From assembly GCA_016187025.1 (NCBI GenBank), contig JACPKM010000001.1, positions 384,055-448,054 of the forward strand: a stretch of 64,000 nt of DNA. Reading direction: 5' to 3'. This DNA is from Candidatus Daviesbacteria bacterium (lineage in GTDB: Bacteria; Patescibacteriota; Microgenomatia; Daviesbacterales; UBA10151). Position numbers and translations under genes: made by a program. This document shows positions 1 to 64,000 of the stretch, piece after piece (positions within the stretch are counted from its first letter, which is position 1; each line of letters begins with the position of its first letter). The notes under the pieces are model-generated. The model was not told the DNA's origin and made no database searches. It saw only the letters and a list, made by a program, of their open reading frames with translations.

Positions 1-125
1 AGGCTATTTTGAGCCTAATTCTTCAAAATGATAATAGTTATTTGCAACTTATCAACTATGTTAAAAAGCTTAAATTAGAATTAACTACCGCAAAGCCTTA
101 AGTTTGTGGTAGATTCATTAGGTTA

Positions 126-1712
126 TTAGTTTGTATTTTCTCTAGGAAGAATATAGAGATTTTTTTTGCCTTCATAACCTTTTGCCTCCGTGTACTTATT
201 AAGATATTTATATAAATCTACACCTTCGCAACCCTCACAGTAATAAAAGGTTGGAGGAAAATTGATAAATGCATAATTTACCTGCTTTTGCAGTTTAGGA
301 ATACCTGACATCCAAGTGTAGTAACCAAACAGTTTAGGTAAATGATCGATGTCTGATTGCCAATAAACTAACCAAGCATCAGGAAAAACAAACAATGTAT
401 CTCCGGGCTTTTTTAAATTTTTTATACTTTCTCCGATTTTTGTATGGTTTGAAAAGAATACCTCAAAATCTTTCTTGGCATCCTTTTGGATAAAAAGATT
501 TTGTTTTGCATACGAAAAACTTAAATTTAAAGCAATCACAAAAAGTAGAATGTTTAATCCTTTGAAAAACAGTGATGAATTACTCTTAATCTGTTTTACA
601 AATGAACTACCCTGCAGCAGAGCTGCGAGGTATCGCAAGCGAAAGTTCTTGTTACCAAGTTGTAACCGCGCAGTAAGTCTTCGATCCTGAGTCCTCAGAC
701 CGAAGGACTGCTCGGTATTATGTAACAATAAAACAGATGTAATAAAAACCAAAGAAGCATACCAGGGTAAAAGATGAAAACCTCCAGCATGACCTTCTCC
801 TGGACGGATAAAGCGTAGATTAAGAAGCCCTGAAAGAATAATGATTGTAACTGTTAGAAAAAACTTTCTTTTAAAAAGAAAATATACAAGGTTTAATATC
901 AAAGTAATAGAAAGAATTCTTATTAATTTTAAATTATCATTTGGACTGCTGTCTTGAAATGAAAGTATAGGTGAGGCAAATGATTGTGTTATAGCGCTGA
1001 TCCAATACTCTTTGGTTTGGGGTACCATATTTTCTAAGTTACCAAAAAAATAATGCTGGAAGAAACCAGGTATATTTATAAAGGGAAGCACTAGTAGAAA
1101 AAATGCGAAGGCTCCAGATAATCCAAAAATAAGTGATTTTTTAGAGTTGATTAAAAAAAGAAGGGTAAGAAAAAATATTGCCGGATAAATTGGACCTAAT
1201 GTCAAAGTCAAAAAGGCAATAAGGCTTCCTGAAAAAAATAATTCAAAAGCTCTTAATGGAATTTTTCTAAAAATAGATAGTCCTATTAAAAACACCAGCG
1301 GATAGACAACAATTGTTTCTGCTAAAAAAAGATTACCATAGAAATGGATTTTAGTAAGCTCGTAAATGAAAACAAAGATTAGTCCGGCAAGCCCAAAATA
1401 GAAGACTAATATAATAGACCAAATTGCTGACCAGTTTATAATGGCTGTTCTTTGACTTTTGATTAATGCATAAGTTGTGTCTGGATTTTCCTTTTTCTGC
1501 AGCAGGCCGCTTAATATATGAGTGACAGGTTGATGGTTTGTGATAATGTCATCATATAAAATTTCTCCTTTTGCCAAATATTTTCCAATGGCAAAATTAT
1601 ATTCTTCGTCTACAAACTTAGTTGAAAAAATTACGTTTTTATATGCTTGCCCGGTTACAAAAAGAAGTATTAAAACAAAAATAAAAAGAAAATATCTTAT
1701 TTGCGGATACAT
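126..1712 (-). CDS. Polytopic membrane protein, possible GT-C-fold (ArnT/PMT-like) glycosyltransferase; carries an R-rich hydrophilic loop encoded by an anomalous GC-rich segment
   Basis: 528-aa ORF with many predicted TM helices and a C-terminal globular region. No diagnostic motif recognised with certainty. Confidence 0.5.
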   Translation of the reverse strand: MYPQIRYFLFIFVLILLFVTGQAYKNVIFSTKFVDEEYNFAIGKYLAKGEILYDDIITNHQPVTHILSGLLQKKENPDTTYALIKSQRTAIINWSAIWSIILVFYFGLAGLIFVFIYELTKIHFYGNLFLAETIVVYPLVFLIGLSIFRKIPLRAFELFFSGSLIAFLTLTLGPIYPAIFFLTLLFLINSKKSLIFGLSGAFAFFLLVLPFINIPGFFQHYFFGNLENMVPQTKEYWISAITQSFASPILSFQDSSPNDNLKLIRILSITLILNLVYFLFKRKFFLTVTIIILSGLLNLRFIRPGEGHAGGFHLLPWYASLVFITSVLLLHNTEQSFGLRTQDRRLTARLQLGNKNFRLRYLAALLQGSSFVKQIKSNSSLFFKGLNILLFVIALNLSFSYAKQNLFIQKDAKKDFEVFFSNHTKIGESIKNLKKPGDTLFVFPDAWLVYWQSDIDHLPKLFGYYTWMSGIPKLQKQVNYAFINFPPTFYYCEGCEGVDLYKYLNKYTEAKGYEGKKNLYILPRENTN

Positions 1713-3191
1713 TTATTTGCTGATTTTATAGATAATAATATTTTCCATTTTAAAAACTCCTCTATCTTTAAAATATTCCCGTCCAAATTCTTCAGTTGCC
1801 CACATTTTAAACTTATCGATATCGTAAAAAGGAGTTTCAGCAAAAATTAATAAAGTACCTGCACTTCTATAATCATATTCTGAGTTTGGGTAAAAGCCAT
1901 ATTTTCTAAAGAAAAACCGGTATTCAAATCCCGTTGGAACTTTGGCATAAGCATCAGCAACTCTAATTAAATTAAATCCCCTGTCTTTGTTTACTAATTT
2001 TTTTTCTATTGAATATTTAACAGCTTGGTCTATTTTTTCAACCAATCCATCAGAATCTTTATATAAACCAATTGGGAAATAAAAGATATTTATTAGTACA
2101 AAGATAGCAAGTACATAAAAGAAGTGGGAGTTTAAAATTATTAGTACACTTGCAAAAGAGATAAAAAACATTACCCCAAATAAATAGTGGTTTTCATAAT
2201 GGAAAAACATTAAAGGAAACAACAAACTCAAACTCAGTATTAAACAAATAAACAAAAAAACATTCTGTTTAAAAATGCCTTTGCGCTTTTCTTTTAAAGT
2301 TTTTAGCTGATAAGCGATAACCAAAAATGGTAGTACTAAAAAACCAATAAAGTTAAAGTTGGTAAATTCTTTAAACTTATCAAGCAGATAGAAGGATATA
2401 CTAATAAGTTTATTAGAATGTAGAGCAAGTTGAGGTTTGTTTGGACTATTTATATATGAGCTCAAAGAGTTGTTGATGAATGTATCCCTGGTCATTATAA
2501 AGCCATGTTTTATTTCAAAGGCAACTAAAGGTAAAAAAGTAATAAGTGCTCCAAAAAGAAAGTAGAAGAAGGTTTTCTTAACTTTTATACAATATAGAAG
2601 GTAACAAGAAATAAAAAAAGTTGGAAAGATACTTGCCGGATGAATATTTACAATTATTCCAGCCAAAACTCCCAGTAAAAAAATTGCTATCTTGCTTCTA
2701 TAACTATAGAAAAATACTAATGTGGCAAAAATCAGCAAAAATGGAAAGTAAGTATAACCATTGCTGGGATGTCTTGCGCTCAAGACAAAAAATGGTAAAA
2801 GGACAATAGTTAAGCAAGCAAGAGTTGCTTGCCAAACACCAATTTTTTTTGAAATTGTAATGTATAAAAAGCTCACAGCTATGGAAAAGAGGATTGCATG
2901 AGAATATAAAACAGCACCAATACTGTAGTTGCTTAAAAGTAAAACTGGAGCAAGTAAATAGTAAAAGTAAGGCCCTGCATAATACCCGCCAAAATTCATC
3001 TTTGGGCCAATTAGCACTAAATCTGCCTGGGTAATCCGCAAAGAATGGTACATGTCTCTGCCAAAGTCAGTAGTCAGCAAAAAGGCATTAGGTAAGTTGT
3101 AAGTATATATTATAATGATTGTGAGAAAAAATACTGTTATAACCAGATAATTTTTAAAAAAGTTGATCATTGTTATCATTTGATTATACAA
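1713..3191 (-). CDS. GT-C fold membrane glycosyltransferase (GT39/GT83, ArnT/PMT-like)
   Basis: 492 aa, polytopic. N-terminal acidic loop motif 'TTDFGRDMY' resembles the DE/DxD loop of PMT/ArnT enzymes. Paralogous to the ORFs at 30583, 50099 and 51670. Confidence 0.65.
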   Translation of the reverse strand: MYNQMITMINFFKNYLVITVFFLTIIIIYTYNLPNAFLLTTDFGRDMYHSLRITQADLVLIGPKMNFGGYYAGPYFYYLLAPVLLLSNYSIGAVLYSHAILFSIAVSFLYITISKKIGVWQATLACLTIVLLPFFVLSARHPSNGYTYFPFLLIFATLVFFYSYRSKIAIFLLGVLAGIIVNIHPASIFPTFFISCYLLYCIKVKKTFFYFLFGALITFLPLVAFEIKHGFIMTRDTFINNSLSSYINSPNKPQLALHSNKLISISFYLLDKFKEFTNFNFIGFLVLPFLVIAYQLKTLKEKRKGIFKQNVFLFICLILSLSLLFPLMFFHYENHYLFGVMFFISFASVLIILNSHFFYVLAIFVLINIFYFPIGLYKDSDGLVEKIDQAVKYSIEKKLVNKDRGFNLIRVADAYAKVPTGFEYRFFFRKYGFYPNSEYDYRSAGTLLIFAETPFYDIDKFKMWATEEFGREYFKDRGVFKMENIIIYKISK

Positions 3192-3258
3192 AGTAATTTA
3201 TTTTAATGATAAGAGATATTTTTCATGTAAAAATATTTCGAATAGGAGGTGAAAAGTT

Positions 3259-3447
3259 ATGTGTTACAACTGTGGTTGTGGAATGCCAGATGATGATATG
3301 GGTAAAGGAAATGCGGGACTAGACCCAAAGGGTAAATCAATTACCAACAAAACCTTTGAAGAAGCGGCAAAGTCCCAAGGAATGAGTGTTGAGGATGCAA
3401 AAAAAGAAGCGCTTAAATTACTAAAAAAGGATCTAGGCGAGAGCTGA
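3259..3447 (+). CDS. Small hypothetical protein with Cys-rich N-terminus (MCYNCGCG...)
   Basis: 62-aa ORF preceded by a strong SD (AGGAGGTG) about 8 nt upstream of ATG. Lys/Glu-rich C-terminal half. Confidence 0.5.
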   Translation: MCYNCGCGMPDDDMGKGNAGLDPKGKSITNKTFEEAAKSQGMSVEDAKKEALKLLKKDLGES

Positions 3448-3491
3448 TAATACTTGATTTTAATAACTTAGTAGAGATACTATTGATTTAG

Positions 3492-3824
3492 ATGAGGATT
3501 TTAATTCATTGGCTAATAAGCGGATTGGCAGTTTTATCAGCAGCTTATATCCTGCCTGGGGTTCATGTTTCCGGAATATTTGCAGCCTTGATTGTGGCAC
3601 TGGTTCTGGGAATTATTAATGCGTCTTTAAAACCTGTAATTTTGCTCTTAACTCTTCCCATTAACTTGCTTACCTTAGGATTGTTTACTTTAGTTATTAA
3701 TGGCTTATTAATTCTGCTTGCTGCTTCGATTGTTCCAGGTTTTAGGGTAGATGGATTTTTGTGGGCATTTTTATTTAGTATAGTTTTGTCTATCATCAAC
3801 TATTTCCTGTTTAAGCTTCTTTAA
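3492..3824 (+). CDS. Phage-holin-family (superfamily IV, DUF360-like) 4-TMS small membrane protein
   Basis: 110 aa, four hydrophobic segments. Sequence pattern (GIINASLKPVILLLTLPINLLTLGLF...) is typical of the YvlD/DUF360 holin-like family. Recalled from memory, not searched. Confidence 0.65.
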   Translation: MRILIHWLISGLAVLSAAYILPGVHVSGIFAALIVALVLGIINASLKPVILLLTLPINLLTLGLFTLVINGLLILLAASIVPGFRVDGFLWAFLFSIVLSIINYFLFKLL

Positions 3825-3833
3825 ATCCACAAA

Positions 3834-3860
3834 AAATCCCGCACAAAGCGGGATTTCTTG
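3834..3860. terminator. Putative rho-independent terminator (possibly bidirectional)
   Basis: Stem aaatcccgc / gcgggattt with a 5-nt loop, flanked by an A-run upstream and a T-rich tail (tttcttg) downstream. Lies immediately after the stop codon at 3824. Confidence 0.5.
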
Positions 3861-3980
3861 AAAACCTACTAAAAAATAGGCATATATATTAATACAAGCT
3901 TTATTATATTTAGTCAACTGGATCGTAGTGGATCAAGTTAAACAATTTACAATTTATCATCTACACTTTAAAATAAGTTT

Positions 3981-4481
3981 ATGGTGTATTTGGCAACTGA
4001 TCATGCCGGGTTTGAGTTAAAAGAGAAAGTAAAGGAATTTCTACAAAAAGAGGGTTACGAGGTAGAGGATTGTGGAGCGTTTGAGTTTGATAAAAACGAC
4101 GATTATCCGGATTTTATTTCTGTTGCTGCCAAAAAAGTTTCTCAGGATCCCCAAGGTGTGGCTATTATTTTTGGAAATTCCGGGCAGGGTGAGGCGATGG
4201 TGGCCAATAAGTATAAAAACGTCAGAGCTGCTTTGTTTTATGGCCCAGTATTACCAGTAAAGGCAGTGGATGCTTCAGGTAGAGAAAGTGCAGATCCTTT
4301 TGAGATGGTGAGGCTTACTCGTGAACATAATCATGCAAACGTACTCTCTCTTGGAGCAAGCTTTTTAACCGAGCAACAAGCCTTTGATGTTATAAAGAAG
4401 TGGTTAAACACTAAATCTAGCGGTGAAGAGCGTCATGTAAGAAGAGTAAATAAAATTAAGCAGATCGAGGAAAATTTATAG
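3981..4481 (+). CDS. rpiB: Ribose-5-phosphate isomerase B
   Basis: RpiB/LacAB family signature (MVYLATDHAGFELK..., GNSGQGEAMVANK). 166 aa. Confidence 0.9.
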   Translation: MVYLATDHAGFELKEKVKEFLQKEGYEVEDCGAFEFDKNDDYPDFISVAAKKVSQDPQGVAIIFGNSGQGEAMVANKYKNVRAALFYGPVLPVKAVDASGRESADPFEMVRLTREHNHANVLSLGASFLTEQQAFDVIKKWLNTKSSGEERHVRRVNKIKQIEENL

Positions 4482-5126
4482 ATGGTTCAGATTATTCCTG
4501 CGGTTCTGGCAACAACAGAAGAAGCCTTCGGGCAGGATTTAGATAAAATTCAATCATCTGATGCTTTAAAAGACGGTTGGGTACATATTGACTTTGCAGA
4601 CAATAAATTTGTTCCAAATCAAACAATTACCCCATCACAGCTAGCAAATCAATCAATTCAGTTAAAAAAAGAGGCACACTTGATGGTAGATAATCCTCTT
4701 GAATGGATAGATGAGCTTGCAAGAGCAGGTTTTGCAAGGATCATTTTTCATCTTGAGGCAAAGGATGATACACTGGAATGTATTAAGGCAATTGAGGTAA
4801 AGGGTTTACAGACAGGCATTGCAATCAATCACCAAACACCGCTCTCTGAAATAGAGCAGTATATAGGTAAGATTGAAGGTGTACTGATGATGGCGATTGA
4901 ACCAGGTTTTCAGGGAAAGCCATTTATACCTGAATCCTTAGAGAAAATCAGGCAATTTAAAGCAAGGGGTTGGCAGGTTAGCTTGGCTGTAGACGGGGCG
5001 GTCAGAGATGAAAACGCCAAACAACTGGTTGAGGCAGGAGTAGACCGTTTGATAGTAGGTTCATTTTTACTGAAAGGAAATTTAGATGAAAATCTGGAAA
5101 GACTTTGGGAAGCTGTTAAAAGCTGA
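4482..5126 (+). CDS. rpe: Ribulose-phosphate 3-epimerase
   Basis: Motifs HIDFADNKFVPN, HLMVDNP and C-terminal DGAV in positions typical of Rpe. Start codon abuts the rpiB stop. Confidence 0.8.
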   Translation: MVQIIPAVLATTEEAFGQDLDKIQSSDALKDGWVHIDFADNKFVPNQTITPSQLANQSIQLKKEAHLMVDNPLEWIDELARAGFARIIFHLEAKDDTLECIKAIEVKGLQTGIAINHQTPLSEIEQYIGKIEGVLMMAIEPGFQGKPFIPESLEKIRQFKARGWQVSLAVDGAVRDENAKQLVEAGVDRLIVGSFLLKGNLDENLERLWEAVKS

Positions 5127-5766
5127 AAAAGAAGATATTAAAAAAGCTAAAAGCATTGAATCTGTAGCCATATTTGGTTATGCAGATTCAATAGAGAGTG
5201 ATTCTTTATACAAAAGCGTTGTGGCAGTGGCTCGCAAGCTTGCAGAAGCAGGTTATACAGTAGTTGATGGTGGAGGCCCAGGAGTCATGAAAGCAGCTAC
5301 GGTAGGTGCAAAGCTGGGTGGAGGCCATGTTGTTGGAGTAACCCTTTATCCAAAAGATATGGATAATTTTGAAGGTAGGGATAAAACTAATCTCTTCGAC
5401 GAAGAGATAAAAACCGACAATTACGTAGAAAGGACCTTAAGTTTGATGAAAGAGGGTCAGGTTTATGTAGTGTTTAAAGGAGGGACAGGAACTATTTCAG
5501 AGTTTGGAATGGCATGGGGCCTGGCCCGACTTTATTTTGGCCATCATAAGCCTTTAATACTGTATGGTAAGTTTTGGAAAAATATAATTGAGGCTTTTAA
5601 GGAAAATATGTTTTTGCGCCCTGAAGATTTAAAGGTATATAAAGTTGTTGATTCACCAACTGGGGTTTTGAAAGCGATAAATGAATTCGAGGAAGAAATC
5701 AAAAGAGGAGAGCACAAAAATTTAGTAGCTTCAAAAAATAAGGACCTTCTGCGCAGTTCAGTATGA
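5086..5766 (+). CDS. LOG-family protein (TIGR00730 Rossmann-fold nucleotide-binding / cytokinin riboside 5'-monophosphate phosphoribohydrolase-like)
   Basis: GGGPGVM motif and overall LOG/Rossmann pattern. Overlaps the rpe 3' end in another frame. Confidence 0.75.
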   Translation: MKIWKDFGKLLKAEKEDIKKAKSIESVAIFGYADSIESDSLYKSVVAVARKLAEAGYTVVDGGGPGVMKAATVGAKLGGGHVVGVTLYPKDMDNFEGRDKTNLFDEEIKTDNYVERTLSLMKEGQVYVVFKGGTGTISEFGMAWGLARLYFGHHKPLILYGKFWKNIIEAFKENMFLRPEDLKVYKVVDSPTGVLKAINEFEEEIKRGEHKNLVASKNKDLLRSSV

Positions 5767-5824
5767 CAAATTATACTTTGTGCTTGCAGAATCTTGCCTT
5801 TTTAGCTACGCTAAAAACGTAACT

Positions 5825-6709
5825 ATGTTAACTGCCCAGCAAGTCAAAGATTTAGAGCTTAAAGCAAATACTATCCGCCAAGATATCATAAAAATGCTAG
5901 TTGAAGCTGGATCCGGTCATTCTGCCGGGCCTTTGGGTATGGCGGATATTTTTACAGCTTTGTATTTTAATATCTTAAACCACGATCCAAAAAATCCCAA
6001 CTGGGACCAAAGAGACAGGTTAGTTTTATCAAATGGTCATATCTGTCCGGTTTTATATGCTAGTATGGCGCATGCCGGTTATTTTCCTGTATCAGAGTTA
6101 AAAAGTTTGAGAAAACTAGGATCTCGTTTACAAGGACATCCTCACAGACGATCACTTCCAGGTTTAGAAACAACCTCAGGTCCCTTAGGCTCGGGTTTGT
6201 CTCAGGCTTCAGGAATGGCAATGGCGGGATTGATGGAAAGAGTCAAATGGTGGGTTTATTGTTTAACCTCTGATGGTGAGCACCAGGAGGGTAATACCTG
6301 GGAAGCAGTGATGTTTGCTGGAAAGTATAAGTTACATAATCTAACAGTAATTATTGACAGAAATAATATCCAAATCGACGGATTTACCGAAGAAGTTATG
6401 CCCCTGGAGCCTTTAAAGGAAAAGTACGAAGCTTTTGGCTGGTATGTTTTAGAAATCGATGGACATAACTTTAACCAAATAGTGGATGCTTGCAATCAAG
6501 CAAAGACAATTTTTAATAAGCCGGTAGTCATCATTGCCCATACTATTGCCGGCAAAGGAGTGGATTTTATGGAAAATGACTTTAAATGGCATGGAGCGCC
6601 TCCGGGAATTTCTAATATGGCGGGTGAACCACCAAAAGAGGATCAGGTAAAAATCGCCTTAAAAGAGCTAAGAACTTTACAAGGAAAGATTCGGTCAGAA
6701 CATGAATGA
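5825..6709 (+). CDS. Transketolase, N-terminal (TPP-binding) subunit of a split transketolase
   Basis: GHSAGPLGMADIF... pattern of the Tkt N-terminus. The ORF in the track extends to a GTG at 5780; the ATG at 5825 (MLTAQQV...) is the more likely start. Confidence 0.9.
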   Translation: MLTAQQVKDLELKANTIRQDIIKMLVEAGSGHSAGPLGMADIFTALYFNILNHDPKNPNWDQRDRLVLSNGHICPVLYASMAHAGYFPVSELKSLRKLGSRLQGHPHRRSLPGLETTSGPLGSGLSQASGMAMAGLMERVKWWVYCLTSDGEHQEGNTWEAVMFAGKYKLHNLTVIIDRNNIQIDGFTEEVMPLEPLKEKYEAFGWYVLEIDGHNFNQIVDACNQAKTIFNKPVVIIAHTIAGKGVDFMENDFKWHGAPPGISNMAGEPPKEDQVKIALKELRTLQGKIRSEHE

Positions 6710-7709
6710 TTTATTTTTAAATCCTAAATTATTTGATGAAGATATTGAGCAAGTTCCCTCCAGAAATGGGTTTGGAGAAGGGCTGGTGATTGCTGGGGAA
6801 GAAAATAAAAATATAGTGGCACTGTGTGCAGATTTAACAGAAAGCACTAGGATAGAGGAGTTTAAGAAAAAGTTTCCTGACAGGTATATAGAAGTAGGTG
6901 TGGCAGAACAAAACTTAGTAACAGTAGCCTCTGGTATGGCAGCAGTTGGCAAAATTCCATTTACAACATCTTATGCTACCTTTTCCCCAGGAAGAAATTG
7001 GGAACAGATCAGAACAACCATCTGTTACAACGACCAACCAGTAAAAATTATCGGCTCCCATGCTGGAATTTCTGTAGGTCCGGATGGTGCAACTCATCAG
7101 GCATTGGAAGATTTAGCTTTAATGAGGGTGTTGCCAAATATGGTAGTTATTTCTCCTGCTGATTCAATTGAGGCCAAAAAAGCAACCCTTGCTATAGCCA
7201 AGCTCAACAAACCCTGTTATTTAAGATTATCCAGAGACAAAGTCCCTGTTATTACCACAGATCAAACTTCATTTGAGATTGGCAAAGCTGAGGTTTTTTA
7301 TGAGGGAAATCCTTCGGCAAGTTCAGGACGCTGTGCGGATGTAGTAGTTATAGCCACAGGGCAGATGGTTTATAGAGCCTTACTTGCAGCCAAAGAGCTT
7401 GAATCGCATAATATTTCTGTCCGGGTAATAAATTGTCACACCGTCAAACCTCTTGATAAAAAAACTATTTTGAAAGCTGCAGAAGAAACAGGAGCAATAG
7501 TTACAGTTGAAGAGCATCAAGTAAGTGGGGGACTGGGTGGAGCTGTATCAGAGCTTGTCTCTCAGTTTTACCCAGTTCCAATAAAAATTTTAGGTATAGA
7601 AGATCATTTTGGAGAATCTGGAAAACCAGATGAACTGTTAAATAAGTTTGGTTTAACAAAGGAAAATATTATAAAAGCTGTAATTCAGGTTCTTCGTATG
7701 AAAAACTAG
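6702..7709 (+). CDS. Transketolase, C-terminal (pyrimidine-binding plus C-terminal domain) subunit
   Basis: Typical Tkt C-half motifs (GEDGATHQ-like 'GPDGATHQALEDLA'). Adjacent to the N-subunit. Confidence 0.9.
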   Translation: MNDLFLNPKLFDEDIEQVPSRNGFGEGLVIAGEENKNIVALCADLTESTRIEEFKKKFPDRYIEVGVAEQNLVTVASGMAAVGKIPFTTSYATFSPGRNWEQIRTTICYNDQPVKIIGSHAGISVGPDGATHQALEDLALMRVLPNMVVISPADSIEAKKATLAIAKLNKPCYLRLSRDKVPVITTDQTSFEIGKAEVFYEGNPSASSGRCADVVVIATGQMVYRALLAAKELESHNISVRVINCHTVKPLDKKTILKAAEETGAIVTVEEHQVSGGLGGAVSELVSQFYPVPIKILGIEDHFGESGKPDELLNKFGLTKENIIKAVIQVLRMKN

Positions 7710-7722
7710 GATATTCCAAAAT

Positions 7723-7751
7723 TTGACATTAATTTTTCATTGTATTATTAT
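7723..7751 (+). promoter_or_regulatory. Putative sigma70-type promoter of the cop operon (TTGACA, 17 bp spacer, TATTAT)
   Basis: -35 TTGACA at 7723-7728, 17-bp spacer, -10 TATTAT at 7746-7751. The -10 overlaps the CsoR operator. Confidence 0.45.
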
Positions 7752-7770
7752 ATCCCCTATAGGGGGATAT
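7750..7770. promoter_or_regulatory. Candidate CsoR operator (GC-rich pseudo-palindrome ATATCCCC-TATA-GGGGGATAT)
   Basis: Near-perfect inverted repeat of the CCC-N-GGG type immediately upstream of csoR. Overlaps the -10 and predicted +1. Resembles characterised CsoR operators (recalled from memory). Confidence 0.6.
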
Positions 7771-7793
7771 CCTTCAATAGACTCAGGACAAGT

Positions 7794-8069
7794 ATGGCTT
7801 TTAAACCAAAAAATACTCACGAACGAATTTTACATAGATTAAAGATTGCCCAAGGCCATTTAGCCAAGGTTATTCAAATGGCGCAGTCCGGTCATTATTG
7901 TATTGATATATTGCATCAATCAAATGCTGTACAGAAAGCTTTAAAAGAAGCGGATTTGGTAATTTTAAAAAACCATCTGGAAACTTGTGCCTCAGATGCT
8001 ATTAAAAAGGGCAAAAATAAAGAAGCCATCTCAGAAATCATGAATGTTTTAGAAAGGAGTAACTTGTGA
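7794..8069 (+). CDS. csoR: Copper-sensing transcriptional repressor CsoR (CsoR/RcnR family)
   Basis: Conserved Cys/His pattern (HYCIDILHQ, C...H...C). About 90 aa from the ATG at 7794; the track ORF starts upstream at TTG 7740 and would include the operator. Confidence 0.85.
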   Translation: MAFKPKNTHERILHRLKIAQGHLAKVIQMAQSGHYCIDILHQSNAVQKALKEADLVILKNHLETCASDAIKKGKNKEAISEIMNVLERSNL

Positions 8070-8428
8070 GTTTGGATAAAATATTGGTAATTGCCTTAGG
8101 AAGCTTTGGAATAGTTTTTACTTACTGGTTTTTCCTTCTAAGAAAAGAAAAAAAGGAAGTGGCTGTTAAAAATGAGGTAGATATAGCTGTTGAAGGCGGT
8201 TACAATCCGCAAGTTATCTCAATTCCCAAAGGAAAAACTACAAAAATAAATTTTTTCAGAAAAGATTCCTCAACTTGTCTAGAAGAAGTTGTTTTATCTG
8301 ATTTTAAAATCAGAAAATATCTGCCCCTTGGCAAAAAAGTGACTGTTGAGCTAAACCCTCAAAAAGAGGGGGAGTATCCATTTGAGTGCGGAATGAATAT
8401 GTTTCACGGAAAGGTGATAGTGAGATGA
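8066..8428 (+). CDS. Membrane-anchored cupredoxin-like copper-binding protein
   Basis: N-terminal TM helix. C-terminal motif '[12 protein letters not shown]' (Cys/Met/His ligands) is typical of small cupredoxin-fold copper proteins. GTG start with AGGAG RBS; stop overlaps the copA start (ATGA). Confidence 0.6.
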
Positions 8429-10641
8429 TTACTAAAACCTTTTCTATAAAAGGCATGCATTGTGCCTCCTGTGTAAGGCTTATTGAGAAAGCAGTAGGTA
8501 AACTGGGTGGAGTTGAATCCTGTAATGTAAATCTGGCAACAGAAAGGGCAACTGTTACGTATAACCCAAAACAAGTCTCAGATGAGGATCTATCCTCTGC
8601 TGTTTCCAGTGTGGGTTATTCAGTAATGGAAGAAGTGGATGAAGACAGAGAAAAAAAAGAAAAAGAAGCAGAGCTTAACAAGTTAAGAATTAAAGTGGTA
8701 GTCAGTTTGTTTTTAGGGGGTTTAATTGTCTGGGGTAGCTTTCCGGGGTTGATGGAAACAGCTCCGCAAATTTTACGAAACTTTTTTGTACAGCTACTGC
8801 TTGCAACACCTGTACAATTTTGGGCTGGCCTTTCTTTTTATCAGGCAACCATTCCGGCTTTAAAAAACAGAACTGCCAATATGGATACACTTGTTGCCCT
8901 GGGTACAACAGTTGCTTATACCTATTCAGTAATTGTGACTTTTTTCCCTAAGGTAATAATGCAAACAGGAATTGAGCCTGAAGCATACTTTGATGTTGCA
9001 ACAATTATTATTGGCTTAATTTTACTTGGAAGGTTTTTTGAAGCCAGAGCAAAGATGGGAACATCAGAGGCAATTAAAAAACTAATTGGGCTGCAAGCAA
9101 AGACTGCACGGGTAGTAAGAGACAACAAAGAAGTAGATATCCCTATTGAACAAGTAGTTGTAGGTGATGTAATCAGAGTAAGGCCAGGAGAAAAAATTCC
9201 TGTTGACGGCATGATTCTAGAAGGCGAATCAGCAGTTGATGAGTCAATGGTTACAGGAGAAAGCGTACCTGTTGATAAAAAAATTGATGATAGTGTTGTG
9301 GGTGCCACCATGAACAAAACTGGCACCTTTACTTATAAAGCTACAAAGGTTGGTAAAGATACCATGTTGTCACAAATTATCAAACTGGTTTCTGATGCTC
9401 AAGGTAGCAAGGCTCCAATCCAGCGGATTGCAGATTTAATTGCTTCCTATTTTGTACCTATTGTTATTATGCTTGCGATTTTAACTTTTGTTGTGTGGTA
9501 TGTTTTTGGCCCTCAGCCTGCATTTCTGTTTGCAATGCTAAATGCAATTGCAGTTTTAATAATTGCCTGTCCTTGTGCAATGGGATTGGCAACTCCTACG
9601 GCTATTATGGTGGGGACTGGTATTGGAGCAGAGCATGGGATACTGATCAAAGATGCGCAAAGTTTAGAAACTGCCCATAGGGTAAACACTATAATTTTTG
9701 ATAAGACAGGGACACTTACCCAAGGTAAACCAGAAGTTACAAATATTAAACCATTAAACAAAAGTTTTGGAGCTGATGAAATCTTAAGACTGGCTTCCTC
9801 TTTAGAAAAAGGTTCTGAACATTCACTGGCAGAACCAATTGTTAAAAAAGCCCAAGAGAAAAAACTAAAACCAGAAAAGGTAATGCAGTTTGGGGCAGTT
9901 CCTGGTCAGGGTATAGAAGGACTAATAGGAGGGGAAAAAGTAGTTTTGGGTAACCGTAAGTTAATGGAAAAAGAAAAAATTAATATTGAAGAGTATGGTA
10001 AAGAAATAGAAGGCTTAGAAAATGAGGGTAAAACAGTCATGATGCTGGGAATAAAAAATAATTTAGTAGGGCTTATTGCAGTTGCAGATATAGTCAAAGA
10101 GAGTGCAAAGGAGGCAGTTTCCAAACTAAAAAAGATGGGTATTGAGACAGTTATGATCACAGGAGACAATGAAAAAACAGCCAGAGCAATAGCCAGGCAA
10201 GTAGGTATTGACCGGGTTTTGGCTGAAGTGCTGCCTTCTCAAAAGGAGGCAGAAGTAAGAAGAATTCAGCAAGAAGGAAAAAGTGTGGCAATGGTGGGTG
10301 ATGGAATAAATGATGCCCCTGCCCTTGCAGCAGCAGATATTGGTATGGCCATGGGCTCAGGAACAGATGTGGCAATTGAGGCAGCAGATATAACTTTAGT
10401 AAACAAAGATTTACAATCTATAGCCTCAGCCATTGCCCTATCTAAAAAAACTATGAAGACTATCAAGATGAATCTTGTTTGGGCTTTTGGGTATAATATT
10501 ATTTTGATCCCTGTTGCTATGGGTGTTTTATATCCAGTATTTGGGGTTTTGCTAAATCCGATTTTTGCATCAGCGGCTATGGCTTTAAGCTCAATATCAG
10601 TTGTAGGTAACTCATTGCTTTTAAAGAAAGTGAGAATTTAA
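8425..10641 (+). CDS. copA: Copper-translocating P1B-type ATPase
   Basis: N-terminal HMA domain (GMHCASC), CPC motif ([10 protein letters not shown]), DKTGTLT phosphorylation site and GDGINDAP hinge. RBS AAGGTGA lies 8 nt upstream of ATG 8425. Confidence 0.95.
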
Positions 10642-10646
10642 AAACT

Positions 10647-11687
10647 ATGGACTTGTGGGTTGTTTTTTTAACAGGTTTAACAGTTGGAGGGTTAACCTGC
10701 CTTGTAGTACAAGGGGGACTACTTGCATCAACTATTGCAGCAAGAGAGGCAGAAGATTTCAGGGAAGGGAGTGGACGCAAGCATAATCTATTACCGGTTT
10801 TGGCTTTTTTGGTTACTAAGTTTATTGCCTATATTATTTTAGGCTTTTTGTTGGGACTGTTTGGAAGTGCGTTGAATTTTTCTGACTCCTCGCGTATTAC
10901 AATGCAGATTTTAGCCGGGGTATATATGGTGCTGGTTGCACTAAATCTGTTAAATATCCACCCAGTCTTTAGATATGTAATTATCCAGCCGCCTAAATTT
11001 TTAACAAAAATTGTCAGGAACACCTCAAAAAGTGCTGATTTATTTGCTCCGGCACTACTTGGTGTCTTTACTATTTTTATCCCTTGTGGGACAACTTTGG
11101 CAATGGAGGCTTTTGCCATCTCGTCTGGTAATCCTTTTTGGGGAGCTGCTATTTTGGGAACCTTTGTGCTTGGTACCACTCCAATGTTTTTAGGGCTTGG
11201 AGTGTTAACCTCAAGACTGGGCGATGCATTCAGAACTAGGTTTTTAAAGATTGCAGGCTTGTTGGTTTTATATATAGGCATAACATCTGTTAACCAAGGA
11301 TTGGTTTTAGCAAATTCGCCAATTACCCTGCAAACCTTAGCAGAAAATAGCCCAATTCAAATTGATTTGAGTGGTGGAGCAAGCAACCAGAATGCAAACT
11401 ATTTAGCAGGACAAGTAAATGGGGTACAAAATGTAGATATCAATATTGAATCTTCTGGTTATAACCCAAGGTATTTACAAGTAAAAAGTGGTATCCCAGT
11501 CAAGATGAACTTAATTTCTAAAAACGTTTATTCTTGTGCGCTTGCTTTTAGAATTCCTGCCTTAAAAATTGCCAAGAATCTAAACCCTACTGGAGTAGAA
11601 ACTATAGAATTTACACCGACTAAAAAAGGAAAAATTGTCTACACCTGTTCGATGGGAATGTATTCGGGCATAATGGAGGTAATCTAA
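10647..11687 (+). CDS. Polytopic membrane protein (DsbD_2/TauE-like core with paired Cys) fused to a C-terminal cupredoxin-like metal-binding domain
   Basis: Multiple TM helices with Cys pairs (TCLVV..., FIPCGTT). C-terminal soluble domain ends 'YTCSMGMYSGIMEV', resembling the CxMxM motif of the 8066-8428 protein. Lies inside the cop operon. Confidence 0.5.
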   Translation: MDLWVVFLTGLTVGGLTCLVVQGGLLASTIAAREAEDFREGSGRKHNLLPVLAFLVTKFIAYIILGFLLGLFGSALNFSDSSRITMQILAGVYMVLVALNLLNIHPVFRYVIIQPPKFLTKIVRNTSKSADLFAPALLGVFTIFIPCGTTLAMEAFAISSGNPFWGAAILGTFVLGTTPMFLGLGVLTSRLGDAFRTRFLKIAGLLVLYIGITSVNQGLVLANSPITLQTLAENSPIQIDLSGGASNQNANYLAGQVNGVQNVDINIESSGYNPRYLQVKSGIPVKMNLISKNVYSCALAFRIPALKIAKNLNPTGVETIEFTPTKKGKIVYTCSMGMYSGIMEVI

Positions 11688-11903
11688 ATGGTTAAGAAAA
11701 AGTTCAAAATTACTAATATGCACTGCAGCTCTTGTGCTATGTTAATTGATGGTGACCTAGAGGATACAGAGGGGGTTAAATCTGCCAGCACTAACTTTGC
11801 CAAAGGCGAAACCGAGATTGAGTTTGATGAGGAGAAGCTCACTGATAAGACAATTTTGGAGACAATAAAAAAAACTGGATATACAGCTCTTCCACAAGGA
11901 TAA
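11688..11903 (+). CDS. copZ: Copper chaperone CopZ (HMA domain)
   Basis: MHCSSCA metal-binding motif in a 71-aa ferredoxin-like HMA fold. GGAGG RBS. Confidence 0.9.
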   Translation: MVKKKFKITNMHCSSCAMLIDGDLEDTEGVKSASTNFAKGETEIEFDEEKLTDKTILETIKKTGYTALPQG

Positions 11904-11924
11904 TTTTTCAGTTACACTAGTATT

Positions 11925-12911
11925 ATGTTTGATTTAATATCTATTGGCGACTGCGTGATAGACACCTTTATTCCCTTGAACGATGCAGGAGTAGTAGAAA
12001 AAGATGGAGTACAGCTTTTGACTTTAAGATATGGAGATAAAATTCCGGTTGAGCCATCTGTTTCTATGGTTGCCGGAAATGCTGCTAATAATGCAGTTGG
12101 GGCATCAAGGCTCGGATTAAAAACTGCAATTTATACAAACGTTGGTAATAAAGATGATGATGAGGCAGATGATAGGATTATTGCCAGATTTAAAAAGGAG
12201 AAAATTGATACAAGGTACGTGATAGAAAATGCCAACATGTTTTCAAATCATCATATAGTTTTAAATTATAAAGGGGAAAGGACAATACTAATTTATCATC
12301 AACCTTGGAAATTTGATTTACCTGACTTAGACAAATCCAAATGGGTATATTTGACCTCTATGTCACCTTCATATGTAGAATCTAGTGTGGTCGAACAAAT
12401 TATCCACTACTTAGAAAGGTCTTCAAGTAAACTGGCATATCAACCAGGTACTTTTCAGTTAAAAGTGGGAGCCAAAAAAAGCGCCCGTTTACTATCTTTG
12501 ACTGAAATTTTTTTTGTTAACCTGGAAGAAGCAAAGCTTTTTTTGGGTTTTGAGAAGGGTGAGGATATCTCCATAAAAAAGCTTTTAAAAGGCTTATTAG
12601 ACTTAGGACCAAAGATGGTGGTAATTACAGATGGTGGTAAAGGCTCTTTTGGATTTGATGGAGAAAATTATTATAAACTGGATATTTTTCCTGCACGGAT
12701 TTTGGAAATGACTGGCGCAGGAGATGCGTATGCCACCGGGTGCATGGCCGGGCTTTTTTACGGTAATGATCTGCCTGAGGCGATGAGGTGGGGGGCTGCT
12801 AACGGGGCATCGGTAGTTGAGCAAGTTGGTCCGCAAGCCGGGCTTTTGACTTACCATAAAATGCTGGAAAAGTTAAAGGAGAGCTCTAAAATTGTCGCAA
12901 GAGAAATTTAG
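11925..12911 (+). CDS. PfkB-family carbohydrate kinase (ribokinase-like)
   Basis: C-terminal anion-hole motif GAGDAYATG and N-terminal GG-type motif. 328 aa. Confidence 0.8.
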   Translation: MFDLISIGDCVIDTFIPLNDAGVVEKDGVQLLTLRYGDKIPVEPSVSMVAGNAANNAVGASRLGLKTAIYTNVGNKDDDEADDRIIARFKKEKIDTRYVIENANMFSNHHIVLNYKGERTILIYHQPWKFDLPDLDKSKWVYLTSMSPSYVESSVVEQIIHYLERSSSKLAYQPGTFQLKVGAKKSARLLSLTEIFFVNLEEAKLFLGFEKGEDISIKKLLKGLLDLGPKMVVITDGGKGSFGFDGENYYKLDIFPARILEMTGAGDAYATGCMAGLFYGNDLPEAMRWGAANGASVVEQVGPQAGLLTYHKMLEKLKESSKIVAREI

Positions 12912-14539
12912 TTTTTCTTTGCTATATGATTTAGCGAGTACTCGAATGTTGCATCTACTTTTTTATGGGGGTTGAAAATATCTTTTGAGTCAAAAATTGA
13001 TTTTAATTTTTTAAACAGTTGGTAAATATCCTCTCCATACATTTGCTCCAAATACGGTCCTCTTACCAGTCCATCGTTGTGTTCTGCTGCCATTGAGCCT
13101 TTATACTCAAAGACTAAGTCATAAACTTTTTTTGACAGTTGTGGGATAGCTTGACGGATTTTCATATCAGTCAAATCAACCAGGGGAATAATATGAAAAT
13201 TACCGTTTCCTACATGCCCTGCAATTGTATAGATCATAATCTTTTTATACGGCTCCAGTATTTTTTCCAGTTTAGGTAAAAACTCTGGTAAAACCTCGGG
13301 TTTTACCACTAAATCATCAATAAACGGGGCTGTGTGTTTTCCTCCAGCATGATGGCGGAATAAGTTAAAACTTTCGCGTCTGATGACCCAGTATTTTCTG
13401 GCGTCATCTTCACTGGTTGTGACCCTGCTTTGTATATGAAAGGCTTTGATGTTTTCTTGTGTTTGTTTGGCTTTTTGGTCTGCTTGTTCTAGGCTATCGC
13501 CTGTAAACTCTGCCATCAAGATAAGCTTTGGAAAACCATATTGAAGGGTCATGAGTATCTCAGGAATAAAACTCAAGCCCAGAGAGAGGATATTTTTGGG
13601 TTTTATGACCTTAAATATCTCCATCCAGAATCTGGCTGCAAATTTGGTGGTTTGGTCATCAAAGCTTTCAAAGCTTTCAGGCTTAGATTCTAATACTTTA
13701 TCAACCACCTCACCTAGCTGGTTCAAGTTATACAAAAAGATAATTAGTAATTTGGAATATTTTTTAGGCTTGATCAACCTGAATTTGATTTGTGTAACAA
13801 TCCCTAGTGTGCCTTGGGCTCCTGTAAAAATTTGTGTTGGATTAAAGGTTTCACTGTTCCATACATCCCAAAGTAAATATCCAGATGAGTTTTTAGATAC
13901 ATTGGGCCTTGCTTTTTTAATTAAATCATAATTTTCATCAATCAGTTCAAAAACTTGTTTATATATTTGCCCTTCAAAATCCTTTTGAGAAAGCTTTTTT
14001 CCTAACTGCTCCTTTGTTAGAGGGGTAAATGTGTATTCATTTCCATCTGAGAGTATCATTTTTAACTCCATTACATAATCGTGTGTCTGTCCGTAAGAGA
14101 GGGTTTTTTCTCCGGCAGAGTTGTTGGAAACCATTCCGCCAACAGTACAAATTTCTCTTGAAGCAGGATAACAGGGAAGCAAATAACCCTTTGCTAAAGT
14201 CTCTTTTTCAAAATCCCGGTAGAAAACACCAGGTTGGGTAATGGCATATCCTTCCCCCACCTCTTTAATTTTATTAAAGTATTTGGTCATATCTACAACA
14301 ATTGATTCTCCAACTGCTCCCCCGCTCATATCTGTTCCTCCGGACCTAACAGTGATAGATAGGTTATTAGCGCTTGCAAATTTTACCAATTTTTTTAAAT
14401 CATCAGTATCTTTTGGAAAAACTACAACCTGGGGAGTTATTTCATAAATTGAGGCATCTTTACTGTATTTTGCCAGGGTTTCTGCATCTTCTAAAACCTC
14501 GCCCGCAATTAATTTTTGCAACTCTTCCTTAAGTGACAT
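12908..14539 (-). CDS. FAD-binding oxidoreductase (PCMH-type; GlcD / D-lactate dehydrogenase-like)
   Basis: FAD_binding_4-type N-terminal domain (VRSGGTDMSGGAVG) plus a C-terminal FAD-oxidase domain. 543 aa. Confidence 0.8.
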   Translation of the reverse strand: MSLKEELQKLIAGEVLEDAETLAKYSKDASIYEITPQVVVFPKDTDDLKKLVKFASANNLSITVRSGGTDMSGGAVGESIVVDMTKYFNKIKEVGEGYAITQPGVFYRDFEKETLAKGYLLPCYPASREICTVGGMVSNNSAGEKTLSYGQTHDYVMELKMILSDGNEYTFTPLTKEQLGKKLSQKDFEGQIYKQVFELIDENYDLIKKARPNVSKNSSGYLLWDVWNSETFNPTQIFTGAQGTLGIVTQIKFRLIKPKKYSKLLIIFLYNLNQLGEVVDKVLESKPESFESFDDQTTKFAARFWMEIFKVIKPKNILSLGLSFIPEILMTLQYGFPKLILMAEFTGDSLEQADQKAKQTQENIKAFHIQSRVTTSEDDARKYWVIRRESFNLFRHHAGGKHTAPFIDDLVVKPEVLPEFLPKLEKILEPYKKIMIYTIAGHVGNGNFHIIPLVDLTDMKIRQAIPQLSKKVYDLVFEYKGSMAAEHNDGLVRGPYLEQMYGEDIYQLFKKLKSIFDSKDIFNPHKKVDATFEYSLNHIAKKN

Positions 14540-14553
14540 AAAATATTTTAAAG

Positions 14554-15273
14554 TTAATGGATGTAAACTCTTGTGCCGGGGTTTGCCTCGGTAGCTCTTG
14601 CAACATTTTCTCCTTCTGGCACAACCGGTCCTGTCCAGTCAAACAGCTGGGCGACATAATTTAGGGGAGAATTGACACAACCATGGCTCATTGGAGTGCC
14701 AAAGTTGTTGTGCCAGTATGCTCCATGGATAGCATAACCTTTATGAAAAAACATATTATGGGGAACATTTGGCAGATAATAGTATGTGCCTAGTTCTTTT
14801 GATCCCCCTTCCATCTTTTGGCTTCTGGTTTTATACCAAACAGCAAAATCTCCTATTGGCGTAGGGGCCCATTTTCCGGACGAGATGGGAAACTCCATCA
14901 CGATTCTGCTTCCTTCCCAGGCCCTGAGTCTTTGTTCTGGAATAGAAACCTCAATCCATTTTTCCTCCCCAGCGGCATTAGTGGTACCTAAAACTGCTTG
15001 TTCTTCTGCGTCTAATGTGTTTTGGGGAGTTTTTATAGAATAAGCAAGCGAGGTTTTTGGATAATCTATGATTTGGCTATTGAAAATGGCAGTAGTTTCG
15101 TTTTCATCAAACTCACCGCTAACTTTGGTAACATCTGCCTCATTGCAGCAAGATACGGTTGGGTCCCCGGAGAAATTAAATTTATAAGCCAGATCACGCC
15201 TGATTGATTGAAAATTGAGGATGACTAAAAAGACTAAAGATATGATCAGCAATAAAGGTAGTAATCTATGCAT
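14554..15273 (-). CDS. L,D-transpeptidase (YkuD domain) with N-terminal membrane anchor
   Basis: Catalytic motif 'HGAYWHNNFGTPMSHGCVN' (His/Cys of the YkuD domain). Signal/TM at the N-terminus. Confidence 0.8.
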   Translation of the reverse strand: MHRLLPLLLIISLVFLVILNFQSIRRDLAYKFNFSGDPTVSCCNEADVTKVSGEFDENETTAIFNSQIIDYPKTSLAYSIKTPQNTLDAEEQAVLGTTNAAGEEKWIEVSIPEQRLRAWEGSRIVMEFPISSGKWAPTPIGDFAVWYKTRSQKMEGGSKELGTYYYLPNVPHNMFFHKGYAIHGAYWHNNFGTPMSHGCVNSPLNYVAQLFDWTGPVVPEGENVARATEANPGTRVYIH

Positions 15274-15358
15274 GGGACAGCCTTAATTCAATTGTGTAAA
15301 AATTTATAACTGGTCGTCAAGGGGCAATTTCTTTTTGTGATATTATTAAGTTTCTTCC

Positions 15359-16297
15359 ATGAAGGTATTAAGTGTACTTTTCTATTTAAGCTCCTTTTTT
15401 ATTATCTTTACTACAGTGTATTTATATATTTTTCCTGCCAACTCAGAGTTTAAACTTGTGTCCCCAGTGAGGGAAAAAGCTGTTATTCCAGGTATAAATC
15501 AGTGGTTTCCAAAAGAGGTTTTGGGCGCACAAGTTGCCGAACCTAAAGTTTCAGCCAAAGCTTCTTTTTTTGTGGAAACTGGATCAAGTGAGGTGTTGTA
15601 TACAAAAAATATTCATGAACAACTTCCTATTGCGTCTCTGGCAAAGGTGATGACAGTTTTGATAGCGCTTGAGCACAAAAGCTTAGAGAATTTATACACT
15701 GTTTCAACTAGCGCTGCTTCAGCTGAACCGGATAAAATGTTTTTGATAAGGGATGAAAAACTTAGCTTAAAAGAGCTTTTGTATGGAATATTTTTGATCT
15801 CTGCAAATGATGCGGCAGAGGTTATAGCAGAAGGGACACTGGAGGGAGGAAGAGAGGAGTTTATCCAAGAAATGAACAGAAAAGCTGGTCAGCTGGGGAT
15901 GAAAAATACCCGTTTTGTAAATCCTACTGGTTTAGATGAAGATGAGGGAGGATCTTATTCAAGTACTTATGATTTAGTGTTATTAACAAGACATTTAATA
16001 AAAAGATATCCTGAGGTGGTAAATATTTCTAACATTGATCACATTAATTTAGCTAAAACTGAAAACCATCAGGATTACGACATGTATTCTGGTATAAATT
16101 TATTAACAACCTATCCTGGGGTGGTTGGGTTTAAAACTGGTTTTACCCCACAAGCAGGTTATACCTTGATCACTCTGGCAAGAAAAGACGGAAAAGAAGT
16201 TGTAGGGGTAATACTGGATTCCCAGTACAGGCGGGATGAGGCAAAAGAGTTGCTTGATTATAGTTTTAGCAAGCTCGATATAAGAAATCGCAAATAA
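15359..16297 (+). CDS. D-alanyl-D-alanine carboxypeptidase (class C low-MW PBP, DacA-like)
   Basis: SxxK (SLAKVMT), SxN (SAND) and KTG (KTGFT) motifs in canonical order. N-terminal TM. Confidence 0.85.
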   Translation: MKVLSVLFYLSSFFIIFTTVYLYIFPANSEFKLVSPVREKAVIPGINQWFPKEVLGAQVAEPKVSAKASFFVETGSSEVLYTKNIHEQLPIASLAKVMTVLIALEHKSLENLYTVSTSAASAEPDKMFLIRDEKLSLKELLYGIFLISANDAAEVIAEGTLEGGREEFIQEMNRKAGQLGMKNTRFVNPTGLDEDEGGSYSSTYDLVLLTRHLIKRYPEVVNISNIDHINLAKTENHQDYDMYSGINLLTTYPGVVGFKTGFTPQAGYTLITLARKDGKEVVGVILDSQYRRDEAKELLDYSFSKLDIRNRK

Positions 16298-16395
16298 TGG
16301 GTAAGAATCGCTGGTATGTGCCAAAACTACGCTTTTTGTGTAAAAATGGTATAGAAGAATTTGTAATTTAAGATAGGGTGGATTAGTATAAAATC

Positions 16396-16671
16396 ATGTG
16401 GGGATTTAGCAAGAAAAGATTTTTAATAACTTTGGGATTAAGCATTTTAATTTGGTTAATGAGTATGGTAGTTCAATCTCTTTTTAGAGATAACGTGAAT
16501 TATGGACTTTTTATATTTGCAAAATCCTGTGAAGTAACTGGATACCCTATTGCTAGATGTATAGCTGATTATGATAAAGGCTCAATTTATCTTACTTACT
16601 CAGTCAATCTCTTTTTTTGGTTTTGGGTGTTACATTTTTCTTGGAGTTGGTTTGATAAACGTCGCAATTAA
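16396..16671 (+). CDS. Small hypothetical membrane protein
   Basis: 91-aa ORF with two hydrophobic segments. Overlaps the 3' end of the convergent 986-aa gene by about 40 nt. Weak support. Confidence 0.3.
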   Translation: MWGFSKKRFLITLGLSILIWLMSMVVQSLFRDNVNYGLFIFAKSCEVTGYPIARCIADYDKGSIYLTYSVNLFFWFWVLHFSWSWFDKRRN

Positions 16672-19590
16672 TCCAAAAAATGACAAAGTTAAAATTCCTC
16701 CGGATATTATTAGTAATCTACTAAGAATTTGATCGACTGAAGCTTGAGGTGAATTATTAGATAGTTCTTTTCTATTTTCTCCTAAGATTTTACTTACATT
16801 TATTTGGTCTGAAATATAGCTGGGGTTTTTAAAAGTTACTCCTAACACAGCAGGTGGTGAAGTGATAGATTGCTGAGTTGAAGAATTCATTCCTAGACCT
16901 ACATTGGAAGTTGTAGTAGAGGTGTTGTTGGTGTTGTCTGATGAGTTATTTCCACTTGAGGAACCTGTAGAAGATGCGGGAGCCGGAGTGGGTGTAGGAG
17001 TTGGAGAGGGTAAGGGTGGGGTAATTATTTCTACGGTTATTGTTTGAGGGATCTCTTCGTTGCCCAATAGATCAATAGATTTAATTTGTATAGTTGTTTT
17101 GCCAGGTAAGGATATTGTTAAAGGCTTTGTATAGGTATTTACTGTTAGTCCGTTATCTAAACTATATTCAGTTTTTAAAATTCCAGATTCAGAATCAGAT
17201 CCTGTTAAGGTAACAGTTACAGGGTTAGTCCCTGATGTTTCAACTTTAGTAGTTGGTGGAGCTTGGTCCAAAGCAGCACTTCCTGATGCTTCACTAGTGT
17301 GGTTAATGCTTATACTCTCGGGTTTAGTGGAATCAGGATATAGAATAAGGATTGGAAGTGTATCAATTGTTGGATCTAATCCAAATTCAACTTTTGCTGT
17401 TTCAGTGACTGGAATATCTTTATAAATTGTAGTTTTTGAAATCTTATCCTGTTTATATGTTCGAATCTTAATATTAGTTGTTTTTGGATCAGATGATGTT
17501 TTTTTCTTGCGGGTAGCTTTAACAGTAACCTTTCTAGACTTCTTTTTGATAAAAGCGTGTTTGGTTTTATCAGAGGTTGAGTAAAAAGTTTCTGGAATAT
17601 TGGTTTCTATTTCTCCATCATCTTTTAATCCGGTATGTTTCCCTTCTTCATCGTATAATTCCAATTCGCCATCATCCAAAGAGATCTGTTTTCCTTCCAA
17701 GTCAATCTTTTCACTCTTTACTTCAACCGGTAAATCCAGTTCTTCTAAAATAGACTTAACAGTTTGCATGGCAACACCATCTTTAGAGACAAGATCAGAA
17801 TGTTTTTGTTCGACATAATAAATCTTTGCGCCACCTGTAAGGTCTAAAGAATCGCTCTTCAATGAAGCACTATAAAGGGGAACTGTGTCATCACCATTAA
17901 TAAATATCTCTTCTGTTTTAGGGATTAAACTAATTGGCCATGTGATCCACCATGTTTCATGGATTTGGCCCAAAGTAGGTTGTGCAGTACCAATTATTTC
18001 ATAAATTTTTGTACCATTGTTTTGGTTAAGCTTAGGATCCACAAAGCTGTGGAATTGTTCGCTTAGCGCAAAGACTGTCATGTTGTAGTTTAGGTTTGAT
18101 AATAGAGTTTTGGTTTGATCGAAGCTTAAGCTCCCGGTTACATTATTGTTATCTATATCCCTATCATCACGAAAAGGATACGAACGATCTTTATCTGAAT
18201 TGTTATAAAAGTTGAAATACTGATTTGATGGTAGGAGTTGGAAAACAGAAGCCATATTCTGTACGGTATCTTTAATCTCAGTAGCAGGGATACCAAGGTG
18301 TAGAATACCAAAGATTTTACTTTTTAGTGCGACTCCATACATTAATGACTTAAGTGAGTCTACAGATCCCAGGTGGGGGACTCCTAATTCAATTAGTTTG
18401 TTTACTTTCGCTGCTCTTGCCGCATCAGCTATATAATTTCTGGTAACTAGTCCCCCTAAAGAATGGGCAACAATATTAACCTTTGTTTGGCCGGATTTTT
18501 GTTTGGCAGTTTCAATTAGAGTATCCAAGTCAGCTTGAGTAGATCTGATATCTTTTCTCCAGTCATAGGGGAATACAAAAAAGTTTTTATTCTTTTCATA
18601 CCCCATGCCTGTAAAAAATGAGTCAATATCCCCGTATCCGAAAGATGTTAAATTACCGGTTAAGCTTAAATCAGCCTCAGAAGTAACCCCATCTGGTTTT
18701 AACCTCAAAACATCAAAATAATCATCATCCCCAAGTTTTACAGCCTCATCCTGGTTAACCCAGATTCTTTCATCTTTTACATAGGCGTGTTTAAAACTTC
18801 CACCATGTCCGTCATCTTGCTCCCAATAAATATCCTGGTTTATTTTTAGCTCTGATCCGCCAATTCCTGGAATAAATATTACAGCAGCTTTAGGTGGTAA
18901 AGAGGTATTAGTTAACACAAAATATAAATCATCTTTTGAAGAAGTCCAAATATTACAACCATTTTGATAAGGGTTTGTACCATTCCACTTATATAAACCA
19001 GGGTCACAAATACCACTGTTATTTGAAGAGTCCCACTTATTTCCGTTCCCATACCTTACCCCTCCACCGGTAAATAAATCATCCCCCCCTGACCCATATG
19101 AGGCAGCAGCAAAATAAATTGTACCTGAACCTGAGTTAGGATAGTTGGCATTAGCAACTTTGATTAAATATCTATGTCCCGGGATAAAAGTGTAATTACG
19201 GCAGGAAAAATCAAGAGTTACATCTTCGTATCCTGAAGGTGTTTTGTCGCTGCTAAAGCTTAACCCTTCTAACCTATCCTTTGAATTAGTTCCTGCTGGT
19301 ATGCAAGAGCGGATATAAGTGTTGGTTGTTTTATCGTAAATACGTGAATTTTGGCCGGTATAGTCAAATTGATTAGCTCTGTCTTTTGAGGTGCTGACCC
19401 TAAAAGTAAATTTATCAGCAGTCCCGCTTAAATTATCCCCAAGCTCCTGGATTGCTTGATATACTGTAAACAAAGAATCCCACCTCTGAGTTTGTTCAAC
19501 CACAGTTAGTGCATAAATGTCTTTATAACCCACAAACCCCCACGCAACAAATGCGAGCAATAAAACTAATATTCTAGGCAGGGTTTTCAA
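16630..19590 (-). CDS. Large secreted alpha/beta-hydrolase (lipase/LCAT-like) with C-terminal Big/chitobiase-like domain, Pro/Thr/Ser-rich linker and C-terminal membrane anchor
   Basis: Signal peptide present. GxSxG nucleophile elbow 'IVAHSLGGLVTRNY' after a 'PGIGGS' oxyanion-type motif. C-terminal 'YSLDNGLTVNTYTKPLTISLPG' resembles CHB_HEX_C/Big domains. PT-rich low-complexity linker, then a C-terminal hydrophobic helix plus basic tail. Confidence 0.7.
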   Translation of the reverse strand: MKTLPRILVLLLAFVAWGFVGYKDIYALTVVEQTQRWDSLFTVYQAIQELGDNLSGTADKFTFRVSTSKDRANQFDYTGQNSRIYDKTTNTYIRSCIPAGTNSKDRLEGLSFSSDKTPSGYEDVTLDFSCRNYTFIPGHRYLIKVANANYPNSGSGTIYFAAASYGSGGDDLFTGGGVRYGNGNKWDSSNNSGICDPGLYKWNGTNPYQNGCNIWTSSKDDLYFVLTNTSLPPKAAVIFIPGIGGSELKINQDIYWEQDDGHGGSFKHAYVKDERIWVNQDEAVKLGDDDYFDVLRLKPDGVTSEADLSLTGNLTSFGYGDIDSFFTGMGYEKNKNFFVFPYDWRKDIRSTQADLDTLIETAKQKSGQTKVNIVAHSLGGLVTRNYIADAARAAKVNKLIELGVPHLGSVDSLKSLMYGVALKSKIFGILHLGIPATEIKDTVQNMASVFQLLPSNQYFNFYNNSDKDRSYPFRDDRDIDNNNVTGSLSFDQTKTLLSNLNYNMTVFALSEQFHSFVDPKLNQNNGTKIYEIIGTAQPTLGQIHETWWITWPISLIPKTEEIFINGDDTVPLYSASLKSDSLDLTGGAKIYYVEQKHSDLVSKDGVAMQTVKSILEELDLPVEVKSEKIDLEGKQISLDDGELELYDEEGKHTGLKDDGEIETNIPETFYSTSDKTKHAFIKKKSRKVTVKATRKKKTSSDPKTTNIKIRTYKQDKISKTTIYKDIPVTETAKVEFGLDPTIDTLPILILYPDSTKPESISINHTSEASGSAALDQAPPTTKVETSGTNPVTVTLTGSDSESGILKTEYSLDNGLTVNTYTKPLTISLPGKTTIQIKSIDLLGNEEIPQTITVEIITPPLPSPTPTPTPAPASSTGSSSGNNSSDNTNNTSTTTSNVGLGMNSSTQQSITSPPAVLGVTFKNPSYISDQINVSKILGENRKELSNNSPQASVDQILSRLLIISGGILTLSFFGLIATFIKPTPRKM

Positions 19591-19722
19591 GTTATTTTTT
19601 TAGATAAAAATGTTTTAACTCGTGAAAATTTTATCTGCAATATATCTTAAAGGCCTCTTAAGATAACAAAATATTTCGACTTTATATCTGGAAATTTGAC
19701 AAGATAGCTGCAAAAAGGTAAA

Positions 19723-20832
19723 TTGTTGATTCATTCTATGATTGAAAGTAGTGCAGTAGCTCCAAACGGGGCTATTTTAAATGGTTCTGGTTACCATGAT
19801 CATGGCCATCAAGAAGTTTTTGTTTTACAACTTTTACCAAATTCCAGAGAACTTCTAGTTGATGGCAGAAGGGTTAGCGTTGGGGCAAGGGGGATAAAAG
19901 CAATTGAAGCTCTTTATCCACAATATAGAGAAGGAACAGGTTATTTTACAGATGAGTGGGCTGAGGTTGTTTACGGAAGTAGTGATAAAGCAGGTAATAT
20001 GCGGGCTTTGGCATGGAGAATGGGGAAAAGATTAAATCATGGCCCAGTTAAGATATTACTTCAAGAAAGGGTTGGAACTTCCGGTTTAAGGCCGCAACAT
20101 GAACATGCTTTTTATACTTTTGCTCCCGGAACTTTAGTAACTAGGGTAGCTGAAGGTGAAGTGTTAGATTTGTCAGCTCCAGGGCTAAAAGCGGGTAGAA
20201 ATGTTTTCATAATGCCCAGTGGGAAAAGGTTAGAAGGTTTAACTGATAGACAATGGCAGTTAATTTGCAAAACTCCAATAATTGGACGGGAACCAATACC
20301 TCCAGTAATACTTGCTGATTTAGTGGACGGAGAAGCGGGAGACGTGGCAAGGCTTGGCACTTTTGTTTCTGCTACCAATAGAAGGGTTTTAAATACAAAA
20401 GGTGTAGAGGTTAAAGGAATTAGAGGTTTGGGCCAAGGGAGGCCAATAGTAGGTTATCAATTGGTGGATCGGGATTTTGATCCGCTAAATGCAGGACATT
20501 GGGGTAATTTAAGAAATGTTATACAAGATCTTATTAAATATAGAGCTATTTTTATGTACAGGTTACATGCTATTCTTTCTGGAAATGTAGCGGCTTCAGT
20601 GAAAGAAGCCAGTAGGCGAGGTTTTTATACCTCTGGAGAAGCTCTAGCCTTAAATGTAATGCCAGTGTTTGATGCTTTAGTGGAAAAGGTTAATAAGGGA
20701 GAAAATCTAGGTGGTCCTGAAAAAGCAGTATATAATCAGATGGATCGACTAAGGCATGCATTGGCAGTTTCTGATTTAGATGAGTTACGCGATGCTTTTT
20801 ATCTTAAACTCTTGCATGTAAAAAGTATCTAA
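19723..20832 (+). CDS. Hypothetical protein (orphan), soluble, Arg/Gly-rich, atypical composition
   Basis: 369-aa ORF with no recognisable motif. Noticeably higher GC and R/G/A-rich composition than flanking K-rich genes. Putative TTGACA-N17-TAAATT promoter upstream. Confidence 0.5.
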   Translation: MLIHSMIESSAVAPNGAILNGSGYHDHGHQEVFVLQLLPNSRELLVDGRRVSVGARGIKAIEALYPQYREGTGYFTDEWAEVVYGSSDKAGNMRALAWRMGKRLNHGPVKILLQERVGTSGLRPQHEHAFYTFAPGTLVTRVAEGEVLDLSAPGLKAGRNVFIMPSGKRLEGLTDRQWQLICKTPIIGREPIPPVILADLVDGEAGDVARLGTFVSATNRRVLNTKGVEVKGIRGLGQGRPIVGYQLVDRDFDPLNAGHWGNLRNVIQDLIKYRAIFMYRLHAILSGNVAASVKEASRRGFYTSGEALALNVMPVFDALVEKVNKGENLGGPEKAVYNQMDRLRHALAVSDLDELRDAFYLKLLHVKSI

Positions 20833-20879
20833 TTTTTTTGTTGCTAACTTTTACCAAAGGTGGTATATACTTTAGCCAC

Positions 20880-21611
20880 ATGAGCTCGCAGAAGATTATG
20901 ATTCTTATTTTAATTTCAATAATTGTTGGCGCAGGAGCCTACATTGGTACAGTTAAAATAAAAGAAGGAATCACAATTACCCCTAGTCCTTCTCCGCAAA
21001 ATGTAGGCTTTAATATAGGAACAAAGCAATCCCCTGCTCCTTTGCAAGAAATCTTAAAAGTTACCCAAAACAATCAGCCTACTCCTCCACCTCAACAAGA
21101 GTTACCTTTTTCTAAAAATAAATATGTGGGTAATTTTCCCGGAATTGTTAGAGACGATTTAAGAGTAAATAAAAAAGCAGTTGTAGAAACAGCCAAAGGA
21201 AAAATTGAATTTGAGATTTATCCGGAAGCCTCTATTTCAGCATCTAATTTTATGATTTTGGCTGCCAATGGGTTTTATGATGGACTTATCTTTCATAGAG
21301 TTGAACCAGGATTTGTTATTCAAGGAGGAGATCCCAAAGGAGATGGAACAGGAGGGCCTGGTTATTATTTTATAGATGAACCTGTAACTCGCTCATACAA
21401 TAAAGGAATTGTGGCAATGGCAAATTCCGGACCCAATACCAATGGCAGTCAATTCTTCATTATGTTAGAGGATAAAATGGATTTACCGCCTAAATATTCT
21501 ATATTTGGAAAAGTTTTGACAGGAATGGATGTGGTAGAGAAAATAAAACCCGGAGATGTGATGCAAAAGGTGTATATACAAGACATTAGGCCAGTTAGAT
21601 CCGGACCTTAA
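20880..21611 (+). CDS. Peptidyl-prolyl cis-trans isomerase, cyclophilin type, membrane-anchored
   Basis: Cyclophilin signatures 'FHRVEPGFVIQGGDP' and 'MANSGPNTNGSQFFI'. N-terminal TM helix. Start chosen at an internal ATG; the ORF extends to 20838. Confidence 0.85.
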   Translation: MSSQKIMILILISIIVGAGAYIGTVKIKEGITITPSPSPQNVGFNIGTKQSPAPLQEILKVTQNNQPTPPPQQELPFSKNKYVGNFPGIVRDDLRVNKKAVVETAKGKIEFEIYPEASISASNFMILAANGFYDGLIFHRVEPGFVIQGGDPKGDGTGGPGYYFIDEPVTRSYNKGIVAMANSGPNTNGSQFFIMLEDKMDLPPKYSIFGKVLTGMDVVEKIKPGDVMQKVYIQDIRPVRSGP

Positions 21612-21730
21612 ATTAGAAGGTTACTAACATTTACTTATCCAATATCTTGTATATTGACAAGTATTCATTACAATATGTTATGTTAATTACAGAAATCCTA
21701 AACGTATTCGTTTAAGATCTTTTTAATCCC

Positions 21731-22174
21731 TTGAAATGTCCGTTTTGTGGTAGCAATTTAAGCAAAGTAGTTGATAAAAGAGGTGTAGGTACACGAAGCG
21801 AGATTCGTCGTAGGAGAGAGTGTTTAAAATGCTCCAAGCGTTTTACCACATATGAAGCGCTTGCAAAACTTGAAGTATTTGTCGTCAAAAAAGATGGTAG
21901 AAGAGAGGGGTTTTTGCGCGAAAAATTAGAAGTAGGGATTGTTAAGGCTTTAGAAAAAAGACCGGGTTTGGAACAAGCAGGAGCCATTGTTGACAGGATT
22001 GAAAGCAAGATGCGGGTAAAAGGGATGAAAGAAATTTCATCTCAAATGTTGGGTAGATGGGTTTTAGGGGAGTTAAAAAAGATGGACAGGGTGGCCTATT
22101 TACGCTTTGCAAGTGTTTATAGGACATTTAGCGATGTTAAGGATTTTGAAAAAGAGTTAGAAAGTATTTCATAA
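21731..22174 (+). CDS. nrdR: Transcriptional repressor NrdR (zinc ribbon plus ATP-cone)
   Basis: N-terminal 'KCPFCG...C..C' zinc ribbon followed by an ATP-cone. TTG start codon. Immediately upstream of nrdJ. Confidence 0.9.
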   Translation: MKCPFCGSNLSKVVDKRGVGTRSEIRRRRECLKCSKRFTTYEALAKLEVFVVKKDGRREGFLREKLEVGIVKALEKRPGLEQAGAIVDRIESKMRVKGMKEISSQMLGRWVLGELKKMDRVAYLRFASVYRTFSDVKDFEKELESIS

Positions 22175-22177
22175 AAT

Positions 22178-25100
22178 ATGAAAACTAGACAAGCAAAACA
22201 ACAAAAATTAGTTTTACAAGTAGTTACGCTACCTAAAGTAAGTGGAAAAACAAAGCTAAATGGAAAGGTAAATGGACACTTAGGAAAAAATAACCGCTCT
22301 TTTGAGGATAGATTTAATCCCCGCTACTCTGAGATGCCAGTTTTCCCCGAAGGCCTGCCTGAACCGTTATTTTCCGAATCATCAAACAGGATTTTAAAAG
22401 AAAGATATCTTCTAAAGGGAGGAAATTTAGAGGCAGTTGAGACAGTTGCAGAAAGATTCTGGCATATTGCCTATGATATTGCCTCAGCTGATTTTGATTT
22501 TAATGTGTCTTCCAAAGAGGTTTTTGAAACAGCCAGGGATTTTTACACTGTGATGGTAAAACAGCAATTTTTACCAAACTCCCCAACTATTATGAATGCA
22601 GGTAAGCAAAACCAGCTCCAATATTCGGCTTGTTTTGTCTTGCCCATCGATGATTCCATCCCAGCTATTTTTGACACTATGAAATACGCTGCACTTATCC
22701 ACCAGACAGGGGGCGGTTGCTTAAGTGGAGATTCTCGAGTTTGGACAACCTTTTGTGGTATTGAACCAATCGGGACTCTATTTATGCGGGCAACAGTTGA
22801 TGGAAGAAAGGGAATTAAACAGGGTAATGGAGTTGCATATGATGTTTCGGATTTAAACATTAAAACAGTTTCTATGGATCCCGCAACCGGTGCAACAGGC
22901 CTTAAAAAAGTTAGTCATGTATGGGAATATGATGTACCAAAGGACAAACAAGTTCAGGTCACAACAGTTGAGGGGGTAAGTATACAAACAAGCAGTTGGC
23001 ACCCGTTTATGGTAGTCAGAGGAACCCAGATAGTTGAGGTTTCAGCAGAGAATCTAAAAGAGGGGGATGTTATTTTAGGACCTGAAAAAGCAGATGGGTA
23101 CTGGCCTTGGCAAGAGCAGAAAAAAGCAGGTCAGCTTGTAATTGATGAAGATATAGCTTGGCTAATAGGATTTACTTTAGGAGATGGCTCCTTTGGTTAT
23201 GTTCCTGCTTTAAGGCAATACCGGGTACGGTGGTTTTCTGGTACAGAAGATGTTTTAAAGAAAGTACAGATAATACTTTCTAAGAAAAATATTCAACTGT
23301 CGATTCAAAAGGATAAAAGAGGTTTGTTCAGCCTGGCTACTTTAAACCAAAGGTTTGTGCATGATTTACTGGAAGCATGTGGATTGGAAAAATTTGGACC
23401 TAAAGATAATCTAATTCGTGTTCCTGAAATTATTGCTAAATCTCCCCTTTCTTGTGTTCGGGCATTCATAGCAGGGCTTTTAGATAGTGATGGTTATGTA
23501 GCTGAGGATGGAAGTCCTTCCTACTGTACTGTCAGCGGGGCAATGGCAGATGATCTTGCGTCTCTTGTTAGCTTGCTGGGTTTCCGTCCCAAAGTTTGTT
23601 CAAAAGCTCCTTATGGTAAAGGTAAGCAATGTACATACTCTGTTCAGATATGTCCCTTGCCTCAAGTTAACGAATTGGCAACAGAGCTTTCAGCTTACCT
23701 TGCCAATGTAAAACGCCTCAATAGGCTGCAAAGCTCAAGTAAGAAGCAGACAGCCCTACCTTTAGACTTTACTGCTTTTAGGGATGAGTTGGCAAAGTTA
23801 GGGTTAGTCAAAAAAAGATTTGATAAAGTCGGAGGCTCGGGTCCGCTTGCTAAGGAGTTAAACTATTGGGCTTCTCACAGAAGAATTGACAGAAATAGCG
23901 TTTTATCTATAGCCAATGTTGTAGCACCGTATTCTTCAAAACTGGCAGAATTTCTACAAAGGATTGCCAGATGTGGTCATCAGATCAAAAGCGTTCAGCA
24001 AGCAGGTGTGGCAAAACCATATTATGATCTTTCAGTAGAGGACTGGAATACATATGCTGCAGGAACTCGGGGAATGGTTATGATACATAACACAGGTTTT
24101 GCTTTTTCGCGCCTTAGACCTGCGGGCAGTATTGTTAAAAGAAGCGGGGGAGTTGCTTCAGGTCCAGTATCATTTTTGCGCGTCTATGATGCTGCCACTC
24201 AGTCTATTAAACAGGGTGGAACAAGAAGAGGAGCAAATATGGGAATTTTACGGATAGATCATCCTGATATCTTAGAATTTATTAGATGCAAGGCAGTTTT
24301 AGATGAGCAAAACCAGCCAGTGTTTGATGGAGTGAAGGATTTATTGCCTGATGATAACTCTAGAAACTTACTAAAAACTCTTTTGCTGGATAGGCAAATC
24401 TCCAACTTTAATATCTCAGCAGCAGTGACAGATAAGTTTATGGAGGCATATTATAAAGGTGAGGAGTATGAGTTGATTGACCCTCATACCAAAGAAGTCA
24501 CAGGAAGACTTGATGCTAAAGTTGTATTTGATGAAATAGTAGAAAGAGCATGGAATACGGGAGACCCGGGGTTAATTTTTATAGACAGAATTAACAAATC
24601 ACCCTCAAACCCAGTTTCTTCCCTAGAAACAATTGAATCCACAAACCCGTGCGGTGAACAGCCCTTGGCACCTTGGGATGCTTGTAATCTTGGTTCAATT
24701 AATCTGGGAAAGTTTGTTAAAGAAGACGGATCAGATGCGGACTGGGAGGGTTTGAGAAAGGTTACTCATCAGGCAGTTCATTTTCTGGATAATGTGGTGC
24801 AGGTAAATCCTTATACCTTGCCAGAAATTTATGAAGAAGTGCACAAAAACCGAAGAATAGGGCTAGGGGTTATGGGTTGGGCAGATATGCTTTTTAAACT
24901 AAAGGTTTCCTATGACTCAGAGCAAGCTTTAGAGCTAGCAGAAAAAGTAATGAACTTTATCAACGATGAAGGACATAAAATGTCTGAGGAACTAGCACAA
25001 AAACGCGGTCCTTTTCCCAATTGGGAGAATTCCATTTACTCTGATAAAAATAATCCATCTTTCAAAAATAGAGGTGAGTCTTATGCTTACTCAGGCGGTA

Positions 25101-26221
25101 GACCCATTAGAAACTCAACAATTACCACTATTGCTCCAACAGGCACAATTTCTATCATCGGAGATTGTTCATCCGGTATTGAGCCGGTATTTGCTTTAGC
25201 ATATATTCACAGAGCAAAGGGTGATGGAGGGAAAACCGGCAATGAGATGAGGTATTTAACAATTGCCAATAAAACCTTTACTGAAATCGGGCAAAAAGAA
25301 GGATTTTACAATGAGGAACTAGCACAAAAAGTGATGGATCATGGATCAGTTACAGGAGTGGATGATGTACCCGCTGATTGGCAAAGAGTTTTTGTTACAG
25401 CTCCTGAGATTGCCCCAGACTGGCATGTAAAAATGCAGGCTGCTTTCCAAAGATACACTGATAACGGGGTTTCCAAAACCATTAACTTACCAAACTCTGC
25501 CACGCTAGAAGATATTAAAAAAGCTTATTTGATGGCCTGGGAAACAGGTTGTAGTGGTATCACTGTTTATAGGGACGGTTCTAAAACCACTCAGGTTTTG
25601 AATGTATCATCTACCTTAAAGCCAAAAACCCAAGAGGTTGAAGAGGTATCCACTCCAAGTCCGGTTGCCGGCAGGCCAATGGTTTTGCGGGGCAGAACCT
25701 ATAAAGTTGCTACACCGGTAGGGGAAGCATATATTACTTTGAACAGAGATGAAAATAATCAACCGTTTGAGGTCTTTGTGACAGTTGGTAGGGGGGGGAT
25801 GCACACTATGGCAGATGCAGAAGCTATGGGAAGGTTGATGTCCTTGTCCCTAAGGCTTGCAAGGAGTGCAAATTCTGTTGATCCTACAGCTGTAGCGCTA
25901 AAGATTGTTTCCCAGCTTAGAGGAATTGGCGGAGCATCGCATGTGGGATTTGGTAAAGATAGAGTCATGAGTTTGGCAGATGCTATAGCAAAGGTTTTAG
26001 CTGAGGATTTAGCATTAGATGCAAAGCCTGAAGCTCAAGAGATAGAACCGCTACCCTTAAACCTAGTGCAAGAAGAGCCTGCTGCAAATACCGGATCAGA
26101 TGATGTAGTTAGGTCTTCGTCCATGGCTCAAGCTGATCTTTGTCCGGAATGTGGAAATGCAACCTTTGTCAGGGAAGACGGTTGCCAGAAATGTTACTCC
26201 TGCGGGTATTCTAAGTGTTGA
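22178..26221 (+). CDS. nrdJ: Ribonucleotide reductase class II (adenosylcobalamin-dependent, NrdJ) interrupted by one intein
   Basis: Active-site 'NPCGEQPLAPWDACNLGSINL', 'SACFVLPIDD' and a C-terminal Cys4 zinc ribbon (CPECG...CYSCGYSKC). No small subunit gene in the window. Extein about 889 aa after removing the 458-aa intein. Confidence 0.9.
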   Translation: MKTRQAKQQKLVLQVVTLPKVSGKTKLNGKVNGHLGKNNRSFEDRFNPRYSEMPVFPEGLPEPLFSESSNRILKERYLLKGGNLEAVETVAERFWHIAYDIASADFDFNVSSKEVFETARDFYTVMVKQQFLPNSPTIMNAGKQNQLQYSACFVLPIDDSIPAIFDTMKYAALIHQTGGGCLSGDSRVWTTFCGIEPIGTLFMRATVDGRKGIKQGNGVAYDVSDLNIKTVSMDPATGATGLKKVSHVWEYDVPKDKQVQVTTVEGVSIQTSSWHPFMVVRGTQIVEVSAENLKEGDVILGPEKADGYWPWQEQKKAGQLVIDEDIAWLIGFTLGDGSFGYVPALRQYRVRWFSGTEDVLKKVQIILSKKNIQLSIQKDKRGLFSLATLNQRFVHDLLEACGLEKFGPKDNLIRVPEIIAKSPLSCVRAFIAGLLDSDGYVAEDGSPSYCTVSGAMADDLASLVSLLGFRPKVCSKAPYGKGKQCTYSVQICPLPQVNELATELSAYLANVKRLNRLQSSSKKQTALPLDFTAFRDELAKLGLVKKRFDKVGGSGPLAKELNYWASHRRIDRNSVLSIANVVAPYSSKLAEFLQRIARCGHQIKSVQQAGVAKPYYDLSVEDWNTYAAGTRGMVMIHNTGFAFSRLRPAGSIVKRSGGVASGPVSFLRVYDAATQSIKQGGTRRGANMGILRIDHPDILEFIRCKAVLDEQNQPVFDGVKDLLPDDNSRNLLKTLLLDRQISNFNISAAVTDKFMEAYYKGEEYELIDPHTKEVTGRLDAKVVFDEIVERAWNTGDPGLIFIDRINKSPSNPVSSLETIESTNPCGEQPLAPWDACNLGSINLGKFVKEDGSDADWEGLRKVTHQAVHFLDNVVQVNPYTLPEIYEEVHKNRRIGLGVMGWADMLFKLKVSYDSEQALELAEKVMNFINDEGHKMSEELAQKRGPFPNWENSIYSDKNNPSFKNRGESYAYSGGRPIRNSTITTIAPTGTISIIGDCSSGIEPVFALAYIHRAKGDGGKTGNEMRYLTIANKTFTEIGQKEGFYNEELAQKVMDHGSVTGVDDVPADWQRVFVTAPEIAPDWHVKMQAAFQRYTDNGVSKTINLPNSATLEDIKKAYLMAWETGCSGITVYRDGSKTTQVLNVSSTLKPKTQEVEEVSTPSPVAGRPMVLRGRTYKVATPVGEAYITLNRDENNQPFEVFVTVGRGGMHTMADAEAMGRLMSLSLRLARSANSVDPTAVALKIVSQLRGIGGASHVGFGKDRVMSLADAIAKVLAEDLALDAKPEAQEIEPLPLNLVQEEPAANTGSDDVVRSSSMAQADLCPECGNATFVREDGCQKCYSCGYSKC
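22718..24091 (+). mobile_element. Intein with LAGLIDADG homing-endonuclease domain inside nrdJ (458 aa)
   Basis: Inserted between 'HQTGGG' and 'TGFAFSRLRP' of the host. N-terminal splice 'CLSGDSRV', block B 'SSWH', two LAGLIDADG motifs (LIGFTLGDGSF; FIAGLLDSDGYV), C-terminal 'VMIHN' followed by a +1 Thr. Confidence 0.85.
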
Positions 26222-26260
26222 CTTTCTTCCATAAATATCCTATAATATAGTTCCAAAAAT

Positions 26261-26779
26261 ATGAACCCAGCAGTAAGGGCAGTCATTATCACTTCAGATA
26301 GTAGTATATTACTTACTTTCCAACCTGATCATGGCCGTAGAAGATTTTTCATACCAGGTGGATCTATGGAAAGATCAGATGAAGGTCATAGAAGAACACG
26401 CCTGCAAAAAGAATTGAGAGAAGAGTTGGGATTGGATGTTAGTCGGGCAAACATGCATGAGTTGCATCCGATCACGACAGGAATAAGAAATCATGATTTA
26501 TTTTTTGTAAGCAGAGTTAGAGGCGGTATTGTAAGGATTAATCCGTTTGATAGGTCTGAGCCCGTCCTTGGGCTGGGATTTTGGGGTGGTGGGTACCGTA
26601 TTCCTCATGAACTGCTCACAGGTCATGTAGCACAGTTAGGAGATTTTTATAGAAAATATCCCCATTTGAGGGGAGAAGTTACAGAAGGTTTGGTTATACC
26701 AGAGGGTTTATTAAGAAATAGAAACACCCCGATTGGAGTTATATCTTGGGATGCTCAAAGACGCAGCTGGAGAGTATAG
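26261..26779 (+). CDS. Hypothetical protein, Nudix-hydrolase-like (degenerate Nudix box), atypical R-rich composition
   Basis: 'IPGGSMERSDEGHRRTRLQKELREELGL' approximates the Nudix box (GX5EX7REUXEEXGU) with a 2-aa offset and K for R. Higher GC than neighbours. Confidence 0.4.
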   Translation: MNPAVRAVIITSDSSILLTFQPDHGRRRFFIPGGSMERSDEGHRRTRLQKELREELGLDVSRANMHELHPITTGIRNHDLFFVSRVRGGIVRINPFDRSEPVLGLGFWGGGYRIPHELLTGHVAQLGDFYRKYPHLRGEVTEGLVIPEGLLRNRNTPIGVISWDAQRRSWRV

Positions 26780-26837
26780 CTGGATTCCCTTTTCAAGGGT
26801 TAGGGTAGAAATAACCTAAATTTGTTAGAATGTGCTT

Positions 26838-27374
26838 ATGGATCAGAGGGAAAAAGGTTTAGTTATTTTATACACTGGTGAAGGAAAGGGTAAAACTACT
26901 GCTGCTTTAGGGATTATTTTACGGGCTGTAGGATATAAGAAAAAGTGTTTGATGGTGCAGTTTGGTAAGACTTGGTTTACCGGAGAACTGGTTGGAATAA
27001 AAAAACTTTCGCCTTTGGTAAAAATTATCCAGGGTGGAAAAGGTTTTGTTGATATTCTAGGAGATCAACTCCCAAGAGAAAAGCACCAGGAAGCAGCCCA
27101 AAAGACTTTTAATTATTTATATAATGAAACTACAAGCGGAAAATGGGATTTGGTGATAGCTGATGAGATTGTAGGAGCTGTATCAGGTAAAATTTTGCCT
27201 TTGGAGGATGCAGTAAGATTAATCACAGACAAACCAGCAAGTGTTGATTTAGTATTGACGGGTCACAACGCACCACAGAAACTAATTGATTTAGCTGATC
27301 TGGTCACAGAAATGCAAGCGATCAAACATCCTTACCAGAAAGGAGTTTTAGCAAAAAAAGGGGTTGACTTTTAG
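26838..27374 (+). CDS. cobA: Cob(I)yrinic acid a,c-diamide / corrinoid adenosyltransferase (CobA/CobO/BtuR family)
   Basis: P-loop 'YTGEGKGKTTAALG' and overall BtuR-family pattern. The track ORF starts two codons upstream at 26832. Confidence 0.8.
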   Translation: MDQREKGLVILYTGEGKGKTTAALGIILRAVGYKKKCLMVQFGKTWFTGELVGIKKLSPLVKIIQGGKGFVDILGDQLPREKHQEAAQKTFNYLYNETTSGKWDLVIADEIVGAVSGKILPLEDAVRLITDKPASVDLVLTGHNAPQKLIDLADLVTEMQAIKHPYQKGVLAKKGVDF

Positions 27375-27410
27375 CACTCAGCATGTTAATCTGCTAAAGT
27401 TGAAGAAACT

Positions 27411-29837
27411 ATGAGTGATATATCAAGAATCATTTCGTCTCAACCAATAAAACTAAAGCCTACGATTCCAGTCGGCCCTTTAAGGGATACAGTAATTTTT
27501 CCTGGAAACTCTGTTCCTATAATTTCTGGCAGACCCAAATCAAAAGCTGCGCTTGATGCAGCCTGGGGTACTGATAAACTAATTGCTTTTGTTACCCAAA
27601 AAAACGCCCGGATTGAAGACCCTACTGAAAAAGATCTATACCAGGTTGGGACTGTTTGCCTGATAAGAAGAGTTGTAAAAAATCCGGAAGGTGAATATAC
27701 ACTTCAGGCAGAAGGTATTGCCAGAGTATTTTTAAAAAAGTTTACCCAAATTGATCCCTTCTTAGAAGCAGAAATTGAAGAAATTCCTGAGCTTTATGAA
27801 AAGAATGAACAGACTGAGGCGTTAATGCGTACTGTCAGAGAACAGCTCAAACGTTATCTGGAGCTTGGTGGTAACCCATTCCTAGATCAAACCGGACTGA
27901 CCAACTGGTCCCTGTTTACATACACTGAAGATCCTAACCAATTGGTAAACTCAGTTGCCCAGGCTATAGATTTTAAAACTATTGATAAACAGCAAATGCT
28001 GGAAAAAGTAGCTGCCTCAGAAAGACTGCAAAGACTTTCAGAACTTCTGGCAAAAGAGATAAGAATCATGGAGATTTCCCAAAAGATTTCTTCCCAGACC
28101 CAAGAAAGAGTGTCCCGTATGACCAAAGAAGCAATTTTAAGAGAGCAAATGAAAAGTATAGAGGAAGAGTTGGGAGGAGGAGACAGTGAACATCAGGAAA
28201 TTAGGGAGTTTGAGCTAAAGATTAGAAAAGCTGGTATGCCCAAAGTGGTTCAAGACAAAGCCAAAAAAGAGTTAGGTCGTTTAGCAAAGATGTCTTCCTA
28301 CAACCCTGAGGCTGGATATATCAGAAACTATCTGGAATGGTTAACTGATCTTCCCTGGAAAGCTTTTAAAGGCAAAAAAATAGACCTTAAAAAAGCACAA
28401 GAAATTTTGGATACAGACCATTACGGACTAAATAAAGTCAAAGAAAGAATTGTTGAGTATTTGGCTGTACATAAACTGGCTGGAAAAATGAGAGGACCAA
28501 TTCTTTGTTTTGCTGGGCCTCCTGGTACTGGAAAAACATCCATTGGTAAATCGATTGCCAAAGCCCTGGGAAGAAAGTTTGTCAAAATCTCTTTAGGAGG
28601 GATTAGGGATGAAGCTGAGATCAGAGGACACAGAAGAACTTATGTTGGCTCTATGCCAGGAAGGATTATTCAGGCTATTAAGCAAGCTGAAACTACCAAT
28701 CCAGTATTTATGTTGGATGAAATTGACAAAATTGGTACAGATTATAGAGGTGATCCTTCTGCTGCCTTACTTGAGGCGCTAGACCCAGAGCAAAACGATG
28801 CCTTCTCCGATCATTACCTGGAAGTTTCATATGATTTGTCTCATGTCATGTTTATTACAACTGCAAATATTTTAGATACGATCCCCCCTGCTTTAAGAGA
28901 TAGGTTGGAAGTTATTCTTTATCCAGGGTATACAGAAGATGAAAAATTCCATATCGCACAAAATTTTTTAATTCCTAAACAAATAGAAACACATGGTTTG
29001 AAAAAAGAGCAAATTCAGTTTGTTGATGATGCAGTAAAATCTATTATTAGAGAATACACCAGAGAGGCCGGAGTAAGGAATTTAGAAAGAGAGATTGCAG
29101 CAGTAATCAGAAAGATAGCAAGAAAAGTAGCTGAATCAAACAAGAAAACAGCTGCCAAATTTAAGATTACTCCTGATGATATACATAAATATTTAGGTCC
29201 AATCAAGTTCTTGCCACAACTTGCCGAGATTGAAGACACTATTGGAATGACTACTGGACTATCCGTTACTGAGGCAGGAGGAGATATTTTGTTTATAGAG
29301 GTAACATTGATGCCTGGTAAAGGACAGTTAATACTTACTGGTCAGTTAGGTGATGTTATGAAAGAATCAGGTCAAGCAGCAATGTCTTATGTCCGCGCGC
29401 ACTGGGCAGAACTGGGACTTCCTGAGAGATTTTTTAATAAGGTAGATGTGCATGTTCACGTTCCAGAAGGAGCTATTCCAAAAGATGGGCCTTCAGCCGG
29501 AATTTCTCTGACTACAGCCATAGTGTCTGCGTTCACTAAAATTCCTGTTAGAAAAGATGTAGCAATGACTGGTGAGGTAACTTTGCGGGGACGGGTACTG
29601 GAAATCGGTGGATTCAAACAAAAAGTTTTAGCAGCCCACAGAGCAGGAGTTAAAACTGTCATTGCTCCAAAAGATAACGAGAGAGACATGGAAGATATTC
29701 CAAGTTTTGTTAAAGATGATTTGAAGTTTTTCTTTGCCAAACATATGGATGATGTGTTAGAGGTTGCTTTGCTAAAGCTTCCAAAACCAAGTCATCAAAA
29801 AAACCTTCCTCTTCCGCCTTCAGCTTACGTAGCTTAA
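27411..29837 (+). CDS. lon: ATP-dependent Lon protease
   Basis: N-terminal LON domain, Walker A 'GPPGTGKTS', catalytic Ser in 'DGPSAGI' with the Lys dyad downstream. 808 aa. Confidence 0.95.
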   Translation: MSDISRIISSQPIKLKPTIPVGPLRDTVIFPGNSVPIISGRPKSKAALDAAWGTDKLIAFVTQKNARIEDPTEKDLYQVGTVCLIRRVVKNPEGEYTLQAEGIARVFLKKFTQIDPFLEAEIEEIPELYEKNEQTEALMRTVREQLKRYLELGGNPFLDQTGLTNWSLFTYTEDPNQLVNSVAQAIDFKTIDKQQMLEKVAASERLQRLSELLAKEIRIMEISQKISSQTQERVSRMTKEAILREQMKSIEEELGGGDSEHQEIREFELKIRKAGMPKVVQDKAKKELGRLAKMSSYNPEAGYIRNYLEWLTDLPWKAFKGKKIDLKKAQEILDTDHYGLNKVKERIVEYLAVHKLAGKMRGPILCFAGPPGTGKTSIGKSIAKALGRKFVKISLGGIRDEAEIRGHRRTYVGSMPGRIIQAIKQAETTNPVFMLDEIDKIGTDYRGDPSAALLEALDPEQNDAFSDHYLEVSYDLSHVMFITTANILDTIPPALRDRLEVILYPGYTEDEKFHIAQNFLIPKQIETHGLKKEQIQFVDDAVKSIIREYTREAGVRNLEREIAAVIRKIARKVAESNKKTAAKFKITPDDIHKYLGPIKFLPQLAEIEDTIGMTTGLSVTEAGGDILFIEVTLMPGKGQLILTGQLGDVMKESGQAAMSYVRAHWAELGLPERFFNKVDVHVHVPEGAIPKDGPSAGISLTTAIVSAFTKIPVRKDVAMTGEVTLRGRVLEIGGFKQKVLAAHRAGVKTVIAPKDNERDMEDIPSFVKDDLKFFFAKHMDDVLEVALLKLPKPSHQKNLPLPPSAYVA

Positions 29838-29903
29838 TGGCAAAACCAGCTCAGTAATCTCTGAAAAAAATATGATATGCTATTTGCTAACTAAATTAGT
29901 TTA

Positions 29904-30593
29904 ATGGCAGGCAAACTTTTTAATCCAACTGTAGTACTATTTCTTGTTTCCTTATTAAATTTTTGGGTGTGGAGAATTTTTCAAGGTAATATTTTTTTAG
30001 GAGTAATTCTGCTTTTCTTAACTTTTATATTGTTTAGACTATACCAAGATAAAAAAGGGAAATTACTAATTGCTTTGCTCATCAGTATTGTATTAGTAAG
30101 CTTGTTTGTTCTAGGGGAAGGATGGGATAAAACAATCTTTGCCAAATCCCCTGCCCAGGTGCTTTTGCAAGATAGAAGACATGGGTATTTGGCAGATAAT
30201 CTGGGAAAAGCTTTTACCAATAAAGCGAGCCAAATTTTTTATGCCCGTTTTTCAACTCCCATTTATAAAATGCAGGAAAATGTTTTCTCAACTCTGGATC
30301 TAAATCTATATTTTTTTGCCAGTCATCCAAGGGAAAGAGCTGGAATAGATGATTTTGAAAAATATAGCTTTGTTTTCCTGCCTGTTTTTTTAATAGGATT
30401 TGTTAAGCTTTTGTCTGAAAAGAAAAAAATTGTTATTTATTATTTTTTGCTAGCTTTGGTTGTCAGCGCTTTTATATCTTCAAAATATAGGTTTGGTCCA
30501 GTTTTCTTTTTTCCATTAATAAACCTTGCTATAACTATTGGATTTTTATATTTAGTAAACTTTTTCCGAACAAAACTAAAATATGAAATTTAA
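29904..30593 (+). CDS. Hypothetical polytopic membrane protein
   Basis: 229 aa, several TM helices. Overlaps the start of the downstream GT-C gene by 11 nt, so may be co-translated. Confidence 0.45.
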   Translation: MAGKLFNPTVVLFLVSLLNFWVWRIFQGNIFLGVILLFLTFILFRLYQDKKGKLLIALLISIVLVSLFVLGEGWDKTIFAKSPAQVLLQDRRHGYLADNLGKAFTNKASQIFYARFSTPIYKMQENVFSTLDLNLYFFASHPRERAGIDDFEKYSFVFLPVFLIGFVKLLSEKKKIVIYYFLLALVVSAFISSKYRFGPVFFFPLINLAITIGFLYLVNFFRTKLKYEI

Positions 30594-32169
30594 AATCATT
30601 TTTGCCTTAGCGTCTGTCTTACTTATTGCTTCTGTCCTGCGCTTTTTCTTCCTTGACCAACTACCTCCAGGGTTAAATACAGATGAAGCTTCCCAAGGAT
30701 ACGATGCTTATTCTCTGCTTTTGACAGGTAAGGATCAGTGGGGGAAATCTTTTCCAATCTTTCTGCGGTCTTTTGGCAGTTACCAATCCCCTCTTTATAC
30801 CTATTTGACTATAATCCCAACTTTTTTTTGGGATATCAGCATTTTTTCTACCCGGTTTATCTCAGCTCTATCAGGAGTATCCATAGTTTTTTTAACCTTT
30901 TTAATTATTCGAAAAATCGAAGACAGGGCAAATATAGAAATCTCTTTAATATCTTCATTGATGGTAGCAATTTCTCCCTGGGCTATATTTTTTAGTAGAA
31001 ACGCCACAGAAGCAAATTTGGCACTGGCAATATTTTTAGGGGCAGTTTATCTGCTGTTACTTTCTTTAAAAAATATCAATTTTCTCCCCCTTTCTTTTTT
31101 GCTTTTGGGAATTTCCACTTATGCATATCATGCCCAAAGGGTAATAACCCTAATTTTTATTGCTTTCTGCTTTTTTGCATTCAGAAGATACTTTTTTAAA
31201 AAGCAAATTCTATTTGTAGTATCTGTTGCAATCTTTTTAGTGATACAAATTCCTCAGTTTTTATTAATCAATACACCTGGTGCAAATAGGAGATTGGAAC
31301 AAGTAAATTATTTCAAGCAAGCAAAGGGTAGTGTGGTAGACAAAAGTATATTTATAGTTAGGAAATTCTCTGCTCAGTATAGTGCCTATTTATCCCCCAA
31401 CAATTTGTTTTTTAACCCAGATCCACAAGGAGTTCGCTCTATTCCCCAAATGAGCGTTTTTTATAGCTTTATGATTATTCCATTTTTGTTTGGTATCAAA
31501 GAAATATTGAAACGATGGATAGATCCACTGGTTAAAATATTATTATTTGCTGGTTTGATCAGCTTAGTGCCTTCTGCGTTTACAGGAGAACCTTTTTATA
31601 CTATGCGGGTACTGCCCTATTTATGGGTTATAAGCTTGGTAATAGGTTTTGGAGGATATTCGATTTTAAATCTTTTGAGGCAAAAAGTTGTAAAAGTTTT
31701 AGCTTTAGTTTTATTGTTAGGTTTTTCTATACCTTGTTTTTATATCAATTACTTTATTTTTCTAAAATACGAAAGAGCAGATTATTATGAATACCCTTTT
31801 GTTGAAGTGGCCAAAGAAAGCGAAAGGTTAAAAGATGAGCAGTTTGTTGTTGATACAGGTCGAGAACCACAACTATATATTCTTTTTGCTTTCTATAAAA
31901 AATATGATCCAAAAAAATTCCAAGAGGAAAATGGATTGCAAAATATAGCTGACTACTATTATCAAACAGAGCTATCAAAAAAGCATACTGTGGGAAACGT
32001 TGAATTAAAGCCTATTGATTGGAAAGATGCCAGCACTGAAAAGATTTTAGTCGGTGATGAGGTAGCTATATCAGATCCACAAGTAAAGGATCATAATTTG
32101 ATGTTGCTAAAAGAGTTTAAAGATTTAGAAGGTGAGATGGCAGTGAGGGCTTTTAAAAGCAGTTTTTAA
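30583..32169 (+). CDS. GT-C fold membrane glycosyltransferase (GT39/GT83 PMT_2/ArnT-like)
   Basis: N-terminal loop 'NTDEASQGYDAYSL' and 'FGSYQSPLYTYL' match the PMT_2/ArnT family pattern. 528 aa, polytopic. Confidence 0.75.
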   Translation: MKFKIIFALASVLLIASVLRFFFLDQLPPGLNTDEASQGYDAYSLLLTGKDQWGKSFPIFLRSFGSYQSPLYTYLTIIPTFFWDISIFSTRFISALSGVSIVFLTFLIIRKIEDRANIEISLISSLMVAISPWAIFFSRNATEANLALAIFLGAVYLLLLSLKNINFLPLSFLLLGISTYAYHAQRVITLIFIAFCFFAFRRYFFKKQILFVVSVAIFLVIQIPQFLLINTPGANRRLEQVNYFKQAKGSVVDKSIFIVRKFSAQYSAYLSPNNLFFNPDPQGVRSIPQMSVFYSFMIIPFLFGIKEILKRWIDPLVKILLFAGLISLVPSAFTGEPFYTMRVLPYLWVISLVIGFGGYSILNLLRQKVVKVLALVLLLGFSIPCFYINYFIFLKYERADYYEYPFVEVAKESERLKDEQFVVDTGREPQLYILFAFYKKYDPKKFQEENGLQNIADYYYQTELSKKHTVGNVELKPIDWKDASTEKILVGDEVAISDPQVKDHNLMLLKEFKDLEGEMAVRAFKSSF

Positions 32170-32236
32170 TTTTTTCCCTGCTTGACTTCCAGTAGCCTCA
32201 TAGTGTAAATTTTTAGTATTCTGCCTCAAATATTTC

Positions 32237-34243
32237 ATGGAACTTATCTTAAATAACACAAATTTAATCATCTGGGCTGCTGTTGTAGCTGCTTTAGGTT
32301 ATGGCGGTTGGTTAATTGCAGATGTATTAAAAAAGGATGCTGGCAATGAAAAGATGCAAGAGATTGCATCTGCAATTCAAATTGGTGCAGCAGCTTACCT
32401 ACAAAGACAATATTTAGTAGTTGGAGCAGTTGCTGCTGTTTTAGGGGCTATCATTTATTATTTTCTCGGCCAGAATAGTGCTATTGGATTTTTAGTTGGT
32501 GCAGTGCTTTCTGCTCTGGCTGGATTTATTGGTATGAGTGTTGCAGTGAGGGCAAATGTTAGGGTGGCTGAGGCTGCCAAGGGCGGATTATCAGATGCAT
32601 TTAATTTAGCCTACAAGGGTGGTGCAGTAACAGGATTTTTAGTAGTAGGTTTGGCTTTGGGTGCAGTTTATGGTTTTTACCAGTTTACAGATGGAGATTT
32701 AAGGGCCTTAACTGGTTTAGCATTTGGTAGCTCTTTGATTTCGGTTTTTGCCAGACTTGGAGGAGGAATATTTACAAAGGGTGCTGATGTGGGGGCTGAT
32801 TTAGTAGGAAAAGTAGAAGCGGGAATTCCTGAGGATGATCCCAGAAATCCGGCAGTAATTGCAGACAATGTTGGCGATAATGTCGGAGATGATGCCGGAA
32901 TGGCAGCAGATATTTTTGAAACCTATGTTGTCACAGCAGCAGCTGCAATCATTTTAGGACAATTGGTTTTTCCAGCTTTTGACCAGGCTTTAACTTATCC
33001 TTTGGTTATATTGGCGCTGGCAATTTTTGCCTCAGTTGTGGGAAGTCTATTTGTTCGTCTCGCAAGTAAAAATATTATGGGAGCCTTATATAAAGGTCTT
33101 ATTATCACATCTGTGTTGTCAGCAATTTTGTTTTATCCTGCAACATCAGTACTGATGGGTGGTAATGATTTATACGGGGTTATTAATCTCTACCTTGCTT
33201 CATTGCTGGGAATCTTAGTTACTGCTGGAATGGTTTGGATTACTGAGTACTACACTGGTACCCAATATAATCCTGTAAGACATATTGCCGAAAGCTCAGT
33301 GACAGGGCATGGAACAAATGTGATTGCAGGGCTTGCGGTCTCGATGAAATCAACATTTTTCCCAGTTATTTTGATTTCTGCAGCAGTTCTAGCTGCATAT
33401 TCTTTAGCAGGACTATATGGGATCGCCTTGGCTGCAATTGCAATGCTTTCTCTATCTGGGGTGGTGGTTGCAATTGATGCATTTGGTCCAATTACAGATA
33501 ACGCCGGTGGGATTGCCGAGATGGCCAATTTACCAAGCAAAGTAAGAAACGTCACTGATCCATTGGATGCAGTTGGAAACACTACAAAAGCTGTTACTAA
33601 AGGCTATGCCATAGGTTCTGCAGGACTTGCAGCATTGGTTCTTTTTGCAGCATATGCTGAAGAATTTACAGCACTGGGTAGAAGTTTATTATTTGACCTA
33701 TCTGATCCTAGAGTGATAGTGGGACTTTTTATTGGTGGATCACTCCCTTACCTGTTTGCTTCCTATGCTATGGATGCAGTTGGTAAAGCTGGGGGGGCAG
33801 TTGTAGAAGAGGTCAGAAGGCAGTTTAAGAAAATTAAAGGGATTATGGAAGGAACTGCCAAACCCGATTATGCTGCTTGTGTTTCCATTGTCACTGCTGC
33901 AGCACAGAAAGAGATGATGATTCCAGCTTTAATTCCGGTTTTGGCTCCGGTCATAGTAGGGTTTACCTTGGGTCCTGTTGCCTTAGGGGGGATGCTGGTT
34001 GGATCTATTGTGACAGGTATATTTGTAGCAGTTTCTATGACAACCGGTGGAGCAGCTTGGGATAATGCTAAAAAATACATTGAATCAGGAAAGTATGGCG
34101 GAAAGGGGTCTGAAACCCACAAAGCTGCCGTGACTGGTGATACAGTAGGAGATCCATATAAGGACACGGCAGGACCTGCCATTAATCCTATGATTAAGGT
34201 GGTTAATATAGTTGCGTTACTTCTAGTTCCATTTTTAAGATAA
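32237..34243 (+). CDS. hppA: Membrane-bound proton-translocating pyrophosphatase (H+-PPase), K+-independent type
   Basis: Signature '[22 protein letters not shown]', 16 predicted TM helices. 'GNTTKA' (Lys rather than Ala) indicates the K+-independent subfamily. Confidence 0.9.
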
Positions 34244-34271
34244 ACTCCACACTAGAAGATTTTTGGGTATT

Positions 34272-34727
34272 TTACTTATTAGTTTGAGGAAGAACGGTTG
34301 CTGGGTCTGATGTTGGACTGGCTGTAGTTGAACTGTTTCCAGCAGGCTGACCATTTAATGCATTTTTTACCTCATTTACAATCTGATCAGGGGTATAAGA
34401 TCCTTTGATTAAATAAGCCTGTGCTCCCAGCTCAAAACCCTCTTTAATTACTGCTTCCTGGCCTAAATTAGTCAGTAAAACCACGATAGTATTTGAATTA
34501 GGGTTTTTTGCTTTAAACTCTTTTAAAACCTGTAGTCCATTAAGTCCCGGAAGCATTATATCAAGCAAAAGAAGGTCAAACTTTTCTGACAAAAGTATAT
34601 TAAGGCCGCTATTTCCATCTGGAGCTGATTTTACTTCAAATCCAGCTTTGACAAGCTCTCTTACATATAAATCCCTAATAAAATCTTCATCTTCAATAAG
34701 GAGTAACTTTTTATTTTGCGAAGCCAT
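34272..34727 (-). CDS. Response regulator, receiver (REC) domain only, with S/T-rich C-terminal tail
   Basis: 'LLIEDEDF...' through '...LLLLDIMLPGLNG' REC signature with phospho-Asp context. No DNA-binding domain. Start taken at internal ATG (MASQNKK); the ORF extends to 34763. Confidence 0.8.
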   Translation of the reverse strand: MASQNKKLLLIEDEDFIRDLYVRELVKAGFEVKSAPDGNSGLNILLSEKFDLLLLDIMLPGLNGLQVLKEFKAKNPNSNTIVVLLTNLGQEAVIKEGFELGAQAYLIKGSYTPDQIVNEVKNALNGQPAGNSSTTASPTSDPATVLPQTNK

Positions 34728-34768
34728 AAAAAACATTGTATGGGAAAAACTATTTTTGCGCAAGATAC

Positions 34769-36271
34769 CTAATGAACCACAGGGGGATTTAAATAATTTT
34801 GCATACGCATTTCTAGGGCACCTTTTTGTTGTAGTGAATCAGAAGTAGTGGCAATAGGTAAACTGAAGTGGAATTTAGAGCCTGTTCCTATTTCAGACTC
34901 CACCCAAATTTTCCCTTTTAAATTGTCTATAATAGATTTTGAAATATACAGTCCCAGGCCAGTCCCCTGTTTGTAATTAGGATCCAGGGTTGAAGCTGCC
35001 CTGAAAAACTTGTTAAATAAACGCGGAATAGCTTCTTTTGGTATACCCATACCTGTATCTTCTATTGTTGTGATAACCTCATTTGGTGTGGTTTGAGTAT
35101 ACACTGTGACTTTTCCACCGCTTTTGGTGTAGTTAACGGCATTAGAAACCAGGTTATTTACCACCTCAGTAATGCGGGTAGTATCGGCCATAACCTTTGG
35201 CAGGGGAGTAGCTGGCAGGGTTAGCGAAAGTATAATACTTTTCTGCTTTGCTTGGTTTTGCAAGTCTTCCACTGCTTTAGTTAAGGTAGCACTCCAGTCA
35301 ATTGGCTCAGGAGAAATAACAAGTCTTTGACGCTCTATTTTATTTACGTTTAACAAATTGATGACTAAGGTGTAAAGCCTTTGGGCAGAAGCAAGGGATT
35401 TTTCCAACAGCTCAAGCTCTTCTTTTGTAATCTTTTGTCTATTTTCATCTATAAACACTTTTAGATAACCAATTATACTTGTTAAAGGGGTTCTGAGCTC
35501 ATGGGAGGCCATGGATACAAAATCAAGCTTCATCTGTTCTAACTCACTTTCTTTAGTTAAATCATGAATTACTAAAATGCATCCTAAATTAGATTGTAGA
35601 TTGCCAGTAATTGGCAGCCCAGAAAGGATAATGTCTGTTTGCTTGCTATCTTTGCCAATCAGTTTCAGGGACTGATCAGAAGTAAAAGGGGAGCTTGGCT
35701 GGTCAGAGAAACTAAGTGGACAATAGTTTTTTGCCATAATCTCCTCCCGTTTAGAAAATACTTTCATAAATTGATCTACTGGTCTGTTTATCATTTCCTG
35801 AAGCGTAAAGCCGGTTATTTTCTGAGCAGCGGTGTTTGCAAAAAGCACATTTTTATGAAGATCTACCGCAATAATTCCATCTGTAATTGAGGACAAGATC
35901 AGGTTTAGCTTACTGGTTTGTGATGATAAAATCCCCTTTTCTTCCTCAACTTTGTCCACAACTTGTTTTACAGATAACATCATTTGGTTTAAGGCGGTTG
36001 AAATATCCCCCAGCTCATCGTTTGAGTGTATTTCTGCTTTTGTACCGATATTTCCACTGGAGATAACTTTAAGGGTAAAAAAAAGCTTTTCCAAGGGTTT
36101 TAAAAAGACAAAACTTAAAAATATTCCTCCTGCTCCGCTAAATACAATGAGTAAAGAGGTCAAAAGCTTATTATCTAAAAAATTATAAAAGATAAGGGAT
36201 AAAAAAGATACCAGCCCAATTATAAAGGCAATTTTTAGCCGGAGCGATTTCTTAAGAGGTTGATTGGGCAT
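34769..36271 (-). CDS. Sensor histidine kinase (2 TM, HAMP, PAS, HisKA, HATPase_c)
   Basis: H-box 'SHELRTPLTSI', and N, G1, G2 boxes in the C-terminal region (GTGLGL). N-terminal two TM helices. Confidence 0.85.
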   Translation of the reverse strand: MPNQPLKKSLRLKIAFIIGLVSFLSLIFYNFLDNKLLTSLLIVFSGAGGIFLSFVFLKPLEKLFFTLKVISSGNIGTKAEIHSNDELGDISTALNQMMLSVKQVVDKVEEEKGILSSQTSKLNLILSSITDGIIAVDLHKNVLFANTAAQKITGFTLQEMINRPVDQFMKVFSKREEIMAKNYCPLSFSDQPSSPFTSDQSLKLIGKDSKQTDIILSGLPITGNLQSNLGCILVIHDLTKESELEQMKLDFVSMASHELRTPLTSIIGYLKVFIDENRQKITKEELELLEKSLASAQRLYTLVINLLNVNKIERQRLVISPEPIDWSATLTKAVEDLQNQAKQKSIILSLTLPATPLPKVMADTTRITEVVNNLVSNAVNYTKSGGKVTVYTQTTPNEVITTIEDTGMGIPKEAIPRLFNKFFRAASTLDPNYKQGTGLGLYISKSIIDNLKGKIWVESEIGTGSKFHFSLPIATTSDSLQQKGALEMRMQNYLNPPVVH

Positions 36272-36280
36272 TCTCTTCTC

Positions 36281-36823
36281 CTATCCTTTTTTGGATGATT
36301 TTTCCGATTTGTTAAAAACATCCCAAAAGGGGAGGATAAATCTATCCAATCCATACCAACCTGCTACTTTCCATGCCAGCATTATAAAAATTTGACCTAT
36401 TAATAGTACTGGATTAATGCTGACAGTACCAGCCAGAAGATAGTTCATATTCATTAATGCTCCAAAAAATGCTGCAACACCTGTTAGTGCACCCAATATT
36501 AGTCCTATTCCGACTGCAATTTCACCATAGGTGACCAAGTATGAGAATACTACACTATTGGGTAAGGCTATGTTTTGTACAAAAGCTGCATACCAATCTT
36601 GTACATCTGGATGAGGACCGGAAGCTTTTTCCAATGCCTTTGTTAAAAACCCCTGGACAGCCACTCCTGCTTTAGCGCCCGTCCAGGCTGGATTAAAAAG
36701 CTTATTCCACCCAGCATCAACCCATTCCCATCCTACATAGACTCTTAAAATCAACCACAACCAAGAGAAACTAGTTGTATTATAAAGCAGGTTAGAAATA
36801 GAAGAATCTTTTACACCAGTCAC
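36281..36823 (-). CDS. DoxX-family membrane protein
   Basis: About 4 TM helices. N-terminal 'LRVYVGWEWVDAGWNK' resembles the DoxX/DoxD family pattern. Confidence 0.55.
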   Translation of the reverse strand: MTGVKDSSISNLLYNTTSFSWLWLILRVYVGWEWVDAGWNKLFNPAWTGAKAGVAVQGFLTKALEKASGPHPDVQDWYAAFVQNIALPNSVVFSYLVTYGEIAVGIGLILGALTGVAAFFGALMNMNYLLAGTVSINPVLLIGQIFIMLAWKVAGWYGLDRFILPFWDVFNKSEKSSKKG

Positions 36824-36861
36824 AATTTTACCGTAGCATGTAAAACCTTTATTGGCAACTA

Positions 36862-37557
36862 CTAGTTAATTTCTACAACGGATACAGCCAAATTATCTCC
36901 CTGGTATAAAAACACAAACTTTACTAACTTTTGTTTATTGTTTGTAACATAAAGATTTTGTTTGGCATTAGCAAGCTCTGCTCCGGGGTTATAAAATATA
37001 GAAACACCATCTTTTTGATCAATTTGAGGAATCTGGGCAAAATCATGGTTTGTAGGAGCCAGTACCTCCAATCCAGCTTCTTCGGCAACCCATCTAATTA
37101 ATGAAGCAAAATGGCATACCCCATCTCCATAAAGGTACCCACTAAATTTATAGCCATCCTGGGCATTAAAATAAGTATTAGTAGTTTTTACCACTCTTTT
37201 TTCTTTGTATTCCGGCAATATATCTTTATGAAAGGCAAATGATTCACCAGGGTTTAGAATAAATTCATAATTTGAAGGCTTTCTAACCTGCTCCCAATTT
37301 ACATTTTTGGGGTCAGACACTATCCCTTCCAGATATGCTAGGTTTAAAAGGATGTTGTCTTTGAATACCTCATTTACAAAAGGTACTTCATGTCTTATTG
37401 CCAATGAAATCTCCTGCTCTGCAAGCAAGTGCTCATTTGCAGGAGTTGCTAATACTTGGTTAAAGCCTAAAATAGAAATTAATGCAGAAGTTTGGACTAC
37501 TTTGCTAATCATAATAAAACAGGCTAGATATGCCTGTAATAACTCATAGTATAACAT
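36862..37557 (-). CDS. VanW-family protein
   Basis: 'GDGVCHFASLIRWVAEEAGLEV' matches the VanW core (GGGVCQ.ST.LYNA.L.AGLEI). N-terminal hydrophobic anchor. Confidence 0.6.
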   Translation of the reverse strand: MLYYELLQAYLACFIMISKVVQTSALISILGFNQVLATPANEHLLAEQEISLAIRHEVPFVNEVFKDNILLNLAYLEGIVSDPKNVNWEQVRKPSNYEFILNPGESFAFHKDILPEYKEKRVVKTTNTYFNAQDGYKFSGYLYGDGVCHFASLIRWVAEEAGLEVLAPTNHDFAQIPQIDQKDGVSIFYNPGAELANAKQNLYVTNNKQKLVKFVFLYQGDNLAVSVVEIN

Positions 37558-37599
37558 ACTATAAGTCCTAAATCAACCCTATAGCCTCCTTATTAGTTT

Positions 37600-37629
37600 T
37601 TGATTTAATGGGTAGTTAATTGGTATAAT
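37600..37629 (+). promoter_or_regulatory. Putative promoter for tRNA-Glu (TTGATT, 18 bp spacer, extended -10 TGgTATAAT)
   Basis: TG-extended perfect TATAAT at 37624-37629, about 17 nt upstream of the tRNA 5' end. Confidence 0.45.
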
Positions 37630-37645
37630 GTGGCTCGTTTAGTAT

Positions 37646-37719
37646 GCCGCCATCGTCTAGTGGCTTAGGACATCGGATTCTCATTCCGAAAATCACGGGT
37701 TCAAATCCCGTTGGCGGTA
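37646..37719 (+). tRNA. tRNA-Glu (anticodon CUC), CCA not encoded
   Basis: Cloverleaf: acceptor GCCGCCA/TGGCGGT, D-arm GTCTAGTGGCTTAGGAC typical of tRNA-Glu, anticodon stem TCGGA/TCCGA with loop TTCTCAT, T-arm ACGGGTTCAAATCCCGT. Confidence 0.85.
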
Positions 37720-37779
37720 CTAAATTTTTAATAAGATTCATACAATATGGGTAGTCCTTAAGACAATCTGTTAAAACGA

Positions 37780-37808
37780 TTGACATTTGTCGTGTTTTCT
37801 CCTAGAAT
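37780..37808 (+). promoter_or_regulatory. Putative sigma70 promoter for greA (TTGACA, 17 bp spacer, TAGAAT)
   Basis: Consensus -35 with a good -10. The -10 abuts the TTG at 37809, which argues that the real greA start is the ATG at 37833. Confidence 0.4.
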
Positions 37809-37832
37809 TTGCAAAACAGCCCAGAGAAGAAA

Positions 37833-38384
37833 ATGAAAAAACCCTCTACAAAGCTAAGTAGGGATAAGAATGAATTAACTCCTAAAAAAGGTGAGGGTTC
37901 CTCCTCAGGCGCACGCAGGGCTTCAACAAAAGTTATCTATGTAACCCAAAAAGGGCTTTCTGATGCTCACAAAGAATTAGACGAGTTACGGAACAAAGAA
38001 CGTCCTAAAGTAGCTGAAAAAATTCAACAAGCCAGAGAATATGGTGATCTGTCGGAAAACTCAGAATATGAGGCAGCCCTATCAGAGCAATCCTTAATTG
38101 AAAGCCGTATCAGCGAGCTTGAAGAAGTTATCAAAAGCTCTAAAGTTATTGTAGAAAATCATTCTCTGGATTTTGTAGTCATCGGTTCTTCGGTAACATT
38201 GGAGATGGGAGATGAGGTGGATGAATTTACTATTGTAGGAAGACTCGAAGCTGATCCGGCTAAAAAGCGGATTTCCAACGAATCCCCTCTTGGGGCTGCT
38301 TTATTGGGAGCCAGGACTGGTGAGGTAGTAGAAGTTGCAACACCAATTGTGAGATATAAGTGTAAGGTATTGGAGATCAAATAG
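37833..38384 (+). CDS. greA: Transcription elongation factor GreA with a basic N-terminal extension
   Basis: GreA coiled-coil and FKBP-like core (…YGDLSENSEYEAA…). The track ORF begins at TTG 37809; ATG 37833 is preferred given the promoter position. About 35 aa K/R/S-rich leader precedes the conserved core. Confidence 0.85.
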   Translation: MKKPSTKLSRDKNELTPKKGEGSSSGARRASTKVIYVTQKGLSDAHKELDELRNKERPKVAEKIQQAREYGDLSENSEYEAALSEQSLIESRISELEEVIKSSKVIVENHSLDFVVIGSSVTLEMGDEVDEFTIVGRLEADPAKKRISNESPLGAALLGARTGEVVEVATPIVRYKCKVLEIK

Positions 38385-38385
38385 A

Positions 38386-39720
38386 ATGAATGAACCTATA
38401 ACTGAATTTACGTCTAAATTACCCAAACTATCAGATAATCAGAAAAAAGTCTTAAAGCTTTTAATAGAAGCAGCAAGATTAATAGTCCCCCTTTATAAAA
38501 AGCAAGAGAACCATAGATTTGAGGGAGCTAATTTTTATCCACATGATGCTACTCGTGAAGAGATCACTAAAGCCGCAGCAACTAATTTTGAGATTCTATC
38601 TCCTTATTCTGTAGTAGAAAGAAAAGGAAAAGAGCTCATTGCCATTCCGTACCATTTAAAGTATGCAGAATTTTTAGAACCAATTGCTGATAAACTATTA
38701 AAAGCTGCATCCATAACGGACAATAAAGATTTTGCAAAAAGATTAGAATTCCAAGCAAACGCCTTATTAAACGGTACATATGATGAGGCAACCATTTATT
38801 GGATGAAGATGAGACCGTATATTCTGGATATTAATATTGGACCAGTAGAACGATATAACGACAAGCTATTTTTTACTAAAACCTCTTACCAGGCATGGGT
38901 TGGTGTGATGGACGGGGAAAGAACAGCAAGAGTTTTAAACTTCAAAAATATTATCCATACAGCAAGAAGAAAAACCTTGATGCCTTCAGAGAAGGTAGAC
39001 TTCTACGAAAAAGTTCAGATCAGAGTTGATGATTTATTAATATTTTCTGGACTTATTTCAAGAACCATGTTTTTGGGAGTAAACCTACCTAATGATACTA
39101 ACTTAATGGAAAAATATGGATCGGAAATTACCGTATTTAAGCAATCAATAGATTATAGGGTGAAGACTGAGGTGCTACCAGCTTTTAGCAAAGTTTTTTC
39201 TTCTAGTTTTCAGAAGGAGTTTGACTATGAGGATATCAGGTGGGGAACACTGTACTTTACTATCTTACATGAGCTTGGACATACATACTTGCGTTATAGA
39301 AACTCAGAAAGGAATTTAGAAGATCTATTCCCTATCATTGATGAACTATCTGCCTATGTTTTAGGTATGAAACTGGCAGGCTTTTTGCTCCTGAAAGATG
39401 TTTTAACTCAAAAACAATTAGAGTCTATCATGGTAGCATTTACTTCAAGGTGTTTTGAGTTGGTTCTAAACGAGAGCAATAACAAGTCCAAAATTCACTA
39501 TACCATCGGCGGTGCGATCTTTGTTAACTTTTTGTTTGAAACCGAAGCTATCAGAGAAAAAGAAGGAATCTCATGGCCAAATTTTACTAAAATGTTTGTT
39601 TCTTTAGACCAACTGGCAACTATTTTAGAAAGAATACTTTCTCAGGGGAGGCGTGAGGATGCAGAGGCTTTCATTAAAAAATACGGAGATATGAAAGTGC
39701 TTCAAAGGTTTAATATTTGA
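38386..39720 (+). CDS. Putative zinc metallopeptidase, gluzincin-like (HExxH plus a downstream Glu in a 'DELSA' motif)
   Basis: 'ILHELGHTYL' at nt 39268-39282 and 'IDELSAYVLG' 21 residues later. No signal peptide. Family assignment tentative. Confidence 0.5.
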   Translation: MNEPITEFTSKLPKLSDNQKKVLKLLIEAARLIVPLYKKQENHRFEGANFYPHDATREEITKAAATNFEILSPYSVVERKGKELIAIPYHLKYAEFLEPIADKLLKAASITDNKDFAKRLEFQANALLNGTYDEATIYWMKMRPYILDINIGPVERYNDKLFFTKTSYQAWVGVMDGERTARVLNFKNIIHTARRKTLMPSEKVDFYEKVQIRVDDLLIFSGLISRTMFLGVNLPNDTNLMEKYGSEITVFKQSIDYRVKTEVLPAFSKVFSSSFQKEFDYEDIRWGTLYFTILHELGHTYLRYRNSERNLEDLFPIIDELSAYVLGMKLAGFLLLKDVLTQKQLESIMVAFTSRCFELVLNESNNKSKIHYTIGGAIFVNFLFETEAIREKEGISWPNFTKMFVSLDQLATILERILSQGRREDAEAFIKKYGDMKVLQRFNI

Positions 39721-39759
39721 CCTTGTTGCAAGCTTCCTGTAAAATAACACCCCATTAAC

Positions 39760-41133
39760 ATGGCGACACCAGCAGAAAGATTTAGAACAGGAAATTATGA
39801 ATTAGGAACTCGTTTAGTTGGAGTTTATAGGGCTCTTGATAGAATAAGAGTAGCTAAAGGAGAAGTAGGTCATATAGACTTTGATTTAGCCCCAGTAAGA
39901 TATGTCACACTACCTGATGGTGTTATAAAAACAGAGGAACAAGCTGAAGGGCTACTTGCACATTATGCCTTACAAGCTGATCCGAGAACACCGGATGGAG
40001 CTTTTATGCGGGCAAGCGTTAAAGCTACACTCGCATTTTTAAGGGTTGCAAGAGGAGAACCGGTTGGTTATGCAGAATATATCAGGGAGACGTTGGAAAC
40101 GCATCCTAATCAGCCTTTTCGCAGAAGAATTGAGGATAAATATAATCTTGTAGCTGATTTAGCGAGAGAATGTGGTTTTACATATGATCCAGATGGTTGG
40201 AGCAGATATTTGCAAGACGCTGCTGTTCGTCCGGATACAGTTAAACTCGAATTTCGGAAAGCGCGACAAAGAGTTATACCCGTTCTCCTTGAGGAATTAG
40301 GATTAGATTTTAACCCCCAATACCGCACAGAAGTAAAACCGGTCGATGAACCTTGGATGTTTTGGACGAAGGTTGATAGAAGAGCAGGAGTAGTACTAAC
40401 AGTTAACACCCACAGTAGGCATGAATCACAGCTTTATCAAGCTAAGTTTCCACCCCTTTTAGCTCACGAATTAGGTGCTCATGGATTCCAGGGACTACAA
40501 ATTAGAGAGGGTGTGGATAAGGGAGGACTGAATCCCTTCTATGCTATAAGTAAAGTGCCAGGGCCAGAACAATTTGGAAACGAAGGATTGGCGATTGTTA
40601 TGTGTAATCTGTTACCCGCAGTTTACGAAGCTTTAGGGCCGGAGGGGCGAATGGAAGCTGAGCGTTATAAACTGGCAACGTGGGCATATCAGGTTGTTGC
40701 CAATGAAGCTGCTCAAGCAGGAGAAGTTAAACCTGAGCATTGGCAGTTTATACAACATTTTGTGCCAAGCGAACAACAGGACAGGTTCGAGAGGCAGATG
40801 AGAGAAAGATTAGAAGATCCAGTTTATCGCTCTTACCATCCCGCCTACAGTTTAGGTAGCCTTTTACTAGATATTGCTGCGGAAGTTTTACCTATTCCTG
40901 CCAGAAAAGAATTGGTTCAAGCGCTACTTGAAACGTATTTAACTCCGACACAAATTCGTAGAAAAATTGAGGAATTAAAAAGTAAGTATATTCCACATGG
41001 TGATCAAGAGCAGGTGGTTCATGAGATATCTGAGTTAGACGAAGGCCAGCCAGGATTTGATTTAAGAAACTGGCTCGCAGGGCTTTTAAGAGGAAAGTTT
41101 AGTGTTTTTAGTAGATCCTCAATTGCACACTAG
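39760..41133 (+). CDS. Putative metallohydrolase with atypical HExxxH motif and QEGLA-like 'NEGLA' motif (DUF1704 / MATCAP-like?)
   Basis: 'LAHELGAHGF' at nt 40465-40482 and 'GNEGLAIVM' at 40579-40593. Higher-GC, R-rich composition. Resemblance to the QEGLA-motif family is from memory and unverified. Confidence 0.45.
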   Translation: MATPAERFRTGNYELGTRLVGVYRALDRIRVAKGEVGHIDFDLAPVRYVTLPDGVIKTEEQAEGLLAHYALQADPRTPDGAFMRASVKATLAFLRVARGEPVGYAEYIRETLETHPNQPFRRRIEDKYNLVADLARECGFTYDPDGWSRYLQDAAVRPDTVKLEFRKARQRVIPVLLEELGLDFNPQYRTEVKPVDEPWMFWTKVDRRAGVVLTVNTHSRHESQLYQAKFPPLLAHELGAHGFQGLQIREGVDKGGLNPFYAISKVPGPEQFGNEGLAIVMCNLLPAVYEALGPEGRMEAERYKLATWAYQVVANEAAQAGEVKPEHWQFIQHFVPSEQQDRFERQMRERLEDPVYRSYHPAYSLGSLLLDIAAEVLPIPARKELVQALLETYLTPTQIRRKIEELKSKYIPHGDQEQVVHEISELDEGQPGFDLRNWLAGLLRGKFSVFSRSSIAH

Positions 41134-41173
41134 CTCTCTTTTAAAATCAATTTGCTTCGGATATACTTTACCC

Positions 41174-42676
41174 ATGGCGCTAGACCAACTACAAAAAGAA
41201 AGAATCAAAAAACTCAATAATTTAAAGAGGTTGGGAATTAATCCCTATCCAGCAAAATCTAGTAAAAAACAATCTATTGCTCAAGTATTAAAATTAATGG
41301 GTAAAAAAGTGACTGTAGCTGGAAGATTGAGATCAATGCGTCCTCACGGCAAAATAGCTTTTGCAGATTTGGAAGATGCTTCCGGAAAAATACAGCTGCT
41401 TCTTAGGCAAAATAATGTTGGAGATGCTTATGAGCTGCTGCCTAATCTAGATATAGGCGATTTTATAGAAACCTTAGGCGAGGTTATCAAAACCCAAGCC
41501 GGGGAAACAACAATAGATGTAACAGATTTTAAGGTTTTAACAAAGTCACTCCGACCTCTTCCTTCTTCCTGGTATGGCCTAAAGGATGTTGAAGAAAGAT
41601 ATAGAAGAAGGTATGTGGATATGGTCATGAATCCTGAGGTAAAAAAGATTATGGAACTGCGCTCAAAAATCATTTTTTCATTAAGGGATTTTTTAATTAA
41701 TAAAAAGGGTTACTATGAGGTTGAAAATCCAGTTCTGCAACCACTTTACGGTGGAACAAGAGCAAGGCCATTTAAAACCCATCACAACAGTTTAGATATG
41801 TCTTTGTTTTTGCGGATTTCCAATGAGCTTTATTTAAAAAGATTGATAGTGGGAGGATTTGAAAAAGTTTTTGAAATTGGACATACCTTTAGAAATGAAG
41901 GAATGGATAGAAATCATAACCCAGAATTTACCATGCTTGAGACAATGGAGGCATATGCCGATTATATCGATAATATGGATCTGGTTGAGGAGATGTTTGA
42001 ATATGTTGTCAAAACTGTTTTTGGAAAGACAAAGCTAGCCTATCAAGGAAAAGAAATAGAGTTTAAAAGACCGTGGGTAAGGGTTAAACTTGCCGATCTT
42101 TTTAAAACACATACTGGGGTAAATTTTGATGAAATAGACACTTTGGAAAAAGCTACTACTTTGGCCAAAAAGCTTGGAGTAGAGATTAAAGATTTTATGA
42201 CAGATGGTGAAATCTTGCTGGAGATTTTTGAGAAAAAATGCACAGATCAGCTTGTTCAGCCAACGTTTGTTTACGATTATCCAGCAGATTTTTATCCGCT
42301 GGCCAAAAGAAAAGCAAATAATCAAAAATTTGTTGAAAGCTTTGATATTTATGTAGCCGGTATGGAAATGGGGACAAATTATTCAGAACAGAATGATCCC
42401 CAGGAGTTAAAAAAAGCTTGGGAAGATGAAAAGAAAAAGTTAAAAAAAGGAAATCCAGAAGCCCAAAAAACCGATGATGACTTTTTAACTGCACTTGAGT
42501 ATGGAATGCCGCCTACATCTGGAATAGGGCCTGGTCTTGATAGGTGGGTGATGGTGATGACTGATTCTCCCTCTATTGCAGATGTTATTCCATTCCCGAT
42601 GCTACGACCTGAGAAAAAGATTAAGCTTAAGGAGCAAGTTAAGGTGGGAGAGAAAACAAAAGCGGAGATTAAATGA
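41174..42676 (+). CDS. lysS: Lysine--tRNA ligase (class II)
   Basis: N-terminal OB anticodon-binding domain and class II motifs 1-3 (…FRNEGMDRNHNPEFTMLE…, …GIGPGLDRWVM…). ATG at 41174 (MALDQLQKER); the track ORF extends upstream to 41102. Confidence 0.95.
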   Translation: MALDQLQKERIKKLNNLKRLGINPYPAKSSKKQSIAQVLKLMGKKVTVAGRLRSMRPHGKIAFADLEDASGKIQLLLRQNNVGDAYELLPNLDIGDFIETLGEVIKTQAGETTIDVTDFKVLTKSLRPLPSSWYGLKDVEERYRRRYVDMVMNPEVKKIMELRSKIIFSLRDFLINKKGYYEVENPVLQPLYGGTRARPFKTHHNSLDMSLFLRISNELYLKRLIVGGFEKVFEIGHTFRNEGMDRNHNPEFTMLETMEAYADYIDNMDLVEEMFEYVVKTVFGKTKLAYQGKEIEFKRPWVRVKLADLFKTHTGVNFDEIDTLEKATTLAKKLGVEIKDFMTDGEILLEIFEKKCTDQLVQPTFVYDYPADFYPLAKRKANNQKFVESFDIYVAGMEMGTNYSEQNDPQELKKAWEDEKKKLKKGNPEAQKTDDDFLTALEYGMPPTSGIGPGLDRWVMVMTDSPSIADVIPFPMLRPEKKIKLKEQVKVGEKTKAEIK

Positions 42677-42804
42677 CGACAAGAGAACAGATCTTGGCTT
42701 GTGAAAGAGAGCTAAATATCCCGCTAACAAAGTTTGTAGAAATTTCCTTAGAAGCTATGCAAAAAGTATCCAGCCAGTTAGGATTGTAGTATATAATTAC
42801 TATT

Positions 42805-44082
42805 ATGTTGGACATTAACTTTATTCGAGAAAATACTGAGGCTGTTAAAAATGCCGTAAAAGAGAAAGGTTTAGACATTGATGTCAATGAGCTTTTAAAA
42901 GTTGATGGCAAGAGAAGAGATTTAATAATTAAAGTTGATGAGCTAAGACGCCAAAGGAATGAGATTGCTCAAAAAAGAGATATAGAAAAAGGTAGACAAA
43001 TAAAAGAAAAGCTGGATGTTTTAGAAAAAGAGCTGAAGGTTGTTGAAGATAGATTTCACCATCTAATGCTTTATGTTCCAAATATCCCTTCCCCTGATTC
43101 TCCGGTAGGACCTGATTCATCATCGAATAAAGAAATTTATAAATGGGGTAAGATTCCACAATTTGATTTTGAAGCAAAAGATCACATTGAACTTGGAAAA
43201 AGTTTAGATATTTTAGATTTGGAGCAGGGAGTTAAAGTATCAGGGTTCAGAGGATATTATTTCAAAAATGAGGGAGCAATACTTCACTGGGTTTTACTAC
43301 AATATGCTTTTGAGAAAATAATAGCAGCCGGATTTATTCCTCTTGTTCCCCCGTCTTTGGTTCATGAAAAAGTGTTGATAGGCAGTGGTCATTTTCCTTT
43401 TGGAAAGGAAAATATTTATCAAATAGCAAATCCTGGAAAGCTAGAAACTGGGGAGGATATTAAAAATCCAATGTATCTAAATGGTACCTCAGAGCCTTCC
43501 CTTCTTTCCTACTTTATGGATAAAGTCATTTCAGAAGAGGATTTGCCGGTTAAAATTTGTGCTCTAACGCATTGCTACAGATCAGAAATTGGCGATTATG
43601 GAAAAGACACTAGAGGACTTTTTAGAGTGCACGAGTTTGATAAAGTAGAGCAAGTTATAATTTGTAAAGATTCATTAGATGAGTCAGAGCAGCTTTTTGA
43701 GCAAATGCAGCAGATTTCTGAGTCAATACTGCAGGATTTGGAAATTCCATATCATGTGGTAGCGACCTCCACTGGTGATATGGGGGCTGGTAAATATAGA
43801 ATGAATGATATTGAAGCTTGGATGCCAGGCCGGGGCAAATATGGGGAAACGCATTCGAATTCAAATTTAACTGATTGGCAAGCAAGAAGATTAAATATTA
43901 AGTTTAAAACAAAAGAGGGAGCAGGAAAGTTTGCCTATACTTTAAACAACACTGTACTTGCATCTCCAAGAATTTTAATTCCTCTTTTAGAAAACCATCA
44001 ACAAAAAAATGGTTCTGTGAAAGTTCCAGAAGTTTTACAAAGATATACAAAATTTAGTGAAATTAGCCCCAAAAAAAGTTAA
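42805..44082 (+). CDS. serS: Serine--tRNA ligase
   Basis: N-terminal coiled-coil arm, class II core with 'TSTGDMGAGKYRMNDIEAWMPG' and 'SNLTDWQARRL' signatures. 425 aa. Confidence 0.95.
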   Translation: MLDINFIRENTEAVKNAVKEKGLDIDVNELLKVDGKRRDLIIKVDELRRQRNEIAQKRDIEKGRQIKEKLDVLEKELKVVEDRFHHLMLYVPNIPSPDSPVGPDSSSNKEIYKWGKIPQFDFEAKDHIELGKSLDILDLEQGVKVSGFRGYYFKNEGAILHWVLLQYAFEKIIAAGFIPLVPPSLVHEKVLIGSGHFPFGKENIYQIANPGKLETGEDIKNPMYLNGTSEPSLLSYFMDKVISEEDLPVKICALTHCYRSEIGDYGKDTRGLFRVHEFDKVEQVIICKDSLDESEQLFEQMQQISESILQDLEIPYHVVATSTGDMGAGKYRMNDIEAWMPGRGKYGETHSNSNLTDWQARRLNIKFKTKEGAGKFAYTLNNTVLASPRILIPLLENHQQKNGSVKVPEVLQRYTKFSEISPKKS

Positions 44083-44101
44083 CTGAAATAACCCTTCTTA
44101 C

Positions 44102-45094
44102 TTATTGTCCTTGTTGACGCTGCCTTAGAAGCTCAGCTGCTGATGTGGCTGCTGGAGCGGGAGATTGAGTTGAATCTTCCATCTGCCCAAAGTTAGCAGA
44201 GCCTGTTGCCATCTCCTCAGATTGTGGGGCAGGAGTAGAGGCTGGGGGAGGGGGTTTTATTTGTTGAGCTGTATTTTCTGTTGTAGCAGGAAGGCTGGTG
44301 GTTCCTTCTTTAGGTTGTCCAACCCCTAGAATAAAATATGCGGAAGCTGCAGAAACAGCCAGGAGTAACCCCGCGCCTAATCCTAGAATCCACTTGGGTA
44401 CTCCTTTGCTAGGATTTGGTGGTGTAGTTGTTGATGTTTCAGGAACTGTATTTGCGTTTTGAGTTGTCAAGGTTTCTGCTTGGGTGTTTGCAGGTAAGGA
44501 AGTGTTGGTAAAGTCGGTGGTATCTGTTATTAAATGAGACAAATCAGTTGGAGCCTGTTCAATACTGGCTTGAGGCGGTTGAGGATTGTATGTATTCTGT
44601 GTGCTAGGAATTCCTTCCCATGAAGGTGAAATAGTTGTGTCGGTAGTTGGAATTATTCCTTCTTGTGGTGCTGGATTTGTTATAGGATCAGCAGGTACTG
44701 GTTGGGCAGGAAGAGGTTCGGGTATATTAAAAGATGGTGGTAGGCTTTCAGTTGGTGTAACTGGTTGAGTAGGATAAGGATTTGACTGAGGGTTTAAAAA
44801 AGAATTTGGATCTGTTGGGGGGATTGCATCAGATGACAAAGGATTGCCTAAAGGTTGTGGAGCAGTTACAGATGGAGCCATTGGTGGGTTAGGAGCAGGT
44901 GTTAAATCTTGCGGAGAACTAGTGAAACTACTCGTTTGCTGATCAAACGGGGTAGCAGGAGGTGTAGGATTTTGAGGTAGATTTTGGTTTTGTGCAAAGC
45001 TTAATTCAGGATCCTGAGGTGGTTGATTGCCAGCAACAGGAGTTGGAGGGGTATTTAAATTATCAGTATTTGAGCTGTTTGAGTTGTTATCCAT
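44102..45094 (-). CDS. Low-complexity Pro/Thr/Gln/Asn-rich protein with a single TM helix
   Basis: 330 aa, extreme P/T/Q/N bias. One hydrophobic helix 'WILGLGAGLLLAVSAASAYFILGV' near the C-terminal third. No enzymatic motif. Confidence 0.45.
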   Translation of the reverse strand: MDNNSNSSNTDNLNTPPTPVAGNQPPQDPELSFAQNQNLPQNPTPPATPFDQQTSSFTSSPQDLTPAPNPPMAPSVTAPQPLGNPLSSDAIPPTDPNSFLNPQSNPYPTQPVTPTESLPPSFNIPEPLPAQPVPADPITNPAPQEGIIPTTDTTISPSWEGIPSTQNTYNPQPPQASIEQAPTDLSHLITDTTDFTNTSLPANTQAETLTTQNANTVPETSTTTPPNPSKGVPKWILGLGAGLLLAVSAASAYFILGVGQPKEGTTSLPATTENTAQQIKPPPPASTPAPQSEEMATGSANFGQMEDSTQSPAPAATSAAELLRQRQQGQ

Positions 45095-45196
45095 TGGACA
45101 GTTATTAAGTAATCTAAGTTTAAATTAAATCAGTTTAGGTTGTCAATTGTTATCAATGGCAGAAAACTCAGGGCTGCAGTATAATGAACAATTAAA

Positions 45197-47839
45197 ATGT
45201 TAAATATTTTTAGTAAATTTTTAGACTCCAATGAAAGAGAAATAAAAAAGTTGGGAACTGTTGTTGAATCGGTTAATCAACTAGAGAAAAAATATGCTAA
45301 ATTAACTGATAAACAGCTTCAAAGCAAATCTGCAGAGTTTAAATCACAATACCAAAAAGGAAAAACTTTAGAAGATTTGCTGCCGGATGCTTTCGCTGCA
45401 GTTAGAGAAGCTGCCAGTAGAAAGCTTAAAATGCGCCACTTTGATGTGCAACTGGTTGCAGCTACTGCTCTACATCAGGGAAAAATTGCAGAGCAAAAAA
45501 CAGGCGAAGGAAAAACACTTTCAGCAACACCGGCACTATTTTTGAATGCTATTGCAGGAAATGGTGTGCATCTGGTAACTGTTAATGACTACCTTGCAAG
45601 ACGAGATTGTGGTTGGATGGGACCTATATTTCATGCTTTAGGAGCAACTTGTGCCACTATAGTCCATGATGCAGCTTTTATTTATGACCCAAAATATAAA
45701 GATACCACTCATGAAGATAAGAGGCTGCAGTATCTCAGGCCAATTTCAAGAAAAGAAGCTTATCAGGCAGATGTAACCTATGGAACAAATAATGAATTTG
45801 GGTTTGACTATCTACGTGATAACATGGCGTTTAGGTTATCTGATCAAGCTCAAAGAGGTCACTACTATGCAGTAGTTGATGAGGTAGATTCAATATTAAT
45901 CGATGAGGCCAGAACCCCTTTAATAATCTCGGCACCTGCACAGGAAGCAACCGAAAAATATTATGAATTTGCCAAACTCATTAAAAATCTTTCATCCTCT
46001 ACAGATTATGTAGTAGACGAAAAATCTAAAACAGTTCATCTTACAGAGCATGGAACTATTAAAGTTGAAAAGCTGCTAGGAGTTGATAACTTGTATGAAA
46101 AAGATTTTTCCACCCTACATCATATAGAACAAGGCCTAAAAGCCAGAACTCTTTTTGAAAAAGACCGTGACTATGTTGTAAGAGATAACGAGGTAGTAAT
46201 TGTAGATGAGTTTACCGGAAGGCTAATGGAAGGCCGCAGGTACTCGGAGGGATTGCATCAAGCAATTGAGGCAAAAGAGAGTGTGCAGATCCAACAAGAA
46301 AGCAAAACTTTAGCAACAATATCTTTCCAAAATTACTTTAGATTGTATGAGAAATTAGCAGGTATGACTGGTACTGCAGCAACTGAAGCAGAAGAGTTTC
46401 ACAAAATCTATAAACTAGACGTGGTAGTTATTCCTACCCATAGGTCAATGGTAAGAGCTGACCATTCAGATACAATCTACAAAACCCAAAAAGCAAAATA
46501 TACTGCTGTAGCAAATTTAGTAGCAGAGCTATATGAAAAGGGTCAGCCTGTTTTGGTGGGTACAACAGCAATTGATAAAAACGAGTTCTTATCAGATCTT
46601 TTAAAGCATAAAGGTATTTCTCATGCAGTCTTAAATGCCAAAAACCATGAAAAAGAAGCAGAGATCATCGCTCAGGCTGGACAGAAAGGATCAGTCACTG
46701 TCGCAACCAACATGGCAGGAAGAGGAGTGGATATTATTTTGGGTAAAGGTGTTGATAAACTAAGTGGGCTTTATGTGATAGGTACAGAAAGACATGAGTC
46801 AAGGCGAATTGATAATCAGCTCAGAGGGCGATCCGGAAGACAAGGAGATCCAGGAGAAACCAGATTTTTTGTTTCTTTAGAAGATGATTTAATGAGGATT
46901 TTTGGCGGGGACCAAGTGGCCAAGGTAATGAACTTTCTAAAAATGCCTGAGGATGTACCTATTGAACACGGACTTGTTTCAAAAGCCATAGAGGGTGCTC
47001 AGAAGAAGGTTGAAGGACATAATTTCGATATCAGAAAACATACAGTTGAGTATGACGATGTGATGAACCAGCAGCGTCAAATTATCTACAGGATCAGAAA
47101 GAGGGTTTTGGAAACTGCTGAGAATAAAGATAATAGTTTAAAAAACGAAATTCTAGAAAAAATTACACAAGAGATAAACAATATAGTTTTAATTCATAGT
47201 GAAGAAACGATTAATTTGGATAAGATAATAGAAGGGTTTTCTTCAATTATTCCCCTGGATCCCGAAAGCCTAAAGGGTATTAGAAACAAGGCAGAAGAAA
47301 TCCCTGACACTGAAAAAATTTCTCAGTTTTTATTTGATTTGGCTAAAGGCTTTTATCAACAAAGAGAAAAACAAGTTGGGGAAGAAGTGGCCCGGCAGAT
47401 GGAGGTATTTGTCTATTTAAACACAATTGATACTTTATGGATTGAACATTTGGATACAATGGATGATCTGCGTGCAGGGATTGGTCTGCGGGGATATGCA
47501 CAGCGTGATCCTTTGATAGAGTATAAGAGAGAATCTTTTGATTTGTTTGAAAGGTTAATGACAGAAATAGACTATGAAATTGTCCACAGGATTTATAAAG
47601 TTGGCATACAAAATCAACAACCTCGACCAGTAGCAGTGGTAGAGCAGAAAAGTGCAGTAATAGATAATACCAACATTCCTTATGCTGGAACAAAAGTGAC
47701 TGTTGAGCGGGGAGGACAGGTTGTCTCACAGCAGGTATTGGATGAGGCAGGTAGTATACAACACAATAAAATAGGCAGAAATGATCTATGTTGGTGTGGG
47801 AGTGGCCGTAAATACAAAAAATGCCACTACCCCAACTAA
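45197..47839 (+). CDS. secA: Preprotein translocase ATPase SecA
   Basis: DEAD-like motor motifs (Walker A 'GEGKT', 'VDEVDSILIDEARTPLIIS'). C-terminal zinc-binding tail 'CWCGSGRKYKKCH'. Confidence 0.95.
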   Translation: MLNIFSKFLDSNEREIKKLGTVVESVNQLEKKYAKLTDKQLQSKSAEFKSQYQKGKTLEDLLPDAFAAVREAASRKLKMRHFDVQLVAATALHQGKIAEQKTGEGKTLSATPALFLNAIAGNGVHLVTVNDYLARRDCGWMGPIFHALGATCATIVHDAAFIYDPKYKDTTHEDKRLQYLRPISRKEAYQADVTYGTNNEFGFDYLRDNMAFRLSDQAQRGHYYAVVDEVDSILIDEARTPLIISAPAQEATEKYYEFAKLIKNLSSSTDYVVDEKSKTVHLTEHGTIKVEKLLGVDNLYEKDFSTLHHIEQGLKARTLFEKDRDYVVRDNEVVIVDEFTGRLMEGRRYSEGLHQAIEAKESVQIQQESKTLATISFQNYFRLYEKLAGMTGTAATEAEEFHKIYKLDVVVIPTHRSMVRADHSDTIYKTQKAKYTAVANLVAELYEKGQPVLVGTTAIDKNEFLSDLLKHKGISHAVLNAKNHEKEAEIIAQAGQKGSVTVATNMAGRGVDIILGKGVDKLSGLYVIGTERHESRRIDNQLRGRSGRQGDPGETRFFVSLEDDLMRIFGGDQVAKVMNFLKMPEDVPIEHGLVSKAIEGAQKKVEGHNFDIRKHTVEYDDVMNQQRQIIYRIRKRVLETAENKDNSLKNEILEKITQEINNIVLIHSEETINLDKIIEGFSSIIPLDPESLKGIRNKAEEIPDTEKISQFLFDLAKGFYQQREKQVGEEVARQMEVFVYLNTIDTLWIEHLDTMDDLRAGIGLRGYAQRDPLIEYKRESFDLFERLMTEIDYEIVHRIYKVGIQNQQPRPVAVVEQKSAVIDNTNIPYAGTKVTVERGGQVVSQQVLDEAGSIQHNKIGRNDLCWCGSGRKYKKCHYPN

Positions 47840-47878
47840 AATTGCTTCTTAGAACCTTCTTTGTTATCCTAAGTTGTT

Positions 47879-48793
47879 ATGTATAAGATTTTTATTATAT
47901 TCTTGCTGTCTATAGTTATGCTTGCCCCTGTGGGTGTATATGCGCAGGAAGAGCAATCAATAGACCAAATCCCTCTCGAATCCACTGAGTCCTCAAAAGA
48001 AGCTACTTCTTCAACCTCTGAAAAAGAGAGGTTAGAAAAACTAAAACAGGAAGATATTACCAAGCCAGAAGAAGAAAAGCAGCGGGAGGAATTCTTGGCT
48101 TTATTTTCAAAAAGGCACATTGATAAACTAACGCCTTTAAACTTTATGGGTTATTTGGTGCAATACTCTATAAAAGTTGGAGTGCCTGCGAATACGGTTA
48201 TATTAATTTTATTGGTTCCTTTTTTGGCAACTTTTATAGTTTTTGTCAGGCAAATTATTGGACTACCAAGTTTGGAGATGTTGGTACCAATTGCGCTTTC
48301 TATTACCTTTATATCAACTGGTATTACAGCAGGTGCTATCCTTCTTGCAACAATTTTGCTTGCATCAACTATTGCAAGAATAACTTTAAAAAAGATTAGA
48401 ATTATGCAATTACCTAAGATTGCATTATCAAACTTAGTGGTTGCAATATTTGTTTTTATTTCCTTAACAGTTAGTGCATCTGTAGGAATCCTAACGGTAA
48501 AACAGTTATCAATCTTTCCAGTTTTGCTGCTGATATTACTTAGCGAAAAGACAGTTGCTGTGCAACTTTCCCGTGGTCCTCAAGAGGCTTTTGTAATTAC
48601 CTCTATGACTTTACTGCTAGCAATTATCGGGTTTTTAATACTTTCATCTGAAACAGTCAGAAGCTTTATTTTGCTATATCCAGAGCTAATACTTGCTTTG
48701 GTGCCAATCAATATTATTATGGGAAGATATTTTGGACTTAGGCTTACAGAGTTCTTTCGTTTTTCTACTTTGAGAAAATATGTCAATCAGTAA
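47879..48793 (+). CDS. Seven-TM membrane protein with signal peptide and acidic N-terminal ectodomain (partner of the ATP-grasp gene)
   Basis: Signal peptide (…LAPVGVYAQEE), about 70-aa E/K/S-rich region, then about 7 hydrophobic helices. 3' end overlaps the next gene by 14 nt. Confidence 0.55.
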   Translation: MYKIFIIFLLSIVMLAPVGVYAQEEQSIDQIPLESTESSKEATSSTSEKERLEKLKQEDITKPEEEKQREEFLALFSKRHIDKLTPLNFMGYLVQYSIKVGVPANTVILILLVPFLATFIVFVRQIIGLPSLEMLVPIALSITFISTGITAGAILLATILLASTIARITLKKIRIMQLPKIALSNLVVAIFVFISLTVSASVGILTVKQLSIFPVLLLILLSEKTVAVQLSRGPQEAFVITSMTLLLAIIGFLILSSETVRSFILLYPELILALVPINIIMGRYFGLRLTEFFRFSTLRKYVNQ

Positions 48794-50096
48794 GGGCATC
48801 TTAGGATTAAACGCCCGTAACTTCCTTTATATTAGAAAATACAACCTTCCTTCTCCAAAACAGCGGGCAGATAATAAGCTAGAGACAAAAAAGCTACTGA
48901 TTAGGAATAAAATTCCAACTAATAAACTGCTGCAAGTTTTTGACAATAGAGAAAGTATTAAAAACTTTGATTGGAGTTTACCAGAGGAAGGGTTTGCTCT
49001 AAAGCCTGCAAGAGGATATGGGGGAGAGGGAATATTAATTTTTAAAAACTGGAATAACCAAAAAGGGGAAACTATATCGGGGGAGACATTCGATGTTAGA
49101 CAAATAGAATCTCATATCCTTGATATTTTTGAAGGCGCATATTCTCTTCAGTCCCTACCGGATAAGGCCTATATAGAAGAAAAAATTACCCCCCAGCATT
49201 TTTTAAAAAAAATTGATTTAATGGGACTGCCTGATATTAGGATTATCGTTTTTAATAAAGTTCCTGTTATGGCAATGTTAAGACTGCCAACACCGGAATC
49301 AAAAGGAAAAGCTAACCTGCATTTGGGAGCAGTTGGTGTAGGAATAGATCTTCGGACCGGTATTACCAAGGATGCTGTTTACAGAGGGACTTTAATTACT
49401 TTTATTCCCAATACCAAGATTAAAACAAGGGGGATAAAAATTCCTTTTTGGGACCAGATTTTAATGCTTGCTTCTAAGGCTCAATTTGTCAGTAGGTTAG
49501 GACTTGCTGGTGTGGACATTGTGATAGATGAAAACATAGGCCCACTTATATTAGAAATCAATTCCAGGCCTGGGTTATCAATACAAAATGCAAATTTGGC
49601 ATCTCTTAGGTCAAGGTTAGAAAGAGTAGAGCATATTAATATTCCAAGTTTTGAAAGAGCCATTGAGGTGTCAAGGTCGCTTTTTGCAGATGATTTTTCA
49701 GATAAAGTGGATCTTGACCCAAAAGTACTTTCAATTATAGAGCCGATTGTTGTAATAAATGAAGGTAAAAGCAAAATGTATGAAGCAAAACTCGATACAG
49801 GGGCTTTTAGAACTTCCCTTGATAAAGATGTTGTGCAAGAACTCAACCTAGAATATCAAAAGGAGAAAATCTTAATTAAGGCTGCTAGTGGTCAACAAGA
49901 AAGAAGAGTGGTTAAGCTGACATTTAACTTAGCAGGAAAGAAAATTACTACCAACGCAACAGTTGCAGAAAGAGGACACTTAAAATATCCGATTATTGTT
50001 GGCAGAAGAGACTTAAAAGGATTTTTAATTAACCCAGATTTACCCGAAGAAAAAAGCGGAGAAGCAATTGAGGATATTGAAATAAGTACCGAGTAA
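48780..50096 (+). CDS. RimK-like ATP-grasp amidoligase ('sugar-transfer-associated' type, N-terminal 'GLNARN' motif) fused to a C-terminal retropepsin-like aspartyl protease domain
   Basis: ATP-grasp blocks: 'ILGLNARNFLYI', 'DNKLETKKLLIRNKIP', 'ALKPARGYGGEGILI', 'DIRIIVFNKVPVMAMLRL...ANLHLGA', 'LAGVDIVIDENIGPLILEINSRPG'. C-terminal 'KLDTGAFRTSL' (DTGA at nt 49794-49805) and 'IIVGRRDLKG' (retropepsin GRD/N-type motif). Confidence 0.7.
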   Translation: MSISKGILGLNARNFLYIRKYNLPSPKQRADNKLETKKLLIRNKIPTNKLLQVFDNRESIKNFDWSLPEEGFALKPARGYGGEGILIFKNWNNQKGETISGETFDVRQIESHILDIFEGAYSLQSLPDKAYIEEKITPQHFLKKIDLMGLPDIRIIVFNKVPVMAMLRLPTPESKGKANLHLGAVGVGIDLRTGITKDAVYRGTLITFIPNTKIKTRGIKIPFWDQILMLASKAQFVSRLGLAGVDIVIDENIGPLILEINSRPGLSIQNANLASLRSRLERVEHINIPSFERAIEVSRSLFADDFSDKVDLDPKVLSIIEPIVVINEGKSKMYEAKLDTGAFRTSLDKDVVQELNLEYQKEKILIKAASGQQERRVVKLTFNLAGKKITTNATVAERGHLKYPIIVGRRDLKGFLINPDLPEEKSGEAIEDIEISTE

Positions 50097-50098
50097 TA

Positions 50099-51625
50099 TT
50101 ATTCGACAAATCCTAAAACTGGTTCTGTAAGGTTAGTGTTTGCTCCACTGCAATGGTAATCAAGGGTTTTTTTATCTGGAACTTTGGCAGGTAAAATAAC
50201 CCCCATTGGACCATAGCTTTGAGCGATTTCTTTTTCCGACCAAGAATAAGGGTAAACAATACTATAAACTGGAACATTGTTGGAAGGAGGTGCAAGCTTT
50301 AGGTTATATAAATAGAAAAAATACCGAAAGCCAACATTTTCTCCGGGATAGGTGATATAGTTTATTCCCACACAAGGATAGTTTTTTGCTTTAATATCAT
50401 TTGATATAAACTCAGCCACTGCCTTTCTTTCTTTATATCCTGTATGGATGGGATCTGTTGTAGCGTTAATTTGAAAATTTCTAACGAGTAAGATTACAAA
50501 AAAAGAGATGACCAGGCTTTTGTAAGCTTTTGACAAACCCATGAAGTAAGAAAATAATAAGCTAATTACTGCAATTATTATTACTTCAAAGTTTATAAAA
50601 TAGTATTCAGATATTGGTTTAGAGGATAATGAAAAATAAAGCAGGATTCCCAGGATCCAAGAAAACATAAGAATTGTCTCTTTCATCCGTAGAATCTGCT
50701 TTCTGATTAAAAAGGCAGTAGATAGCCCCACCACCAAAAGAGGAATAAATTTTAAACCACCAGATATTGAATTGGGATAGAAAAATAGATCATTAGTGTT
50801 TTTGGCTATAAACTCAGTAACAATCATAGCTTTATACCAGCCTGTGCTGCCTCCGAGTTCATGTGAAAAGCTTTGTAAAATACTGGAAATCTGCAGGAAA
50901 TTGTTTCTTGTTTCAAATACTAAAAAAGGAATAGAAAAAAATATTAAGCTTGCTAAAGAGTATAGACTTTGTTTAAGGCTTGGAAGCTTTTTTGATACAT
51001 ATATTGCTATTGGGATTGCAATTAAAGCAGGTAAGAGCGCAAGATGAATATGCCAGGTTAGTGCAATAAGTATGCCAAGTATAGGTAACACCCTAAAGTT
51101 TCCTCTTGCCAGCATTATGAGGGTGTATAAATACCAGATAGCCCAAAGCTTGGTTGTGATTGTAGGTACAATCCATCGATCAAACCCTACCGATGATAAA
51201 GAAATTGCATGTATAAATGCGGCAGTTAGCCCTGCAGTTTTGTGAAAAAGCCTACTAAAGCAAAAGTAGTAACTTAAGATAGTAGCTGCCCCAACAATAG
51301 GAGCTAAATAGGCACTGCCTATTGGGTCCATATTAAACAATGTAAATAATGGGACAAGCAGATAATAAAAAAGGGATCCTATGTACACTCCTTCGGCACT
51401 TGTTTGCTGGCCAATTAATCTAATATTTCCGTTAACAATAATATCTTTGGCAATCCAAGAATAAAGATCTGCATCGTGGGCAAATCCAAATAAATCAACT
51501 AAATTATATGTTCTAAATAACACACCTAACAAGGTTATAAAAACAAGCGTGATGAAAGTTTTATAATTGATCAATCTTTTTAGGCACATGTGAAATTCAT
51601 TATACTCTATCGTTATCACTTTCAA
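50099..51625 (-). CDS. GT-C fold membrane glycosyltransferase (ArnT/PMT-like)
   Basis: Polytopic. N-terminal loop 'FGFAHDADLYSWIAKD' resembles the GT39/83 acidic loop. 508 aa. Confidence 0.65.
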   Translation of the reverse strand: MKVITIEYNEFHMCLKRLINYKTFITLVFITLLGVLFRTYNLVDLFGFAHDADLYSWIAKDIIVNGNIRLIGQQTSAEGVYIGSLFYYLLVPLFTLFNMDPIGSAYLAPIVGAATILSYYFCFSRLFHKTAGLTAAFIHAISLSSVGFDRWIVPTITTKLWAIWYLYTLIMLARGNFRVLPILGILIALTWHIHLALLPALIAIPIAIYVSKKLPSLKQSLYSLASLIFFSIPFLVFETRNNFLQISSILQSFSHELGGSTGWYKAMIVTEFIAKNTNDLFFYPNSISGGLKFIPLLVVGLSTAFLIRKQILRMKETILMFSWILGILLYFSLSSKPISEYYFINFEVIIIAVISLLFSYFMGLSKAYKSLVISFFVILLVRNFQINATTDPIHTGYKERKAVAEFISNDIKAKNYPCVGINYITYPGENVGFRYFFYLYNLKLAPPSNNVPVYSIVYPYSWSEKEIAQSYGPMGVILPAKVPDKKTLDYHCSGANTNLTEPVLGFVE

Positions 51626-51669
51626 CTATTTAAATTATTTTTTGTTCCTGTTAAACTTTTACTAATTCG

Positions 51670-53220
51670 ATGAGTAGAAAGTTAGCCTTTATTATTTTTA
51701 TTGTTTTGGTAATTGGAACCATTTATAGACTTGTTTTAACTTCTAATGGAAACTTCATTTTTAATATGGATAATGCCAGAGATTTGGTTGATGTAAGAGA
51801 GATGGTAGAGCTGAAAAAGCTTAGATTAACAGGCCCGACCTCAGCAATTGAAGGATTTTTCAATGGTCCTGCTTGGTATTATCTTTTGGCAATTCCTTAT
51901 GCTTTAAGTGGTGGTGATCCATATTCAGCAATTGTTATGGAAATTCTACTTTGGGCGGTAGGGGGATACTTTTTGCTAAAGCTTGTCAGTGATTGGGGTA
52001 GATGGATTGTTTTGGTTGTTGGTAGTGTTTGGGTTGCCTCAAATTATATAGTTTTGGCAACAGTATATTCTTTTAACCCAAATCCTGTAACCTTGTTGAC
52101 GCCACTGTTTATTTTTACACTAGTAAAATATATAAAAACAGATAAATTAATCTATGCAATTTCAGTATTTTTACTGGGAGGATTATTTTTTAATTTCGAG
52201 ATGAATTTCGGGATTTTTACCCCATTGATCATATTTTTCTCCCTTTTTGTTTATAAGAAATTTAGTGTATTTAAATCAAGAAATTTCTGGATAGGAAGTC
52301 TATTTTTTGCGACGGCGCTATTGCCACAAGTCCTATTTGATCTAAAGCATGATTTCTTGATGACAAACTCAGTACTGAATTATTTAAGAAATACACCAGC
52401 TGGAAACTACGATATCTTTTCAAGACTACAACTTATTGCTAATACTTTTTTTGGAACATTTATACCAACGCTAATGAATTATAAAACGATTGCCCAAATA
52501 TTAATAATTCTTTTTGTACCAATTATCATAAAATCAATTAAGCTTGGTGAACTGAAAAAAAATCCAGTAGTGCTGGCTAGTGTGCTATATATTTTTATTC
52601 CCTTTGTGGGCTATGTACTTTTACCGGTGACAGTAAACCCTTGGCATTTGGGTGGACCCATGACAGCCTCTTTGATATTAATAGCTTTTGTATTAAGCCG
52701 GGTAAATCAAATAAATTTCGCAGGGAAAATAACAAGCTTTTTATTGGGTTTTACTCTATTGTTTTTCTCATTTAATAATATAGCCAATTACTTTCGCGAA
52801 AGAAGTAAGCCAAATATGGATCCTTCTCTTTTTGCAAATGAGATGAAAGCAATAGATTATGCTTACAAACTTGCAGATGGAAAAAACTTTAAGCTGTATT
52901 CATATCTTCCTTCAGTAATTGATTTCCCTTACCAATACTTAATTTGGTGGCATGGAAGGAAAAGTTATGGTTATCTTCCTTCAGAATATGCTTATTCTCC
53001 AAATATACCCCGATACATTTCAAATAAGCAATTTTTCTCTGCAAACCAAGAAAGTTTAAAACAGAGAGACAACTCAGGTTTGGTGTTTATGGTTAAAGAA
53101 CCAGACCGTATTAAAATGAGACGTGCTTGGGAAGATGACTTTGATCCTTTGAAGTTTATTTCCAAAGAAATGATAGGACCCCTTGAAATAGAGGTCAGGA
53201 AAGAGGAGACTCAACCCTAA
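51670..53220 (+). CDS. GT-C fold membrane glycosyltransferase (ArnT/PMT-like)
   Basis: Polytopic. 'FNMDNARDLVDVREM' acidic loop after TM1. 516 aa. Divergently transcribed from 50099-51625. Confidence 0.6.
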   Translation: MSRKLAFIIFIVLVIGTIYRLVLTSNGNFIFNMDNARDLVDVREMVELKKLRLTGPTSAIEGFFNGPAWYYLLAIPYALSGGDPYSAIVMEILLWAVGGYFLLKLVSDWGRWIVLVVGSVWVASNYIVLATVYSFNPNPVTLLTPLFIFTLVKYIKTDKLIYAISVFLLGGLFFNFEMNFGIFTPLIIFFSLFVYKKFSVFKSRNFWIGSLFFATALLPQVLFDLKHDFLMTNSVLNYLRNTPAGNYDIFSRLQLIANTFFGTFIPTLMNYKTIAQILIILFVPIIIKSIKLGELKKNPVVLASVLYIFIPFVGYVLLPVTVNPWHLGGPMTASLILIAFVLSRVNQINFAGKITSFLLGFTLLFFSFNNIANYFRERSKPNMDPSLFANEMKAIDYAYKLADGKNFKLYSYLPSVIDFPYQYLIWWHGRKSYGYLPSEYAYSPNIPRYISNKQFFSANQESLKQRDNSGLVFMVKEPDRIKMRRAWEDDFDPLKFISKEMIGPLEIEVRKEETQP

Positions 53221-53617
53221 TTAACCTTTTATTTGCATCAATTTTTTCAAAGTTTATAAGAATTGTATTTTTCGGTAAAAGGTCCAACCCTTTTTCTGCC
53301 CATTCAATTAAAACCAAATCACTAAAAAAATCCTCCACCCCTAAATTTTTAATAGCTTCTTTGTTGTCTAACCTGTATAAATCAATATGAAAAAGAGTTT
53401 TTTTAGTATCAGGGATTTGATGTTGTCTTATCAAAACAAACGTAGGGGAAATAATTTTTTCCTTAATACCTAAGCCCTCAGCAAAACCTTGGACAAAAGT
53501 TGTTTTGCCCGCACCCAGTTCTCCGGAAAGAGCAATTACTCCTTGCTTATATTTTTTTGCCAATTTCTTGGCTAAGTCTTTTGTTTCTTTTGCAGAGCTT
53601 GTTATATATTCTTCCAT
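53195..53617 (-). CDS. tsaE: tRNA threonylcarbamoyladenosine biosynthesis protein TsaE
   Basis: P-loop 'GELGAGKTTFVQG' and 140-aa size typical of TsaE/YjeE. Confidence 0.85.
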   Translation of the reverse strand: MEEYITSSAKETKDLAKKLAKKYKQGVIALSGELGAGKTTFVQGFAEGLGIKEKIISPTFVLIRQHQIPDTKKTLFHIDLYRLDNKEAIKNLGVEDFFSDLVLIEWAEKGLDLLPKNTILINFEKIDANKRLIRVESPLS

Positions 53618-54750
53618 AGAGGGAATTTTATCTTATCTTTTAGTCTAATGTAAAATCCTATTGCTACCCCTGCAACTATTATCAAAATTCCTAGTAAAGG
53701 AATAGAAGACTTACTTTCTTTTTGATTCATTATTTTTGCTGATGGGTTGGGAGTGGCAGATGTAGTTTCAATGCCGGCAACTGATGCTTGTTTGATCTGG
53801 GAAGAAGCTGAAGCAGATTTTTGGCTTAGTTTTGCTGAAGGGGTATCAGGTGGAGTAGGTATAGTTATTATTGAGGCTGGTGAAGGGATAGGGGATAAGG
53901 TCGGGGTTGGTAAACTAGTTTTGCTTACATTAATATTTACTTCATTGCTCCAAGAAACGCTAGAGTTACCGTCAATATATCTTCCAACTTTAAAGATGTA
54001 GTCCCCAGGTCCTTCAAACCCGGAATCTGTATCATCAGGTTTTACCTCTAGCTCTCCTGTCCAGTTTCCTGAGTTGTTGGTGGTTATAGAAAACTGACTA
54101 TTGTAACCACTGTTATTAGAAACCCAGCTACCTGAAACTTTAGTTAAACCAAAATAGTTACTTCCACCATCTTTTTTAAATGCTCCTTTTAAATAAATTT
54201 TAGCGTTTGGATTATTAGGTAACGACAAGTTAACTAATGGCTTAAATGTTTGGTCTGAAGTTATTTCATTTGGAAGGTTTGTGATATTAAAAACATTTAC
54301 AGCAGAGGTTGAAGAGGGTGTTGGAGTTGGCGTTGATGTCGCAGCCGGAGTAGGTAGGGGTGATGGAGTGGCCGAGGAATTGCTGGTAATTTGATCAACC
54401 AAAATAAAGGACCAGATACTACTCCAGTTGCTCCATGTTCCTCCAGAATCTTTAGCTTTGACTCTCCAAAACCAAGTACCTTGGCTGAGTTTCGGTGAGT
54501 AATATTCATTACTAGTATAGGTGTTTTTATCGGGAACAGAAAATGAAATTTCATTATCTATCTGGATTAAGTATGTATTTCCAGATTTATAAAGAGCATA
54601 GGAAGGCTCTTGCCATTCTAGCTTAGTAGATGTTGTTTGAGACTTATCTTGTGGAGTCAAAAGAGTGGGTGATACTCCAGCTAAAGTATCTGTTGGAAAG
54701 GTAAGGAATAGTAAAAAAACTGTAAATATTAAGAGTGGTTTATTCCACAT
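53602..54750 (-). CDS. Secreted/surface protein with fibronectin-III-like domain, Pro/Thr/Ser linkers and C-terminal TM anchor
   Basis: Signal peptide. 'WFWRVKAKDSGGTWSNWSSIWSF' has an FN3-like Trp pattern. Two PT-rich linkers. C-terminal hydrophobic helix with basic tail. Confidence 0.5.
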   Translation of the reverse strand: MWNKPLLIFTVFLLFLTFPTDTLAGVSPTLLTPQDKSQTTSTKLEWQEPSYALYKSGNTYLIQIDNEISFSVPDKNTYTSNEYYSPKLSQGTWFWRVKAKDSGGTWSNWSSIWSFILVDQITSNSSATPSPLPTPAATSTPTPTPSSTSAVNVFNITNLPNEITSDQTFKPLVNLSLPNNPNAKIYLKGAFKKDGGSNYFGLTKVSGSWVSNNSGYNSQFSITTNNSGNWTGELEVKPDDTDSGFEGPGDYIFKVGRYIDGNSSVSWSNEVNINVSKTSLPTPTLSPIPSPASIITIPTPPDTPSAKLSQKSASASSQIKQASVAGIETTSATPNPSAKIMNQKESKSSIPLLGILIIVAGVAIGFYIRLKDKIKFPLWKNI

Positions 54751-54774
54751 CTTATCTTTATCATATATCTAAAT

Positions 54775-55938
54775 TTAGAGAATATGCCAATAGAGAGTGA
54801 CAATTCCATTTTCGTGGTCTATAATGACACCTTTGCCGACTGAGGAGCCGCCAGGCACATTGTAGTTACAAGGAGCAGATGTATTATAGGCAATTCCTTT
54901 TTCTGAGGCTAAAATTGCTCTTCCTACCCCTTCATATGATTTAGGTGCAATATCTAAGCCTGTATGAGCAGAGGGAAATCCAAATATTTTATAAACCTCA
55001 CCATATTCTGTTGTAATAGTAGTTTCACCAGGATAACCTCTAATTGGTGCTCCGAATCTTCCACTATCTAAGAGGCTGTGGGGGTTTGTTCTACTGCCAA
55101 CAATTTTTCCATTCTCAACTTTTGCGTTCTCGAAAACTTCAAAATGCAAATGTGGCCCAGTGGAACATCCAGTACTTCCCATGGCAGCAATGACGTCACC
55201 TTTGTTAACCGGTCCTATTTTTGCACCAACATTTGAAATAGCCTGGGATATAGAGCGGATCTCTGCTTCGATTTGTTGAATTAAGGATTGATATCTGACT
55301 TCATCATTTTTTGTAATTTTTAAGAGCTCATCTTTATCGCGCTTTTGCTGGTCAAGCTGGACTTGGTATTGATCAAGCTCCTTACTTAAAGCTTCTGCTT
55401 CTTTTTGTCTTGTTTCTTTATCCTCTTTTTGATCATTATATGCAGCTTTGGTTGCCTGGAGTTGATATAAAACTTTTTTATCATTTGCTTGAGCTATTTG
55501 GATATATCTGATTTTCTGAATCATCTCAGTTAAACCATTTGCAGAGAAAATAAGATCAATTGGAGTAACAGTACTGTATTTATAAGTTTCTACAATTCTT
55601 TTTAATAAAACCTCAGAAATAGCATCAACTGTTGATGATAACCTGCCTATTCTTCCTGATAATTCAGTAATCTCTCTTTTTAGCTTCTCGATGCGTAAAT
55701 CAGTTTCTTCAATTTTTAACTGGGTAACCTGTATCTGCCCATCAATGATTGTAAGTTGTGATTTTAGGGTTTTTTCCTGTTTTTGAGCATCAGAAAGGTG
55801 GACTTTTAGCTTTTCGATCTCTGCTTGTTTTTCTTGTAATTGTTGATTTAAGTCAGTGGCAGTTTGGGCAAAAGCGGGAAAATTTGAAAACAAATATACC
55901 AGCAATATAAAAAAGGTTAGGAAATACTTTCGCATCAT
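54775..55938 (-). CDS. M23-family peptidoglycan metalloendopeptidase with N-terminal coiled coil (EnvC-like)
   Basis: Long coiled coil (about 240 aa) followed by LytM/M23 motifs 'HTGLDIA' and 'GSTGCSTGPHLHFEVF'. Immediately downstream of ftsEX. Confidence 0.85.
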   Translation of the reverse strand: MMRKYFLTFFILLVYLFSNFPAFAQTATDLNQQLQEKQAEIEKLKVHLSDAQKQEKTLKSQLTIIDGQIQVTQLKIEETDLRIEKLKREITELSGRIGRLSSTVDAISEVLLKRIVETYKYSTVTPIDLIFSANGLTEMIQKIRYIQIAQANDKKVLYQLQATKAAYNDQKEDKETRQKEAEALSKELDQYQVQLDQQKRDKDELLKITKNDEVRYQSLIQQIEAEIRSISQAISNVGAKIGPVNKGDVIAAMGSTGCSTGPHLHFEVFENAKVENGKIVGSRTNPHSLLDSGRFGAPIRGYPGETTITTEYGEVYKIFGFPSAHTGLDIAPKSYEGVGRAILASEKGIAYNTSAPCNYNVPGGSSVGKGVIIDHENGIVTLYWHIL

Positions 55939-55946
55939 TTATAGGT

Positions 55947-56822
55947 TTATATACGAAGGTAGCGGCGGACCGCCCCCAATGATCCTAATCCGCCAATAAT
56001 TATTGCAATTATTACAGATGAGCCTAGTAGTGCAACCATAAATATAGGGGAAACAGGCAACAGCTTTACCTCGCCCATGTAATTGTTTAAAAGCGGGGTG
56101 AAATACCACAAGAGTGCATAAACAAAGACCCAAGATAAAAATGCACCAAAAAGACCATAAGATATTCCTTCCAGAATAAAGGGTGTTCTAATGAAAGAAG
56201 GGGAAGCTCCTACAAGTCGCATAATTTCTATTTCATTTCTTCTGGTGCGGATCTTAAAGCCAGTAATCAAAACTATTACCAAAGTTGCAAAAATTATCAG
56301 AAATACAACCGTGGCACCACCTACAACCCTTATGACTGTAGTTGCTGAATTTAATGTTGCCACTACATCTTCGGGGACTATCACCTCAGAAACAACAGGC
56401 TCTCTTTTTAATATCTCAGCAATTGGTGCAAGTTCATCAGGATCGGTAGTGGAAACCTCAAGAGATGCAGGTAGAATATTTGCAGTGACAAGCTCCAGAA
56501 GGGTTGGATCGTTTTTATTTCTTTCCCGATAAATTTCTAAAGCTTCTTCTTTGGAAATAAACTTGACACTCATTACTCTGGCATCTTGGGATAAAGCGTT
56601 TTGGATGGCAGTTACATCCTGGGCTGTAGTTCCATCTTTGAAAAAAGAAATTACCTGTGGCTTGCTTTCATAATATCTTAAGACAGCCTGAGATCCTGCA
56701 GCCAAAATCAAAAATATGAGCAGTGCAAAAAAAGTGAAAAACATGATCATTGATGCAGCAAGTGCCTGGAAAGGAGTTCTTCGGATATTTCTTTTGGTAA
56801 ATTTTATATAAGTATTAAGCAT
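55947..56822 (-). CDS. ftsX: Cell-division ABC transporter permease-like protein FtsX
   Basis: 1 TM, a periplasmic domain and 3 TM topology. Follows ftsE with a 1-nt gap. Confidence 0.8.
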   Translation of the reverse strand: MLNTYIKFTKRNIRRTPFQALAASMIMFFTFFALLIFLILAAGSQAVLRYYESKPQVISFFKDGTTAQDVTAIQNALSQDARVMSVKFISKEEALEIYRERNKNDPTLLELVTANILPASLEVSTTDPDELAPIAEILKREPVVSEVIVPEDVVATLNSATTVIRVVGGATVVFLIIFATLVIVLITGFKIRTRRNEIEIMRLVGASPSFIRTPFILEGISYGLFGAFLSWVFVYALLWYFTPLLNNYMGEVKLLPVSPIFMVALLGSSVIIAIIIGGLGSLGAVRRYLRI

Positions 56823-56823
56823 T

Positions 56824-57504
56824 TTATATATCGTATTTCCCTTCTTTAGTATCTTTTGTTATTTTACCTTTTTTAAGCACAATGACTCGGCGTTTTAGAG
56901 TGTTAACAATTTCTGCGTTATGAGTGGCCATAAGAACTGTTGTGCCCCATGAATTGATTTCATTAAGAAGTTGTATTACTCCCCAAGCTGTTTGAGGATC
57001 CAGGTCACCAGTTGGTTCATCGGCCAGTAATACTTCTGGTTTTCCTACAATCGCTCTGGCAATGGCTGTTCTTTGGGCTTCTCCACCAGACAGTTGACGG
57101 GGGAAGAGGTTGCGCCTATCCCAAATCTCCACCAACTTAAGTGTTCTTTCAACCTCTTTGGTTATTTCCTCTGATGTTTTTCCTAATACTTCCAATGTTA
57201 AAGCTACGTTTTCGAAAACAGTTAAGTCATCCAGTAATTTAAAATCTTGGAAGACCATGCCGACATTTCTCCTTAAATGAGGAACCTCAGACGTTTTTAT
57301 TTTGATAATGTCTTTATGGTTGACTAATACTTTTCCTGAAGAAGGGGAAACCTCTTTTGTAAGGATTCTCAGAAGGGTTGATTTTCCTGCACCTGAAGAG
57401 CCAACTAGAAATACAAATTCACCCTGTTTAATCTCAACTGAGATGTCATCTAGGGCAGTTGTGCTTGATCCGAATTTCTTAGTGACATTTTCAAATACAA
57501 TCAT
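56824..57504 (-). CDS. ftsE: Cell-division ATP-binding protein FtsE
   Basis: Walker A 'GSSGAGKST', signature 'LSGGEAQR', Walker B 'LLADEPTGDLD'. 226 aa. Confidence 0.9.
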   Translation of the reverse strand: MIVFENVTKKFGSSTTALDDISVEIKQGEFVFLVGSSGAGKSTLLRILTKEVSPSSGKVLVNHKDIIKIKTSEVPHLRRNVGMVFQDFKLLDDLTVFENVALTLEVLGKTSEEITKEVERTLKLVEIWDRRNLFPRQLSGGEAQRTAIARAIVGKPEVLLADEPTGDLDPQTAWGVIQLLNEINSWGTTVLMATHNAEIVNTLKRRVIVLKKGKITKDTKEGKYDI

Positions 57505-57579
57505 AGTTCAGCTATCTAAAATATATAGTTTCAAGCAGGATTTAAATGTCTGATAGCTGAGAAAGCTAGATACTGTCTA

Positions 57580-58041
57580 CTAGTTTAGTTCTTCAACGCG
57601 GCCTACATCCATCAACCAACCTGCCTTGATAGCTTTTTGTGTTTCCCCAAAAACTTTAACTTTTTTGTTTTCATATTGGGATAAATCTACAACAGATGAT
57701 GTTAAGGTTACAGGTAATGCGCCTTCCCTTTCTAGTAGATGTGTGCCTTCAGAGTATTCTTGGTTGTTTTTTGGTTCTGGCTTTTTCTTAATTGTTCCTT
57801 CTGCAAAATCTCTAAAGGTTTTTTTGTCTTGTTCTGGGTTTTTGGGAGTTTTGGCAATGCTATCAGCTAAATTACCATTTGAAGGTGATTTTGTGGCCAA
57901 AACATAGCCGGTGGAAACTCCCAGAAGAATACTAATTCCTATGGCAGCAATCAAGATCTTATTTAGGTTAGAAGTTGCCATAAAAGGCTTTATTAATTTG
58001 CTTTTTTCTTTTTTTTCAGAAGAGACAGGAGTTTCGTCCAT
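57580..58041 (-). CDS. Hypothetical membrane-anchored protein
   Basis: 153 aa, a single N-terminal TM followed by a hydrophilic domain. No motif recognised. Confidence 0.4.
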   Translation of the reverse strand: MDETPVSSEKKEKSKLIKPFMATSNLNKILIAAIGISILLGVSTGYVLATKSPSNGNLADSIAKTPKNPEQDKKTFRDFAEGTIKKKPEPKNNQEYSEGTHLLEREGALPVTLTSSVVDLSQYENKKVKVFGETQKAIKAGWLMDVGRVEELN

Positions 58042-58084
58042 AAAATTATAATATCAGTAACTACTAGGATTTGTCCAGTAGAAA

Positions 58085-59155
58085 TTAAAGTTGTCTTACT
58101 TCAGACTCCAAAAACTCATCCAATTCTCCGTCTAATACAGACTCTGTATCAGAGGTTTCTGTTTGAGTCCTTAGATCTTTTATCAAATGATATGGATGCA
58201 GTACATATGATCTAATTTGGGTTCCCCATGAAGCTTGCGTTACTCCTCCTTTTAACTTACTCATAGTCTGCTTGTTTTCCTCTTGTTGTTTGTCCCATAA
58301 CTTGGCCCTTAACAGCTTGAAGGCATTTTCTCTGTTTTGTAGCTGTGACCTTTCTGTCTGGGCAGTCACCACAATGCCTGTAGGCAGATGTTTAAGTCTG
58401 ACAGCAGTATTTACTTTATTTACATTTTGTCCTCCTGCTCCACCTGATCTAAAGGCTTCAAACTCAATGTCCTCCTCACTTATTTTTACTTCCTCAGGAT
58501 TATCTATTACTGGTAAGATTTCCACCAGAGCAAAGGAGGTTTGCCTCAGATTGTCGGCATTGAAAGGGGATTGTCTGACTAACCTATGTGTACCTCTCTC
58601 CCCCTTTAAGTAACCATAAGAGTAAGGCTCATGGATAATCATTGAAACAGTTTTAATGCCTGCTTCCTCGCCTAAATCTTGATCAGTGATTTCATACTCC
58701 CAACCCTTTTTTTCAAAATATCTTTGATACATTCTTACAAGCATTGCTGCCCAGTCCATAGCCTCCACTCCACCTGTTCCCGAGTGCACTGAAAGGATTG
58801 CTTCTGATTCATCATGGGGATCTGATAAAAATAATTTAAGTTCAAAACCATCTAAGGTTTTAGTAATTTCTCTGATCTCTGTTTTTAGGTCCTCTTGCAT
58901 ACTTTCTTCATCTGAGATTTCTATTGCATTTTTTAATCTTTGTTCTAGATTTTGTAGTGTAGATAATTGTTTTTGTTTTAAGGAAAGTTGTTTTGCGACT
59001 CTTTTGGCATTTTCTTGATCGGACCAAAAACCCTCCTTTAAAGTTTGGGCCTCCAGCTCCCTGATCTCTCCACGCAGTTTTTCCCGATCAAGCTGATCAG
59101 ATATTTTTTGAAACCTGTCTTTTAAATCTTTTAGTTTGGATTGGATCTCTTCCAC
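58085..59155 (-). CDS. prfB: Peptide chain release factor 2, uninterrupted (no programmed +1 frameshift)
   Basis: 'SPF' tripeptide anticodon motif (VRQSPFNAD) and GGQ motif ([12 protein letters not shown]). GTG start at 59153-59155. Full-length N-terminus in a single frame. Confidence 0.9.
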
Positions 59156-59220
59156 GAAAGAAATTATATCCTATTCGTCGTTGCGAAGCCACGAAAAGAC
59201 TGTGACAATCTTTTCAATCA

Positions 59221-59745
59221 TCAGACTAATTGCTCCCTTTCTGCAGATTTTAATATTCTATCTATCAAGCTTTGATTTTGACTGATCTTATCTAATCTCT
59301 CCTTTACATCCAGGCTTTGTTCAGCAACTGCCAGTCTACCCCCTGTATCATCCACCAAACAGCCAAACGATTTTTCTAAAAACCGGGCCATTTGGGGGTC
59401 TACACCGGTTAATCCCACTCCACCAACTAAATATCTTGGGAAGTTGTCAGAGCCGGGATCGTTAAAATGAGCAAAAAAATCGTTAAGCCCTCTTATAAAT
59501 TTGGCTAGGGTAGTATATTTTCTACTTTTTAAAGGAGCTGGACCAAAGGGATAAAAATCTACAGTTCCAATCATCATACCTCGAATGATTCTGAGCCATT
59601 GTTTAGTAGTGCGACTACGTAAAACCATACTAAGATCATTTCTTTGTACGTCGATGATCAAGCCATTAGAGCTAAATCTAATTAATCCGAAAGGACCTTG
59701 TTCTACCCGAGGTTGATCAAATATAGGAGATTCTCTATTTTCCAC
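59221..59745 (-). CDS. Hypothetical soluble protein
   Basis: 174 aa, no recognised motif. Co-directional with and downstream of the MacAB-like genes. Confidence 0.4.
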   Translation of the reverse strand: MENRESPIFDQPRVEQGPFGLIRFSSNGLIIDVQRNDLSMVLRSRTTKQWLRIIRGMMIGTVDFYPFGPAPLKSRKYTTLAKFIRGLNDFFAHFNDPGSDNFPRYLVGGVGLTGVDPQMARFLEKSFGCLVDDTGGRLAVAEQSLDVKERLDKISQNQSLIDRILKSAEREQLV

Positions 59746-59788
59746 CCCACAATCTTACCATACAGATCAAAAAGGTAAGCAATTCCGA

Positions 59789-60979
59789 TTATTCATACCT
59801 CAAAGCTTGGATAGGATCTAGTTTAGCGGCACGGATGGCTGGGGCTACACCAAAGATTACTCCAACTAACATGGAAAAGCCAAAAGATAATGCAATAGAC
59901 CACCAGGTGATGGCAGTTGTAAAAAACCTGCCGATAACAAGGGATAATACTATCCCCAAGACTATACCGATAATCCCGCCCAGTCCTGATAAGGTTAGTG
60001 CTTCGATTAAAAACTGATTTCTGATATCTCTCTGTTTTGCTCCTAAAGCTTTTCTTAAACCGATCTCTCTGGTCCTTTCTGTTACAGATACCAGCATGAT
60101 ATTCATTATCCCGATCCCTCCAACGATCAAAGAGATAGCAGCAATCCCTCCTAAGGCGATAGTTAGTACTGATGTGATCTGCGAGATAGTCTGCAAAGTC
60201 TGTTCCTGGGTTAAGATGCTAAAATCATCTTCTGAAAGCCTTTTACCAAGTAAAGCAGTAGCTCTATTTTGGATATCTTTGACCCCTTCTGCTTTAAAGG
60301 CAGATATATAAATAGTATTTAACCTGTCCAATCCAAACTGGCGGGTGGCAGCAGGTAGGGGGATTAAAATAGTGTTATCCATATCAACACCAAAAGTTGA
60401 ACCCCTTGGCCCTACCTCGCCAATTACTGAGTATTTCACCCCTGCCACATCAACGGATTTTCCCAAAGGGCTCCCTCCGGCAAATAAATTACTTTTGACC
60501 GTTGCTCCAATGATCGCTACTCTTTTACCACCTTGAGCTTCGGATTCATTAAAAAATCTCCCGCTGATTATCTTAATAGAGATCAGTTTAGGATAGTTTG
60601 CCTGCACACCGAAAACAGCTGCGCCCTTGTCGTTTTTGGCACTGTATTTTAATGTCGCTGTCTTTTGTACAACCGCAGAGACATCGGCTGAACCTTTGAG
60701 TTTGTTGGTAAGATTTATCGCATCCTGCATTACTAGTCTGTTTGCCTGGATTCCGCCAGGGCTTCTGGATCCACCCACCCTTCCAGGAATTACAAACATT
60801 AAATTAGAGCCAAGTCCCTGAATCTGGTCTGTGATGTAACTTTTAAGTCCAGATACAAGAGAGGTTAAAAGTATTACCGAGGTTACACCAATCACAATAC
60901 CTAAAATCGTTAAAAAAGATCTTAACCTATTGGAAACAATTGATTTTAAGGATGCTGCGACAACCTCTGTAAAATTCAT
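59789..60979 (-). CDS. ABC transporter permease, MacB/FtsX-like (4 TM with large periplasmic domain)
   Basis: N-terminal TM, about 200-aa periplasmic domain, C-terminal FtsX-like 3-TM bundle (…ALGAKQRDIRNQFLIEAL…). Overlaps the upstream ATPase gene by 4 nt. Confidence 0.85.
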   Translation of the reverse strand: MNFTEVVAASLKSIVSNRLRSFLTILGIVIGVTSVILLTSLVSGLKSYITDQIQGLGSNLMFVIPGRVGGSRSPGGIQANRLVMQDAINLTNKLKGSADVSAVVQKTATLKYSAKNDKGAAVFGVQANYPKLISIKIISGRFFNESEAQGGKRVAIIGATVKSNLFAGGSPLGKSVDVAGVKYSVIGEVGPRGSTFGVDMDNTILIPLPAATRQFGLDRLNTIYISAFKAEGVKDIQNRATALLGKRLSEDDFSILTQEQTLQTISQITSVLTIALGGIAAISLIVGGIGIMNIMLVSVTERTREIGLRKALGAKQRDIRNQFLIEALTLSGLGGIIGIVLGIVLSLVIGRFFTTAITWWSIALSFGFSMLVGVIFGVAPAIRAAKLDPIQALRYE

Positions 60980-61650
60980 TTTACAATCTCCCCGTCTTTT
61001 AGCTTGATAATCCTTTTGGCATGGGTAGCAATCTCCGGTTCATGGGTGATTATGATAATGGTGTGTCCTTTGCTATTTAATCTTTGAAAGATGCGAACGA
61101 TCTCCGTACCTGATTTTGAATCTAGGTTTCCGGTCGGTTCATCTGCCAAGATCACTTCGGGGTTATTAACCAGAGCCCGGGCTATGGCCACCCTCTGCTG
61201 TTGCCCGCCTGATAATTGATTTGGGTGAGATCCAACCTTTTCTCCCAAACCTACCTGTTCCAGAGCGCCTTTTGCCTTTATATCCCTATCTTTTTTTGAA
61301 ATGCCGGCATAAATTAAAGGTAAAGACACATTTTCTACGGCTGAGGTTCTTGGTAGTAGATTAAAGTTTTGGAACACAAAGCCGATTTTTTTATTTCTGA
61401 TATTAGCAAGGGTATCTTGGCCTAAGCGAGCTACACTTAAACCATCCAGCTCATAACTACCTGAAGTGGGTTTATCAAGCAACCCTAAAATATTCATCAG
61501 TGTAGATTTGCCTGAACCGGAAGCGCCGATGATAGCTACAAATTCCCCCTTATTAATCTGAAGGTTTATATCTTTTAAGGCTTGGAATGAAATGTTTTCA
61601 CTCTGGTATATTTTGCTTACGTGTGAAAGTTTAATAATGCTATTTTTCAC
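60976..61650 (-). CDS. ABC transporter ATP-binding protein (MacB/LolD-type)
   Basis: Walker A 'GASGSGKST', signature 'LSGGQQQR', Walker B '[11 protein letters not shown]'. Confidence 0.9.
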
Positions 61651-62762
61651 TAGCTCCCACCTCGAAAAAATCTAAAAATTGTTCCGGCTCCTCTCTGATT
61701 TGAACGTTTAGAAATTTCTGTGGGATTTAAAGCTACCTGATCCCCTTCCTTTAAGCCTTGTTTTATCTCTACATCAGTGTCAGAGGCAACGCCTGTTACC
61801 ACTTTTTCTACCCTAATCCCTTTTTCTGTTTTGACTAAAACAGTGTGATCCTCTCCCAATGCTTCTTGAGGAATTGTTAACGTGTTTTGGGATTCTGCAG
61901 TGATAATAGAAACTTGTCCTGACAACCCGGAAACAAAGTGAATTACCGGCTTGCCAATATTAACCCTAACTATTACAACAGTTGCCCCGGAAGAAGTAGT
62001 CTTTGTTGTGGGTCGGATCTCCTTTACCACCCCTTGGATTTCTTGATCAGGATATGCATCTAAGGTAAAGTTGGCTTTTTGGCCAATAGAGATTTTGCCG
62101 ATATCTGCCTCATCAATATCTGTATCTGCAAAATAGGTGGAATCATCTATTAGTTCTGCCACCATGTCTGTTGTAGTTACAACTTGCCCGGGGGTAAAAT
62201 CCGCTTTGGTGATAAGTCCGGAAAAGGGGGCGGTAATCACTGCATCCTGAAATGCTCTTTGAGCTGCCTTAACAGAATCGTAGGCAGAATCCCGAGCGGC
62301 TTGAGCTGTTGTCCTGGTTTGTTTTTGTGTAAAAGTTTCGTCTGAGGTATGATCTTTAACATCGTCTTCTATCTTTTGGGCGGTTGCTTGTTTGTCACGA
62401 AAGGTATTTAGCGCCTGTTGCAATGTGATATTCAAATCCTGGGTATCTAAACCAGCAATAGTTTGGCCTGTAGTTACTACATCACCTGGGGAAATGTTCA
62501 GAAAGGCTAATTTACCTGAGGATCTAAAGTGTAAGCTTGCAGTTTGTTTGCCCGCCAAATTACCTGATGCAGAGACTGTGGAGTTAATAGTTTGTTTTTT
62601 GATAGTGGTAAATTCAACCTTAGGCCTTTGGTTGTTTCTGGGTATTAATAATAAAGAGGCTATAAGTAAAACTAACACCCCAGAAACTAGGTACCCTCTT
62701 TTCATATGTTTTAAGAATTGCAACGATTTCATGGGGTTCATTTGCAACACATTATATACCAA
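61650..62762 (-). CDS. Periplasmic adaptor subunit (HlyD/MacA-like membrane fusion protein)
   Basis: N-terminal TM, coiled-coil hairpin, beta-barrel and lipoyl-like motifs (…GQTIAGLDTQDL…, …QVALNPTE…). Stop overlaps the ATPase start. Confidence 0.8.
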   Translation of the reverse strand: MVYNVLQMNPMKSLQFLKHMKRGYLVSGVLVLLIASLLLIPRNNQRPKVEFTTIKKQTINSTVSASGNLAGKQTASLHFRSSGKLAFLNISPGDVVTTGQTIAGLDTQDLNITLQQALNTFRDKQATAQKIEDDVKDHTSDETFTQKQTRTTAQAARDSAYDSVKAAQRAFQDAVITAPFSGLITKADFTPGQVVTTTDMVAELIDDSTYFADTDIDEADIGKISIGQKANFTLDAYPDQEIQGVVKEIRPTTKTTSSGATVVIVRVNIGKPVIHFVSGLSGQVSIITAESQNTLTIPQEALGEDHTVLVKTEKGIRVEKVVTGVASDTDVEIKQGLKEGDQVALNPTEISKRSNQRGAGTIFRFFRGGS

Positions 62763-62802
62763 AAGATTTATAATTTTGCCTGATTAGTGATAAGATTGTC
62801 TA

Positions 62803-63105
62803 ATGAGGATTTATATCAGTACAAGTGATAGGAAAAAAGTAGAAGTAGCATTGATTTCCGGTAAGGATAGGATAGATGTTCTTTCTGAGGAAAATGAATT
62901 TGGATCACAAGTTTTGCTGCCCCTAATCGAAAAGATAATGAGGAGAAATAATCTTGGGTATGAAGCGTTAGAAGCAGTTGATTTAGATACGGGGTTTGGA
63001 TCTTTTACAGGTTTAAGGGTCGGTGCATCTGTTGCGAATGCTTTAGGGTTTGGTTTGAAGATTCCAGTAAATGGAAAAAAGGTCGAGACGGATCTTAAAT
63101 ACTAG
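62803..63105 (+). CDS. tsaB: TsaB-like protein, truncated (N-terminal ASKHA half only, 100 aa)
   Basis: 'LDTGFGSFTGLRVGASVANALGF' matches the TsaB/TsaD glycine-rich motif. Lacks the usual C-terminal half (typical TsaB is about 200-230 aa). Confidence 0.55.
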   Translation: MRIYISTSDRKKVEVALISGKDRIDVLSEENEFGSQVLLPLIEKIMRRNNLGYEALEAVDLDTGFGSFTGLRVGASVANALGFGLKIPVNGKKVETDLKY

Positions 63106-63120
63106 TGCTATACTAAATTT

Positions 63121-63999
63121 GTGAAGCTGGCAAATTTTTTTATCCCTCATAAAGACACGCACAAAAAAGCGCACTTAATTTCGTGGGAAGCCCTTTTTTT
63201 CTACGTCTTCATCTTTATCCTTCTTCAGGTAGGGTTTTCAGTGTTAGGGTATGTAAAACCAGGTATTTTAGGAATTGAATCCAGTATTAATCAGCAAAAA
63301 ATAATAGAACTGACAAATAGCGAGCGGGCAAAAAAAGGAATGCCGCCTGTAAAAGAAAACAGCGCTCTTGACCAGGCTGCAAAATTAAAAGCTGAGAATA
63401 TGTTTTCAGAAAACTATTGGGCTCATTTTGCCCCATCAGGAAAAACTCCTTGGGATTTTATTATAGGTAGTGGCTATAAGTTTACTTTTGCTGGTGAGAA
63501 TTTGGCCAAAAATTTTTATACCTCTGATGATGTAGTGGTAGCTTGGATGAATTCTTCTACCCATAGGGACAATTTACTAAATTCAAAGTATGAGGACATT
63601 GGAATTGCTGTTGTGGAGGGTGTATTAAATGGGCAAAAAACCACTTTAATAGTTCAAATGTTTGGTACTACCAACGTTGTTTCTCCAACAGCTGTTGTAA
63701 ATGTAGGCAATGGAGATAAGATCAGTGTTAAAGCAGAGGAGTTTTCATCAAAACCTCAACTGGTTGCCTCAGCTCAATCTCCCAAAATCATCCCGCAAGT
63801 GCTAATAGATCCTTATCAGGTTAGTAAAGGTTTGGGACTGGGGCTTTTAGCAGTGATTGGCACGCTTTTGACAATAGATCTTATAATTTTGAGGAAAAGA
63901 GGTGTATTTAGACTAGCGTCTCATCATGTTGCCCATATGGCTTTAATGTCTGTCACTGCCGCTACCATTTTAAGTGGGCATATTGGTGAAATTCTATGA
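63121..63999 (+). CDS. CAP/SCP (PR-1-like, YkwD-type) domain protein, C-terminally truncated by the window end
   Basis: N-terminal TM. CAP-domain motifs 'LTNSERAKKGMPPV', 'NYWAHF', 'GENLAKN' and 'HRDNLLNSKYEDIGIAV'. ORF still open at 63999. Confidence 0.7.
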   Translation: MKLANFFIPHKDTHKKAHLISWEALFFYVFIFILLQVGFSVLGYVKPGILGIESSINQQKIIELTNSERAKKGMPPVKENSALDQAAKLKAENMFSENYWAHFAPSGKTPWDFIIGSGYKFTFAGENLAKNFYTSDDVVVAWMNSSTHRDNLLNSKYEDIGIAVVEGVLNGQKTTLIVQMFGTTNVVSPTAVVNVGNGDKISVKAEEFSSKPQLVASAQSPKIIPQVLIDPYQVSKGLGLGLLAVIGTLLTIDLIILRKRGVFRLASHHVAHMALMSVTAATILSGHIGEIL

Positions 64000-64000
64000 T

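Follow-up and report, generated by a model that had tools for sequence, protein, structure and literature searches.

Among the bacterial hosts of inteins RNR ranks second, with 211 of them (Novikova et al. 2016, PMC4760082), and the position most often used in RNR immediately precedes the thiyl-radical Cys (PMC2677866). RNR inteins (InBase 'RIR1' alleles a-m) occupy highly conserved motifs of the catalytic subunit and often carry a LAGLIDADG endonuclease. PI-PfuI is the LAGLIDADG intein endonuclease of the Pyrococcus furiosus RNR (1DQ3; Ichiyanagi et al. 2000, J Mol Biol 300:889, as cited in PMC2677866). It has been purified, cleaves DNA and has been crystallised. PI-SceI (yeast VMA1), TliVMA, PhoVMA and PI-PkoII share the combination of Hint and LAGLIDADG domains with the intein described here (Foldseek E 1e-25 to 1e-8); they differ from it in host, insertion site and accessory DNA-recognition regions, and their similarity to it is much lower.

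The locus considered here is nrdJ of a Candidatus Daviesbacteria bacterium, which lies in a window (the whole stretch of DNA that was analysed) of 64 kb. The insert at 22718-24091 can be assigned with high confidence to the canonical class 1 'large' inteins, with an endonuclease of the PI-PfuI type. PI-PfuI is the best sequence match in the PDB (1DQ3; phmmer E 1.9e-26, residues 37-458) and also the best Foldseek match of the AF2 model (E 2e-30, TM 0.78/0.79), followed by TliVMA, PhoVMA, PI-PkoII and PI-SceI. The two inteins have nearly the same length (454 aa in PI-PfuI, 458 aa here) and the same domain order: Hint-N, two-motif endonuclease, helical region, Hint-C. They also share the host enzyme, the block B sequence TSxWHPF and the C-terminal HN. 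However, their identity is only ~21-27%, and the host of PI-PfuI is a hyperthermophilic archaeon whereas the present host is a mesophilic CPR bacterium. PI-PfuI has been studied biochemically; the window copy is known from its sequence and a structural model.

Host gene and insertion point

The features of the locus are collected in Table 1. nrdJ is a single open reading frame (22178-26221, forward strand) which encodes 1347 aa with the intein included. The match to NCBIfam PRK08665 (970 bits against a cut-off of 961) identifies the host protein as the B12-dependent RNR NrdJ, as a preliminary description of this DNA had proposed. A frameshifted or chimeric assembly was considered and rejected, because there is one reading frame and independent contigs encode the identical protein. 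The upstream gene is nrdR; the Pfam domains Zn_ribbon_NrdR and ATP-cone were matched on the identical nrdR gene in L001. The two genes are probably co-transcribed, since only 3 nt separate the nrdR stop codon from the nrdJ start. Relatives keep nrdR beside nrdJ, and the gene order nrdR-nrdJ-cobA is retained. Conserved NrdR boxes were found by alignment of upstream regions; across the whole window, the generic NrdR-box pattern gave chance-level matches only. The number of sites in a promoter and terminator scan was not above that in shuffled sequence. Rfam matches in the complete window were limited to tRNA-Glu, so the window has no group I or group II intron and no cobalamin riboswitch. Ten other reading frames of the window, including eight of the largest, gave no further intein in Pfam searches.

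Table 1. Predicted features of the nrdR-nrdJ region (positions in the window)
Feature	Position	Strand	Motif or sequence	Remarks
nrdR	21731..22174	+		147 aa; Zn-ribbon and ATP-cone repressor of RNR genes; context only, outside the intein
N-extein of NrdJ	22178..22717	+	ends ...KYAALIHQTGGG	residues 1-180
Intein	22718..24091	+	Cys1 ... His457-Asn458	458 aa, class 1
Hint domain, N-terminal part	22718..23122	+		intein residues 1-135; blocks A and B
Block A	22718-22738	+	CLSGDSR	
Block B	22985-23008	+	QTSSWHPF	His95
LAGLIDADG homing endonuclease domain	23135..23692	+		intein residues 140-325
LAGLIDADG motif 1	23162-23194	+	LIGFTLGDGSF	Asp156
LAGLIDADG motif 2	23465-23500	+	FIAGLLDSDGYV	Asp258; reads FIAGLLDSD258G
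Helical region	23693..23971	+		intein residues 326-418; between endonuclease domain and C-terminal splicing strands
Hint domain, C-terminal part	23972..24091	+	KPYYDLSVEDWNTYAAGTRGMVMIHN	intein residues 419-458; blocks F and G
C-extein of NrdJ	24092..26221	+	TGFAFSRLRP...	begins at Thr+1; stop codon within range

When the insert is removed, NrdJ becomes contiguous. The joined exteins align over the junction with Thermotoga maritima NrdJ (1XJE/1XJK) and with 98 relatives that lack the intein; almost all of these have the sequence H[QK][TS]GGG/TGF[AS]FS, with small variants (the slash marks the insertion point or splice junction here and below). Intein-less NrdJ profiles likewise run across the junction without a break (TIGR02504 positions 110/111, PRK06556 positions 189/190). 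The N-extein aligns up to the junction with TIGR02504 positions 2-110 and PRK08665 positions 11-125, and the first residue of the C-extein aligns with TIGR02504 position 111. In the intein-less Daviesbacteria allele L008, the empty site is ...CATCAAACTGGTGGTGGT/ACCGGGTTTGCCTTCTCA..., also rendered as GCGGCCTTAATTCATCAAACTGGTGGTGGT/ACCGGGTTTGCCTTCTCAAGACTTAGACCA. The junction peptide of the ligated exteins would span ...IHQTGGGTGFAFSR.

The insertion point is that of the first intein in PRK08332, the Thermococcales NrdJ model. In this model the N-extein covers positions 241-301 and the intein 341-700, while the C-extein aligns from 701 onwards. We take the first intein of PRK08332 to be PI-PfuI, and the shared insertion point with PI-PfuI rests on this equation. 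An Archaeoglobaceae relative has an identical GGG/C...HN/TGF junction.

The C-extein comprises a barrel domain, a TSCPD domain and a Cys-rich tail (Pfam Ribonuc_red_lgC and TSCPD). Its catalytic-Cys loop, STNP-CGEQ, is uninterrupted; unlike many RNR inteins, the window intein does not use the frequent NP/C site. Inserts at NP/C are present in 15 relatives. Some of these end in Arg-Gly or Ser-Arg-Gly rather than His-Asn (e.g. in P0094), and such inserts, absent from the window, are more unusual than the window intein.

Splicing residues and the endonuclease domain

The preliminary description placed a 458-codon in-frame insert between HQTGGG and TGFAFSRLRP, and translation shows this to be exact to the base: the insert contains no stop codons, begins with CLSGDS and ends with MIHN. 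The intein blocks it named (Cys1 in CLSGDS, SSWH, two LAGLIDADG motifs, and HN followed by Thr+1) are all where it put them, and the splice-junction residues are invariant among the 60 alleles that were collected. Cys1 (codon TGC at 22718), Thr91, Ser92 and His95, the block F residue Asp437, and the block G residues His457 and Asn458 are each kept in 60/60 alleles. Block B departs from the textbook T-x-x-H in having the form T-S-x-x-H, as does that of PI-PfuI, with Ser likewise at His-3. Thr+1 (codon ACA at 24092) is Thr in every complete allele with an intact C-terminal junction. Thr is a rarer +1 nucleophile than Cys or Ser.

Profile and structural comparisons agree with this anatomy, with match scores that lie well outside the range of chance. 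NCBIfam intein_Nterm covers intein residues 1-99 (E 1e-9), and Pfam Intein_splicing (E 1.2e-16) reaches profile position 155 of 155; blocks F and G read ...YYDLSV...MIHN. The AF2 model of the intein (pLDDT 83, pTM 0.86) is beta-rich across the N-terminal part of the Hint domain. Its predicted Hint fold is matched by Foldseek to the Hint domains of the mini-inteins PhoRadA, PabCDC21 and TvoVMA, and to full intein endonucleases. A bacterial intein-like (BIL) domain was rejected, because the insert has His-Asn, a +1 nucleophile and a site in a conserved host motif. No evidence contradicting the intein assignment was found.

The splicing steps proposed here follow standard intein chemistry. nrdJ would be translated as a 1347-aa precursor, in which intein residues 1-135 and 419-458 would form the Hint domain. 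Cys1 and Gly-1 would form a thioester, from which the acyl group would pass to the hydroxyl of Thr+1. Asn458 would then cyclise with the help of His457 and free the intein. An O-to-N shift would restore a normal peptide bond, and the product would be an NrdJ of 889 aa with the sequence ...HQTGGG-TGFAFSRLRP... The window copy very likely splices.

The freed 458-aa protein would be a double-motif LAGLIDADG homing endonuclease of the PI-PfuI type. The domain matches Pfam LAGLIDADG_3 (E 1e-12) and Hom_end. In the model, the secondary structure of residues 144-324 fits the pseudo-dimeric alpha-beta-beta-alpha-beta-beta-alpha core, and Foldseek matches include I-DmoI, I-Tsp061I and E-DreI. Both motifs are intact and each has its acidic residue, as had been described: D156 and D258 align with D149 and E250 of PI-PfuI, the second catalytic acid being Asp here and Glu in PI-PfuI. 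Of the 60 alleles, 58 retain D156 and 58 retain D258. The endonuclease would cut intein-less nrdJ at a target of ~20-30 bp spanning the GGG/TGF codons; when the cut is repaired with an intein-bearing copy as template, the intein would be copied into the cleaved allele.

Between the endonuclease domain and the C-terminal part of the Hint domain, the AF2 model has helices at residues 331-336, 351-360 and 378-419. The full-length alignment with 1DQ3 passes through this helical region, which by position presumably matches the DNA-contacting subdomain of PI-PfuI; that subdomain is reportedly called the 'Stirrup', its name and role going back to Ichiyanagi and colleagues. Conservation within the intein is lowest in this helical region, with 65% amino-acid identity among the Daviesbacteria copies. 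The best conserved part is the endonuclease domain, which matches the core of the host enzyme in this respect: its mean amino-acid identity across the seven Daviesbacteria copies is 78%, against 80% for the extein core. In these copies dN/dS is ~0.1, both for the intein and for its endonuclease domain.

Distribution and mobility of the allele family

The 60 alleles share the pattern GGG/C...HN/TG[FM] and come from at least nine bacterial phyla and two archaeal lineages. Hosts include Chloroflexota, Acidobacteriota, Methylomirabilota/Rokubacteria, Gemmatimonadota, Nitrospirota, Armatimonadota, Eremiobacterota, Ca. Blackburnbacteria and Aenigmarchaeota. They share with the window intein the insertion point, the length (455-464 aa), the splicing residues and the presence of both LAGLIDADG motifs. 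They differ from it in host phylum, with 50-76% identity, and copies from CPR hosts make up a separate clade. The nearest intein relative of the window copy is 76% identical. No experimental characterisation of the collected GGG/TG-site copies is apparent. The window intein is genuine, but it is an ordinary representative of a family that occurs widely.

Carriage within Daviesbacteria is patchy. The carriers were recovered with an extein search; with only the intein as query, word-indexed searching missed them and also the query's own protein. This intein is present in only seven of the 120 closest NrdJ proteins, 98 of which are intein-less. The carriers are scattered on the extein tree (seven Fitch changes for seven carriers), and for 6/7 the nearest relative is intein-less (that of the window copy is P0031). 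Two carrier pairs have an intein that is, at synonymous sites, younger than the host gene, with significantly lower divergence: pS is 0.49 in the intein and 0.65 in the exteins for L002/L003, and 0.59 and 0.71 respectively for L004/L005, and in both cases the bootstrap confidence interval excludes 0. The remaining 19 carrier pairs have no intein/extein difference in synonymous divergence. Sliding windows of third-position identity across the two 'young intein' pairs gave no sharp boundary of a co-conversion tract. Outside the CPR, intein identity (52-63%) is higher than extein identity (34-55%). The intein tree groups by phylum, and long-range mobility is therefore rare.

The family appears to be mobile, or to have been so recently, because its endonuclease domain is conserved, its carriage in Daviesbacteria is patchy and its inteins are younger than the host gene in two pairs. 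The preliminary description had suggested that the element may still be mobile. This stands for the family, given purifying selection and the latter two lines of evidence; for the window copy itself we only infer it. On balance, the endonuclease of the window copy is probably still active.

A possible though less probable reading is that the intein splices but its endonuclease is inactive. It would then be an immobile passenger, retained because its imprecise loss would inactivate an essential gene, and conserved only for the needs of folding and splicing. Folding constraints on the precursor could account for some of the conservation of the endonuclease domain. There is no sign of recent transfer for the window copy, because dS is saturated in every comparison that includes it; its closest intein relative is only 76% identical. 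There is no GC or skew anomaly of a recent insertion (GC ~0.41 in the intein, ~0.40 in the gene), and this similarity to the host gene suggests long residence. Elsewhere in the family, motif 1 carries D156N (Asp to Asn) in 2/60 alleles, Archaeoglobaceae have 262-aa mini-inteins at this insertion point, and some copies are frameshifted; decay therefore occurs. However, a dispensable endonuclease domain should drift or vanish, as it has in the mini-inteins, whereas in the window copy both motifs and both catalytic acids are intact and in Daviesbacteria this domain is the best conserved part of the intein. The patchy carriage and the two pairs with younger inteins also speak against an inactive enzyme.

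Possible host roles and significance

Inteins can also be considered from the point of view of the host. The intein might act as a conditional switch, with splicing, and with it dNTP supply, gated by a cue such as redox state through pairing of Cys13 with Cys1. We consider this unlikely. Cys13 is kept in 59/60 alleles, Cys221 in 56/60 and Cys312 in 55/60. Conditional protein splicing is documented elsewhere, e.g. in the Pyrococcus horikoshii RadA intein (PMC4513877), and a functional role has been argued for the clustering of inteins in replication-linked proteins (PMC4760082). However, the conserved cysteines may be merely structural, and any regulatory role must be dispensable because most Daviesbacteria NrdJ proteins (98/120) lack the intein. 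The more specific proposal is less likely still: that the intein is more than a parasite and serves an ultra-small CPR bacterium as a redox- or stress-gated switch of dNTP synthesis, in which a Cys13-Cys1 disulfide would let NrdJ mature only under reducing conditions.

Least probable of all is an insert that does not splice, with nrdJ disabled or the enzyme tolerating 458 extra residues while another RNR or salvage is used: CPR metabolism is reduced and the 64-kb window is uninformative on a second RNR, but residues for all four splicing steps are present and invariant across the family, the exteins of the Daviesbacteria copies are under strong purifying selection (dN/dS ~0.04-0.07), a 52-kDa insert inside a conserved catalytic-barrel motif is unlikely to be tolerated, and the order of nrdJ and its neighbours has been retained.

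Taken alone, a splicing intein with a LAGLIDADG endonuclease at this locus is of low significance. RNR is among the commonest intein hosts, the insertion point is already used in Thermococcales, and the NrdJ protein with its intein is already deposited in NCBI as an exact protein. For annotation, the mature NrdJ should be given as 889 aa. Protein-engineering screens could make use of the intein as a Thr+1 relative of PI-PfuI from a mesophile. More broadly, a PI-PfuI-type allele family is now placed in at least nine bacterial phyla, with CPR bacteria and DPANN archaea among its hosts, and it could mark gene flow among uncultured groups.

The insert and its host gene

The nrdJ gene encodes a 1347-aa B12-dependent ribonucleotide reductase (RNR) in a single uninterrupted ORF. 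The preliminary description placed an in-frame insert of 458 codons within it, and this is exact: the insert translates without a stop, begins with CLSGDSRVW and ends with GMVMIHN. It is flanked by ...KYAALIHQTGGG upstream and TGFAFSRLRP... downstream. The SSWH block, the two LAGLIDADG motifs, the terminal His-Asn and the following Thr (Thr+1) all lie where that description had put them.

Features of the nrdJ region and of the intein
Feature	Window position	Strand	Intein residues	Basis
NrdR-box-like palindrome ATCCAATATCTTGTAT	21637-21652	+
Hexamer TTGACA	21655-21660
NrdR-box-like palindrome TTACAATATGTTATGT	21668-21683	+
nrdJ ORF	22178-26221	+
Intein	22718-24091	+		translation
Cys13	22754-22756		13
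Block B, QTSSWHPF	22985-23008	+		translation
LAGLIDADG motif 1, LIGFTLGDGSF	23162-23194	+		translation
Cys221	23378-23380		221
LAGLIDADG motif 2, FIAGLLDSDGYV	23465-23500	+		translation
Cys312	23651-23653		312
His-Asn	intein C-terminal end, then Thr+1	+		translation
Hint-N			1-135
Endonuclease domain			about 140-325
Helical region			326-418
Hint-C			419-458
Sigma-70-like site TTGACT-17-TATAAT	26218-26246
NUDIX ORF	26261-26779	+
Cob(I)alamin adenosyltransferase gene (cobA)	26832-27374

Removal of the insert restores a contiguous NrdJ. Across the junction, the 889-aa spliced product aligns with T. maritima NrdJ, whose crystal structure is solved (...ALIHQTGGGTGFAFSRLRP versus ...ALITKVGGGVGSNFSELRP). 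Of the 120 nearest relatives in the databases (67-83% identity, the query's own record aside), 98 lack an insert; nearly all of these 98 read H[QK][TS]GGG|TGF[AS]FS at the junction, and the commonest form is the predicted ligation product. The N-extein end and C-extein start are also adjacent in HMMs of intein-less NrdJ (positions 110/111 in TIGR02504, 189/190 in PRK06556).

The whole product scores above the cut-off of PRK08665, the NCBIfam equivalog model of B12-dependent RNR (970 versus 961 bits), and contains the Pfam domains Ribonuc_red_lgN, Ribonuc_red_lgC and TSCPD. An identical protein is present in NCBI (P0030, the query's own record) as 'adenosylcobalamin-dependent ribonucleoside-diphosphate reductase [Candidatus Daviesbacteria bacterium]', and the same gene is found on a Logan contig. 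The gene order PPIase, nrdR, nrdJ, cobA/btuR, lon is common to other Daviesbacteria; together with the identical NCBI protein, this identifies the window as ordinary chromosome of a CPR bacterium (Patescibacteria/Microgenomates).

Two NrdR-box-like palindromes are found upstream of nrdR, 31 bp apart centre to centre, with the hexamer TTGACA between them. Seven related Daviesbacteria loci share the block ACACAATATATTGTATATTGACA...TATCAATATGTTATG ahead of nrdR, and the conserved palindromes suggest autoregulation of an nrdR-nrdJ operon. An extra ORF of 172 aa encoding a NUDIX domain (Pfam E 5e-5), preceded by a strong sigma-70-like site, separates nrdJ from cobA. Of six intein-bearing relatives examined, five have cobA directly after nrdJ, as does the intein-less locus L009; locus L008 has different genes there, and locus L004 ends too early to show what comes next.

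Fold, insertion point and allele family

The insert is recognised by Pfam Intein_splicing (E 1.2e-16, matched to the end of the profile), by Pfam LAGLIDADG_3 (E 1e-12) and by NCBIfam intein_Nterm. The closest solved structure by sequence is PI-PfuI, the endonuclease intein of Pyrococcus furiosus RNR (PDB 1DQ3; E 1.9e-26, residues 37-458 of 458 aligned), which has reportedly been purified and crystallised. Asp149 and Glu250 of PI-PfuI, said to be catalytic in the structure paper, align with Asp156 and Asp258 of the intein. An AlphaFold2 model built from 14 alleles (mean pLDDT 83.4, pTM 0.86) has 1DQ3 as its top Foldseek match in the PDB (E 1.9e-30, TM 0.78/0.79), followed by the intein endonucleases TliVMA, PhoVMA, PI-PkoII and PI-SceI. 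Further down the ranking are mini-inteins, whose match is confined to the Hint part, and free LAGLIDADG enzymes, I-DmoI among them, whose match is confined to the endonuclease part. The helical region is presumably the positional counterpart of the PI-PfuI 'Stirrup'.

PRK08332 (NCBIfam, 1684 positions) models the intein-bearing NrdJ of Thermococcales. N-extein residues 119-180 map to profile positions 241-301, intein residues 37-458 to 341-700, and C-extein residues 1-67 to 701-767; the intein thus occupies the insertion point of the model's first intein, which we take to be the site of PI-PfuI in Pyrococcus RNR. The junction GGG|C...HN|TGF recurs in a relative from Archaeoglobaceae with 26% identity. 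The insertion point is already known from the first Thermococcales NrdJ intein, and the protein itself is already deposited. Among bacterial intein hosts RNR ranks second, with 211 inteins (PMC4760082); the GGG|T site differs from the most frequent RNR site, which is directly before the thiyl-radical Cys (PMC2677866). A literature search found no paper on CPR members of the GGG|T allele family.

A word-indexed protein search, a one-genome-per-species scan and an exhaustive profile search all found the same family. It was returned from 61 genome loci, always at GGG|C...HN|TG[FM]. The bacterial hosts are Daviesbacteria, Blackburnbacteria, Chloroflexota, Armatimonadota, Methylomirabilota/Rokubacteria, Acidobacteriota, Gemmatimonadota, Nitrospirota and Eremiobacterota; among archaea the family is present in Aenigmarchaeota (57% identical) and Archaeoglobaceae. 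Two loci carry discordant labels: L010 (CAZYBP010000027.1, 'uncultured Gammaproteobacteria') has both extein (78% identical) and intein of Daviesbacteria type, and L045 (CAYWDW010000029.1, 'Heliobacteriaceae') has an Acidobacteria-type allele. Faulty binning or taxonomy of the source MAGs is the probable cause in both cases. At E<=1e-30 the profile search gave 74 cluster representatives. Roughly the nearest 25 are all inserted in RNR at the GGG|T site, including a variant subfamily with Ser+1, and more remote relatives are in other host proteins. Three of the remote relatives (P0180, P0199 and P0222; E about 1e-31 to 1e-57) have the junctions ...HG|C...[HS]N|TH/TY/TW. The interrupted sequence resembles HGTHVAG, the catalytic-His motif of subtilisin-like proteases, which are unusual hosts for an intein.

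Inserts at the NP|C site of relatives

The catalytic-cysteine site NP-CGEQ, where RNR inteins are most common, is empty in the window. Nine close Daviesbacteria relatives (P0046, P0085, P0095, P0117, P0124, P0133, P0142, P0144 and P0147) carry a canonical LAGLIDADG intein of 366-373 aa there (C...HN|CGEQ). The most unusual inserts seen also lie at this site, outside the window, and end in Arg-Gly. They are found in the Daviesbacteria NrdJ proteins P0094, P0097, P0114, P0126, P0135 and P0148; further members are P0301, P0302, P0305, P0308, P0310-P0312 and P0314, and the end motif recurs in Levybacteria, Blackburnbacteria and Anaerolineae. These conserved inserts combine Hint and LAGLIDADG domains, measure about 369 aa in Daviesbacteria and sit at TNP|CGEQ, directly before the thiyl-radical Cys, with a canonical start (CVTGDTLV) and block B (TAAH). 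They end ...YDLxEPxSDTWITEGxVSRG|CGEQ (...QLG|C in one variant), with Arg-Gly in exact register with the His-Asn of canonical same-site inteins (P0046 and others). As there is no terminal Asn, Gln or Asp, standard C-terminal cleavage is impossible and the textbook mechanism cannot release the insert. The surrounding exteins look intact. Pfam Intein_splicing scores only 26.8 bits on such an insert, under the cut-off, and no description of these inserts was found in the searchable literature.

Splicing, endonuclease activity and spread

By established intein chemistry, class-1 splicing of the window's intein would start with a thioester at Cys1, continue with transfer to Thr+1 and with cyclisation of Asn458 assisted by His457, and end with an O-N shift, giving a NrdJ of 889 aa and releasing the endonuclease of 458 aa. 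In empty alleles, the expected target of this enzyme is a stretch of roughly 20-30 bp that spans the GGG|TGF codons; empty-site DNA was obtained from two intein-less relatives.

Intact motifs and the behaviour of the family suggest that the endonuclease of the window's copy is probably active. Of 60 complete alleles, 58 retain D156 and 58 retain D258. The endonuclease domain is the most conserved part of the intein among seven Daviesbacteria copies (78% amino-acid identity, versus 80% for the extein core); intein dN/dS in these copies is about 0.1 (Nei-Gojobori), a rough ratio with dS near saturation. Decay does occur in the family: two alleles have D156N, others at the GGG|T site are mini-inteins of 262 aa, and frameshifts affect four loci. 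That the endonuclease is inactive and the intein merely resident is a possible, if rather unlikely, reading.

Three non-catalytic cysteines, Cys13, Cys221 and Cys312, are strongly conserved in alleles from many phyla (59, 56 and 55 of 60, respectively) and may have a structural or redox role; the sole allele without Cys13 is the distant Archaeoglobaceae allele. A regulatory role through conditional splicing would fit the retention of Cys13 but not the absence of the intein from most Daviesbacteria, and is speculative. Insertion without splicing is very unlikely, given an extein dN/dS of 0.04-0.07 and catalytic residues (C1, T91, S92, H95, D437, H457 and N458) invariant in the 60 complete alleles.

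Carriage, selection, relative age and comparison between phyla bear indirectly on whether the intein is mobile. Among the 120 closest NrdJ proteins, seven have the GGG|T intein, 15 have a different insert at NP|C and none has both. The seven carriers require seven state changes on the extein NJ tree, and an intein-less protein is the nearest relative of six of them; that of the window's copy is P0031, 9% different over the core. Synonymous divergence is significantly lower in the intein than in the exteins for two carrier pairs (differences 0.157 [0.077, 0.236] and 0.124 [0.042, 0.216]), as predicted by intein transfer after host divergence. There is no such difference in the other 19 pairs, and all synonymous comparisons with the window's own copy are saturated. 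A sharp co-conversion boundary was looked for, and none was visible.

The DPANN-archaeal nrdJ genes of L031 (Ca. Aenigmatarchaeota) and L043 (uncultured archaeon) carry inteins that share 56-57% identity with the CPR copy. Their position in the intein tree, inside bacterial clades and beside Gemmatimonadota, indicates that either the intein or the entire gene passed from a bacterium to an archaeon or the other way. Comparisons between phyla give higher identity for the intein (52-63%) than for the extein (34-55%), yet the copies group by phylum in the intein tree, CPR forming a single clade and Aenigmarchaeota lying within the bacteria; long-range transfer of the intein thus occurs, but is rare.

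Follow-up and report, generated by a model that had tools for sequence, protein, structure and literature searches.

The M49 dipeptidyl peptidases III (DPP IIIs) include a subgroup with a pentapeptide zinc motif, the solved members of which, from Caldithrix abyssi (CaDPP III, 6EOM) and Corallococcus (CoDPP III, 5ZUM), are active DPP IIIs (PMC5805324, PMC9820243). In CaDPP III both histidines of HEISH bind zinc (PMC5805324), and in a second motif, EECKAD, zinc is bound by the second glutamate. A further family, DUF885 (PF05960), sits in the Pfam Peptidase_MA clan (PMC12572635); in the literature searched we found no characterised member of it. MATCAP/TMCP1 (KIAA0895L), reported as a DUF1704 protein, is a metallocarboxypeptidase that detyrosinates tubulin, and in operons of the RloABC/RimBK type an ATP-grasp ligase is combined with a retropepsin and in some cases also with a 7TM inactive transglutaminase (PMC12239564).

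We analysed a 64,000-nucleotide window, the whole stretch of DNA considered here, from a Candidatus Daviesbacteria bacterium, in which two co-directional open reading frames, ORF A and ORF B, lie directly 3′ of greA, the head of a co-directional cluster greA–A–B–lysS–serS. The two proteins are probably best explained as soluble zinc metallopeptidases from different gluzincin families, encoded in a conserved cluster and acting as proposed below. The features of the locus are as follows.

37809–38384, forward strand: greA, transcription elongation factor (Pfam GreA_GreB_N, E 1e-24; GreA_GreB, E 3e-20)
38386–39720, forward strand: ORF A, 444 aa, assigned by sequence as a small M49 DPP III homologue of the pentapeptide HExxH subgroup
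39268–39282, forward strand: HELGH of ORF A, predicted zinc-binding and catalytic motif (H295, E296, H299), aligned on HEISH of CaDPP III
39340–39357, forward strand: DELSAY of ORF A, second M49 motif, aligned on EECKAD of CaDPP III; E320 predicted to be the third ligand of zinc
39760–41133, forward strand: ORF B, 457 aa, unannotated, of a highly divergent gluzincin family; fold predicted to resemble that of DUF885
39877–39879, forward strand: Asp40 of ORF B, invariant, in the IDFD beta-strand (strand 39–42 of the model); role putative
40405–40407, forward strand: Asn216 of ORF B, invariant, at the end of strand 210–216, 20 residues before HELGAH
40465–40482, forward strand: HELGAH of ORF B (H236, E237, H241) on helix 227–253, all three residues invariant
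40579–40593, forward strand: NEGLA of ORF B on helix 270–284; E275, invariant, is the predicted third zinc ligand and G276 is conserved in at least 90%
40834–40848, forward strand: YHPAY of ORF B (Y359, Y363) on helix 356–376, the tyrosines nearly invariant (at least 90%)
41174–42676, forward strand: lysS, class II lysyl-tRNA synthetase, identified by synteny and through its identical copy in locus L001, which matches Pfam tRNA_anti-codon and tRNA-synt_2

Only 1 nt separates greA from ORF A and 39 nt separate ORF A from ORF B, and nothing resembling a terminator was found in a sequence scan from greA to lysS, so that A and B are probably co-transcribed. The promoter-like match in the A–B spacer is no more frequent than expected by chance. 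Related genomes show the identical gene order from greA on, with lysS kept as the neighbour downstream of ORF B, and greA, A, B, lysS and serS probably constitute a conserved housekeeping cluster. Judged by start-codon context, the true start of lysS is likely the MALDQ at 41174 and not the GTG at 41102. Prediction gave neither a signal peptide nor a hydrophobic N-terminus nor a transmembrane segment for either ORF A or ORF B; judged from sequence, both proteins are probably cytoplasmic.

ORF A matches the Pfam M49 model PF03571 at 27.5 bits, above the gathering cutoff of 21, and aligns with CaDPP III (6EOM, E 2.1e-35, spanning residues 126–513 of that structure) and with CoDPP III (5ZUM, E 6.5e-20). 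Since the Pfam score exceeds the gathering threshold, the similarity to CaDPP III is this strong and both motifs align, we assign ORF A to the M49 family as a compact DPP III of the HExxH pentapeptide subgroup; the two-lobe DPP III fold was found as well. An earlier note on this DNA had named M49 only as a profile to be checked, and had read a QEGLA-like motif shared by both proteins, where DELSAY of ORF A in fact falls on the M49 motif EECKAD. Its reading of the two ORFs, of HELGH and HELGAH, and of the spacing to a downstream glutamate proved accurate: in ORF A, HELGH occupies residues 295–299 and IDELSAYVLG residues 318–327, which places E320 21 residues past H299, and in ORF B, HELGAH occupies residues 236–241 and GNEGLAIVM residues 273–281, which places E275 34 residues past H241. 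The 28 members of the ORF A family all have E296, H299 and E320, and at least 90% of them have H295. The second motif is degenerate except for the ligand glutamate and the alanine, as the Lys/Arg and the acidic last residue of EECKAD are lost in DELSAY. In ORF A zinc would be held by H295, H299 and E320 with E296 as general base, and by homology the enzyme would take N-terminal dipeptides off short peptides. ORF A is a routine M49 peptidase, yet an unusually small one at 444 aa compared with about 540–566 aa in the ‘short’ bacterial M49 group.

ORF B matches none of the Pfam and NCBIfam models. In a word-indexed search across 5.8 billion proteins it looked like an orphan gene, its only match being itself. 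This status was overturned by an exhaustive HMMER search, which recovered 225 relatives (representatives at 50% identity); none is more than 34% identical to ORF B, nor was any homologue above 34% identity found among about 15 billion proteins. In an alignment of 126 family sequences with a mean column identity of 20%, six residues are invariant (D40, N216, H236, E237, H241 and E275), 108 members have HExxxH as the first motif while 17 have HExxH, and the consensus at the second motif is xEG(l/i)A. Tolerance of both HExxxH and HExxH within one family is a property that the ORF B family shares with M49. One family member carries a fused Macro domain, a single example. The family is unannotated, being without a profile or a name in the sources searched.

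When each sequence was shuffled on its own, such a motif arose by chance in 0.7% of the shuffles of ORF A and in 3.3% of those of ORF B. Because the HE motifs and the downstream glutamates are invariant or nearly so across the respective families, they are functional and not chance occurrences. ORF B further shows the gluzincin arrangement, in which one helix carries His-Glu-x-x-(x)-His and a later one a glutamate, all of them conserved. Together this supports the view that both ORFs encode gluzincin-type zinc peptidases in which HExxH or HExxxH and the downstream glutamate are conserved catalytic elements. In ORF B the metal would be held by H236, H241 and E275 with E237 as base, and N216, D40 and Y359/Y363 may shape the substrate and transition-state site. 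By analogy, N216 may take a position like that of the gluzincin substrate-binding edge strand, and Y359/Y363 are candidates for a transition-state-stabilising tyrosine as in M2/M3/M32 enzymes.

The structure model of ORF B is confident (pLDDT 92), and its closest fold matches are the solved DUF885 proteins 3IUK, 3U24 and 3O0Y, at a structure-based identity of 11–12%. In sequence space no corresponding link appeared: PF05960 was matched neither by ORF B nor by 103 relatives nor by the family consensus, the family profile did not match 3IUK, 3U24 or 3O0Y in a search of PDB sequences, and the consensus found no bridge to DUF885 or DUF1704 there. ORF B is also about 100 residues shorter than the solved DUF885 proteins and has no signal peptide, whereas 3U24 and 3O0Y are described as putative lipoproteins. 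The model places ORF B in a fold of DUF885 type, within the M32/M3-like helical gluzincin group. In contrast to the M32 carboxypeptidases (Taq/Pfu type) and the M3 oligopeptidases (oligoendopeptidase F), which have HExxH, ORF B carries HExxxH, and it lacks both the M32 signature motifs and sequence similarity to M32/M3.

Membership of both proteins in DUF1704, as the earlier note had proposed, found no support from profile searches. Neither ORF A nor ORF B matched DUF1704 (PF08014) or TIGR02421 at E≤1 in Pfam and NCBIfam, scanning 103 B-family members (E≤0.1) and the family consensus (E≤10) likewise brought up neither model, and a PDB search with the B-family profile (E≤10) returned none of the MATCAP chains. 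MATCAP, no sequence-detectable relative of ORF B, was likewise not among the significant Foldseek matches, its fold match being much weaker than that of DUF885. What exists is a likeness of motif only, as HELGAH–34 residues–NEGLA in ORF B (HExxGH...xEGlA in the family) resembles the DUF1704-type HExxxH and (Q/E)EG(LA), and such a resemblance is insufficient on its own for family membership. The notion of A and B as paralogues was also rejected, with no detectable homology by BLASTP (E 0.52) or by profile–profile comparison (probability 1%), in which the HE motif alone was aligned.

An ATP-grasp gene does lie downstream, as had been pointed out, 7.6 kb from the A–B pair with lysS, serS, a Pro-rich ORF and secA in between, but the suggested link to A and B did not hold. 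The encoded protein (ATPgrasp_ST, E 3e-66; TIGR02291, 262 bits, below the cutoff of 314) is fused at its C-terminus to a retropepsin-like domain and is preceded by an RloB-like 7TM protein (7TM_transglut, E 6e-25). Because it has its own fused retropepsin and this preceding RloB-like 7TM protein, we assign it by sequence to a self-contained Rlo-like cassette. The order of a 7TM_transglut protein and then an ATP-grasp carrying a retropepsin-like domain recalls RloABC/RimBK; here, however, the retropepsin is fused to the ligase C-terminus and the 7TM protein is without a transglutaminase domain. No ATP-grasp gene lies within 6 kb of the A–B pair in any other genome examined, and a partnership with A and B was therefore rejected, both because the gene belongs to this separate cassette and for want of linkage in other loci.

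The A–B gene pair, described here as new, recurs across Patescibacteria, with B diverging far faster than A. When loci were anchored on the A family and their flanks searched with the B HMM, 21 of 49 species-level loci proved to have a B-family gene next to the A orthologue, the two genes being co-directional in 17 and convergent in 4 (L048, L051, L053 and L054, a distant group); pairing also occurs around P0122 and P0163. In the other 28 loci the slot is either empty (L043) or taken up by unrelated ORFs of 250–360 aa or by an A-like paralogue. These shorter ORFs showed no HExxH, Pfam match or HMM signal that would mark them as degenerate relatives of A or B, with the exception of the A-like L046 protein. 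Distant members of the B family turn up in other contexts with no A gene. The pairing may therefore be inherited synteny and not a sign of functional coupling.

The sequence of ORF B had been taken as a sign of separate acquisition, and the compositional observation itself stands: its GC content is 0.426, compared with 0.348 for ORF A and 0.35–0.41 for the neighbours, and it is Arg-rich (8.5% R, 3.9% K). If ORF B had been gained by horizontal transfer from a higher-GC donor, such a GC content (set against 0.35–0.38 in neighbours), a protein rich in Arg, Ala, Gly and Pro, and the lack of a closer homologue among all proteins searched would be expected. However, the GC excess is confined to codon positions 1 (0.594) and 2 (0.404), as GC3, at 0.279, is no higher than in the neighbours; the Arg codons are AGA-dominated like those of the host; Arg exceeds Lys throughout the B family, syntenic orthologues included; and the closest relative (34% identity), like many others, occupies the same greA–A–B–lysS slot. 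Separate acquisition is unsupported for these reasons, and we regard a foreign donor as highly improbable. B identity is 34–38% where the linked A identity is 84%, and 19–28% where A identity is 41–66%. Given these identities, the host-like GC3 and Arg codons and the syntenic relative, ORF B has descended vertically in this slot, diverging far faster than A while keeping only its active-site residues. A and B might instead have separate functions, neighbours only through the gene order inherited in a conserved housekeeping cluster, with the position after A a variable slot; this is less probable than our main reading but deserves real weight: the slot has other content or none in those 28 loci, B-family members exist without A, and the evolutionary rates of the two are decoupled. 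On the other hand, the adjacency survives an inverted orientation in the distant group, which is hard to account for by inherited operon order alone, and both proteins are peptidases of potentially complementary action.

Only its fold neighbours suggest a substrate and an exo- or endo-specificity for ORF B: most likely it would cleave short peptides in the cytosol, as an oligopeptidase or a carboxypeptidase. The pair A and B would then trim peptides from both ends, and amino acids would be recycled or scavenged in a biosynthetically poor Patescibacteria cell. The model of the earlier note, in which A and B are divergent DUF1704/MATCAP paralogues that remove a C-terminal residue added by the ATP-grasp ligase, is already largely refuted by the searches above, and we give it almost no credence. 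MATCAP acts on tubulin; here there is neither tubulin nor a linked ligase. A different possibility is that ORF B resembles MATCAP in action while lying outside its family: as a protein-directed carboxypeptidase it would cut back the C-terminal end of a single, specific protein that varies between lineages, and its fast divergence would come from co-evolving with this substrate or with an inhibitor. The characterised fold neighbours directed at C-termini (MATCAP and the M32 carboxypeptidases), the extremely fast divergence of the scaffold around an invariant active site, and the Macro-domain fusion, suggestive of protein-modification contexts, would all agree with this. Yet the neighbourhood contains no conserved candidate for a substrate or a ligase, oligoendopeptidase F and M1 aminopeptidases score nearly as high as carboxypeptidases in the fold comparison, the Macro fusion is a lone case, and fast divergence equally fits weak constraint on a monomeric soluble scaffold, and we consider this reading unlikely. 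Slightly more doubtful still, and offered as speculation, is its extension to the whole B family as an unrecognised family of MATCAP-like carboxypeptidases acting on protein C-termini of a lineage-specific substrate. In episymbiotic Patescibacteria these enzymes would then owe their exceptionally fast divergence around an invariant active site to co-evolving with their substrate or with an antagonist, and the linked mini-DPP III would finish the released peptides.

Our preferred reading remains that of two soluble peptidases acting on short peptides, and it has no bearing on tubulin-code-like tyrosination cycles in bacteria. The B family is sizeable, with at least 225 representatives at 50% identity, and is wholly missed by current profile libraries; ORF B has evolved several-fold faster than its neighbour with six residues fixed. 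Owing to its tie to the DUF885 fold, a single characterised member would inform two families. Patescibacteria depend on scavenged building blocks, and their recycling of amino acids could plausibly involve such a conserved pair of peptidases in the cytosol.

Two zincin-like genes, ORF A and ORF B, lie co-directionally between greA and lysS in this Candidatus Daviesbacteria (Patescibacteria/CPR) genome, where they are annotated as hypothetical proteins HYW42_02495 and HYW42_02500. Their ORFs and motif positions confirm the earlier note's description of an HExxH and an HExxxH protein, each with a downstream Glu:

38386-39720, + strand: ORF A, 444 aa, directly 3′ of greA; HELGH at residues 295-299, DELSAY at 319-324, 21 residues from H299 to E320
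39760-41133, + strand: ORF B, 457 aa; HELGAH at residues 236-241, NEGLA at 274-278, 34 residues from H241 to E275

ORF A follows greA after 1 nt, and ORF B follows ORF A after 39 nt; a scan from greA to lysS found no terminator-like site, and promoter-like matches are no more frequent than chance. Both proteins lack transmembrane segments and hydrophobic N-termini. Called mechanically, lysS opens at a GTG (41102) and shares 32 nt with the 3′ end of ORF B; its true start is likely the ATG at 41174 (MALDQLQKE), leaving a 40-nt spacer. A tRNA gene just 5′ of greA (37646-37719, + strand; RF00005, 65.5 bits) is the sole Rfam match across the 64-kb window.

Judged from its sequence, ORF A adds a new dipeptidyl-peptidase III (DPP III) to the known peptidase family M49. 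Scored against Pfam Peptidase_M49 it reaches 27.5 bits, above the gathering threshold of 21; its residues 45-423 align to Caldithrix abyssi DPP III (6EOM, a solved and biochemically characterised enzyme) with an E-value of 2.1e-35, and it matches Corallococcus DPP III (5ZUM) at 6.5e-20. In the 6EOM alignment HEISH lies under HELGH and E-E-CKAD under D-E-LSAY; in the Caldithrix enzyme zinc is coordinated by both histidines in HEISH and by the second glutamate in EECKAD (PMC5805324), and the pentapeptide HExxH is the hallmark of a bacterial M49 subgroup (PMC5805324, PMC9820243). What had been read as a QEGLA-like motif in ORF A is therefore a degenerate second M49 motif. None of 28 homologues departs from E296, H299 or E320, and H295 is almost as constant. 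We regard the family and fold of ORF A as established. Its sole notable trait is size, 444 aa as against roughly 550 aa in the M49 'short' subgroup.

ORF B matches no model in Pfam or NCBIfam, even at E ≤ 1, and the proposed membership in DUF1704, the family to which the tubulin carboxypeptidase MATCAP is reported to belong, finds no support. A word-indexed search of 5.8 billion proteins retrieved ORF B alone; an exhaustive HMMER search returned 225 relatives at E ≤ 1e-3, the best at just 34% identity, and public sources name family members 'hypothetical protein' or not at all. Peptidase Pfam models matched none of 103 members nor the family consensus, and neither profile nor consensus matched PDB peptidases by sequence. 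In an alignment of 126 sequences (mean column identity 20%) six columns are invariant, D40, N216, H236, E237, H241 and E275, with G276, P336, Y359 and Y363 kept at ≥90%. Of these sequences, 108 carry HExxxH and 17 carry HExxH, the shorter form arising through a one-residue deletion; the same dimorphism is known for M49. One member, P0153 (L063:6001-7773, JGI 3300044836), has a Macro domain at its N-terminus (PF01661, E 8.6e-13, residues 22-112) ahead of its B domain (201-574); this single fusion is a possible pointer to ADP-ribosylated substrates.

The AlphaFold model of ORF B, built from the family alignment, is confident (pLDDT 92.0, pTM 0.90), and was compared with known structures.

Fold comparison of the ORF B model, two figures per structure (first; second)
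DUF885 3IUK: 24.7; 355
DUF885 3U24: 21.4; 349
DUF885 3O0Y: 21.3; 368
MATCAP (7Z6S, 7Z5G): 13.0; 236-237
Oligoendopeptidase F (M3): 12.3; 331
M32 carboxypeptidases: 10.2-11.2; 294-307
M1 aminopeptidases, top hits: about 10.6; 225-243
Thermolysin: 10.1; 194
DPP III 5ZUM: 6.8; 203

Foldseek gave significant matches to DUF885 structures only (E 4e-5 to 2e-3, probability 1.00, TM about 0.5). Pfam places DUF885 in its Peptidase_MA clan (PMC12572635); the family is uncharacterised, and our literature search found no functional paper on it. In the model, helix 227-253 bears HELGAH and helix 270-284 bears E275, a predicted placement that is the canonical gluzincin arrangement. We take it as established that ORF B has a DUF885-like fold and conserves the gluzincin residues, and conclude that it represents an unrecognised gluzincin family, fold-related to DUF885. 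The proposal that ORF A and ORF B are divergent paralogues is not sustained.

Related Daviesbacteria share the order greA, A orthologue, 425-aa protein, lysS, and these 425-aa proteins are B homologues (23-26% identity). Anchoring on the A family with one genome per species gave 49 loci, whose flanks we searched with the B-family HMM. A B gene directly adjoins A in 21 of them, co-directionally in 17 and convergently in 4, the latter all on contigs titled Saccharibacteria. P0122, the closest relative of ORF B, sits in the order greA-A-B-lysS-serS, as in the window, and P0163 does likewise; L016 and L023 have an A-B-A′ arrangement. We regard this recurrent adjacency as established; the main rival to a joint function is that it reflects inherited gene order, without functional coupling. 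Distant B-family members occur without A, and at loci lacking B beside A the slot before lysS holds nothing, a divergent A-like paralogue (L046, L049, L050) or an unrelated ORF of 250-360 aa (L014, L019, L021, L026, L029, L030, L033-L037, L040-L042, L044, L045, L052). The latter ORFs, seen in many Daviesbacteria genomes, are very variable, with no HExxH, Pfam match or detectable relation to A or B.

ORF B does have the higher GC that had been reported (0.426 vs 0.348 for ORF A), located in GC1 (0.594) and GC2 (0.404). Its GC3 (0.279) is at or below that of its neighbours, its Arg codons are AGA-dominated and host-like, Arg exceeding Lys is typical across the family (ORF B ranks 39th of 126), and syntenic orthologues contain 7-10% Arg; these features and the synteny jointly weigh against the separate acquisition suggested from composition. 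B orthologues are 19-28% identical to this ORF B, while the linked A orthologues are 41% to 66% identical to this ORF A. In an all-against-all comparison, the divergence of B far outpaces that of A within the Curtissbacteria/Daviesbacteria group (A 84%, B 34-38%; L018/L032, L017/L018) but not in Saccharibacteria-titled contigs (convergent pair L051/L054: A 86%, B 74%). By these sequence comparisons, B keeps its active site fixed while the scaffold around it diverges fast.

An ATP-grasp gene downstream had been put forward as a partner of the pair:

47879-50096, + strand: compact Rlo-like cassette, a 7TM gene then an ATP-grasp/retropepsin fusion gene
48780-50096, + strand: the RloC-like ATP-grasp gene (ATPgrasp_ST E 3e-66; TIGR02291 262 bits, short of the 314-bit cutoff)
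44102-45094, − strand: 330-aa Pro-rich ORF between serS and secA

The ATP-grasp protein ends in a RloA/RimB-like retropepsin domain (about residues 324-419), and the preceding gene (7TM_transglut, PF14402) encodes an RloB-like 7TM protein without a transglutaminase domain. The set follows the logic of the Pseudomonas RloABC operon, which includes a peptidase of its own (PMC12239564); as RloB was reported to be 96% proteobacterial (PMC12239564), it is unusual to meet a fused, two-gene form in a CPR genome. The gene is separated from A and B by lysS, serS, the Pro-rich ORF and secA, and every other locus lacks an ATP-grasp gene within 6 kb of its A-B pair. The partnership is thus unsupported. 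The local peak in GC and GC skew stems from the Pro-rich ORF, which is 18% proline, contains a hydrophobic segment around residue 240 and has no Pfam match on record (identical gene in L001).

ORF A would remove dipeptides from N-termini, and ORF B, by analogy with its M32, M3 and MATCAP fold neighbours, may cleave short peptides as an oligopeptidase or carboxypeptidase. Jointly, the two would serve peptide recycling in a biosynthetically poor cell.

What the first reader, a model, noticed from the sequence alone, without database searches (positions are those of the whole stretch)
47879..50096. Two-gene module: acidic-ectodomain 7TM protein plus RimK-like ATP-grasp fused to a retropepsin-like aspartyl protease
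The 438-aa ORF has an N-terminal ATP-grasp with the 'GLNARN' start and RimK-like ATP-binding blocks, as in alpha-L-glutamate-ligase-related or 'sugar-transfer-associated' ATP-grasps. It ends in a domain with the retropepsin hallmarks 'LDTGA' and 'IIVGRRDL'. It overlaps by 14 nt (translational coupling) with a preceding gene for a signal-peptide, acidic-ectodomain, about 7-TM protein. Comparative-genomics work has predicted three-gene systems (RimK-like ATP-grasp, 7TM protein often fused to an inactive transglutaminase, separate retropepsin-like protease) as peptide-tagging or cell-surface modification systems; their function is experimentally uncharacterised. Here ligase and protease sit in one polypeptide and the 7TM partner lacks a transglutaminase-like domain, giving a minimal and possibly novel architecture. 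Possible roles are ATP-dependent addition of amino acids to a peptide or protein carboxylate and processing by the fused protease, perhaps gated by the 7TM protein.
Basis: partly seen in the sequence, partly recalled or inferred. Interest (0 to 1): 0.8.

Follow-up and report, generated by a model that had tools for sequence, protein, structure and literature searches.

The report
Rlo-type ligase–protease fusion with 7TM partner
This is a real, strongly conserved two-gene module of ultra-small (CPR/Patescibacteria) bacteria, a rearranged version of the recently described RloABC envelope-stress system in which the glutamate-tail-cutting protease is fused to the cytoplasmic ATP-grasp ligase instead of being secreted.

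Summary
Two ORFs overlap by 14 nt. The 304-aa protein has a signal peptide, a charged linker and a 7TM_transglut core, with no transglutaminase domain. The 438-aa protein has an ATPgrasp_ST/RloC-type ATP-grasp, a retropepsin-like domain (DTGA, IIVG) and a disordered acidic tail.

It is not a one-off. At least 500 species-level genomes, by their titles almost all Patescibacteria, encode the full-length fusion. In 82 of 82 loci with upstream DNA the 7TM gene lies directly upstream, most often with the same 14-nt overlap.

The parent system is no longer uncharacterised. RloABC of Pseudomonas (2025) has secreted retropepsins that cut runs of 8 or more Glu, and loss of RloB or RloC suppresses the protease-null phenotypes.

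The window's version differs in three ways:
- The protease is cytoplasmic: no signal peptide, no cysteines.
- The transglutaminase ectodomain is replaced by a short linker carrying a conserved D-h-T-K-P-E-E motif.
- The fusion ends in a compositionally conserved acidic tail.

Other lineages carry signal anchor–protease–7TM plus ligase, protease–7TM–ligase in one chain, 7TM–ligase, and ligase–protease–MATCAP. The protease therefore sits on either side of the membrane.

Verdict: new variant of a known kind. The most likely mechanism is oligo-glutamate synthesis with cis trimming, coupled to the 7TM protein. This is inferred, not shown.

The parts
47879..48793 (+). Gene for the 304-aa 7TM partner. 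It resembles the 7TM half of RloB and has no transglutaminase domain.
   Evidence: ORF. PF14402 7TM_transglut 6e-25 and NCBIfam RloB profile positions 290-506 only. 28% identity over 196 aa to the C-terminal half of Legionella RloB. Directly upstream of the fusion gene in 82/82 related loci.
47879..47944 (+). Signal-peptide-like N-terminal hydrophobic segment (residues 1-22, ending VYA|QEE).
   Evidence: Hydropathy. Homologues have an equivalent segment that usually ends in (F/H/Y)AQ. Cleavage is inferred, not shown.
47945..48187 (+). Extracytoplasmic charged linker (residues 23-103). It occupies the position of RloB's inactive transglutaminase domain.
   Evidence: 17 D/E against 12 K/R. In 74 homologues its length and sequence vary (median 65 aa after the signal segment) and it is S/T/A/E-rich.
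48053..48076 (+). Conserved ectodomain motif D-[ILV]-T-[KRQN]-P-E-[EQG] (DITKPEEE, residues 59-66). It is followed by LF..R at residues 74-79.
   Evidence: Alignment of 74 distinct 7TM partners. No counterpart was seen on reading Legionella RloB. Function unknown.
48188..48724 (+). Seven-transmembrane core (residues 104-282).
   Evidence: Seven hydrophobic spans. Inside loops hold 12 K+R and outside loops 2. Pfam 7TM_transglut match.
48722..48763 (+). Nearly invariant cytoplasmic end motif GRYFGLRLTEFFRF (residues 282-295). It is the likely docking site for the ligase.
   Evidence: G282-R288, E291 and F295 are conserved in at least 95% of the 74 homologues, and R294 in at least 80%. The same motif (G.Y.G.RL.EL.RF) is in Legionella RloB. 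In natural 7TM::ATP-grasp fusions the ligase starts 20-45 aa after this motif. The docking role is inferred.
48780..48793 (+). 14-nt overlap between the stop of the 7TM gene and the start of the fusion gene.
   Evidence: Sequence ATGTCAATCAGTAA. The same 14-nt overlap occurs in 35 related loci and an 11-nt overlap in 8. It is also seen in L003 and L004. Translational coupling is inferred.
48780..50096 (+). Gene for the 438-aa ATP-grasp::retropepsin fusion protein.
   Evidence: ORF. A 100%-identical protein is in NCBI from Candidatus Daviesbacteria. The top 120 homologues are 413-466 aa long and most carry the same precomputed ATP-grasp plus aspartyl-protease-type Pfam hits.
48780..49679 (+). 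RloC-type ATP-grasp ligase domain (residues 1-300).
   Evidence: PF14397 at 223.9 bits. TIGR02291 at 262 bits, below its cutoff of 314. 37.7% identity to Legionella RloC. AF2 pLDDT is mostly above 85 and the best PDB fold matches are RimK 5zk6, 5zct and 4iwx. K75, D246, E259, N261 and R263 are invariant in 56 sequences.
49680..49718 (+). Low-confidence (probably flexible) interdomain linker (residues 301-313).
   Evidence: AF2 pLDDT is 53 on average for residues 301-310 and below 50 for residues 306-313.
49719..50036 (+). Retropepsin-like aspartic protease domain (residues 314-419), with no signal peptide and no cysteine.
   Evidence: PF05618 and PF13650. Domain model pLDDT 84. Best Foldseek PDB matches are Lpg0085 (2pma), RloA (9g58) and RloA2 (9g59), then HIV-1, foamy-virus and Ddi1 proteases. 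Invariant residues are K337, D339, G341, A342, R344, D348, R375, R398 and G408.
49794..49805 (+). Catalytic DTGA motif (D339-A342).
   Evidence: D339, G341 and A342 are invariant in the 56 aligned homologues, and position 340 is T or S. The motif aligns with the AK(L/M)DTGA of the RloA structures.
50037..50093 (+). Disordered acidic C-terminal tail (residues 420-438, DLPEEKSGEAIEDIEISTE).
   Evidence: pLDDT below 50. In 194 fusion proteins the last 17 aa have net acidity of 5 or more in 61%, against 0.6% of background ORFs. 32% end in Glu against 4.7% of background. The longest encoded Glu run is 4 or fewer. Stand-alone RloC-type ligases lack such a tail.

Best explanation
This is the Patescibacteria (CPR) form of the Rlo-type ATP-grasp / 7TM / retropepsin system, compressed into two translationally coupled genes.

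The first protein is a membrane protein with its N-terminus outside and its C-terminus inside. It has a signal peptide and a short variable charged linker carrying a conserved D-h-T-K-P-E-E motif, where RloB has its inactive transglutaminase domain. Its 7TM core ends in an invariant cytoplasmic GRYxGLRLxExxRF motif.

The second protein is cytoplasmic. It has an RloC-type ATP-grasp amino-acid ligase, a retropepsin-like aspartic protease domain that must pair with a second copy to form an active site, and an acidic tail.

Inferred mechanism:
1. The ligase, docked under the 7TM protein, uses ATP to build alpha-linked oligo- or poly-glutamate. The chain may be free or may grow on an acidic C-terminus.
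2. The fused protease keeps the poly-Glu-binding residues of RloA and RimB. It cuts the chain once the Glu run exceeds about 6-8 residues. Chain length is therefore limited, or product released, on the cytoplasmic side. In Proteobacteria and Chloroflexi the homologous protease does this on the outer face.
3. The 7TM protein is the one invariant partner of the ligase. It most likely passes the anionic product to the cell surface, or couples synthesis to the state of the envelope.

Shown here: the gene structure, the domain identities and folds, conservation of the catalytic and substrate-binding residues, the topology, and the invariant gene pairing.

Inferred, not shown: the substrate (Glu), the polymer, protease activity, the physical ligase-7TM contact, and export.
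For: Domain identities:
- Pfam and NCBIfam matches.
- AF2 models with pLDDT about 84. The ligase matches RimK best. The C-terminal domain matches Lpg0085, RloA and RloA2, then the retroviral proteases.

Catalytic competence:
- The ATP-grasp residues K75, D246, E259 and N261 are invariant.
- The protease residues K337-x-D339-T/S-G-A are invariant across 56 to 120 homologues.
- R375 and R398 align with the Arg of the 'ERP/ARP' and 'DRS' stretches in the RloA structures. Their spacing from the catalytic Asp (+68, +91) matches RloA_Pa R114 and R137. Together with K46, these are the residues needed for poly-Glu cleavage (paper).

Protease location:
- No signal peptide, no TM segment and no cysteine. 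Periplasmic RloA proteins have a conserved disulfide and cytosolic RimB does not (paper).

Obligate pairing:
- The 7TM gene is directly upstream in 82/82 loci across Microgenomates, Parcubacteria and Saccharibacteria-type genomes. No other neighbour is conserved.

Ligase-7TM contact and C-in topology:
- Natural 7TM::ATP-grasp fusions (L089, 584 aa; P0206).
- The positive-inside count.

The same parts in other arrangements:
- Canonical A-B-C operons in Legionella and Aeromonas.
- Signal anchor-protease-7TM with an overlapping ligase gene (L090, L091).

Link to acidic-tail chemistry:
- A MATCAP-family carboxypeptidase gene lies immediately upstream in 11 loci. It is fused C-terminally in P0162 and P0209. 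The eukaryotic relatives of this family trim acidic tubulin tails (abstract of PMC10499314).

Published genetics and biochemistry for the parent systems:
- RloA and RimB cleave poly-Glu. RimK makes poly-alpha-Glu. Deleting rloB or rloC suppresses the triple rloA mutant.
Against: - No RloC-type ligase has a demonstrated substrate. Glutamate is extrapolated from RimK (about 20% identity) and from the specificity of the proteases.
- The ligase scores below NCBI's cutoff for TIGR02291 (262 against 314 bits). The protease domain scores far below the RloA, RimB and RloB equivalog cutoffs. Functional transfer is therefore across a large distance.
- The CPR protease domain has much shorter flaps than RloA, with about 32 residues missing in the pairwise alignment. 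This could change its specificity.
- An export role for the 7TM protein has no direct evidence in any organism.
- If the product is trimmed inside the cell, the reason for keeping the 7TM partner is not explained by the data.
- Dimerisation of the protease domain was not modelled.
Confidence: 0.55

Rival explanations
1. Self-priming cycle. The ligase elongates the acidic C-terminal tail of the fusion protein itself, or of the neighbouring subunit, with glutamates, as RimK does on RpsF. The adjacent retropepsin dimer then cuts off the added run. The enzyme thereby meters out oligo-glutamate peptides that leave through the 7TM partner.
For: - The tail is disordered. It is not conserved in sequence but is strongly conserved in composition. 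Net acidity is 5 or more in 61% of 194 proteins against 0.6% of background, and 32% end in Glu against 4.7%.
- Encoded Glu runs never exceed 4. That is below the cleavage thresholds published for RimB (5-6) and RloA (8). The tail would become a substrate only after extension.
- Stand-alone RloC-type ligases lack the tail.
Against: - In the ligase-protease-MATCAP triple fusions the equivalent segment is internal, so it has no free C-terminus.
- Two thirds of the tails do not end in Glu.
- An acidic disordered tail could equally be a pseudosubstrate, or simply aid solubility.
Confidence: 0.12
2. The C-terminal domain acts mainly as a RimB-like regulatory or oligomerisation module. It activates or assembles the ligase, and proteolysis is secondary or absent.
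For: - RimB binds RimK and stimulates its ATPase and its poly-Glu production, independently of cleaving RpsF tails (paper).
- Fusing the two would make that interaction permanent.
- Retropepsin domains are obligate dimers and could drive ligase oligomerisation.
Against: - The catalytic D-T/S-G-A is invariant, as are the substrate-binding K337, R375 and R398, across all homologues examined. A purely structural role would not require this.
- Tandem-duplicated protease domains occur in relatives (ligase-PR-PR, PR-PR-7TM). This points to selection for a complete two-lobed active site.
Confidence: 0.13
3. The ligase does not make poly-glutamate. It amidates or peptide-modifies an envelope precursor (peptidoglycan stem, teichoic-acid-like polymer or glycolipid) that the 7TM protein presents or flips. 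The protease processes a protein partner.
For: - The Pfam family is named 'sugar-transfer associated ATP-grasp'.
- rlo mutants show cell-shape, beta-lactam and vesiculation phenotypes.
- Some CPR loci lie near Mur ligase, Ddl, FemAB, alanine racemase and D-Ala-D-Ala carboxypeptidase genes.
Against: - Those neighbours are lineage-specific. Only the two-gene pair is conserved across the related loci.
- The protease keeps the poly-Glu-binding residues.
- The recurrent third partner is a MATCAP-type carboxypeptidase of acidic peptide tails, not a sugar or cell-wall enzyme.
- The closest solved folds are RimK, LysX/ArgX and cyanophycin synthetase. All of these extend peptide or amino-acid carboxylates.
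Confidence: 0.15
4. The fusion is an assembly or gene-calling artefact: a frameshift or read-through joining two separate genes.
For: None found. It was considered only because the window comes from a metagenome-assembled genome.
Against: The same continuous ORF of 413-466 aa occurs among the best 120 protein hits and in at least 500 independent species genomes. Both domains are conserved in register.
Confidence: 0.01

Closest known systems
RloABC operon of Pseudomonas aeruginosa (Lormand et al. 2025, PMC11957051). Equivalent A-B-C operons were seen here in Legionella adelaidensis (L086) and Aeromonas caviae (L088).
   Same: - The same three modules: an ATPgrasp_ST/TIGR02291-type ligase (38% identity to Legionella RloC), a 7TM_transglut membrane module ending in the same cytoplasmic motif (28% identity), and a PF05618 retropepsin-like protease with DTGA and the K/R/R poly-Glu-binding residues.
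- The genes are contiguous and overlapping.
   Different: - The protease is fused to the C-terminus of the ligase. It therefore lacks a signal peptide and the periplasmic disulfide, and it has shorter flaps.
- The 7TM protein has no inactive transglutaminase domain (PF14400 absent). It carries a short linker with a CPR-specific motif instead.
- Gene order is B'-(C::A) rather than A-B-C.
- The fusion protein has an added acidic C-terminal tail.
- The host is a Patescibacterium, whereas the paper reports RloB as 96% proteobacterial.
- Scores are below the NCBIfam equivalog cutoffs for RloA, RloB and TIGR02291.
RimK-RimB of Pseudomonas: poly-alpha-glutamate ligase plus a cytoplasmic retropepsin-like protease (PMC11957791).
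   Same: A cytoplasmic ATP-grasp ligase is paired with a cytoplasmic retropepsin-like protease that lacks a signal peptide and a disulfide. RimB physically binds RimK. The likely logic is the same: add Glu, then trim Glu.
   Different: - The ligase is not of the RimK family proper (TIGR00768 scores 50 bits against a cutoff of 143, and about 20% identity to RimK structures).
- The window module has an obligate 7TM partner, which RimBK lacks.
- There is no evidence that RpsF is the target.
- The two activities are covalently fused.
Haloarchaeal RimK::retropepsin fusion proteins, annotated 'RimK/LysX family protein' (for example Salinirubellus WP_338918009, L087:2419-3768).
   Same: The domain order is the same: ATP-grasp, then a C-terminal PF05618 retropepsin domain, in one polypeptide of about 450 aa. 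The protease domain is the short-flap, signal-less type. It matches the CPR domain profile far better (E 3e-22) than Legionella RloA does (3e-9).
   Different: - The ligase half is RimK-type (PF08443), not ATPgrasp_ST.
- There is no adjacent 7TM gene in that locus.
- There is no long acidic tail.
Alternative arrangements of the same module found here: [signal anchor-protease-7TM] + ligase (L090, L091; Chloroflexi-type P0252), single-chain protease-7TM-ligase (P0206), and 7TM::ligase (Halobacterium sp. DL1, L089).
   Same: The same three domain families, the same overlap-coupled 7TM-to-ligase gene order, and the same cytoplasmic RLxELxRF end motif.
   Different: In those arrangements the protease lies on the extracytoplasmic side of the 7TM module, or is absent. 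In the window it lies on the cytoplasmic side.
Eukaryotic tubulin-tail enzymes: TTL/TTLL ATP-grasp ligases with MATCAP/TMCP carboxypeptidases.
   Same: This is an analogy only. ATP-grasp ligases add amino acids to acidic C-terminal tails and dedicated peptidases remove them. CPR relatives of the window module recruit a MATCAP-family (PF08014) gene or domain, and P0209 carries an HExxxH motif.
   Different: The window itself has no MATCAP gene. There is no tubulin-like target, and no membrane partner in the eukaryotic system.

Membership tests
RloABC system (Rlo operon) | An RloC-type cytoplasmic ATP-grasp (Pfam ATPgrasp_ST PF14397). | tested here: met
   PF14397 at 223.9 bits against a cutoff of 31.4, residues 13-284. 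37.7% identity over 298 aa to the protein annotated 'alpha-L-glutamate ligase-like protein' in a Legionella A-B-C operon.
RloABC system (Rlo operon) | The ligase reaches NCBIfam TIGR02291 (alpha-L-glutamate ligase-like, hypothetical equivalog) at its trusted cutoff. | tested here: not met
   262.4 bits against a cutoff of 314.2. The protein is related to the family but falls outside the curated equivalog.
RloABC system (Rlo operon) | An RloB 7TM module adjacent to the ligase gene. | tested here: met
   PF14402 at 88.5 bits against a cutoff of 25. 28% identity to the 7TM half of Legionella RloB, including the terminal motif. The genes overlap by 14 nt. The pairing holds in 82/82 loci.
RloABC system (Rlo operon) | RloB carries a periplasmic inactive transglutaminase domain (PF14400), and full-length RloB reaches NF052267. 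| tested here: not met
   No PF14400 hit. NF052267 scores 69 bits against a cutoff of 900 and matches profile positions 290-506 only. Legionella RloB does have PF14400.
RloABC system (Rlo operon) | A separate, secreted RloA protease with an N-terminal signal peptide and a conserved disulfide. | tested here: not met
   The protease domain is residues 314-419 of the ligase polypeptide. It has no signal peptide or TM segment and no cysteine. The RloA3 and RloA2 models score 34 and 24 bits against cutoffs of 210 and 250. No second retropepsin gene lies in the 64-kb window.
RloABC system (Rlo operon) | The protease keeps the residues that bind poly-Glu (RloA_Pa K46, R114, R137) and the catalytic D48. 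| tested here: met
   K337, D339, R375 and R398 are invariant. They align with the corresponding residues of RloA and RloA2 in the PDB profile alignment. Residue equivalence to RloA_Pa numbering is inferred from spacing.
RloABC system (Rlo operon) | A role in hypo-osmotic tolerance and envelope integrity, with rloB/rloC epistatic to rloA. | not testable with these tools
   This needs genetics. The only cultivated-CPR Tn-seq data set searched (Southlakia, PMC10633639 supplement) yielded a RimB-RimK pair and no 7TM_transglut (transglutaminase) hit.
RimK/RimB system | A RimK-family ligase (TIGR00768 / PRK10446). | tested here: not met
   TIGR00768 scores 50.4 bits against a cutoff of 143.4. PRK10446 scores 16 bits against 331. 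RimK is nevertheless the best solved fold match.
RimK/RimB system | A cytoplasmic retropepsin-like partner without a signal peptide (RimB, NF052261). | tested here: inconclusive
   The cytoplasmic location and lack of cysteines fit RimB. The RimB model scores only 12.7 bits against a cutoff of 200.
RimK/RimB system | The target is ribosomal protein S6 (RpsF) with a Glu-Glu C-terminus. | not tested
   RpsF of this genome was not examined. The obligate 7TM partner argues for a different target.
Retropepsin-like aspartic peptidases (clan AA) | The half-pepsin beta-barrel fold. | tested here: met
   The domain model (pLDDT 84) matches 2pma, 9g58 and 9g59 (E 1e-7 to 1e-6), then HIV-1 protease, foamy-virus protease and Ddi1 (TM-score to target up to 0.71).
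Retropepsin-like aspartic peptidases (clan AA) | [quoted passage not shown] | tested here: met
   D339-T-G-A, with D339, G341 and A342 invariant. I406 and G408 of the IIVG motif are invariant.
Retropepsin-like aspartic peptidases (clan AA) | Homodimerisation to form the two-Asp active site. | not testable with these tools
   Only monomer models could be built. Indirect support comes from relatives with tandem duplicated protease domains and from the dimeric RloA crystals (paper).
ATP-grasp superfamily | The ATP-grasp fold with the conserved Lys and the Asp/Glu/Asn Mg-binding residues. | tested here: met
   The AF2 model matches RimK, LysX/ArgX, Ddl and cyanophycin synthetase. K75, D246, E259 and N261 are invariant. 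Assigning these residues to ATP and Mg binding rests on general knowledge of the superfamily.

The most novel reading that the evidence does not exclude
The fusion protein is a self-priming, self-trimming oligo-glutamate dispenser. The ligase extends the protein's own compositionally conserved acidic C-terminal tail. The adjacent retropepsin dimer clips the tail once it passes the length threshold. The 7TM partner exports the released anionic peptides to the surface of these wall-associated, host-dependent ultra-small bacteria. Because the homologous protease sits outside the membrane in other phyla, the 7TM module would be a new type of polyanionic-peptide translocator.
Probability: 0.1. Interest if true: 0.8.

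Novelty: new variant of a known kind. Interest (0 to 1): 0.55.

Why it matters
The Rlo system affects osmotic tolerance, antibiotic sensitivity, biofilm formation and cell shape in Pseudomonas. What RloB and RloC actually make or move is still unknown.

The CPR form is kept in very small genomes across at least 500 species, which argues for an important function. It also supplies natural experiments:
- The ligase-7TM pair is the invariant core, and is even fused in some archaea.
- The transglutaminase domain is dispensable.
- The protease works on either side of the membrane in different lineages.
- A MATCAP-type carboxypeptidase joins the module in some CPR clades.

These constraints point to a peptide product that crosses the membrane through, or alongside, the 7TM protein. 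The 438-aa protein is also a compact, soluble, single-chain target for identifying the ligase product biochemically. For Patescibacteria it flags a conserved envelope-associated module with no assigned role.

Tried and rejected
- The Iyer et al. 2009 amidoligase paper (PMC3268129), which predicted these systems, is not held. Whether it already describes this fusion could not be checked.
- Literature searches for the Pfam names, and for RimK or aspartic protease together with Patescibacteria, found no description of the CPR architecture.
- The promoter and terminator scan around the pair gave no more sites than shuffled sequence. Whether the pair is co-transcribed with secA, 40 nt upstream, is unresolved.
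- Neighbourhood clustering over the related loci found no third universally conserved gene. CTP synthase, BipA, GreA, LysM, MFS and EF-P neighbours are lineage-specific synteny.
- Peptidoglycan genes near some loci were considered as a functional link. This was rejected because they are not conserved.
- No MATCAP-like ORF and no second retropepsin ORF was found in the window.
- The Southlakia Tn-seq supplement showed only a RimB-RimK pair (non-essential) and no 7TM module, so it gives no fitness data for this system.
- The AFDB Foldseek library was unavailable. The first PDB fold search failed and was repeated.
- The artefact hypothesis (a frameshift fusion) was rejected.
- The two flanking polytopic membrane proteins (50099-51625 on the minus strand, 51670-53220 on the plus strand) have no Pfam match and are not conserved neighbours.

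Full report
**1. Observation**

The window holds two same-strand ORFs, 47879..48793 (304 aa) and 48780..50096 (438 aa), that overlap by 14 nt (ATGTCAATCAGTAA).

Pfam assigns the 438-aa protein to ATPgrasp_ST (PF14397, 3e-66, residues 13-284), with a C-terminal PF05618 (Zn_protease/RimB-like, 5e-8) and Asp_protease_2 match. It assigns the 304-aa protein to 7TM_transglut (PF14402, 6e-25), with no transglutaminase domain.

NCBIfam points to the recently named Rlo families:
- TIGR02291 'alpha-L-glutamate ligase-like': 262 bits, below the cutoff of 314.
- RloB: 69 bits, matching the 7TM half only, profile positions 290-506 of 508.
- RloA3 and RloA2: weak matches.

An identical protein is in NCBI from a Candidatus Daviesbacteria genome. 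The window is therefore from a CPR/Patescibacteria bacterium.

**2. Structure and residues**

An AlphaFold2 model built on 56 homologues has mean pLDDT 84.7. It shows an ATP-grasp at residues 14-300, a low-confidence linker at 301-313, a beta-rich domain at 314-420, and a disordered tail at 422-438.

Against the PDB the ligase matches RimK best (5zk6, 5zct, 4iwx), then ArgX/LysX, cyanophycin synthetase and Ddl.

The C-terminal domain was also modelled alone (pLDDT 84.2). It matches Legionella Lpg0085 (2pma), P. fluorescens RloA (9g58) and P. aeruginosa RloA2 (9g59). Next come HIV-1 protease, foamy-virus protease and Ddi1. The retropepsin fold is confirmed.

Conservation across 56 to 120 homologues:
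- The ATP-grasp residues K75, D246, E259 and N261 are invariant.
- In the protease, K337, D339, G341, A342, R344, D348, R375, R398 and G408 are invariant.

A profile alignment to the RloA structures puts K337-x-D339 on the AK(L/M)DTGA motif. It puts R375 and R398 on the two arginines at +68 and +91 from the catalytic Asp. By spacing these are RloA_Pa R114 and R137. Together with K46 they are the residues shown to be needed for poly-Glu cleavage (paper).

The domain has no cysteine. The RloA paper notes a conserved disulfide in periplasmic orthologues and none in cytosolic RimB. Compared with Legionella RloA, the CPR domain lacks about 32 residues in the flap region.

**3. The 7TM partner**

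Hydropathy shows a signal-like N-terminus and seven hydrophobic spans. Predicted inside loops carry 12 K+R and outside loops 2. This gives N-out/C-in.

Alignment of 74 distinct partners shows the following layout:
- A signal segment that usually ends in (F/H/Y)AQ.
- A variable S/T/A/E-rich linker, median 65 aa.
- A conserved motif D-[ILV]-T-[KRQN]-P-E-[EQG] (DITKPEEE here), then LF..R.
- The 7TM core.
- A nearly invariant cytoplasmic end, GRYFGLR..E..RF.

The end motif is shared with Legionella RloB. No counterpart of the ecto motif was seen on reading Legionella RloB. 'Acidic ectodomain' is therefore only partly apt: the region is a short charged linker with one conserved motif.

**4. How common, and is the pairing real?**

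The protein search returned 5,949 hits. The best 120 are all 413-466 aa long, and most carry the same precomputed ATP-grasp plus aspartyl-protease-type Pfam hits. Named sources are Daviesbacteria, Levybacteria, Curtissbacteria, Saccharimonadia and 'Patescibacteria group'.

The best 80 span Levy-, Curtiss-, Roizman-, Woese-, Kaiser- and Nomurabacteria, Paceibacterota and Saccharibacteria. Many titles read 'uncultured Gammaproteobacteria'. These are probably mislabelled: their proteins are 55-60% identical to the query, the same range as the Levybacteria-titled loci, and the four checked have 37-40% GC.

In all 82 loci with upstream DNA, the 7TM gene lies directly upstream on the same strand. 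The modal overlap is 14 nt (35 loci) or 11 nt (8 loci). No other gene is conserved across the set. The module is therefore a genuine, obligate two-gene unit.

**5. What is known**

- RloA1-3 are secreted retropepsin-like dimers that cut runs of 8 or more Glu.
- The triple mutant dies in hypo-osmotic medium and has biofilm, antibiotic and shape defects.
- Deleting rloB (inactive transglutaminase plus 7TM) or rloC (ATP-grasp) suppresses these defects.
- The product of RloB and RloC is unknown.

The related RimK-RimB pair makes and trims poly-alpha-Glu tails on RpsF. RimB also binds and activates RimK (PMC11957791). A Shewanella rloB-type mutant over-produces membrane vesicles.

Canonical A-B-C operons were recovered here from Legionella adelaidensis and Aeromonas caviae for comparison.

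**6. Where the window differs**

1. The protease is fused behind the ligase and must be cytoplasmic.
2. The transglutaminase ectodomain is missing.
3. The fusion ends in a tail that varies in sequence but is strongly conserved in composition. In 194 proteins, net acidity of 5 or more in the last 17 aa occurs in 61%, against 0.6% of background ORFs from the same loci. 32% end in Glu against 4.7%. Encoded Glu runs never exceed 4, below the published cleavage thresholds.
4. Stand-alone RloC-type ligases lack this tail.

**7. Other arrangements of the same parts**

A profile of the CPR protease domain was searched against 1.84 billion representative proteins. It found 1,971 hits, 497 of them at E of 1e-10 or better. 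Among the best 150:
- About 22 have the window's ligase-protease architecture, including fragments.
- 17 are [signal anchor]-protease-7TM proteins. One is from Chloroflexi, and one has tandem protease domains.
- 2 are single-chain protease-7TM-ligase proteins.
- 3 are ligase-protease-protease.
- 2 are ligase-protease-MATCAP triple fusions.

Two loci show [signal anchor-protease-7TM] genes overlapping a 287-288-aa ATPgrasp_ST gene (L090, L091). A Halobacterium plasmid carries an intact 584-aa 7TM::ATP-grasp ORF (L089). Haloarchaeal 'RimK/LysX family' proteins are RimK::retropepsin fusions (L087).

In 11 Parcubacteria- or Saccharibacteria-type loci, a MATCAP-family (PF08014) gene lies immediately upstream of the 7TM gene. 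The window has none.

Three conclusions follow:
- The ligase and the 7TM module contact each other at the cytoplasmic end of TM7.
- The transglutaminase domain is dispensable.
- The protease can sit on either side of the membrane.

**8. Mechanism (inferred)**

The most economical reading runs as follows. The ligase, docked under the 7TM protein, makes an alpha-linked Glu-rich chain. The retropepsin cuts it once it exceeds the length threshold. The 7TM protein gives the product access to the outside.

In Proteobacteria and Chloroflexi, trimming happens outside. In CPR it happens inside, before or instead of export. CPR have no outer membrane to retain a soluble secreted enzyme; that is my inference from general knowledge of these bacteria.

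The MATCAP association adds an exopeptidase for acidic tails. I put this reading at about 0.55.

Rivals:
- Self-priming on the enzyme's own acidic tail (0.12). This fits the tail statistics but not the triple fusions.
- A mainly regulatory, RimB-like role for the domain (0.13). The invariant catalytic and substrate-binding residues and the tandem-domain relatives disfavour it.
- A non-Glu envelope substrate (0.15). This is suggested by the family name and by envelope phenotypes, but the conserved partners do not support it.
- An assembly artefact, which is excluded.

**9. Novelty and score**

Every domain belongs to a known family, and the system is a relative of RloABC and RimBK. The proteins are already in public databases under generic names. 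I found no paper describing the CPR architecture, its acidic tail, the ecto motif, the MATCAP link or the inside/outside switch of the protease. I could not read the 2009 comparative-genomics paper.

I rate it a new variant of a known kind, with interest 0.55. It is not a new class of system. It is a widespread, compact form in reduced genomes, and it makes the open question of what RloB and RloC produce directly testable.

Noticed in passing
L056, L057, L060, L063, L064, L065, L068, L069, L070, L074, L076 (e.g. L068:1786-3060, then 7TM 3063-3998, then fusion 4001-5290); proteins P0162, P0209: In a Parcubacteria/Saccharibacteria-type subset, a MATCAP/DUF1704-family (PF08014) gene lies immediately upstream of the 7TM gene, making a three-gene operon. 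In two proteins the MATCAP domain is fused behind ligase-protease (about 800 aa). P0209 carries an HEIDTH (HExxxH) motif. This parallels the eukaryotic TTL/MATCAP tubulin-tail enzymes.
   Followed up: partly
L090:4001-6323 and L091:4001-5984; proteins P0130, P0161, P0194, P0252 (Chloroflexi), P0206: There is an alternative two-gene form: [signal anchor - retropepsin domain(s) - 7TM] overlapping a 287-288-aa ATPgrasp_ST gene. There is also a single-chain protease-7TM-ligase protein (657 aa). In both, the protease is on the outer side of the membrane, opposite to the window's arrangement.
   Followed up: partly
L089:4164-5918 (Halobacterium sp. DL1 plasmid CP007061.1): An intact 584-aa ORF fuses a 7TM_transglut-type module directly to an ATPgrasp_ST ligase. 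It has no ectodomain and no nearby protease. No gene is listed for it in the PLSDB gene table, which is incomplete.
   Followed up: partly
L087:2419-3768 (Salinirubellus plasmid); tblastn hits H5-H7 in Haladaptatus plasmids: Haloarchaeal proteins annotated 'RimK/LysX family' are RimK::retropepsin fusions (PF08443 + PF05618). Their protease domain resembles the CPR domain more closely than RloA does.
   Followed up: partly
P0130, P0220, P0240, P0269 and nine tandem-only representatives: The retropepsin domain is tandemly duplicated in several relatives (PR-PR-7TM, ligase-PR-PR). These may be single-chain pseudo-dimers, analogous to the pepsin duplication.
   Followed up: no
L085:2465-3952: One 7TM partner (495 aa) carries a PKD domain in its ectodomain in place of the short charged linker.
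   Followed up: no
L090:6412-7695: A glutamate dehydrogenase gene (ELFV_dehydrog) lies directly downstream of the ligase on the same strand in one locus. It is a possible link to glutamate supply, seen in a single case.
   Followed up: no
window 50099-51625 (-) and 51670-53220 (+): Two large ORFs (508 and 516 aa) with many hydrophobic stretches flank the module divergently. Neither has a Pfam match at E of 0.01 or better. They are not conserved next to the module in other genomes.
   Followed up: partly
window 44102-45094 (-): A 330-aa Pro/Thr/Gln/Ser-rich low-complexity protein with one hydrophobic segment lies between serS and secA. It has no Pfam match.
   Followed up: no
L008, L010, L011, L014, L017 and many others: Many binchicken TPA assemblies titled 'uncultured Gammaproteobacteria bacterium' carry this CPR-type module. 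Their proteins are 55-60% identical to the query, the same range as the Levybacteria-titled loci, and the four checked have 37-40% GC. The organism labels are probably wrong.
   Followed up: partly
Supplement of PMC10633639 (Southlakia epibionticum SEML1_0781/0782): The genetically tractable Saccharibacterium has a separate RimK plus RimB-like pair, both scored non-essential. The term search found no 7TM_transglut (transglutaminase) hit, so it is not a model for the window's system.
   Followed up: partly
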